A stretch of 32,000 nucleotides of DNA from an uncultured Lentisphaeria bacterium (lineage in GTDB: Bacteria; Verrucomicrobiota; Lentisphaeria; JABSQK01; JAJFLO01). The position numbers were made by a program, and so were the translations under genes. Below, piece by piece: positions 1 through 32,000 of this stretch (position 1 is its first letter; the number at the start of each line of letters is the position of its first letter). A model generated the notes under the pieces. It ran no database searches and was not told the DNA's origin. It saw only the letters and a list, made by a program, of their open reading frames with translations. Location: NCBI GenBank assembly GCA_951812855.1, contig OX638337.1:90001-122000 (forward strand). The letters are read 5' to 3'.

Positions 1-1
1 A

Positions 2-403
2 TTCGCAGTAAACTTTCATGCTGCATTGCTCTTGTCGAAAGGTTTTGCAAATCAAGGCTGGAATAGTAAATCCGGAAAAATCATAAATATTGTTGATGCA
101 AGAATATTCCGTCATGAATCAGATCATCTGGGATATTGTTTATCGAAAAAATGTTTATGGGAGCTTACCACTATACTTGCACTTGAATTGGCACCGAGTA
201 TCACTGTAAATGCACTTGCCCCCGGTGCAATTTTACCACCGCCGGGAAAAGATGAAACTTATCTGAAACGAATTTCCAGTAATCGAATCCCCTTGATGAA
301 AAATGGGAACGTTGATGATGTGACCCGTGGAATATTGTATCTGCTGGAGAATGATTTCATTACTGGCGAAACGATAAAAATTGATGGTGGGGAATACCTC
401 TAA
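2..403 (+). CDS. Short-chain dehydrogenase/reductase (SDR) family oxidoreductase, C-terminal part; the 5' end lies left of the window
   Basis: The frame is open from nt 2, with no stop before the listed Met at 26. The product has the SDR catalytic YxxxK (GYCLSKK), the conserved segment ITVNALAPGAI, and a ...ITGETIKIDGG tail typical of classical SDRs. It ends 46 nt upstream of folB. Confidence 0.75.
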   Translation, partial: FAVNFHAALLLSKGFANQGWNSKSGKIINIVDARIFRHESDHLGYCLSKKCLWELTTILALELAPSITVNALAPGAILPPPGKDETYLKRISSNRIPLMKNGNVDDVTRGILYLLENDFITGETIKIDGGEYL

Positions 404-449
404 CCATGTCAAATTTTACTGATTACCGCGTTAACATAATTTTGGTATA

Positions 450-830
450 ATGGATAAAATAATAATTAAAAATTTACTGTTAAGAGGAATTCTGGGAATT
501 AATCCGGAAGAACGTATAAAAAAACAGGATATACTTATCAACGTTACTTTGTTTACAGATATAACAAAAGCTGCTCAATCAGATGACGCAGATCATGCTG
601 TTAATTATAAATCTGTAAAAAGCACAATCATTGAGCACGTGGAAGAATCTTCAGATTTTCTGATCGAGAAATTGATTAGTGATTTAGCCGGAATACTGCT
701 GACAGACTTTTCAGGTGTTGAAAGAGTAATTCTAAAGGTTGAAAAACCGGGAGCATTAAGATTCGCAGAAACTGTTGGAATCGAAATAGAACGTGCACGC
801 AGTGATTTTGCATCTGGCAAGAAGTGTTGA
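450..830 (+). CDS. folB: Dihydroneopterin aldolase
   Basis: 126 aa, the right size for the family. Family-like segments: ILGINPEERIKKQDILINV, DHAVNYKSV, LIEKLISDLA, VILKVEKPGAL. Followed by folK on the same strand. Confidence 0.85.
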   Translation: MDKIIIKNLLLRGILGINPEERIKKQDILINVTLFTDITKAAQSDDADHAVNYKSVKSTIIEHVEESSDFLIEKLISDLAGILLTDFSGVERVILKVEKPGALRFAETVGIEIERARSDFASGKKC

Positions 831-848
831 AACATATAGTATGTTTCA
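828..848. other. Perfect 9-bp stem / 3-nt loop hairpin (TGAAACATA-tag-TATGTTTCA) that includes the folB stop codon
   Basis: The two arms, 828-836 and 840-848, are exact reverse complements. There is no U/T tract on either side, so this is not a canonical intrinsic terminator. Confidence 0.3.
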
Positions 849-994
849 GGTAAAAATGATAGAGTCCGTTATATTCAATGCGGTTTAGGTTTTGTTCTTG
901 CGTGTTTTATATCGTTCTATCACTTTGAAATGTCATTTTCTCAAAATCTGCGTTTCAAAATTTTATTGAACCTCAGTTATAATATCATTAACGA

Positions 995-1534
995 ATGAAC
1001 ACTGTTTACATACTGCTTGGATCTAATGTTAATAAAGAAGAAAATATTGTAAAAGCAGTATCATTAATTGGGGAAATGTGCCGAATTAGGAGAGTTTCCT
1101 CAGTTTATGAAACATCTCCGGCGGGAATGACAGATCAGCCAGATTTTTTTAATATGATCGTTAACCTGGAAACAAAATTCAATGCACAGACATTTAAAAC
1201 CGAAGTATTGGCTGTTATTGAAAATAAACTGGGGCGTAAACGTATTGAAAATGTAAAAAATGCACCGCGAACAATTGATGCAGACATTATTCTGTTTAAT
1301 ACAGATGTATTCGATTATGATTCCAATCATCACATTCCGGATCCCGATTTATTAAAATATCTACACATTGTAATTCCAATGGCCGAGCTTGATCCTGAAC
1401 TAAAACATCCGGAGACAGGTGAATCTATGGAGGCAATCCGTACTCGATTGGCCGATAAAAATATCTTAGAAAACGATTCAAAAAATGCAGTGGTCAAACG
1501 TCCTGATGTCAAAGTTCAAAATTTTATTGATTAA
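995..1534 (+). CDS. folK: 2-amino-4-hydroxy-6-hydroxymethyldihydropteridine pyrophosphokinase (HPPK)
   Basis: HPPK hallmarks: VYILLGSN near the N-terminus, SSVYETSPAG, QPDFFNMIV, LGRKR, PRTIDADIILF, and IPDPDL before the C-terminal segment. Adjacent to folB. Confidence 0.9.
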   Translation: MNTVYILLGSNVNKEENIVKAVSLIGEMCRIRRVSSVYETSPAGMTDQPDFFNMIVNLETKFNAQTFKTEVLAVIENKLGRKRIENVKNAPRTIDADIILFNTDVFDYDSNHHIPDPDLLKYLHIVIPMAELDPELKHPETGESMEAIRTRLADKNILENDSKNAVVKRPDVKVQNFID

Positions 1535-1674
1535 ATTATTAATGGAATCAAATTGATAACTATTCTAAAGCTGCACTAATAGAATTAAATTCAGTGAAAA
1601 CAGGATCCGGATGGTGCGGTTCAACCCTTTATAAATACGATTCCCCGCTGAAGCTGTCTTGACAAACTGTTGGA

Positions 1675-2604
1675 TTAATTAATTTCCACTCCCCCTATAA
1701 TATCATTGATATCTTTTATATCATAATCATTCAGGTAGTCTGCGATACCTTGAATGACCTTAATCGGTGTTTGCGGATCTGAAAAAATCGCTGTTCCGAC
1801 CGCGACGGCTGTTGCACCTGCCAGAAGAAACTCAATGGCATCCGCAGCAGAAAAAATACCGCCCATCCCGATGATGGGTACATCAACAGCCTGCGATACT
1901 TCATAAATCATTTTAATTGAAATCGGTTTAATTCCCGGACCGCTGAGTCCGCCAAAATTTGCAGCAATTTTGGGCTTGCGTGTATAAATATCAATCGCCA
2001 TTGAGGGGAAGGTATTTATCAATGACACCATATCCGACCCGTTATCTACGACACATCGGGCAAAGTCAGCAATATTATTGACATTCGGACTGAGTTTTGT
2101 AATCAGCGGTATGTCGGTTGCCTGCCTAACCGCGTTGACGACCTTTCCGGCTAATTCCAGACTGGTTCCAAATGACATCCCTCCTTCTTTGATATTCGGG
2201 CATGAAATATTTATTTCAAGACCGGCAATTCCCTCCCGCTCAGCCTGAAGCCGGGATGCAACTTCGGCATAATCTTCCATCGTTTTTCCCCAAATATTGA
2301 CGTAAACAGCAGTATCCAATGTCCGTAAAAAAGGCAGATAATCCGGATGAGCGATGAATTTATCAATTCCGGGATTTTGAAGTCCAATTGAATTTATCAT
2401 TCCAAAATCAACTTCTGATGTACGCGGAGTATTATTGCCGTGTGACGGAAACGGTGAGACACCCTTGACCGTAATACCACCGAGCTGTTCAAACCGGACT
2501 AATCCGGAATACTCTTTTCCATATCCGAAGGTGCCGGATGCCGTAACAACCGGATTACGTAATTTTCGGTCACACAGCTGTACACTTAAATCCGGTTTCG
2601 ACAT
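1675..2604 (-). CDS. pyrD: Dihydroorotate dehydrogenase, class 1 (catalytic Cys type)
   Basis: 309 aa. Motifs: NPVVTASGTFGYG, MINSIGLQNPG, NISCPN (class-1 active-site Cys), GGLSGPGIKPI, IIGMGGI. The start is 8 nt downstream of the rhomboid gene stop on the same strand. Confidence 0.9.
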   Translation of the reverse strand: MSKPDLSVQLCDRKLRNPVVTASGTFGYGKEYSGLVRFEQLGGITVKGVSPFPSHGNNTPRTSEVDFGMINSIGLQNPGIDKFIAHPDYLPFLRTLDTAVYVNIWGKTMEDYAEVASRLQAEREGIAGLEINISCPNIKEGGMSFGTSLELAGKVVNAVRQATDIPLITKLSPNVNNIADFARCVVDNGSDMVSLINTFPSMAIDIYTRKPKIAANFGGLSGPGIKPISIKMIYEVSQAVDVPIIGMGGIFSAADAIEFLLAGATAVAVGTAIFSDPQTPIKVIQGIADYLNDYDIKDINDIIGGVEIN

Positions 2605-2611
2605 TGGACCA

Positions 2612-3529
2612 CTACTTCCTGTTTTTCAGTTTCTCACGGGTGCGGTCAAGAAGCTGTTGCTCTCTGCTGGTCAAGCTTTTTATTCCAAATTTACCAATCT
2701 TATCCAGAATCGGATCGATTTTGGCATTGATTGATTCTTCATCATCCAACTCGTCCTCGTCGGTTACAAATTGAAGGTCCGGACCGCCGGACTTCGGTAT
2801 TTGGCTAAACATTTTTTTTATGTTTGATAAATAAGAAGAAAATGAATTCCCGCCTGCTGATTGCATAGACGGCTGACTTGACCGTAAATATTTTCTTACA
2901 AAATAGTAACCACCAAACAATCCTCCCAAATGAGCAAGATAAGCAATATTTGAATTTGATTGATTTAACATCAGGATTTGTATAATTCCCAAACAAATGA
3001 CCAGTGTTTTCAATCTCAATACGACTGGCGGGAAAATTAATAATATCTGCATGTCAGGAAAAAATAATGCTGCTGCAGCCATAACACCGAATATTGCCCC
3101 GCTGGCACCAACCAGATACGATATTGAACCAGGATTAAATATCAGCCAGCCGGCAGCCCCTATGAATCCGCTCAGGAAATATAATTTCATGAATTCAAAA
3201 GAACCGATCCGATTCTCTACCGGTTTACCAAATATATACAAAGACCACATATTAAAAAAGAGATGCATTAAATCACCATGAACAAACATGTAGGTCCCGA
3301 ATCGCCATACTTCAGGCAGTTGCTTAACGCTCAACCAAAGGTATGAGGTTAATCCACCCACGGTATACCCTGTTGTATACTGAGTTTGAACTTCCAATGT
3401 CAAATACTGAATAAAATATACAATAACATTAATGATAATGAGTTTCTTGACTGCGGATGATCCACCCCGGCCTGACATATATCCCGAACCGGACCAATCA
3501 TCTCTCATATATTCCCTGTCACCAAGCAT
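2612..3529 (-). CDS. Rhomboid family intramembrane serine protease with an acidic C-terminal extension
   Basis: Multi-TM protein with the rhomboid catalytic GASGAIFG (GxSG) and a downstream AHLGG histidine; HGDLMHLFFNMW precedes them. The C-terminal ~70 aa (DEDELDDEE...ILDKIGKFGIKSLTSREQQLL) lie outside the membrane core. The start codon is uncertain (Met1 or Met8). Confidence 0.85.
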   Translation of the reverse strand: MLGDREYMRDDWSGSGYMSGRGGSSAVKKLIIINVIVYFIQYLTLEVQTQYTTGYTVGGLTSYLWLSVKQLPEVWRFGTYMFVHGDLMHLFFNMWSLYIFGKPVENRIGSFEFMKLYFLSGFIGAAGWLIFNPGSISYLVGASGAIFGVMAAAALFFPDMQILLIFPPVVLRLKTLVICLGIIQILMLNQSNSNIAYLAHLGGLFGGYYFVRKYLRSSQPSMQSAGGNSFSSYLSNIKKMFSQIPKSGGPDLQFVTDEDELDDEESINAKIDPILDKIGKFGIKSLTSREQQLLDRTREKLKNRK

Positions 3530-4071
3530 TTATTGACTTCCAATGTCATATTAATATGTTGTGTAAATTCCATTACAGCATGAGCATTATCGAATCGATA
3601 ATGTGAACCCGACTCATTTAAAAATAAACTATGTTTACTGTAATCAATTAAGCAAATCGTCCCTGCCAGTGTTATGAATACCGTCACCGGGAACGCGTTT
3701 GAGGCCAAAGGCGAAATTTTTTTTAAAATTTCAATTTAAACGGCATTTAACTCACAGCGTTATCGCTATATGACCATTATTATAGATGAAAGTTTTTTTC
3801 TTTAATAATAAATAATCAGGACAATCTGTGTGAAAAGTAATATTATCGAACAAATAGTGATTTTCAGATTCTTATTTCTCTCAGTTTTAATTATCTGTGC
3901 AGAAGATGTCTGAGAGACTGCCGATGATGTGCCACAACTTTTTTTGATGCTTTAACAAAAATAAACAAAGCAAAAACGTTGATGAACCGATCACAAACAC
4001 AACTAAAAATAGTACCGATATCAAGCGGGTCAATTTCAAACCGACAATCTCTGCCATACTAAAGGGTGTAA

Positions 4072-4329
4072 AAACATCCTTTAAATGCCGAGATCCACCA
4101 CAATCCCGGTGTCATTTACAGTTTAACTGGTAATCTAAGTAAGGCAGAAATACATTTAAGGAAATCGTTTTCAATAAACAAAAACGATGAAAATACTGTA
4201 TTTAAAATTGTAATATTGTTAGCGGCTCAGGAACCATCCGAAATTAAAAAAGCTAAAGAATGGTACCGCAAAGCAATCCGGCTGGGTGCTGTCAGAGATA
4301 AAGACTTAGAACGATATTTCTTCAAATAA
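4072..4329 (+). pseudogene. Remnant of a TPR/Sel1-like repeat protein; no start codon, with stops immediately upstream
   Basis: My own translation of frame 1 gives ...NAEIHHNPGVIYSLTGNLSKAEIHLRKSFSINKNDENTVFKIVILLAAQEPSEIKKAKEWYRKAIRLGAVRDKDLERYFFK*. It has no ATG/GTG/TTG giving a sizeable ORF and is preceded by two in-frame TAA codons (4060-4062, 4069-4071). A signal-peptide-like ORF starting at GTG 3830 (VKSNIIEQIVIFRFLFLSVLIICAEDV*) lies upstream in another frame and may be the original 5' end. Confidence 0.4.
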
Positions 4330-4455
4330 TTTGAAACTTTTTAATACTGTTACGTTCAAAACGTCATCGAGATATACACGAACCATTTGAGTTTTATATA
4401 AGTAGAATAAGCAATCAACTGTTCATAAAGAAATAAAACACAGAAGGAAAATTTA

Positions 4456-6663
4456 ATGAATAATATTTATCGTTCTATACAATCATCTTTCAAATGGTTA
4501 TGTGTTGGGTTTGTATTCCTTAACAGTCTAAATCATTTATGTGCCCAGCCAATTTCATCTGCAGAATTACCAACACTTGCCCCCACGAATTTAGACATGT
4601 ATATCACCAGGGTAACGGTTCGCCTGATGCTAAAACAGCATTATATGAATAAGAAGCTTGATGACAAATTTTCAGAAATGCTCTTTAAAGAGTATTTTGA
4701 ACGGCTTGATCCGAATCATTATTATTTTTTGCAGGAGGATCTGGACAATTATATTAAGAATAAAACCTTGCTGGATGATTACTTAGCCATAGGAAATTTG
4801 GAATTCGCCTTTAGCGTTTACAACCTGTACTTAAAACGAATTAGAGATCGCGTGGAGTTTGTTAAGAAAGCCGTTAATGAGTCGTTTGATTTCGATACGG
4901 ATGAAAAAATTATTATCGATCGAACCGAATTGCCCTGGGCAGAAGATGTCGGGGAATTAAATGATATTTGGCGAAAGCGGATAAAAAATCATTTACTTGT
5001 AAATAAATTCCTGATTGATTCAAAAGAAGATAAGGGCGAAGAGAAAAATAACTTTGAGACGAAGCCGCTTACTTCTGAAGAAAGGGTCGTAAAAAAGTAC
5101 ACGCAATATTATTCATACTTTTCTGAAAATGATAATGCTGATGTTATGGAATATTTTCTCTCGGCAGTACTTTATATATTTGATCCTCATTCCAGTTATT
5201 TGAACTGGCGATCTCTGGAAGACTTTAATATTGCCATGAAATTGTCACTGCAGGGGATTGGAGCCACTCTGAAATACGTTGATGGATATACAGAGGTTGT
5301 CAATTTGATTGCAGGCGGTCCGGCAGAACGGGATGGTCGATTGCAGCCCGGTGACAGGATTATTGCAGTTGCACAAGGTTCTGAATCCCCAATTGATGTT
5401 GTTGATATGCCGTTAAATAAAGTCGTCAGAAAAATTCGTGGAACAAAAGATACAGAAGTGCGCCTCACGGTAATAAAATCACTTCATGGAGCACCATCAG
5501 TTATAAATTTAATTCGTGACAAAGTAAAGTTAAAGGATCAGGAAGCAAAAGGCCGAGTTGAAAAATTTAAGGTTGATAACAAACTCACACTGAATTTAGG
5601 TGTGATTGATATCCCGTCGTTTTACGCTGACTTCGAAGGGCTTAAAAACAGGAAAAAAGATGCAAAAAGTACATCCTCAGATGTTAAGAAAATTATCGAT
5701 GGCATGATTAAAAATGACAATATTGACGGTGTGCTAATCGATTTACGTTCAAATGGCGGCGGCAGTTTAGAGGAAGCAATCAATCTGACAGGCTTATTTA
5801 TCCCTGAAGGCCCCGTGGTTCAAGTCCGAAGTCGTCAGGGTGTCAAGGTGCGCGGAGACAATGATGACGGTTTTTCATATGATTTGCCTTTGGTTGTTTT
5901 AGTCAATAAATCCAGTGCATCTGCCTCTGAGATTTTTTCCGGAGCAATCCAGGATTATGATCGCGGCATTGTGGTCGGCGATATAAATACCCATGGGAAA
6001 GGAACAGTCCAGACTATACTGAAATTAAACCGGATAAAGATGTTAAAAGATAAAAAATCTGGGGCAATGAAATATACAATGGCAAAATTTTACCGGGTAA
6101 CCGGTGCGTCGACTCAGAAAAAAGGCGTGACGCCATCCATAATATTCCCATCGTTTTTAGATCATATGGAAATAGGAGAATCCCACCTTAAACATGTGAT
6201 GCCCTGGGATGAAATAAAACCATTACCCGTAGAAAAGGAAATTAATATTTCGAATTATATCGATAGAATAAAGAAAAATGCGACAACACGTTTAGAAAAA
6301 AATAAAAAATTTCAAGAGTTACGAAACGATATTGAGAAATACGGCATTAGGAAAAAAGAAAAATCAATTTCTCTCAATAAGGACAAACGACTGGCGATGA
6401 AAAAAGAAGACGAATATTGGGCTGAACGAAGCAAATCAATATTAGGTAAAAGGAATAAGGATAAAAAGGGCAAAAAAAATAAAAATAAAGATAAGACTGA
6501 CAAGACAGATATATATTTAAAGCAGACCTTATTTATTCTTGCAGATTTAATCGAAGCCAGGGAAAATAAAGGTTCCATTACAGCCGTATCAAGTTCGAAA
6601 ACTCCATTAAATAATAATACGTTGAATTCAAATGTTGATACTGTAAATAAAGGCACCTATTGA
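4456..6663 (+). CDS. prc: Tail-specific / carboxy-terminal processing protease (peptidase S41) with a PDZ domain and a Lys-rich tail
   Basis: 735 aa with an N-terminal signal-like hydrophobic segment. PDZ-like segment: LQGIGATL...GGPAERDGRLQPGDRIIAV. S41 catalytic region: DLRSNGGGSLEEA, LVNKSSASASEIFSGAIQDY, HGKGTVQT. AAGGA lies 7 nt upstream of the ATG. Confidence 0.9.
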   Translation: MNNIYRSIQSSFKWLCVGFVFLNSLNHLCAQPISSAELPTLAPTNLDMYITRVTVRLMLKQHYMNKKLDDKFSEMLFKEYFERLDPNHYYFLQEDLDNYIKNKTLLDDYLAIGNLEFAFSVYNLYLKRIRDRVEFVKKAVNESFDFDTDEKIIIDRTELPWAEDVGELNDIWRKRIKNHLLVNKFLIDSKEDKGEEKNNFETKPLTSEERVVKKYTQYYSYFSENDNADVMEYFLSAVLYIFDPHSSYLNWRSLEDFNIAMKLSLQGIGATLKYVDGYTEVVNLIAGGPAERDGRLQPGDRIIAVAQGSESPIDVVDMPLNKVVRKIRGTKDTEVRLTVIKSLHGAPSVINLIRDKVKLKDQEAKGRVEKFKVDNKLTLNLGVIDIPSFYADFEGLKNRKKDAKSTSSDVKKIIDGMIKNDNIDGVLIDLRSNGGGSLEEAINLTGLFIPEGPVVQVRSRQGVKVRGDNDDGFSYDLPLVVLVNKSSASASEIFSGAIQDYDRGIVVGDINTHGKGTVQTILKLNRIKMLKDKKSGAMKYTMAKFYRVTGASTQKKGVTPSIIFPSFLDHMEIGESHLKHVMPWDEIKPLPVEKEINISNYIDRIKKNATTRLEKNKKFQELRNDIEKYGIRKKEKSISLNKDKRLAMKKEDEYWAERSKSILGKRNKDKKGKKNKNKDKTDKTDIYLKQTLFILADLIEARENKGSITAVSSSKTPLNNNTLNSNVDTVNKGTY

Positions 6664-6785
6664 TTTTATCGAAAGTTTTGACGCTACATTATCATCAATG
6701 AATTCTAAAGAAAACACTGATATTAAAGCAGCATCAAATGCTTCTCAGGGAAGTATAGATAACCTGAAAACGAGCATTAACAGCA

Positions 6786-7139
6786 TTGGTGCGAAACTTC
6801 GGAAAATTGATCTTTTCAACCTTGATGTGTCTGTTTTCAACACGTGCCACACAGTCCAGTGTAAACTCTTTACAGGATAAAATTATTCATTTACAGTTTG
6901 AGACAGGTACTCCTGGTTTTTTATTAAAGATAAAAATTGAAGAAGCGTTGAGGAGTAAAAAAAAAAATGGGCTGTCCATTTTTTACCTGCCACAAAAATA
7001 CGGTGAATATTTATTCGCTGCTGGAAACTATAAAAATGCTTTTGCCAGATATAGTCAATCTTATAGAAATCTAATCAACCCGAGAAAAGTAAGGATATTA
7101 TGTAAAAAATCCTTAGGTCTTCAAATAAAAATTAAGTGA
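6786..7139 (+). CDS. Hypothetical protein, possibly the 3' part of a frameshifted 6698-7139 gene
   Basis: ORF only, with no family recognised. It overlaps ORF 6698-6880, which is in another frame, and contains an A11 tract (6957-6967). A weak TPR-like segment is present (GEYLFAAGNYKNAFARYSQSY). Confidence 0.25.
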   Translation: MVRNFGKLIFSTLMCLFSTRATQSSVNSLQDKIIHLQFETGTPGFLLKIKIEEALRSKKKNGLSIFYLPQKYGEYLFAAGNYKNAFARYSQSYRNLINPRKVRILCKKSLGLQIKIK

Positions 7140-7144
7140 GATAT

Positions 7145-8245
7145 TCAAGACGAGACCCATTCACTAATCAGAAAAAATAAAAGTAAAATATGGCAAATGA
7201 ATACGATAAACGGTTGGTTTTCAATTTTCCGAACATTGGGATACTCCAAACTACCCGGACTGCCGATTATAAAATATAAAAAAACTCCCCCAATCAAACT
7301 CCATAACGCGATGACTGTCGAAAAGAAATCGGGTATAATACCGGATTTTTCCTTTATCGCCCCCCTTCAATCAGGAAAAGAAACAGGACAATATCGCCAC
7401 TCCCAAAACCGCCTGGAATCCCTGGAACTGCTGTGATTGTATTTGCCGTTTGGGGTGATAAACAATAATGCTTCAAACTTATTTTATTTTCATGAAACCC
7501 TTTACCAACGCCGTATACACATAAGGGCAGTGAAAGATGAACAGCTGCCGATCACAGAAGCGCATAAAACACAACACCAATATTATTTTTGTACAAGTCA
7601 AGAGCAGAAACGAGTTTAAGTATAATTTTATCGACCTTTTCAGGTAAAATTTTCTTTAAGAACATCGTGATTCTGTTAAATATTCCAATATGCTGCAGCT
7701 TTTTTCGATAATAAATGATAAAAAAAACCGATAATACCAGCAAAACTTCCACTTCCGATCAGGTAAAAACTAAATCGAATTTGGGGTGAGATGCTGTTTA
7801 AAAAGTCTAACGAAAATAAAATTGCCACGAAAACGACGAGGAATAATCCGAACAACCCGATAATCCGGTCAAGCATAACAGTCAATACCGCCTCGGTTGT
7901 TTTTCCAGAACTGTGTGACGATATATAGTACATTTTACATAGGTCTTCACCGACGGTTCCAGGGATGACCAAATTAAAAAATATTCCAATCATATTCAGG
8001 CGTAATAACGTAAAAAAATTTAGTTTTATACCCTGTACATCTAAAAGAAGCTTCCAGCGAAAAATGCCAAGCACAAGTACTACTCCGCCACAGCCTAAAA
8101 ATACGAAAAAAAGATACTCCTTTTGACAATCCCTGAATTCTGTATCAATATCAACACCACTGTAATTCAAAATTGAATTGATTAAGAACACGGCAAGCCC
8201 AATCCCAATAACAGCTCGAATTGATGTTTTTATTGAATTTTTCAT
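7145..8245 (-). pseudogene. Flippase-like / lysylphosphatidylglycerol-synthase-TM-region family (UPF0104-type) membrane protein, disrupted by two frameshifts and an in-frame stop
   Basis: ORF 8245-7676 carries the family N-terminus (FRWKLLLDVQGIKLNFFTLLRLNMIGIFFNLVIPGTVGEDLCKMYY). Its continuation (IIYYRKKL...KILPEKVDKIILKLVSALDLYKNNIGVVFYALL) is in another frame; the switch is at the A8/T8 run at 7720-7727. A TGA at 7552-7554 is followed in the same frame by family-like sequence (...TITAVPGIPGGFGSGDIVLFLF). A further frame change at the C6/G6 run at 7360-7365 is needed to reach the hydrophobic C-terminus (stop at 7145-7147). The combined length of ~366 codons fits the family. Confidence 0.6.
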
Positions 8246-8538
8246 TTTATATCAAATTATTCTTAATAATTGTATCTGCGTCATTGCATTTTCTAACTAA
8301 ATTTAAGATAGACTTACGCATTCAGAAAAGCTCCTGGACTTCCCAGTATTTCAAATTCGATACGATAATATTTTTAAAATGGCAGGGTTACATAAAAAAA
8401 ATTGTAACAATATTAAAAACCGTTGTTGAATATCCATTCGACGAGCGTATCATTAGAATCTATTGAGAGGGCGGGTTTCGAAAATCAATCATCTATTATT
8501 AAATTTCAACTGTTTCCCACTTAATCGGGAGGGTGCGA

Positions 8539-9756
8539 ATGTATCAAAGCAATGATCCGATGAAAGCCTATATGCAGGAAATTGGGGTAATTCCATTAAT
8601 TAGTAAAAATGAGGAAATTGAACTGGCTCGCAGAATCAAGCTCGGAGACAATAAAGCAAACCAAAAGTTAATAAAGGCAAATTTACGTTTGGTCGTAAAA
8701 ATTGCACATGACTTTAAAGGACTCGGATTACCTTTATTAGATTTGATTTCAGAAGGAAATATAGGGTTAATGCGTGCTGCAGAAAAATTTGATCCTGCCA
8801 GAGGTGCAAAATTCAGCAGTTACTCAGCATGGTGGATTAAACAGGGGATGCGTCGAGCATTATCACAAAAAAGCAGAACCATAAGGGTTCCCGTCGCATC
8901 AGCCGGGAAAATAAATAAAATACGTGCTGCTAAAATACAGCTCACCGATAAATTTGGCCGTATGCCTACCGACAGTGAAATAGCGGACTGTCTGGATTTA
9001 ACAAAACGTACTGTCCAGGGATTAAAATTAGCGGATTTAAAAACGTTTTCGATGCACGACCCAATCAAAAAAGGTGAAGAAGGCAGTTTTGAAGACATTA
9101 TTCCTGATGCATCTTCAGCAACCCCTGACGATATTATAAAAGATTCAGAGATTTTTCAACGGTTAAAAGGATTAATCCATCGTCTTGAAAAAAGAGAACA
9201 AGTTATTTTAATAATGCGTTACGGGTTGGACGGTAACCGACCTAAAACACTGGAAAGAGTCAGTTTTATTATTGGAAGAACGCGTGAACGAGTCAGACAA
9301 ATTCAGATGCAATCGCTGAAAAAGTTAAAAGCACTGATCGAAGATGAAAATATTGATAATCAAGGTAATTTTCGACAGGTTTCATCTTTTTCCGGCGAAA
9401 ATGGATCTAAAACTAAACATAGTCAAATCGAAAAAAGGAACCTCTTGAGTAAAGCGAAGAGTTTTAGAAAATTAAATCGCCTTACAATGAGGTCACTGCC
9501 AATAATTGAGTCATGTTTCAGTTCGGGTATTAACGAAAAAGACAAACAGGAATTTCTTCAGTCAAATGACGTGCCGATTACCGTACTGAACATTTCCCGA
9601 AGAAGTATTAATGGACTAAATTCAGTTCAAATTAAAACCGTATCACAACTGGCATTACAATCAATTGACGATCTAATGGATATCCGTTATTTTGGTAACA
9701 AGTGTTTGAATGAAGTACAGGACGCTTTAAGAAAATACGTTTATGCAGATGCCTGA
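8539..9756 (+). CDS. RpoD-family sigma-70 factor fused to a C-terminal RNA polymerase alpha-CTD-like helix-hairpin-helix domain
   Basis: Sigma regions: 1.2/2 (YMQEIGVIPLISKNEEIELARRI, LIKANLRLVVKIAHDF, DLISEGNIGLMRAAEKFDPARGAKFSSYSAWWIKQ), 3 (KINKIRAAKIQLTDKFGRMPTDSEIA) and 4 (REQVILIMRYGL...TLERVSFIIGRTRERVRQIQMQSLKKLK). After a ~70-aa linker, the last ~60 aa read ITVLNISRRSINGLNSVQIKTVSQLALQSIDDLMDIRYFGNKCLNEVQDAL. I moved the start to ATG 8539 (GGAGG at 8528-8532, 6-nt spacer) instead of the GTG at 8533. Confidence 0.85.
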   Translation: MYQSNDPMKAYMQEIGVIPLISKNEEIELARRIKLGDNKANQKLIKANLRLVVKIAHDFKGLGLPLLDLISEGNIGLMRAAEKFDPARGAKFSSYSAWWIKQGMRRALSQKSRTIRVPVASAGKINKIRAAKIQLTDKFGRMPTDSEIADCLDLTKRTVQGLKLADLKTFSMHDPIKKGEEGSFEDIIPDASSATPDDIIKDSEIFQRLKGLIHRLEKREQVILIMRYGLDGNRPKTLERVSFIIGRTRERVRQIQMQSLKKLKALIEDENIDNQGNFRQVSSFSGENGSKTKHSQIEKRNLLSKAKSFRKLNRLTMRSLPIIESCFSSGINEKDKQEFLQSNDVPITVLNISRRSINGLNSVQIKTVSQLALQSIDDLMDIRYFGNKCLNEVQDALRKYVYADA

Positions 9757-10685
9757 TTAATTCTATTATTAATCAGCGTAAGCAGTCCATACAAACAGGT
9801 AATATTTGTTACCTCAATAGAATGTTTTCGGGCAATCAATATTGCATTTCCTAAAATTACCTCTATCTCCATTTCTTTTCCTGTTTCGCAGTCAAGCAGC
9901 ATACTGGTCCGATACGGTTTCATTTTTCGCGTGTCGTTGATGTGTTTATGTAAGATTGACACATCAATTTTATGGCCGGAGGCTGCTGCAACTGTTTGAA
10001 TTTCCTGCATAATCTTAAATACTAATTCAGCCGTATTCTCGTTCTCAAGTATCATTTTAGTATCTGCACGCGTCAGAACTGAAATGGTATTAAAAGACGC
10101 ATTCCACAACAGTTTTTTCCATCGCTCTCTGATAATATCCTTAGAAATCGTACACGTGACTCCCGAAGTGTTTAAAATTTCAGCTAAAAATTTAACACTG
10201 TCAGATTCACCCTTCGGATATAATCCTAACGCAAGTCGGCCATAGTCCTGATGATGAATTTGACCCGGTTTTATTCGGGATACGCATATAAAGGCCAGCC
10301 CGCTAATTAAGTCATTGTTCGGGAAATTTTCTTGAATAGCAGTCTCAATTTCAATGCCATTTTGAATCAGTACGATCGCAGTTGATGACGAGATAACGGG
10401 CCGGATCAGTGCTGGAATGTCTATTTCAGGAAGTGCTTTTAAGGTAACGATAACGTAATCAGGACATCCTTTGTACTCTGTTATATCCTTTATTACCTCG
10501 ACAGGTCTATAGTGAAAATCCCCCCAGCTGCTTTTGACCTTGATGCCTTTAGATTTTACGATTTCATAATCAGAACGGCATAATGTTGAAACATGATAAC
10601 CAGCCCGGGCCAATTTACCCCCATAAAATCCACCAACCGCCCCAGTACCTATGATTAAAATTTTTGGTCGTTTAGATGTCGGCAT
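9741..10685 (-). CDS. panE: 2-dehydropantoate 2-reductase (ketopantoate reductase, ApbA/PanE family)
   Basis: N-terminal Rossmann motif KILIIGTGAVGGFYGGKLARAGYHV, with length and overall pattern typical of PanE/ApbA. I moved the start to Met33 of the listed ORF (ATG 10685), because the upstream extension runs deep into argH. The start still overlaps the argH stop by 14 nt. Confidence 0.7.
   Translation of the reverse strand: MPTSKRPKILIIGTGAVGGFYGGKLARAGYHVSTLCRSDYEIVKSKGIKVKSSWGDFHYRPVEVIKDITEYKGCPDYVIVTLKALPEIDIPALIRPVISSSTAIVLIQNGIEIETAIQENFPNNDLISGLAFICVSRIKPGQIHHQDYGRLALGLYPKGESDSVKFLAEILNTSGVTCTISKDIIRERWKKLLWNASFNTISVLTRADTKMILENENTAELVFKIMQEIQTVAAASGHKIDVSILHKHINDTRKMKPYRTSMLLDCETGKEMEIEVILGNAILIARKHSIEVTNITCLYGLLTLINNRINQASA
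9753..9776. other. 9-bp perfect inverted repeat (CTGATTAAT-n6-ATTAATCAG) at the convergent overlap of the sigma gene and the panE-like gene
   Basis: Arms at 9753-9761 and 9768-9776 are exact reverse complements. The left arm contains the sigma stop codon (9754-9756). The whole element lies inside the 3' coding end of the minus-strand gene. Confidence 0.3.
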
Positions 10686-12051
10686 TGAGTTCTGTTTTCC
10701 AAAATTCAATTTGTTTCTTAACCTGTTCACCAGAGGTGCCGCCGGTAATATTTCGAGAGTTAATACTTTTTTCAGGGTCAAAGAGTAACAGACATTCCTC
10801 GTTACACTCCGGAATTAACTCTTTTATCTGATCTAAACTCACCTGATCAAGCGTGATCCCATTCTCCTGACAATATCCGACCAGCGTCCCAACTTTTTTA
10901 TGGGCTGTTCGAAACGGAATATTTCTGTTTACCAGCCATTCTGCTAAATCGGTGGCCATCAAATCAGGATCCGAGGCGGCATTTTTCATAATTGATTCAT
11001 TAACCTTGATGTTCCGGATCATTGGAGCATAGACAGACAATATCAATTTTACAGTATCTATGGCATCAAATAAAGGCTCTTTATCTTCCTGCATATCTCG
11101 ATTATAGCATAAAGGCAGTCCTTTCATCATTGTTAATAATGAAAACAAATCACCGTAAACCCGCCCGGTTTTTCCACGAGTAAGCTCAGCAACATCCGGA
11201 TTTTTCTTTTGAGGCATTAAACTTGATCCGGTACAGAACGTATCACTCAATTCTATGAATGAACATTCCTGACTTACCCAATAAATAACATCTTCAGATA
11301 AACGAGACATGTGCATCATGAAAATTGACAGTGTACTTAAAAATTCGATGAAATAATCACGATCTGATACGGCATCCATGCTATTCCGTGTGACACCGTC
11401 AAACTTTAATAAATCCGCAACCATATCTCGATTAATCAGCAGCGATGTCCCGGCTAATGCACCCGATCCTAACGGTAATTTATTGATGCGTTTGCGGCAA
11501 TCATTGAGTCTGCACCCATCCCGGTGAAACATTTCCGTATAAGCCAGCAAATGATGTGCAAATAATACAGGCTGAGCATGTTGAAGATGGGTAAATCCAG
11601 GCATAATAACATGGAGATGTTTTGCCGCAACATCGACAATACTTAATTTTAACTGGTTGAGAAGATTATTTATTTGATCAATTTCATCACGCAAATATAA
11701 TCGCGTGTCTGTCGCAATCTGATCATTTCGACTCCGGGCTGTATGAATTTTTGCACCCGTATCTCCGAGCCGGTTGATCAATGCGTTTTCGATATTCATA
11801 TGAATATCTTCATACTGCTCATCAAATTGAAACGATCCTGCTTCGATTTCACTTTGAATATTAGTTAATTCTTTGATAATAGAACCAGCATCATTGTCTG
11901 TAATTATCCCACATTCGGCCAGCATCGTGACGTGAGCAATACTTCCAGATATATCATGTGCATACAAACGTTTATCAAATGAGATAGATTCGCTGAATTT
12001 CGCAACCAGATCATCTGTTTTTTGATTAAACCGTCCATCCCATAATGTCAT
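10672..12051 (-). CDS. argH: Argininosuccinate lyase
   Basis: 459 aa. MTLWDGRF N-terminus, TARSRNDQ, and the fumarate-lyase signature GSSLMPQKKNPDVAE. Confidence 0.95.
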   Translation of the reverse strand: MTLWDGRFNQKTDDLVAKFSESISFDKRLYAHDISGSIAHVTMLAECGIITDNDAGSIIKELTNIQSEIEAGSFQFDEQYEDIHMNIENALINRLGDTGAKIHTARSRNDQIATDTRLYLRDEIDQINNLLNQLKLSIVDVAAKHLHVIMPGFTHLQHAQPVLFAHHLLAYTEMFHRDGCRLNDCRKRINKLPLGSGALAGTSLLINRDMVADLLKFDGVTRNSMDAVSDRDYFIEFLSTLSIFMMHMSRLSEDVIYWVSQECSFIELSDTFCTGSSLMPQKKNPDVAELTRGKTGRVYGDLFSLLTMMKGLPLCYNRDMQEDKEPLFDAIDTVKLILSVYAPMIRNIKVNESIMKNAASDPDLMATDLAEWLVNRNIPFRTAHKKVGTLVGYCQENGITLDQVSLDQIKELIPECNEECLLLFDPEKSINSRNITGGTSGEQVKKQIEFWKTELNADI

Positions 12052-12259
12052 TTCTGTTTTTCTCCAGTTATTCTCATATAACGGTGTATTAAATTTATTG
12101 TGCTAATATCTGCGGCAACTAAATATCAGGGAAAATAATAATCAATCTTTAAACCTATATTTTTGAATGATATTTTGCGAATAACGATATTGCACTAAAT
12201 GCATTACTTCTGATGTTAATGTTCTAAACTATAACGCCCAAATTCATCATAAAAACTAT

Positions 12260-13372
12260 ATGAAACTAATTTATTATCTATTGTTTACCGGATTGATTTT
12301 AATCGGCTGCTCAAAAAACAGAGAGGTCATCACAATTACAGAATCACGAGACGCCAATGAAAATGCTGAGTTATTTGTGTCAGCAAGATCAAGTTCTGAA
12401 CGATTCGCCAGTAATTTTGGAAACGACAATCACACTGGCCATGATCATGATCACAGTGGCAATCCGTTTGACTGGGCTCTGCCTGAAGGGTGGCACGAGA
12501 AGCCGGAGACACAGATGCGTTTGATTAATTTAGGCATTGGTTCCAATTTTGATGCAGAATGTTATGTAAGTGTGCTTCAGGGTGCTGGCGGTGGATTGGC
12601 TGCAAATATAAACCGATGGCGTTCACAAATGTTACTTGAACCACTGTCAAATGAGGATATCGCCGGACTGCCTAAGAAAACGCTGCTGGGACAGGACGCT
12701 GTATTTACCAAATTTTCAGGTGCATTCAGGGGAATGGGTGACGACGACTATAAACAGGATTATATGCTTGTCGGACTGATCTTAGAACATAAAGGAATTT
12801 CTATATTTATCAAAATGATTGGTCCTCAAACCGTCTTAGAACACGAATTAGACAACTTCGAGGTATTTTCAAAGTCTCTTAAGCTCAAGGATGTTTCTCA
12901 CAATAACAGCAAACCAAATACACGCTCAGAAATCAAAAAATCCATAGAGTTCACCTGGCAGGTTCCAGGTCATTGGATTGAGCAGGTCGAACAAAAAATG
13001 AGAATGGCAACCTATAAAATCGGACCCGTTCCGAACGCTGAATGCTATGTTGTCATGCTGCCGGGAGATGCCGGAGGAGTTTCCGCGAATATAAATCGTT
13101 GGTTCAAACAAATGGGACATACGATTAATTCAACTCAATTACATGATCATGTCCGGGAAATTGAAATATTGAAATCAGAGGCGAAGCTTGTAGAAATACG
13201 AGGTGACTATACCGATATGTCTGGAGAACATTTTAATGATTTTATGATGATTGGTGTCATTTTCAGTTTTAAAAATTCAATGATATTTATCAAAATGACC
13301 GGGCCGGAATCTATAATTAAAAAAGAACGTCAGAATTTTCTGACATTCTGTAACTCATTTGACGTATTATAA
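12260..13372 (+). CDS. Predicted lipoprotein of unknown function with a His/Asp-rich segment and two tandem copies of a ~140-aa domain
   Basis: Signal peptide plus lipobox (LILIGC, Cys17). HTGHDHDHSG at residues 58-67 (nt 12431-12460). The two repeats are offset by 161 residues and share W..P..W, MR, AECYV, AGG..ANINRW, IFIKM.GP and NF (approx. nt 12467-12883 and 12950-13369). It ends 11 nt upstream of ccsB. Confidence 0.7.
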   Translation: MKLIYYLLFTGLILIGCSKNREVITITESRDANENAELFVSARSSSERFASNFGNDNHTGHDHDHSGNPFDWALPEGWHEKPETQMRLINLGIGSNFDAECYVSVLQGAGGGLAANINRWRSQMLLEPLSNEDIAGLPKKTLLGQDAVFTKFSGAFRGMGDDDYKQDYMLVGLILEHKGISIFIKMIGPQTVLEHELDNFEVFSKSLKLKDVSHNNSKPNTRSEIKKSIEFTWQVPGHWIEQVEQKMRMATYKIGPVPNAECYVVMLPGDAGGVSANINRWFKQMGHTINSTQLHDHVREIEILKSEAKLVEIRGDYTDMSGEHFNDFMMIGVIFSFKNSMIFIKMTGPESIIKKERQNFLTFCNSFDVL

Positions 13373-13383
13373 TAATTTCATCG

Positions 13384-14565
13384 ATGAAAGTCCTAATTAC
13401 ATTTTATAAATTCCTCAGCTCGTTCGGTTTTGCCTGTATCATTCTGATATTATTGATGATTTTAACATTTTTGGGTACATTCGAGCAGGTTGATTATGGT
13501 ATCTATGAGGTACAGCAAAAATATTTCAATTCAATCTTTCTTGTCCACTATCTATTCAATAAATTTCCAATTCCATTACCCGGTGGAGGGTTACTGCTTT
13601 CGCTGCTGTTTATAAATTTAATATTAGGCGGTTTTGTGCGGATCAAAAAGCATCAGTCCAAAGTGGGTATTTTAATTACACATTTTGGAATTGCCCTGAT
13701 TATTGTCAGCAGTTATATCACGTATGCGTTTTCAATTGACGGTTACCTAACCCTGTACGAAAACCAACAATCAGACAAATTTTTAAGTTACTACGAATGG
13801 GAAGTCATGATTGTTGAGCCCACATCAAAATCTCAGTACAGAGAATTCATAATTCCCGGAAAACATTTTAAGCATTTACAAGGGTCCCGAAATCAGCGTT
13901 TCCAATCATCATCACTTCCATTTGATATTGAACTTAAACTGTTTATGCCAAACGCACAACCTCTCCCCAAAGGACCTGTGTTCAATGTATCTGTCCCCGT
14001 AATTGATGGATACTTTTTAAATCAGCTGCGATCCCAAAAGGAAGCCGAACAAAATGTTGCCGGAATTTATATTTCTGTGATCCCTAAAGATGATGACGAA
14101 ATAAAAGAAGGTATCCTCTGGGGTATGGAACGGTTTCCTTATACTGTTGAACTGGATGGAAAAATTTGGTCATTCCATTTACGGCCGCGAAGCTGGCAGC
14201 TCCCGTTTACTGTCAAGTTAGATAAGTTTACCCGGGAATTACATCCCGGCACTGCCATTGCAAAAGTGTTTATGAGTGATATTACCAAAATAGAAGATGG
14301 CGTTTCACAGGAACAGAAAATAACAATGAACGAGCCATTACGACATAAAGGATATACACTGTTTCAAGCCTCGTGGGGACCCGGTAATGCAAAGCCCGGC
14401 GATCCGCTTTTTTCAACCTTTGCTGTTGTTCGTAATCCCGCAGATAAGTACCCGGTTTATGCGTGTATCATAATTTCAGTCGGATTACTCGTCCATTTCC
14501 TACAGAAACTTGTAAAATATATCCGAACTGAAAATCTAAAAATCACCAACAATCTACATAAATAA
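13384..14565 (+). CDS. ccsB: Cytochrome c biogenesis protein, ResB/CcsB (Ccs1) family (System II)
   Basis: ResB-type N-terminus (FLSSFGFACIILILLMILTFLGTFEQ), a large central soluble domain between TM segments, a C-terminal TM, and a NEPLRHKGYTLFQASW segment typical of the family. Immediately followed, after a 4-nt gap, by ccsA. Confidence 0.8.
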   Translation: MKVLITFYKFLSSFGFACIILILLMILTFLGTFEQVDYGIYEVQQKYFNSIFLVHYLFNKFPIPLPGGGLLLSLLFINLILGGFVRIKKHQSKVGILITHFGIALIIVSSYITYAFSIDGYLTLYENQQSDKFLSYYEWEVMIVEPTSKSQYREFIIPGKHFKHLQGSRNQRFQSSSLPFDIELKLFMPNAQPLPKGPVFNVSVPVIDGYFLNQLRSQKEAEQNVAGIYISVIPKDDDEIKEGILWGMERFPYTVELDGKIWSFHLRPRSWQLPFTVKLDKFTRELHPGTAIAKVFMSDITKIEDGVSQEQKITMNEPLRHKGYTLFQASWGPGNAKPGDPLFSTFAVVRNPADKYPVYACIIISVGLLVHFLQKLVKYIRTENLKITNNLHK

Positions 14566-14569
14566 TTTA

Positions 14570-16522
14570 ATGATACATTTTTTAATAATTTCATCTATCC
14601 TTTCAACTCTCACAGGGTATACAAAAACAAATGATTCTCACTGGTATAACGATACGCTTAATAACGCCGCACTCATCGCGATTCAAGATAGCGGAAGAAT
14701 CAAACCACTTGATACCTTTGCCCGATTTCGCCTGTTAAGAATTAACGGACGCCGTGTTCATTATACTGAAAACCGCCGAAAAATGTCAGCAATAGAATGG
14801 CTTTTAGATTGTTTATTTTTCCCTGAAAAAGCAAAATCATATAGAGTATTTTTAGTACAGAATGATGCTGTTCTGGACGCGATCGGTATATCCCGTTTGG
14901 ATAAAAAAAAGAGAGACCGGTATTCCTATATTGAACTTGAATCCGGGAAACGAAAATTATTTGAATTAGCAAGTGAGTTTTCTAAAATCGAAGAGAAAGA
15001 ACGAAATATAATACAGGCACAAACAGTTCATCTTGCTGAAAATATTTCATTATTTGAACTCTTAATCCATTACTTAAAATTTGCTGGATTCAGATATAAC
15101 GTCTTACCGGAAAGCACGTTGTCCCAAGTTTTTTCTGACAAAAATATCGTGTGTTTCAGTGATGTGCTGCACCAATCAAATTTAGTTGTTGAACAATTCA
15201 ACAAATTAAGAGAGAAAAGTACGTCAAATAATGATCCGGTTCTTACTCAGAAATTAGAAGAATATCGAACGTTACTCAACGACATTGATATACTTGGCAG
15301 CCAGGCAGTTGCAATTAGATTATTCCCTCCGGACAAACCGCGTGACCTGGAAAAGGAATGGCTGACACCATCTGATTTAGTCGCATTAAAATTTTTTCAC
15401 AGTAACAAACTGGATACCTATATTAATCTGATTTCAACGATAGAAAAACTTGTTGCCCATAAGAATGAACCGGATAAATTCAACGATTTATTTACTGGAT
15501 TCTTAAACGAATTAAGTAAACTCTCCATTGCTCGGGGAGAATATAAAAAGATACCTTTGGAGGTGTTTTTTTATAAAAGTCAGAGCTTCTACTACAGCCT
15601 CATCATTTTTGTCTTCAGTTTTATTTTCATTGCCCTGTCATGGTTAAAACCAAATGTTCCGTTCCTAAGTAAGCCGGGATTGGTATTAGTTTCCGTTGCA
15701 ACAATTCTGCTGACGTTCGGTATTACCCTGCGTTGTGTGATACGGGCTCGTCCCCCGGTAAGTACCTTATATGAATCAATTCTCTTCATCACGGTTGTTG
15801 CGGTATTGGTTTCATTATTCATTGAGTTTGTCAACCGCCAGAAAGCAGCACTGGCAACTGCACCGGTACTGGGAATGATTGGCCTTTTCTTAGCGAATAA
15901 ATTTGAGGTAAAACAAGGTGAAGACACCATGACAAGCCTGGTCGCCGTGTTAGATTCTAATTTTTGGCTTTCTACACATGTCACGACAATAACAATCGGT
16001 TATGCAGCCGGGCTTCTTGCCGGAGCGATTGCCCATGTTTATCTTATACTTCGGCTCGTGAAATATAAGAATAATGATCCCACAGCCTTTCGTAATTTAA
16101 CGCGAATGGTTTACGGAGTGATATGTTTCGGCCTGTTTTTTTCCGTTATCGGTACAATCCTGGGTGGAATTTGGGCAAATGACAGCTGGGGCAGATTTTG
16201 GGGCTGGGATCCAAAGGAAAATGGCGCATTATTGATTGTGCTGTGGGAACTGACAATTTTGCACGGTCGGATGGGGGGCTATATTCGTGAACTGGGTATC
16301 AATTTAGCCGCTATATTCGGTGGCTGTATTATCGCATTTTCCTGGTGGGGTGTAAATCTTCTTGGAGTCGGATTACACAGCTACGGATGGACAAGTGGCG
16401 TTTTTACCGCACTTTCAGCATTTTATATAACTGAATTTTTAATTATCCTGTTTATTGGTGGATGGCTTAAACTGACAGAGGTATTTGTTATACAGAAAAA
16501 AGGTCATACGCCGGCAGCATAA
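14570..16522 (+). CDS. ccsA: Cytochrome c biogenesis protein CcsA/ResC, long form with a ~330-aa N-terminal domain
   Basis: C-terminal polytopic domain with the tryptophan-rich haem-handling motif WANDSWGRFWGWDPKENGALL and flanking TM histidines. The N-terminal part contains GRIKPLDTFARF, which I recall from long-form CcsA proteins. Confidence 0.85.
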   Translation: MIHFLIISSILSTLTGYTKTNDSHWYNDTLNNAALIAIQDSGRIKPLDTFARFRLLRINGRRVHYTENRRKMSAIEWLLDCLFFPEKAKSYRVFLVQNDAVLDAIGISRLDKKKRDRYSYIELESGKRKLFELASEFSKIEEKERNIIQAQTVHLAENISLFELLIHYLKFAGFRYNVLPESTLSQVFSDKNIVCFSDVLHQSNLVVEQFNKLREKSTSNNDPVLTQKLEEYRTLLNDIDILGSQAVAIRLFPPDKPRDLEKEWLTPSDLVALKFFHSNKLDTYINLISTIEKLVAHKNEPDKFNDLFTGFLNELSKLSIARGEYKKIPLEVFFYKSQSFYYSLIIFVFSFIFIALSWLKPNVPFLSKPGLVLVSVATILLTFGITLRCVIRARPPVSTLYESILFITVVAVLVSLFIEFVNRQKAALATAPVLGMIGLFLANKFEVKQGEDTMTSLVAVLDSNFWLSTHVTTITIGYAAGLLAGAIAHVYLILRLVKYKNNDPTAFRNLTRMVYGVICFGLFFSVIGTILGGIWANDSWGRFWGWDPKENGALLIVLWELTILHGRMGGYIRELGINLAAIFGGCIIAFSWWGVNLLGVGLHSYGWTSGVFTALSAFYITEFLIILFIGGWLKLTEVFVIQKKGHTPAA

Positions 16523-16629
16523 TACGATTAATTACGATCTTAATTCGTGCGAAAAATCGGACCCGGGAATCGTCTGGTATCTCACCGGATCAGTCATAAT
16601 GATATAAACTGCAAAAAATATAACAATAA

Positions 16630-17484
16630 ATGATAGATATTTTCTACAAATTAACATTATCATTCTCTGTTATCAGCATGCTTTTATTTGTTTGGTATAG
16701 CTATGGTAAAAACCGAATGATATTCACGATATCAACCATTGCCTCAATCTTCTCATTCCTTTCCTTATCAATTGTTTTAATAATAAAATTGAAATTAAAT
16801 TATGGATTGACCATTTTAGGCATCGATGGGACACGATATCTAATATTATCATGGGTTATCATGTTTATATACTATACGGCACAATATCGGTATAAGATCC
16901 GTCTCCTGGGTTCCATTATTATACCCGTTGCGTCAATGCTTATTATTATGTCTACATTCAGCACCGGGCATACCCCCGGAATACCAATTCAGTTTAGCAG
17001 CCTGTCTACATTTTCCCATGTTACCCTCGTTTTTATCGGGTTGGGACTGCTGTTCCTTTCATTTGCTGCATCTCTATTGTATTTGATAAAATTTAACGCA
17101 TTAAAAAAACATCGTGCTTCTGCACTTGATGAGCGTTTACCGTCGTTGCCGGATATTGAGAAAATAATCGAATCCACTTTCAATGGAGGATATCCCATTT
17201 TTACGCTTGGATTAATACTTGGAATATTATATGCCGGTACTATTCTGAAAGCGGGCTGGTTTGACGATACAAAGATTATCTCGGGAGTGATAAACTGGAG
17301 TATTTATTCGATACTGTTTTTACTTAAACACACCCATGTCCTGAAAAGCCGGATGTTCGCAAAAGGTATCATCTTATTATTTATTTTTATTTCTGCATCA
17401 TTCACCTTTTCAAAGCATGAAATGCTGAATGAAAAAAGTTTAACCGGGCAATCTCCGATTGATATAGAAGGAGTGCAGCAATGA
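16630..17484 (+). CDS. CcsA-family (cytochrome c assembly protein family) membrane protein, HemX-like
   Basis: 284 aa with ~8 predicted TM segments. The CcsA-like C-terminal half has a degenerate Trp-rich region (AGWFDDTKIISGVINW). Its stop overlaps the hemA start by 4 nt (ATGA at 17481-17484). Linkage of a CcsA-like protein with hemA is known from Bacillus hemAX. Confidence 0.65.
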   Translation: MIDIFYKLTLSFSVISMLLFVWYSYGKNRMIFTISTIASIFSFLSLSIVLIIKLKLNYGLTILGIDGTRYLILSWVIMFIYYTAQYRYKIRLLGSIIIPVASMLIIMSTFSTGHTPGIPIQFSSLSTFSHVTLVFIGLGLLFLSFAASLLYLIKFNALKKHRASALDERLPSLPDIEKIIESTFNGGYPIFTLGLILGILYAGTILKAGWFDDTKIISGVINWSIYSILFLLKHTHVLKSRMFAKGIILLFIFISASFTFSKHEMLNEKSLTGQSPIDIEGVQQ

Positions 17485-18734
17485 CAGATCTATATATAAT
17501 CGGCTTAAATCACAAAACTGCACCTATATCTGCCAGAGAAAAATATGTTTTTGATCGAGACAAACAAATTCAGATACTCAATATGATAAAAGAATTCGTT
17601 AGTGAGGCAGTCCTGGTTTCAACCTGCAACCGTACTGAAATTATCTATACAACCCAGGACGATGATCAGCATAAAAAAATTAAAAAAAGCCTCTGTTCAC
17701 AGAGTCAACTGACGCAAAAAAAAATTGATGAGTTTTTCTACTTTCACAAGAAGCAACAGGCAATCATTCACCTGTATCGTGTTGCATCCGGTCTGGATTC
17801 ATTAGTTCTGGGAGAAACCCAGATACTGGGACAAATCAAAGACGCCTTTGCACTTTCATATAATGAAGGATTTGCAGGCGATAAACTCAACTGCATTTAT
17901 CAACAAATGCTGAATACATCAAAAAAAATCAGACATCATACTAAAATAGGAGAAGGGTCAACATCAGTTGGTTCAGTAGCAGTTCAATTAGCCTGTAATA
18001 TTTTCAGTTCACTGTCAGATAAAAATGTGACACTGGTTGGAGCCGGGAAAATTTGTGAACTTGCCGGAAATCATTTTGCTGATCAATGTACTAATAAAAT
18101 TTACGTGGTGAATCGAAGCATCGATCGTGCGAAAAAACTGGCCGCTAAATTAACGGGCGAGGCTCATTCATTGACTAATCTTGAATCTGTAATGGAAAAA
18201 TCAGATATCATTTTAACGTCGGTATCCAATCAACCCGGATTCATTACCAGGAACATGGTAAAAAACGCCATGCACGTAAGAGAAGGCAGACCGCTATTTC
18301 TGATTGATATTGCCATGCCCAGAAATATTGACAAGACGGTTAACAAAATTCAAGATGCGTATTTATACAATATTGATGATCTCAAACAGCTGTCGGATAA
18401 GAATCTGCATGAACGGGAAAAAGAAGCAGTAAAGGCTGAAAAAATCGTTCTTGAAAAAGTAAATAAAATGCAGAATAACGGAGAAATAGCGAGTCCCTTA
18501 ATTCAATCTCTACATAAACGAGTTTCACTAATAAAGGAAAATGAACTACAACGACTATACAGGAAAAATAATTCCTTATCTGACAAAGATAAAGATAATA
18601 TTGAGCAAAGTGTAAATCAGATAGTCAACAAAATTCTCCATGACCCGATAATATCATTGCGGCAGGGATTAAATGAAGATCATGAAAGCCAACACAAGCT
18701 CTTGAACTTATTTAAAAACTTTTTTAATCTTTAG
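17481..18734 (+). CDS. hemA: Glutamyl-tRNA reductase
   Basis: 417 aa. GLNHKTAPI, VSTCNRTEIIY (catalytic Cys), GLDSLVLGETQILGQIK, and the NAD(P)-binding LVGAGKICELAG. Confidence 0.9.
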   Translation: MTDLYIIGLNHKTAPISAREKYVFDRDKQIQILNMIKEFVSEAVLVSTCNRTEIIYTTQDDDQHKKIKKSLCSQSQLTQKKIDEFFYFHKKQQAIIHLYRVASGLDSLVLGETQILGQIKDAFALSYNEGFAGDKLNCIYQQMLNTSKKIRHHTKIGEGSTSVGSVAVQLACNIFSSLSDKNVTLVGAGKICELAGNHFADQCTNKIYVVNRSIDRAKKLAAKLTGEAHSLTNLESVMEKSDIILTSVSNQPGFITRNMVKNAMHVREGRPLFLIDIAMPRNIDKTVNKIQDAYLYNIDDLKQLSDKNLHEREKEAVKAEKIVLEKVNKMQNNGEIASPLIQSLHKRVSLIKENELQRLYRKNNSLSDKDKDNIEQSVNQIVNKILHDPIISLRQGLNEDHESQHKLLNLFKNFFNL

Positions 18735-18772
18735 GGATTTTTTTTTTATAATTAGCAAATAAAATTGTTTTG

Positions 18773-19027
18773 CTACACAGCTTCCGCAGCAATAACACTG
18801 ACTTTCCGGTTATACTTATTGAATTCAACGATACCATCAACCCTTGCATATAACGTGAAATCAGTCCCAAGACCAACATTTTTTCCAGGATGAAATTTTG
18901 TTCCACACTGACGAACAATAATTCCACCGGCCCTGATTTTTTCGCTGCCGTAAACTTTAACACCCCGCATCTTGGGGTTGCTGTCACGCCCATTCCGGCT
19001 GGCGCCCTGTCCCTTCTTATGTGCCAT
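18773..19027 (-). CDS. rpmA: 50S ribosomal protein L27
   Basis: [19 protein letters not shown]...[11 protein letters not shown] is the canonical L27 N-terminus. The start is set at ATG 19027 (AAGGAG at 19040-19035, 7-nt spacer) rather than the listed upstream start at 19057. Confidence 0.95.
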
Positions 19028-19213
19028 GATACATCTCCTTAGTAATAGTAATAACAATAAGTAGATAATAATAATAATAAAATATCGGACAGACAGGTTA
19101 AATCATAATTAAAAATTATCAAGTCAAAGATACTACTACTAAAATTCAGCATCACTTCTAAAATTTTTATTAAAGGAAATTTTTATTACATTAATTAAAG
19201 GACACCCCTTGAA

Positions 19214-19241
19214 TAAAGTGCGATTTGTAAAGTGCGATTTG
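19214..19241. repeat. Perfect tandem duplication of a 14-bp unit (TAAAGTGCGATTTG x2, plus partial third copy AACGATTT)
   Basis: Units at 19214-19227 and 19228-19241 are identical. The repeat lies 37 nt upstream of the HUH transposase-like start codon. Confidence 0.8.
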
Positions 19242-19278
19242 AACGATTTTATTTATTTAAATAAAAAGAGGGGAAATT

Positions 19279-20241
19279 ATGTATCAACGAAGAATAAAAC
19301 TTAAAGCTAAACAAAAATCATTCTATTTAATTACAAATCGTATTACAGGAGGCAGTTTCATTTTCGGTGATGCTGAAAAGGAATATTTCAGAAAATTACT
19401 TTTCGATGGCCAAAAACGGTTCGCATATACTGTCTGGGATTATGTCATTATGGATAATCATTATCACGCATTAATCGAAATTCCTGAATCCTCAGAAATG
19501 AGTCGGCAAGAATTATTAGTTCGATGGCAAAAGTATTATCGATTGAAACCGTCTATTAATCAGGGTGATGATGATTTGGAGGTATTTCGAAATAAGATCC
19601 ATGACATTAGTCTTGTGGTTGGCAATTTCCAGCAACGATTTACACAATGGTTTAATAAGCGAAACAATCGCTGGGGAAAACTTTTCGGAGGTCGATTTGA
19701 CAGTGTTATCGTCGATGCAAATTGTGCAATCGCCAAGATGATGGCTTATATTACACTGAACCCAGTACGAGCAGGTATAGCGATTGAACCTGCAGGTTAT
19801 AAATGGAGCGGGTATGCTGAACGCATGGCATTGGGGAAGTTGCAAAAGAACGATCGGGAAATCGTTTCTTATTTGGTTAGGGAACTTGGGCTCCCTGAAG
19901 ATTTTCTTGTAGGAAAGGATAAGCGGGTTCTTAATCGAATTTGGGATCGTTTTAGAGATTATCTTCTAGGCCATTCTTCTAAAAACCGTGAGGCTGACAT
20001 GGCCACTATAGGCGAATTGTTAGAGCTCGCTGATATGCCATTAAAGCTCGAATGGCCCAATAGAATGATGCTCCGGGTTAGATTTGCCACCAAAGGTGTT
20101 GCAATTGGCTCTAAATCATTTGTTGCTGATGTTCTTAAAAATCAAAAGGAAATCCTGGGTTATCGGCGAGATCACCATCCAGTAAATCCTCGAGCCTGGG
20201 ATGAAATTTATTGCTTAAAAAAGCATCGAACATGGGTCTGA
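19279..20241 (+). CDS. IS200/IS605-type Y1 (HUH) transposase homologue, RAYT-like long form
   Basis: HUH motif in MDNHYHALIE. Family-typical FQQRFTQWFNKR..RWGKLFGGRFDS and the Tyr-helix segment MMAYITLNPVRAGI. GAGGGG lies upstream of the ATG. I could find no terminal hairpins or inverted repeats, and only 29 nt separate its stop from the mutL stop. Confidence 0.75.
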   Translation: MYQRRIKLKAKQKSFYLITNRITGGSFIFGDAEKEYFRKLLFDGQKRFAYTVWDYVIMDNHYHALIEIPESSEMSRQELLVRWQKYYRLKPSINQGDDDLEVFRNKIHDISLVVGNFQQRFTQWFNKRNNRWGKLFGGRFDSVIVDANCAIAKMMAYITLNPVRAGIAIEPAGYKWSGYAERMALGKLQKNDREIVSYLVRELGLPEDFLVGKDKRVLNRIWDRFRDYLLGHSSKNREADMATIGELLELADMPLKLEWPNRMMLRVRFATKGVAIGSKSFVADVLKNQKEILGYRRDHHPVNPRAWDEIYCLKKHRTWV

Positions 20242-20270
20242 TTATCAAAAAGTAATTTTCTGAATCAAAT

Positions 20271-22136
20271 TCACTGCCGTCTGCCAAATCGTTTTTCCAG
20301 TTCTTTGAAAGACAAATTAATCATAGTCGGGCGACCATGAGGACATGTAAACGGTAATTCCATTGCATTTAATTCTTTCAGCAAATTACTCATTTCTTTA
20401 TCAGTGAGATGATCATGAGCTTTTACGGCGGCTTTACAGGCTATTTTTGCTATTTTTGCTTCGTCCGGACGTTTTGGAGATGCGGGTGAATTGCGTAATT
20501 GATCAACAATATCCATTAACATTCCTGAAATATTATCCTGTGGAAAATGTGCCGGAATCGCAGAAATAATAAATGTATTATTGCCGAAGTCTTCAATTTC
20601 AAATCCTAATTTAGACAAGTGGCTTAAATTTTCCGCAATAATCTTGGTGTCCGCATTAGAAAAATCAACTGTAATGGGCATCAACAGCCCCTGTCTAATT
20701 CCGTCTTTTAATTTCATTTGTTTTAATACTTTTTCGAACATGATTCGTTCATGAGCAGCATGCTGATCAATCAATACCAATCCATGCCTGCCTTCAGCTA
20801 AAATAAATAAATTTCCGATAGCGCCCAGAATTCTCAATTCCAGTAAATTATTGTTACAGACTGCCGAAACCGATGTACCATCGTCAATCGTTGATTGATG
20901 CGTGGTCAGATCGACAGAAGAATCTGGAGGGGGGATAGGGGGTTTCGGAATGGGGTACATTCCTGAGTCTCCGGCCGTTTCCTGTCTACTGAGGTTTTCA
21001 CGTTTTTCAGATGATGCGGTGTCAACCAGGGGGGACTGAGAATTTTCAGTCGTTACGCCGTTATCAGATAATTCGGATTCTGCCTTGATTTCTGTATTGA
21101 CGTGATTTGAAGTAATTGTTGGTCCGGGTGAAGGCTTAAAACCTTCCACAATATTTTTCAGTGTCTGATCAATGCCGTTTTTTATTACACTCCCAACCGA
21201 GTGTCCGTCGCGAAATCGAATTTCCTTTTTAGCTGGATGGACGTTGACGTCAATCAGAGTCGGGTCGATTTTTACAAATAGCAAGACCGGGGGAAATCTG
21301 CCTTTCATTACCAGTGTATGATAGGCGTCTTTAATTGCATAGTAGATCGTATTTGAGTTTATTGGCCGCCCGTTGACAAAGGTACGCTGGTCTTTACGTG
21401 ATGCACGACTTAATCCCGGGCGGGCAACAAATCCACTTACATGAATATCATTCTCACTATAATTTATCGGCAGCATGGCACTAACGGTATCTTTTCCCAA
21501 CAGCATAGTTGCCCGGGTGCGAAGATTACTTTCTGCCTGCACTGATATTACGGGTCGCTTATCAAACGAAAGTTGAAATCCAACCCCTGGATTTGCCAAT
21601 GCCATAAGCAAAACGATTTCGGTAATATGAAATTCTTCGGTATTTACAGTCCGTAAAAATTTCTTCCGTGCGGGGATGTTATAAAAAATATTTTTGACTG
21701 TTATTGACGTGCCCGATGCACAACCGATTTCTGATACACTTTTGATTATCCCACCGTTAACCAGAACTTCGGTGCCAATCGTTTTGTCGGGGGTTTTTGT
21801 TCTTAGCTCAAATCGACTGACTGAGGCAATACTGGGCAACGCTTCACCTCTAAATCCAAAACTTGCAATTGACTCAACATCCTCTGCGGATTTAATTTTA
21901 CTTGTTGCATGAGCTTCAATAGACAATAACGAATCTTCAGAATCCATTCCACACCCATTGTCAATGACCTTAATCGATGACCGGCCTCCTCTTGAAACAT
22001 TGATTGTTATCTGGGTTGCACCTGCGTCTAACGAATTTTCAGCCAGCTCTTTTATGACTGAAGCGGGACGTTCAATGACTTCTCCTGCTGCAATTCTGTT
22101 GCTTACGTCTTCCGGTAAAATTCTAATCTTACTCAT
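20271..22136 (-). CDS. mutL: DNA mismatch repair protein MutL
   Basis: 621 aa. N-terminal GHKL ATPase motifs (IAAGEVIERPASVIKELAENSLDAGA, DNGCGM, GFRGEAL) and a C-terminal dimerisation/endonuclease-type region (DQHAAHERI...CPHGRP). Confidence 0.95.
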   Translation of the reverse strand: MSKIRILPEDVSNRIAAGEVIERPASVIKELAENSLDAGATQITINVSRGGRSSIKVIDNGCGMDSEDSLLSIEAHATSKIKSAEDVESIASFGFRGEALPSIASVSRFELRTKTPDKTIGTEVLVNGGIIKSVSEIGCASGTSITVKNIFYNIPARKKFLRTVNTEEFHITEIVLLMALANPGVGFQLSFDKRPVISVQAESNLRTRATMLLGKDTVSAMLPINYSENDIHVSGFVARPGLSRASRKDQRTFVNGRPINSNTIYYAIKDAYHTLVMKGRFPPVLLFVKIDPTLIDVNVHPAKKEIRFRDGHSVGSVIKNGIDQTLKNIVEGFKPSPGPTITSNHVNTEIKAESELSDNGVTTENSQSPLVDTASSEKRENLSRQETAGDSGMYPIPKPPIPPPDSSVDLTTHQSTIDDGTSVSAVCNNNLLELRILGAIGNLFILAEGRHGLVLIDQHAAHERIMFEKVLKQMKLKDGIRQGLLMPITVDFSNADTKIIAENLSHLSKLGFEIEDFGNNTFIISAIPAHFPQDNISGMLMDIVDQLRNSPASPKRPDEAKIAKIACKAAVKAHDHLTDKEMSNLLKELNAMELPFTCPHGRPTMINLSFKELEKRFGRRQ

Positions 22137-22833
22137 TCTCTTTGATCATTGATTGAATTTTTTTATACGCGGAGAGCTCTGAAATAGATTTTGACCATTT
22201 GGTATTGACTAATTGTAGAATATCATCCCCCAACATTTCATGAGCCTTAAACAAACATGATTCCGCTTCCTGCGTATTATTTTGTTTTAATTTGATACAT
22301 GCATTAATAAAATAAAATGCACCTGAACTATTTTCTCCAAGACGATTCATTCCCTTTTTAATCGTCGATTCTGCGGTATCTAAATCATCGATTGATAAAT
22401 ATGCAATAGCAAGGTTTGTGTAAGCTTCAACTGCATTGGGCCGATGATCAAGATATTGTATAAAATAGTTGCACGCTTCATTATACCGTTCGTCATGGAA
22501 AACTATTTCACCAATGGATCGCAATGTTTCTGCATTGTCTGGATTAAATAACAGTGCTGTCTTAAAAATGTCTTCAGCCTTTTTATACCGGCCCCTGCTA
22601 AGCAGTTCATGACCGCGTAGTAAAAAGTCATCAATCGTATAATCCGGGGTATTCCCGTTACTTGAAAATTGAAAATCCTGATTATAACGGTATTGCTTGA
22701 GTGACAGTTTGGATTTTGTTACTATATTTGTAATCTCTTTATTTTGTTCAGGAACCGGACGCGTGGTAATAATAGCAGTGGCAACGATAACGCTTAACAA
22801 AATAATTATAAGTACTGGAATGCTTCGATTCAT
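22129..22833 (-). CDS. Membrane-anchored TPR repeat protein
   Basis: N-terminal TM segment (IPVLIIILLSVIVATAIITT) followed by several TPR-like units (YKKAEDIFKTALLFNPDNAETL..., EACNYFIQYLDHRPNAVEAYTNLAIAYL...). Its stop overlaps the mutL start by 8 nt. Confidence 0.7.
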   Translation of the reverse strand: MNRSIPVLIIILLSVIVATAIITTRPVPEQNKEITNIVTKSKLSLKQYRYNQDFQFSSNGNTPDYTIDDFLLRGHELLSRGRYKKAEDIFKTALLFNPDNAETLRSIGEIVFHDERYNEACNYFIQYLDHRPNAVEAYTNLAIAYLSIDDLDTAESTIKKGMNRLGENSSGAFYFINACIKLKQNNTQEAESCLFKAHEMLGDDILQLVNTKWSKSISELSAYKKIQSMIKENE

Positions 22834-22921
22834 ATTGAAGATATTGATAGATTAGTTACAATTTGTATCTAATTTACTGTGTTTGCAGTGAATCTGACAG
22901 TCTAAAACGAAAGAAAATATT

Positions 22922-24487
22922 GTGGATGACCCACTAAAACCAATCATATTCAGTGAGGAAGGTTTCACACTCAACTTCTCACATTCCGGAATTACTGCCG
23001 GTGATGTGACAGCATTTACGAATAAAATTGACACCGCTCACCAAGAAATGAAAACACTGGAAAATGGTGCGATTAAAAATATCGATGAGCAGCGTAAAGT
23101 AACTCATTTTAATGATCGCATTACTTATCCAAAAAGCCGGATATATCATGATGTCAATAATTTTTTCACACAGCTTTCAGCGGGGAAAATTGTTGGTTCG
23201 ACCGGCAAAAAAATTGAGTATGTCGTATTCAACGGTATCGGCGGTTCTGCCTTGGGTCCGCAACTTGTGCAGTCAGCACTTAACGGTCCTTACTGGAATG
23301 AATTATCAGTGGAGCAAAGAAATAAATATCCCCGGATCTATTTTTTAGACAATACCGATTCTGCGGGGTTCTGTGATACCAATGCCGTCGTTGAACTTGA
23401 CCAGTCTTTAATTGTTACTATCTCTAAATCCGGTTCAACTCAGGAAACGAAAAATAACCTGTTCGCCTTTGAACAGGTATACAATGAACAAAATCTCGAA
23501 TTCAATAAACATGCTGCAGCGATAACCATGAAAGGAAGCGAACTTGATCAATATGCCAGGAATCAAGATTGGCTGACTGTTTGGCCTATGGCTGAATCAA
23601 TCGGCGGCCGCACCAGTGTAACAGCAATTGTCGGGCACGTACCGGCTGCTGCAGCCGGTATCAACTTTGCAGAACTCTTAAACGGTGCAATAATGATGGA
23701 TGAATGGACCCGAAACCCGTCGGTCTATGAAAATCCTGCCTATCTTTTGGCCTTGAACTGGTATATTCTCGGGGATGGAAAAGGTGACAAGAACATGGTC
23801 ATTCTTCCCTATTCAGACCGATTAATTCTACTTTCAAGATATCTTCAGCAGCTGGTTATGGAAAGTTTAGGAAAAGAATTGGATCGCAATGGCAATATCG
23901 TCTGCCAGGGATTGAATGTATTCGGAAATAAAGGGGGTACCGATGCCCATGCGTTTGTCCAGCAGCTGAACGATGGCAGGAATGATTTTTTTGTTACCTT
24001 CATTGAGATATTAAATGACGCAAAATCAATCGTTGTTGAAAACGATTTTACACTTGGAGATTTTCTACATAATTTTCAAGTTGGATTGACCAGTGCATTA
24101 TCACAAAACCGGAGACGTGTCATTTCAATTACATTTGAGTCATTAAATGCGAAAACACTTGGTATGCTAATTGCATTATATGAAAGAGCTGTCGCATTTT
24201 ATGCTGAATTAATCAATATCAATGCATTTCATCAACCCGGAGTGCAGGCTTATAAAAAGGCGGCAGATAAAATTAATGATCTCAATAAATTACTTCGAAA
24301 CTTTATAGAGAACAATACGGGTTTTCAGGGGACTGCCGCGGAAATCGCAGAACATATTGACTGTCCTGATCATTCTCAGGAAATCGAAGGGGTTTTATCA
24401 AAATTTGTCCTAAACAAACGGGTGTTTAATAATAACACAGTAGAGCGATCACTTATAAATAAACATTGGAGTTTCAGTATCACGTGA
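22922..24487 (+). CDS. pgi: Glucose-6-phosphate isomerase
   Basis: 521 aa. FNGIGGSALGPQ, ISKSGSTQET, ESIGGRTSV and QPGVQAYK match PGI family signatures. The start is a GTG (22922) and is uncertain. Confidence 0.9.
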   Translation: MDDPLKPIIFSEEGFTLNFSHSGITAGDVTAFTNKIDTAHQEMKTLENGAIKNIDEQRKVTHFNDRITYPKSRIYHDVNNFFTQLSAGKIVGSTGKKIEYVVFNGIGGSALGPQLVQSALNGPYWNELSVEQRNKYPRIYFLDNTDSAGFCDTNAVVELDQSLIVTISKSGSTQETKNNLFAFEQVYNEQNLEFNKHAAAITMKGSELDQYARNQDWLTVWPMAESIGGRTSVTAIVGHVPAAAAGINFAELLNGAIMMDEWTRNPSVYENPAYLLALNWYILGDGKGDKNMVILPYSDRLILLSRYLQQLVMESLGKELDRNGNIVCQGLNVFGNKGGTDAHAFVQQLNDGRNDFFVTFIEILNDAKSIVVENDFTLGDFLHNFQVGLTSALSQNRRRVISITFESLNAKTLGMLIALYERAVAFYAELININAFHQPGVQAYKKAADKINDLNKLLRNFIENNTGFQGTAAEIAEHIDCPDHSQEIEGVLSKFVLNKRVFNNNTVERSLINKHWSFSIT

Positions 24488-25446
24488 GAATTTTATCAGG
24501 AATCAAACCCACCGGTACACTGCATCTCGGGAACTATTTTGGCATGATGCGTCAATGCATTGATATGCAGAAGAAAGGTGAAACCTATCTTTTCATTGCA
24601 GACTATCATGCCCTTACCCAACCATCTGATCCGGGGGTATTAAAACAAAATGTATTTCAGGTTGCTGTTGATTTTATTGCCTGCGGTCTTGACACCGAAA
24701 AAACCGTCTTTTTCAAACAAACAGACGTTCCTGAGGTGACAGAATTAACCTGGATACTGTCATGCTTAACACCTGTTTCGTTATTAGAACGATGTCACAG
24801 TTATAAAGATAAGATTGCTAAAAATGTCACCCCGAATAATGGCTTATTTACATATCCGGTGTTGATGGCTTCTGATATACTAATCTATAAATCGAATGTC
24901 GTGCCTGTTGGCAAAGATCAGAAGCAGCATTTAGAAGTGACCAGAGATATTGCCCAGTTTTTCAATAATAAATATGGTGATTTACTGATTCTTCCCAAAG
25001 AAATGATTCAGGAAGATCTCGCTATTGTCACCGGACTCGATGGCCGGAAAATGTCGAAGAGTTATGACAATACCATTGAAATTTTCGGCGACAAAAAAAA
25101 GATCCGTAAAAAATTCATGAAAATCGTAACCGATTCGACCCCTGTGGAAGAGTCCAAAAACCCTGATACCTGTAATGTATTTGCATTGTATAAATTATTT
25201 GCCAATGACTCTGAAGTTGAAACGATGCGTGAACGTTACCGTGCCGGCGGTATGGGCTATGGTCATGCTAAACAGGAACTGTTCGAACTCTGCTGGGAGT
25301 ACTTTCGCCCGATGAGGGATAAACGTGCTGAACTTCTCAAAAACCCGGGCACAGTACATGAAATACTGAATCGCGGTGCAAGAGTTGCCCGAAACACTGC
25401 CCGTACTACAATGGACGAAGTAAAACATGCAGCAGGTCTTAGCTGA
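24484..25446 (+). CDS. trpS: Tryptophan--tRNA ligase
   Basis: ILSGIKPTGTLHLGNYFG (HIGH-type motif), GKDQKQH, and KMSKS (GRKMSKSYDN). I set the start at GTG 24484 (MRILSGIKPTG...), which forms a GTGA overlap with the pgi stop. The listed TTG at 24466 would add 6 atypical residues. Confidence 0.93.
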   Translation: MRILSGIKPTGTLHLGNYFGMMRQCIDMQKKGETYLFIADYHALTQPSDPGVLKQNVFQVAVDFIACGLDTEKTVFFKQTDVPEVTELTWILSCLTPVSLLERCHSYKDKIAKNVTPNNGLFTYPVLMASDILIYKSNVVPVGKDQKQHLEVTRDIAQFFNNKYGDLLILPKEMIQEDLAIVTGLDGRKMSKSYDNTIEIFGDKKKIRKKFMKIVTDSTPVEESKNPDTCNVFALYKLFANDSEVETMRERYRAGGMGYGHAKQELFELCWEYFRPMRDKRAELLKNPGTVHEILNRGARVARNTARTTMDEVKHAAGLS

Positions 25447-25895
25447 TTTTTATAAATTGAATTTCGAATAGCGAATAAAAAACAAAAAGTACTTTGATGT
25501 TCAATATTACGCATTCATGATTGATTACTCATTATCCGGATTATCCCAATTCCCGGCCTGTCCTGATTATTTGAGGGATTTTCTACGATATTTTGTACTC
25601 TGTTAGAATTCTTAACTCTTGATCAAACTCCAGGGTTTATGTTAACCCGCATGTTGGATTCGCAATTATAATTTAAAATTTTTGATCTCTTGTAGAATTT
25701 ATTGATGTTATTTTTCTTTTCCGGAATCAAATCACGTCTTTTGTTCATTATTTTTACACACCCCGCCTTACCCCCATCGGTATAATTGATGACCCGTGCA
25801 GCCTGTTGATTTACGGTTAACCGGTATTGAAAGCCGGATGCTGTCCAACTGTCCGGAATAATTTCTGATATGGATAATGTGATGATAAATGAAAG

Positions 25896-26189
25896 TATAG
25901 TCGCCGGATATTCCAGGTAACCACACCTCCAGTTTTTAACAGTCTTAATCGAATTGAACAGAAAATACTGGATATCACACATGCTGAAATAGGAAGTTCA
26001 ATTTGTGCGAAATGGAATTTTCCGCCATTAATTGCAAAAATGATTAAAGAACATCATTCCAGTTCACCGATAGATAATAAAAATCTGGCCATTTTAACAT
26101 TAGCAGATTTTTTGGCGACAGAGACAGGGTTGGGTAATTTTACCTGGGAAAACATTCGCCCATTTCATCACGAATTTATAAAACGTTGA
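25896..26189 (+). pseudogene. HDOD-domain signalling protein remnant (C-terminal part only; flanking pieces are in other frames)
   Basis: My own translation gives ...FNSLNRIEQKILDITHAEIGSSICAKWNFPPLIAKMIKEHHSS..., which matches the HDOD core (E..lG.dHaeiGa.l...W.lP..l...i..HH). There is no usable start codon, and stops lie just upstream (25866-25868, 25875-25877, 25890-25892). A typical C-terminal tail (PTEDIVNLIDQSADILEE*) continues in a different frame to 26252. Confidence 0.55.
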
Positions 26190-26390
26190 ATATAACCCAC
26201 CGAAGATATTGTAAATTTAATTGATCAATCAGCTGATATTCTTGAGGAATAAGGTATCTGTATTACGTGGCAGCTTATATTAATAAGCGGGTAAGGTAAT
26301 CTTGAAAACCTTATCATTTGCATTTGGCAGGTTGATTTACTGGCTTGAGAGGGAATTTGAAATCAAGTCTAAACGTATATGAATGACCAT

Positions 26391-27776
26391 TTAGTCTGCA
26401 GGACCGACCATATTTTCTGGACGAACCCATTCATTAAATTCTTCTTCGGTTAGAAATTCAAGTTCGAGTGCTGTTTCTTTCAGCGTCTTATCCTCTCTCC
26501 AGGCTTTTAAGGCGATTTGTGCTGCTTTGTCATAACCAATATGTTTATTCAGCGAGGTTACGAGCATTAAAGAATTATTTAGATGTTCATTTATTCGCTT
26601 TTGATTCGGATCTATGTCTACAACACATTTGTCGTTAAATGACTGACATGCATCAGCTGACAAATTTATTGATTGAATCAGCGAATACGCAAGGAGCGGT
26701 TTAAATACATTCAATTCAAAATTTCCCATTGATCCGGCCATGCTGATTGTCGTATCATTTCCATAGATCTGACAGACGACCATGGTCATCATTTCACACT
26801 GCGTTGGATTAACTTTTCCAGGCATTATAGAACTGCCGGGTTCATTGGCAGGCAAGTTTAATTCACCTAAACCGCTGCGGGGTCCGCTTCCCAGCCAGCG
26901 AATATCATTTGCAATCTTCATCAATGCTGCAGCCAGAGTTTTCAAAGCTCCTGATGTTTCGACGACAGCATCATGGGCAGCCATTGTGGCAAATTTATTT
27001 TCAGCACTCCGAAATTCAACGCCGGTGATGCGACTTATTTCAGCTGCCATTTTATCGGGATAGGCTTTTTGGGTATTCAGACCGGTACCAACGGCGGTAC
27101 CGCCTACGCAAAGATCACTTAAATGAACGAGGGAATTTTCGAGGACTCTTTTTGCCTGTTTTAACTGGGCGGCATATCCGGAAAATTCCTGACCCAAGGT
27201 CAATGGTGTTGCATCCTGTAAATGTGTTCTGCCGATTTTCACAATATGTTTAAATGCATCTGCTTTTTTATCCAGAGTCTGGGTCAACAGTTCCAATGCC
27301 GGCAACAGCTTTTTATTAATCGCGATTACTCCGGCAATATGAATTGAGGCAGGGACTGTATCGTTGGTGGATTGTGCCATGTTCACATGGTCATTTGGAT
27401 GTACCGGAGATTTTGTACCGATTTGGCCGCCAAGAATTTCAATTGCCCGGTTTGCGATCACTTCGTTCACGTTCATATTTGATTGTGTGCCGCTGCCGCT
27501 TTGCCAGATGACCAGAGGGAAATGGTTATTGAGTTTACCGTCAATGACTTCATCTGCAGCTTGCTGAATTGCGTTGGATCGCTTAGGATCCAGTGATCCC
27601 AATGAGAGATTAACTATTGCTGCAGCTTTTTTTACAATTGCATGAGCCTTTATGAATTCATCCGGTAATCGTTCATTTCCAACTTTGAAATTTTGACAGG
27701 CACGTTGTGTTTGTGCTCCAAAATATTTGTCTTCAGGAACGAGAACTTCTCCCAATGCATCTTTTTCTCTTCGCAT
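26391..27776 (-). CDS. fumC: Fumarate hydratase, class II
   Basis: Lyase-1 signature [15 protein letters not shown], plus [14 protein letters not shown], and the typical length. The start is set at ATG 27776 ([11 protein letters not shown]...) rather than the upstream TTG at 27794. Confidence 0.95.
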
Positions 27777-27879
27777 AATTACCCTCACAGTCAATTTACG
27801 TTTGTATTAGTATAGAGATAATGTCATAAAATGATCACCATGAAAGTTATCTTTATGGTAACATAGAATGGCGTGTCAA

Positions 27880-29562
27880 TTAAAATTCATCTGTAACACA
27901 TCCTTCAGATGCAGATGAAACTGTATTCGCATATTTTATCAAAATCCCTTGCTTTGTCTTTAACGGAGGTGCCTGCCAGTTACGGATTCGGCTGTTAATT
28001 TCGTCGTCTGTCAGATCAACATCGATAGAGTTTTTCTCTGCATCAATTGAAATTGTGTCTCCATTTTCAAGAATACTTAATAATCCGCCGGATTGTGCTT
28101 CCGGAGTAATATGGCCGACAACGAAGCCATGAGTACCACCCGAGAATCGTCCATCGGTAATTAACGCAACACTTTTTCCCAGGCCGGCCCCCATTATTGC
28201 AGCTGTAACTGCCAGCATTTCCCGCATTCCGGGTCCGCCTTTCGGACCTTCATATCGGATAACAACGACATCTCCTGCAATAACCTTGCCTTTTTCAATC
28301 GCACTTAAGCATTCTTCCTCTGAATTGTATACTTTAGCACTGCCTTTGAAGAACAATCCTTCTTTGCCTGTAATTTTGGCAACTGCACCGTCTTTGGCTA
28401 AATTTCCAAATAATATTTGGATATGGCCGGATTCTTTAATGGGATTGGCTGTCGGGAAAATAATACTCTGACCTTCCATTAACCCATCTACCGCATCGAG
28501 ATTTTCGGCCAGAGTTTTACCGGTCACCGTTAGGCATGATCCATCTAAAAACCCTTCTTCGAGTAAGCGTTTTTGAACCGCCGGTACACCACCTGCTTTA
28601 TGTAGTTCCGCCATAACATATTTACCGCTTGGCTTTAAATCCGCCAGACAGGGTGTTTTATCACTGATATTCTGAAAATCTGCAAGCGTAAGTTTTACAT
28701 TCACAGATTTCGCCATCGCAATTAAATGCATAACTGCGTTGGTCGATCCACCAAGTGCGATAACAATGGTAATCGCATTTTTAAATGCCGCACTCGTCAT
28801 GATGTCTCGGGGTTTAATGTCTTTTTCAAGAATATTTCGAATGGCGTTACCGATGTCTGAACATTCGGTTTGTTTTTCTTTAGAAATAGCCGGGTTTGAG
28901 GAGTTATAGGGCAAACTCATTCCCAGTGTTTCAATTGCTGATGCCATTGTATTGGCGGTATACATACCACCACATGCACCGGCACCGGGGCAGGCATTTT
29001 TCAGAACATTATCCAATTCGGCCAATTGAATATCACCGGTAACATAGTGACCATAGGCTTCAAACGCAGAAACAATGTCGAGTTTTGCACCGTCGTGAAA
29101 TCCAGGATGAATTGTACCGCCATAGATCATTATACCGGGTCTGTTTAGTCGTCCCATTGCCATAATTGAACCGGGCATATTTTTGTCACATCCGACAACC
29201 GAAATGTTAGCATCGTACCATTGAGCATTCATTACCGTTTCTATAGAATCCGCAATAATATCTCTGGAGGGGAGTGAATAATGCATTCCTTTCGTACCCA
29301 TAGAAATTCCATCGCTTACGCCAATTGTGTGAAAGGTAAGTCCGATCATTCCAGCATCGTAAACACTTTGTTTTATCGATTTTGCCAAATCATTTAAATG
29401 CATATTACATGGATTCCCTTCCCAGCCTGTACTGGCGATGCCAACCTGGGCTTTGTGCATATCTTCTTTGGTAAGTCCAATACCATAGAGCATGGCCTGT
29501 GATCCCACCTGTGATCGCTGTTCAGTTAAGCGAGCACTGTATCGATTAATTTTTATTGCCAT
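27880..29562 (-). CDS. ilvD: Dihydroxy-acid dehydratase
   Basis: 560 aa. CDKNMPG (Fe-S ligand region), [24 protein letters not shown]. Confidence 0.95.
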
Positions 29563-29745
29563 TTCATATCCTTTTTACTTGTGGATTCCCATTCTGACTA
29601 AAGAGGAATTACGATCTGGGATTAATAAATCATTTTCGCCTATCCATCGTATAATCGGCTCTACTATACATAACTTCCGTGCAAATTCATTTAATATTTA
29701 TGAAGAATCGGATGTTGATTAGAATTTGAACAGCACCATCAATTT

Positions 29746-29769
29746 TTGAACAAATTCGATTTTGTTCAA
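29746..29769. promoter_or_regulatory. Perfect 9-bp inverted repeat TTGAACAAA-n6-TTTGTTCAA (candidate operator) in the divergent ilvD / 3D-domain gene intergenic region
   Basis: Arms at 29746-29754 and 29761-29769 are exact reverse complements. A third TTGAACA half-site lies at 29726-29732. Located in a 424-nt divergent promoter region. No cognate regulator has been identified. Confidence 0.3.
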
Positions 29770-29986
29770 TGACTTCAAAACATGTGGAATCCTATGGAAA
29801 TAATTAATTATATTTCTGAAGAAGAATAAATTGTAACATGCTTTCATTCAAAATGTTGCAGTGTTTTTATTAATTGTGATTTGTGCAGATGTTCATTGGG
29901 TTTTTGCGTAAAAATCAGTGCTTTGGCATCTAATTTGCTAGATTGGTTTTTGTCATAACACTAAAATAACAAAACGGAGAAAAACC

Positions 29987-30376
29987 ATGAAACATGTCTG
30001 TTGTATAATCATCTTTGCTGTAATTTCCCATACCTGTGTGAGTGTATTCGGGAATACAACTGAATCAAAAAAACTTAAAAACTGGAAATCATTGAAAGTG
30101 TTGGCAACTGCCTACTGTCCCTGTAGGAAATGCTGTGGAAAATATGCAGATGGTGTCACTGCAATAGGTAAAAATGCATCGACAAAAGGGATTGCAGTTG
30201 ACAAAGAAATTATTCCACTTCGATCAATTGTACAAGTTCCAGGGTATGGAACCGTAATGGCTGATGATGTGGGTGGTGCAATAAAGAAAAAACATATAGA
30301 TATACGGTTTAACTCCCATAAAGAAGCACTGAACTGGGGACGAAAATATATAACCGTAAAATATCGGGTGCCGTGA
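29987..30376 (+). CDS. Secreted 3D (Asp-Asp-Asp) domain protein, MltA/RlpA-like barrel
   Basis: Signal peptide (CCIIIFAVISHTCVSVFG). ATAYCPC..CCGKYADGVTAIG...GIAVDKEIIPLRSIV.VPGYG..MADDVGGAIKKKHIDIRF follows the 3D-domain pattern. ACGGAG lies upstream of the ATG. Confidence 0.7.
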   Translation: MKHVCCIIIFAVISHTCVSVFGNTTESKKLKNWKSLKVLATAYCPCRKCCGKYADGVTAIGKNASTKGIAVDKEIIPLRSIVQVPGYGTVMADDVGGAIKKKHIDIRFNSHKEALNWGRKYITVKYRVP

Positions 30377-30404
30377 GAAATGCTGAAATCCCCCGAATTA
30401 AGAA

Positions 30405-30437
30405 CTCGAATGTGGTGATTTTTACACCATATTCGGG
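30405..30437. terminator. Stem-loop between convergent genes (possible bidirectional terminator)
   Basis: The core stem (30407-30417 with 30425-30435) has 11 pairs, one of them G-T. Pairs 30405/30437 and 30406/30436 (G-T) extend it to 13 bp. The loop is 7 nt (ATTTTTA). It lies between the 3D-domain gene stop (30376) and the ytxJ-like stop (30490). There is no clear U-tract, so confidence is modest. Confidence 0.35.
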
Positions 30438-30489
30438 TTCGGAAAGGACTGAATAGGGTGAGTCAGACTATTAAATTAAAAACAACAGT

Positions 30490-30825
30490 TCAGGATAATG
30501 CTTCACGCAGTGAATCGGGATTGATATTATAATGTGAAGCATTCCAAACAGCTTTTTCATTTTTGATAAGCAGTGCCTGGGGTGATTGATGGTCAATACC
30601 AAATCGTGATGTTATTTCATTTGACACATCTCTGAATTGTATCAGATCGAGGTGAGTAAATAGGACATCATCATTACAGTCTTCAATAAATTTCATATAA
30701 TTTGCTTGAGCTTTAAAACTTACTGGACAGTGCGTGCTGTGTTTAAATAAAAATACCGGTTTATTTAATGACTCGCATACCGCCTTGTCCAGATCATCGA
30801 TTGATTCAATATCCAGAATATTCAT
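30490..30825 (-). CDS. ytxJ: YtxJ-like thioredoxin-fold protein (DUF2847 / bacillithiol-system YtxJ family)
   Basis: 111 aa. FLFKHSTHCPVS (the single-Cys T-x-C-P-x-S motif of YtxJ), RDVSNEITSRFGIDHQSPQALLIKNEKAVWNASH. Confidence 0.75.
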   Translation of the reverse strand: MNILDIESIDDLDKAVCESLNKPVFLFKHSTHCPVSFKAQANYMKFIEDCNDDVLFTHLDLIQFRDVSNEITSRFGIDHQSPQALLIKNEKAVWNASHYNINPDSLREALS

Positions 30826-30930
30826 AATATTTTTCTTTCACTAAAATTAGAGGCAATTGATTCGTTGTTATTCTTAGTTTTCAAACTTACTTCTTAACGC
30901 ATTTATTCTAATCACTTTCGGTATTATGTC

Positions 30931-31220
30931 ATGAAAAAACTTGATTTTTTTCAAAAAATGAGTTGTGATGTTGAATCTGCAAGTGAAGGTCAAATGGCTG
31001 TTGACTATACAAAAAAGCTGTGGATAGTGGTGAATTATTTGACGCAGTGATATTAGATTTAACGGTGCTTGGAGGAATAGGCGGCGAACAAACACTGAAA
31101 GAGCTGCTTAATATTGATCCTCTCGTTAGAGCTGTCGTTTCAAGTGGTTATGCGAATGATCCAATCATGGCTGACTGTAAAAAATATGGATTTCAAGATG
31201 CAATCCCTAAACCGTATTAA
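30931..31220 (+). pseudogene. CheY-like receiver domain remnant, frameshifted at an A6 run and lacking the N-terminal acidic pocket
   Basis: Frame a (30931-31050) gives MKKLDFFQKMSCDVESASEGQMAVDYTKKLW...*. Frame b (31020-31220) gives VDSGELFDAVILDLTVLGGIGGEQTLKELLNIDPLVRAVVSSGYANDPIMADCKKYGFQDAIPKPY*. Joined at the A6 run (31011-31016), they give a receiver-like sequence with the phospho-acceptor D (ILDLT), S/T (VSSG) and K (KPY). The usual N-terminal ..VDDE.. is absent, and a TAA at 30892-30894 lies in frame 13 codons upstream of the ATG. Confidence 0.5.
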
Positions 31221-31559
31221 ATAAAAATTTTTAGGGATGTTGTGAAAAATGTTATATATAAAGAAATAGAATTCAGGATTAAATCGACACGATTGATTTT
31301 TCTAAATAGGCTCTTTTTGTTTTTGACTCGATTTCCACCAGGGTTTTCGTTAACTCCTTATTCTGAAGCAATACTCTTTTTGAGCAGGTGCCGGCTCTTA
31401 TTAATTCACGAATCAAAACAGTTGCATGTTGAAAACCGGTTTGTCAGCCACAACTAAATTCAGGAATACAAACACCCTGAATGGATAAGCTAATCGGGTT
31501 CGTTAAAGGGTAATCCAAATTGTCGAGTTACTTCACACGTTGAGTGGACGTAACTTAAT

Positions 31560-32000
31560 TCACTGCCCGGGTTTGATATAATTATCAATAAAATCTGCAG
31601 CTTCTGGAGGAATTGAGGTAAATTGAATCCGATAGGTATTTAAATCACTGTCTGTTTCAGAGAGAACTTTGCCATATATTTCAGCATCTCTGATACTGCC
31701 TTCAGGCATATCAATTTTAATTTTGATATTGGATAATGGAAGAATTGTTTCAGATGTTGTAACTTCAGCAGATTTTTCTGAAAGCTTGTTAATTTCGCCC
31801 CGACAGGTCGACTCACTGACATTTTTATCTTCAAGTATGAAATAAGTAATAGGCAATGATTCGTTGAGTTCTGTAAGAGTTTGAATGTTTTCGGGAATCT
31901 GTTTCTCCAGATTATTTTTTAAGCCGGTTATTTCGTAGATTGTTACAGAACGTTTGATTCCTTTAAGTTGAACTGTCGAACTGGATTTGACAATTGCACT
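31560..32000 (-). CDS. Class III adenylate/guanylate cyclase C-terminal end fused to a PilZ-like beta-barrel tail; the 5' part lies right of the window
   Basis: The minus-strand frame is open to nt 32000. My own translation begins SAIVKSSSTVQLKGIKRSVTIYEITG, the typical end of a class III cyclase catalytic domain (..lKG...pv.vYei.g). It is followed by ...CRGEINKLSEKSAEVTT...IKIKIDMP...AEIYGKVLSE...TYRIQFTSIPPEAADFIDNYI, which resembles a PilZ barrel but lacks the RxxxR motif. Confidence 0.5.
   Translation of the reverse strand, partial: SAIVKSSSTVQLKGIKRSVTIYEITGLKNNLEKQIPENIQTLTELNESLPITYFILEDKNVSESTCRGEINKLSEKSAEVTTSETILPLSNIKIKIDMPEGSIRDAEIYGKVLSETDSDLNTYRIQFTSIPPEAADFIDNYIKPGQ

Follow-up and report, generated by a model that had tools for sequence, protein, structure and literature searches.

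To our knowledge, every bacterium studied so far carries the C-terminal domain of the RNA polymerase alpha subunit (alpha-CTD) and region 4 of its sigma factors on separate polypeptides. Transcription activators act mainly on these two, which come together on the promoter just 5' of the -35 element. A preliminary description of the stretch of DNA studied here (32,000 nucleotides from an uncultured Lentisphaeria bacterium, hereafter the window) placed both on one protein, proposing that one ORF encodes a complete RpoD-family sigma factor, followed by a low-complexity linker of about 70 residues and then by an alpha-CTD-like domain. The locus therefore raises the question of whether such a protein is genuine and, if it is, what a sigma factor might gain from an alpha-CTD of its own. 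We find that both parts, sigma-70 and alpha-CTD, are known and that their fusion is a new and rare combination, whose function we infer from sequence.

The frame at positions 8539-9756 of the forward strand reads without a stop and gives a 405-aa product, so the ORF is intact (Table 1). Its start codon is likely the ATG at 8539, which we favoured over the GTG at 8533 because of the Shine-Dalgarno-like GGGAGGG just ahead of it and because the N-terminus that it gives, MY..NDPMKAYMQ, is common to all homologues in the alignment.

Table 1. Features of the fused gene and of its neighbours, in window coordinates.
Feature	Position	Residues	Strand	Remarks
LPG_synthase_TM-family membrane protein gene	7268..8245		-	divergent; broken by frameshifts in the window
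Shine-Dalgarno-like GGGAGGG	8527..8533		+	read directly from the sequence; 5 nt 5' of ATG 8539
Sigma-70/alpha-CTD fusion gene	8539..9756		+	single ORF, 405 aa plus stop; five Pfam domains
Sigma region 1.2	8554..8649	6-37	+	Pfam PF00140 Sigma70_r1_2, E=1.9e-11; no region 1.1 ahead
Sigma region 2	8668..8880	44-114	+	Pfam PF04542, E=2.2e-18; core binding, -10 recognition
Sigma region 3	8908..9132	124-198	+	Pfam PF04539, E=3.9e-13
Sigma region 4	9175..9330	213-264	+	Pfam PF04545, E=2.5e-11; -35 recognition helix-turn-helix
Flexible linker	9349..9567	271-343	+	starts with conserved (I/L)EDExxDNxG; remainder hypervariable
Extra helix	9535..9564	333-342	+	AlphaFold2 tail model, tail residues 14-23; directly before the canonical alpha-CTD
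Alpha-CTD proper	9568..9744	344-402	+	equals E. coli RpoA 254-312; R355, N358, G386, K388, C389, E392
panE (ketopantoate reductase)	9741..10685		-	convergent; gene calls L001, L084; Pfam ApbA, ApbA_C

The sigma part is complete, with Pfam regions 1.2, 2, 3 and 4 in order at residues 6-264, each above its gathering cut-off, in agreement with the preliminary description. Region 1.1 is absent, only five residues preceding region 1.2, which begins at residue 6. The motifs FSSYSAWWIKQ (region 2) and GRTRERVRQIQ (region 4), which we take to be the counterparts of the E. coli region 2.3/2.4 and 4.2 motifs, are invariant in 31 aligned members, and the recognition helix of region 4.2, RERVRQ, is retained in the family. 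Among solved structures the sigma part matched principal sigmas ahead of RpoS (B. subtilis SigA, 7ckq_F, at 7.6e-63). The protein reached no NCBIfam RpoD equivalog cut-off (NF006666, 245 bits against a cut-off of 572; NF004208, 242 against 555), and also missed those for RpoS (TIGR02394, 275 bits against 378.7; NF004207, 259 against 394). Nor does it match the layout of an ECF (group 4) factor, given that it has regions 1.2 and 3 and that its extension is an alpha-CTD. The 405-aa protein is a principal-like (group 1/2-type), RpoD-like factor of the sigma-70 family.

The tail is a genuine alpha-CTD. The Pfam profile RNA_pol_A_CTD (PF03118), anticipated at residues ~345-400, was found at residues 336-398 with E=3.4e-16 and 59.2 bits (gathering cut-off 23.8), the match spanning profile positions 4-66 of 67. 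When the tail was compared with PDB sequences by phmmer, all 28 matches with E below 0.02 were RpoA chains (best 8gzg_A, 4.4e-6), other proteins appearing only in a few rows at E of 0.05 or more. With hhalign, a profile built from 28 tails of the family matched the E. coli alpha-CTD over 59 columns with no gap (probability 96%, E=4.9e-9), each residue of the fused protein being numbered as the E. coli residue plus 90. On this alignment R355, N358, G386 and K388 are equivalent to R265, N268, G296 and K298, the register already given in the preliminary description. The fold expected of an alpha-CTD is small and helical, built around a pair of helix-hairpin-helix motifs. AlphaFold2 modelled the tail with a pLDDT of 90.6 and a pTM of 0.80, and of the 50 PDB matches that Foldseek listed for this model almost all were RNA polymerase alpha chains, whole or CTD only. 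The best-fitting example, 7vpd_S, gave a TMt of 0.93 and an rmsd of 0.6 A over 55 columns, and the E. coli structures 1lb2, 3k4g and 3n97 gave 0.7-1.0 A, so superposition of the predicted fold upholds the assignment. The 405-aa protein has no Pfam match to the RpoA N-terminal domains (RNA_pol_L, RNA_pol_A_bac) and is therefore not an RpoA, having no N-terminal dimerisation/assembly domain.

The same fusion recurs in sequences of separate origin. An identical protein is encoded on seven contigs from more than one assembly, including a long-read contig of 1.94 Mb, ptg000035c of ENA ERZ18545485, and the matches listed from ENA, JGI, NCBI and Logan comprise 60 clusters at 90% identity with the same five-domain architecture; together with two extra cluster members these make up the 62 fused sequences referred to below. 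In a tree of the sigma domains all 62 group together as a single clade, which is sister to the Victivallales principal-type clade and not nested within it. No further fused cluster was found among the best 120 matches of a family-profile search, the score dropping from 598 bits at the last fused member to between 583 and 509 beyond it. An artefact of assembly or gene calling, in which a sigma gene had been joined to a fragment of rpoA, is a reading that the hypervariable linker alone gives cause to suspect, with no positive support; besides the recurrence just described, synteny is kept at five loci, the CTD has RYFGxKC as its family signature where RpoA has NFGxKS, and there is no RpoA N-terminal domain nearby. 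We regard such an artefact as so improbable as to be negligible, and the chimera that the preliminary description had raised against its own proposal is excluded by the independent assemblies and the conserved family. The fusion is rare, and conserved in one uncultured Lentisphaeria-related (PVC) lineage. Searches of the full-text literature turned up no account of a sigma/alpha-CTD architecture, in keeping with the preliminary description, to which no characterised example was known.

Three members of the fused clade (P0054, P0077 and P0109) lack a CTD. Since a six-frame HMM scan found no CTD remnant 3' of P0054 or P0077, these two are real CTD-less genes rather than frameshifts, and the alpha-CTD is dispensable in some contexts; P0056, on the other hand, resembles a frameshifted fused gene. 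An origin from a split-gene precursor was considered and rejected, as no stand-alone CTD was found beside the unfused sigma genes in any ORF of 80 GTDB loci.

Conservation is distributed unevenly along the fused protein. Across the 62 fused sequences, mean identity to the window protein is 80% in the sigma part, 51% in the CTD and 14% in the linker, which is 44-89 aa long. The linker is predicted to be disordered (AlphaFold2 pLDDT below 50 at residues 282-318), and its extent in the window protein, residues ~271-343, accords with the low-complexity segment of about 70 residues first proposed. Its net charge has a median of -1 and is positive in 20 of 62 sequences. We therefore rejected the idea of a basic linker that serves as an auxiliary DNA binder, and the linker, not being consistently basic, offers no independent hint of DNA proximity. 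The extra helix at its end matches a semi-conserved 'EELLxC' column in the family alignments. When 28 tails are aligned, nine columns (L, S, R, N, L, F, G, C and E) do not vary at all and, given how far the adjacent linker has diverged, this implies that purifying selection has acted strongly on the domain by itself.

Within the domain, we take the 265 determinant to comprise L262, R265, N268, C269, N294, G296, K298, S299 and E302 in E. coli. All 62 fused sequences have the equivalents of R265, N268, G296 and E302, and 61 of the 62 that of K298, which extends to the family the conservation of R265, N268, G296 and K298 noted in the preliminary description. The L262 equivalent is hydrophobic throughout, and the C269 equivalent is S or G. 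The N294 equivalent is Y or F in 55 of 62 and the S299 equivalent is an invariant Cys, and because these two positions have changed family-wide the specificity, or even the ligand, may differ from that of the E. coli domain. The 261 (sigma-4-contact) and 287 (CAP-contact) determinants vary across the 62 sequences, and equivalents of E. coli residues 315-318 are absent. Taken with the identities of the three parts, we read this pattern as a functional module carried by a tether that is itself passive. The preliminary description had suggested that the tail would give the sigma its own module for contacting either upstream DNA or activators, and only one half of this suggestion agrees with the conservation: upstream-DNA contact fits, in that the R265, N268, G296 and E302 core of the 265 determinant is invariant, whereas activator docking is unsupported, the 261 and 287 determinants being variable and the 315-318 equivalents missing.

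The surroundings of the gene are partly shared among fused loci. A divergent LPG_synthase_TM gene lies upstream in 5/5 of the fused loci compared; in the window, tblastn covered a 328-aa homologue only by frames -2/-3/-2. The panE gene overlaps the final 16 nt of the fused gene, and panE is also a neighbour in L003 and L084. Scanning for promoters and terminators near the gene gave counts no higher than in shuffled sequence (promoter-like matches, 10 against 6.5 +/- 2.5), and we therefore claim no promoter upstream of it. Reading by eye, we noted TTGACA-N17/18-TATGTT upstream of the fused gene in two GC-rich relatives. A constant spacing of an A8-tract upstream of the -35-like hexamer, considered across five fused loci, was set aside as an anecdote since the spacing differs in the window. 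An Rfam scan of the window found no family at threshold.

On balance, and with modest confidence, we favour the reading that the protein is a principal-like sigma paralogue whose tethered alpha-CTD binds the DNA immediately 5' of the -35 element, adding a contact that the sigma itself owns. Such a sigma would have acquired, after region 4, a disordered tether of 44-89 aa and the helix-hairpin-helix domain of an alpha-CTD. With region 4 placed on the -35 element in the holoenzyme, the tether would leave from the C-terminal end of region 4. In E. coli work (e.g. PDB 3N97) this end reportedly faces the DNA directly upstream, and the alpha-CTD of RpoA is said to lie at the proximal UP subsite beside sigma region 4. 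As the tether would start on the upstream-facing side of region 4, the domain would be held at high local concentration over the DNA at about -40 to -60, where it may bind the minor groove through its conserved 265-determinant residues. The extra upstream contact would then belong to the sigma, independent of, or additive to, the two RpoA CTDs and, because the protein is probably a paralogue, it would define or reinforce a subset of promoters. More tentatively, and with a good deal of doubt, UP-element-like reading of upstream DNA might have become a property of the sigma, a third, sigma-tethered alpha-CTD having a promoter class of its own that consists of -35 and -10 elements plus a sigma-read upstream tract.

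The standing of the protein as a paralogue has to be weighed against the alternative that it is the sole housekeeping (group 1) sigma, an orthologue of the rpsU-linked Lentisphaeria sigma, in which case each holoenzyme would hold three alpha-CTDs and, in the extreme version, the CTD of RpoA would be redundant or lost. Consistent with this alternative, the sigma domain is strongly conserved across the clade, with principal sigmas as its closest matches, the clade lies beside the Victivallales principal-type clade rather than inside it, and the genome is small; at 1.94 Mb, it could have the fused protein as its only principal sigma, with the RpoA CTD partly redundant. Contigs of 1.94, 2.76 and 8.78 Mb had no second close sigma among the best 120 matches of either search, and two GTDB genomes with the fusion had one locus each among the best 80, a lack of second sigmas that counts as weak evidence because it comes from the best 120 protein matches and the best 600 genome-scan rows. 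Neither rpoA nor another sigma lies in the window or in a 10-kb extension on each side. Against a sole housekeeping role, rpsU lies 20-160 nt downstream of the unfused sister-clade sigma genes in 45 loci and is absent from the window, from its +/-10 kb flanks and from all fused loci, so the ancestral linkage is missing wherever the fusion occurs. The CTD-less clade members, being in other genomic contexts, point to duplication, and the failure to reach any RpoD equivalog cut-off also tells against this role. Finally, one MAG appears to hold both kinds of sigma, in that the fused P0051 and the rpsU-linked, unfused P0069 come from one sample under the same MAG name, with accessions 1,209 apart and contigs that are alike in GC content (59% vs 57%) and tetranucleotide usage (r 0.92), in a MAG that is labelled 'Rhodothermales' and could be a mixed bin. 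From this MAG and the synteny we conclude that the fused sigma is probably a paralogue, present alongside a housekeeping sigma whose gene is linked to rpsU; the sole housekeeping role is a real possibility, albeit one that we do not expect to hold.

A different alternative accepts the module and assigns it another partner, such that the tethered alpha-CTD would act mainly in protein contact or regulation, by docking activators, by an autoinhibition that replaces region 1.1, or by competing for the partners of the RpoA CTD. In E. coli it is chiefly on the alpha-CTD that class I activators, and a number of other factors, dock, which lends this idea general plausibility, and the protein, beginning five residues before region 1.2, does lack a region 1.1. 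The remodelled surface, with its invariant Cys at S299 and aromatics at N294, and the semi-conserved extra helix with an 'IP(I/F)(I/V)' motif ahead of the domain, would also suit a protein contact. The residues conserved, however, are those that contact DNA (R265, N268, G296, K298 and E302), while the 261 and 287 surfaces vary and 315-318 are gone, and in the full-length AlphaFold2 model (pTM 0.33) the CTD has no fixed docking on the sigma body and hence no confident intramolecular contact. We think this alternative unlikely. It is far less likely again that the domain is a neutral, functionless accretion in the course of being lost, an idea to which the CTD-less relatives within the clade lend some colour, but which is hard to square with nine invariant columns beside so diverged a linker.

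If the tail binds DNA, as in the reading that we favour, sigma-specific promoter recognition would reach beyond the -35 and -10 elements, promoter prediction would change for the uncultured marine and aquatic PVC bacteria of this clade, and the fusion would serve as a compact model for designing synthetic sigma factors that have UP recognition built in. A covalent join that has been kept across a deep clade also constitutes a natural experiment on how far alpha-CTD/sigma-4 contact determines promoter strength and selectivity.

The nearest known counterpart of the tail is the alpha-CTD of RpoA (E. coli 249-329; 1LB2, 3K4G, 3N97), with which it shares the PF03118 profile, the fold at 0.7-1.0 A, a gapless alignment, residues R265, N268, G296, K298 and E302, and attachment through a flexible linker. 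The RpoA domain is carried on the alpha dimerisation domain, whereas the window copy is carried on the C-terminus of sigma region 4; being joined to sigma and not to alpha, it would be present as one tethered copy per holoenzyme, and only when the fused sigma is bound. It differs from the E. coli domain in having Y/F for N294, Cys for S299 and no C-terminal segment (~313-329). For the sigma part, the closest relatives are the rpsU-linked sigmas of the Lentisphaeria/Victivallales (P0065, 289 aa; P0093, 705 aa; L005-L082), which form the sister clade in the tree and share the layout of regions 1.2 to 4 and a sigma domain that is 55-69% identical. These proteins end 6-25 aa past region 4, with no CTD anywhere in the locus, and many have an N-terminal extension of up to ~680 aa that the fused sigma lacks (in one sequence, P0093, it is rich in Lys, Ser, Ala and Pro).

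The two modules of the fused sigma also occur together elsewhere. Alpha-CTD-like domains accompany a sigma-4-like HTH in 61 of 149 unrelated top profile matches, a pairing that suggests that the two act side by side on DNA. Tandem alpha-CTD-like proteins (with 2-12 repeats and a sigma-region-4-like HTH; for example P0123, P0147 and P0159), whose names and taxonomy proved uninformative, are built from the same modules, and differ from the fused sigma in having multiple repeats and remainders that are often long, unannotated or helicase-containing. They are probably not sigma factors, since no region 2 or 3 was found in ten scanned individually or in the listed part of 63. As a separate observation, alpha-CTD-like domains form a promiscuous module, occurring in 20,593 representative proteins, of which many have tandem arrays and a sigma-4-like HTH, and this promiscuity merits description on its own.

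Joining the two modules by design has a precedent in E. coli, where the Hochschild laboratory reportedly engineered alpha/sigma-region-4 chimeras in which sigma region 4 was placed on the alpha linker. RNA polymerase is said to tolerate, mechanically, this exchange of a module that binds promoter DNA between sigma and the alpha tether; those chimeras are artificial, and reciprocal in arrangement to the fused sigma.

Among natural sigma factors, an extra domain after region 4 is shared with sigma-J (PMC5766207) and with ECF41/42 (PMC7826278), and the sigma-J paper describes a fused SnoaL_2 domain that modulates promoter recognition in M. tuberculosis. These factors belong to group 4, without regions 1.2 and 3, unlike the fused sigma, and their extensions are sensor or regulatory folds, whereas that of the fused sigma is a DNA-binding domain derived from the polymerase itself.

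The fusion of a sigma-70 factor and an alpha-CTD in one ORF, as claimed in the preliminary description, is confirmed by an intact frame of 405 codons without interruption, by five Pfam domains and by the fold of the tail. We place the start at ATG 8539, not GTG 8533, because the Shine-Dalgarno sequence GGGAGGG lies 5 nt before the former and because all homologues share the N-terminus MY..NDPMKAYMQ in the alignment. Each of the five domains, which are those anticipated, exceeds its own gathering score.

Features of the fused sigma gene and its surroundings (nt, window positions; aa, fused sigma residues)
Feature	Position	Strand	Remark
Fused sigma ORF	nt 8539-9756	+	405 codons
Sigma70_r1_2	aa 6-37		Pfam
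Sigma70_r2	aa 44-114		Pfam
Sigma70_r3	aa 124-198		Pfam
Sigma70_r4	aa 213-264		Pfam
RNA_pol_A_CTD (PF03118)	aa 336-398		Pfam E=3.4e-16, 59 bits vs cut-off 23.8
Invariant Cys (S299 position)	aa 389, nt 9703-9705		
Overlap with convergent panE	nt 9741-9756		16 nt
LPG_synthase_TM-family membrane protein gene	nt 7268-8245	-	divergent from sigma gene; interrupted in window
370-aa ORF	nt 12260-13372	+	no Pfam match
320-aa ORF	nt 19279-20241	+	weak IS200-like Y1 transposase match, E=6.5e-5, below gathering score

A profile of 28 family tails aligned without gaps to the E. coli alpha-CTD over 59 columns (hhalign probability 96%), reproducing exactly the position-by-position register proposed earlier, in which a tail residue is numbered as its E. 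coli equivalent plus 90. For the tail alone against PDB sequences, 28 of the 28 matches at E < 0.02 were RpoA chains, the few non-RpoA rows all having E >= 0.05. The AlphaFold2 model of the tail (pLDDT 90.6, pTM 0.80) superposes on solved alpha-CTDs, with an rmsd of 0.6-1.0 Å across 55-57 columns and TM-scores (target-normalised) reaching 0.93, and nearly all of its 50 listed Foldseek PDB matches are RNAP alpha subunits or their C-terminal domains. The full-length model is confident for the sigma domains and the CTD, with pLDDT < 50 at residues 282-318 and a pTM of 0.33; the protein is thus predicted to be a set of folded modules joined by a floppy tether.

An assembly artefact is ruled out by the identical protein on 7 contigs, long-read contigs of 1.94 Mb among them, and by 60 clusters sharing the architecture. 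These clusters, at 53-73% identity, emerged when 5.8 billion protein clusters were searched, and a family-profile search returned the same 60 with none added, the scores stepping from 598 bits for the last fused sequence to 583 for two truncated relatives and 509 for unfused sigmas. On all this evidence, including the clear step in score, the architecture is real, conserved and rare. The members are named 'Lentisphaeria bacterium', 'Verrucomicrobia bacterium' and, once, 'Rhodothermales bacterium'; every one of the nearest unfused sigmas among the matches listed belongs to a Lentisphaeria or Victivallales MAG.

Neighbour-joining trees of the sigma domain place all 62 fused sequences (the 60 clusters and two further cluster members) in one clade, sister to unfused Lentisphaeria/Victivallales sigmas; this indicates that the fusion arose once and was then inherited vertically. 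A stand-alone CTD gene was absent at all unfused loci scanned. Four sequences inside the fused clade are without the CTD: P0056 has the look of a fused gene with a frameshift, and P0054 and P0077/P0109 are truly short, with genomic contexts that differ from fused loci and no CTD remnant downstream.

Across the 62 fused sequences, the sigma part averages 80% identity to the window protein, the CTD 51% and the linker, which is 44-89 aa long, 14%. In the CTD, all 62 have the residues equivalent to E. coli R265, N268, G296 and E302, K298 is retained in 61/62 and the L262 position is hydrophobic in all; R265, N268, G296 and K298 are those noted earlier in the single protein. Changes at N294 (Y/F in 55/62) and S299 (Cys in 62/62) are family-specific. 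A second Cys directly precedes the CTD ('ELLxC') in many members, and a redox or metal role is possible. The acidic 261 determinant (the contact to sigma-70 R603 in E. coli) is not retained, the E261 position being mostly K, N or R; positions of the 287 determinant, the CAP contact in E. coli, are variable, and the segment equivalent to 315-318 is absent. The assignment of residues to the 265, 261 and 287 determinants follows the E. coli literature. By this census, selection has kept the DNA-contact core but not the known protein-contact surfaces.

Most likely, then, judging from sequence, the tethered CTD binds the minor groove upstream of the -35 element. Region 4 would sit on the -35 element and the tether would leave its C-terminal end on the side facing upstream DNA, a geometry that would keep the CTD locally concentrated above the DNA at about -40 to -60; minor-groove binding there would add an upstream contact specific to the fused sigma. 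PDB 3N97, which is among the Foldseek matches of the tail model, offers a parallel, with an RpoA alpha-CTD reported to bind beside sigma-4 on upstream DNA. As the main alternative, the CTD could instead be a protein-docking or autoinhibitory module, a reading that is less well supported, since the pattern of conservation favours the DNA-contact core. The structural interpretation made earlier is supported, and the function proposed for the tethered CTD is plausible.

Whether the fused sigma is the housekeeping factor or a paralogue can be approached through its relatives. Its sigma domain is most like principal sigmas, B. subtilis SigA (7ckq_F) being the first structure match at 7.6e-63 with RpoS behind; it falls below all NCBIfam RpoD and RpoS equivalog cut-offs and lacks region 1.1. 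At 45 sister-clade loci (within L005-L082) the sigma gene is followed after ~20-160 nt by rpsU (ribosomal protein S21), the classical housekeeping rpoD context. No fused locus has rpsU; a divergent LPG_synthase_TM-family gene lies upstream in 5/5 fused loci examined and panE-argH downstream in 3/5, so that synteny separates the two groups. Moreover, fused P0051 (MFT5126677.1) and rpsU-linked unfused P0069 (MFT5127886.1) come from one JGI sample under one MAG name, on contigs of 59% and 57% G+C with a tetranucleotide correlation of 0.92, which points to paralogy. On synteny and this co-occurrence we lean towards a paralogue beside a conventional principal sigma; however, that MAG could be a mixed bin, and for the large contigs no second sigma is seen among the matches listed. 

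Many unfused sigmas of L005-L082 are extended at the N-terminus by 100-680 aa (upper bounds taken from the ORFs); the extension of P0093, the one sequence read, has a high content of Lys, Ser, Ala and Pro and may be an alternative way to add DNA contacts. Several Lentisphaeraceae/Lentisphaeria genomes have a pair of principal-like sigma genes (~290-330 aa each), in tandem at L039, L044, L061 and L066 and near each other on the same strand at L062 and L067.

The window (38% G+C) carries ordinary chromosomal genes (folB, folK, pyrD, rhomboid protease, Tsp protease, panE, argH, cytochrome c maturation genes, hemA, mutL, pgi, trpS, fumC), with no rpoA or other sigma gene within it or 10 kb either side. 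Spanning a 328-aa homologue of the LPG_synthase_TM gene requires tblastn frames -2, -3 and -2, and the region differs from sister contig ptg000035c by 5 indels; the gene is either a decaying pseudogene or affected by long-read indel errors. The overlap of the sigma gene with panE, which is 30 nt at L084 (7243-7272), leaves no room for an intergenic terminator. By eye, TTGACA-N17/18-TATGTT lies upstream of the fused gene in the GC-rich relatives L004 (~5300-5345) and L087 (~4895-4940), with A- or T-rich tracts farther upstream, L004 and L084 each having a run of A8; the spacing of tract to promoter-like motif is not consistent in the window. The 370-aa ORF lies immediately 5' of the ResB/CcsA cytochrome c maturation genes. 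The 320-aa ORF, for whose L086 copy no Pfam family is recorded, may be related to tyrosine transposases, as a domesticated or a REP-associated form.

Beyond sigma factors, 20,593 representative proteins match the tail profile at E<=1e-3, the top matches having 2-12 tandem alpha-CTD-like repeats (P0123-P0271; e.g. P0123, P0147, P0159, P0183), and the alpha-CTD fold is, on such matches, evidently a promiscuous module. A sigma-region-4-like HTH occurs in 61/149 best matches, making the pairing a recurrent theme that would fit both modules acting side by side. Region 2 was found in none of the 10 repeat proteins scanned singly nor in the listed part of a 63-member Pfam census. Some repeat proteins also carry helicase (ResIII/Helicase_C) or HARE-HTH domains; the literature searched for the fusion makes no mention of them. 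Bona fide RpoA proteins (RNA_pol_L + RNA_pol_A_bac) with two tandem CTDs (P0236, 399 aa) or three (P0133, a cyanobacterial-looking 326-aa fragment) represent another route to more CTDs per polymerase.

Sigma-70 and alpha-CTD are each textbook domains but their combination is not: in line with the earlier statement that no characterised example was known, a full-text literature search found no published description of it. The nearest precedents in function are ECF sigmas in which a fused C-terminal domain modulates promoter recognition (PMC5766207, PMC7826278); these belong to other sigma groups and carry domains other than alpha-CTD. The fusion introduces no new principle; it is, as its frequency answers the earlier question of how common it might be, a rare, lineage-restricted domain architecture.
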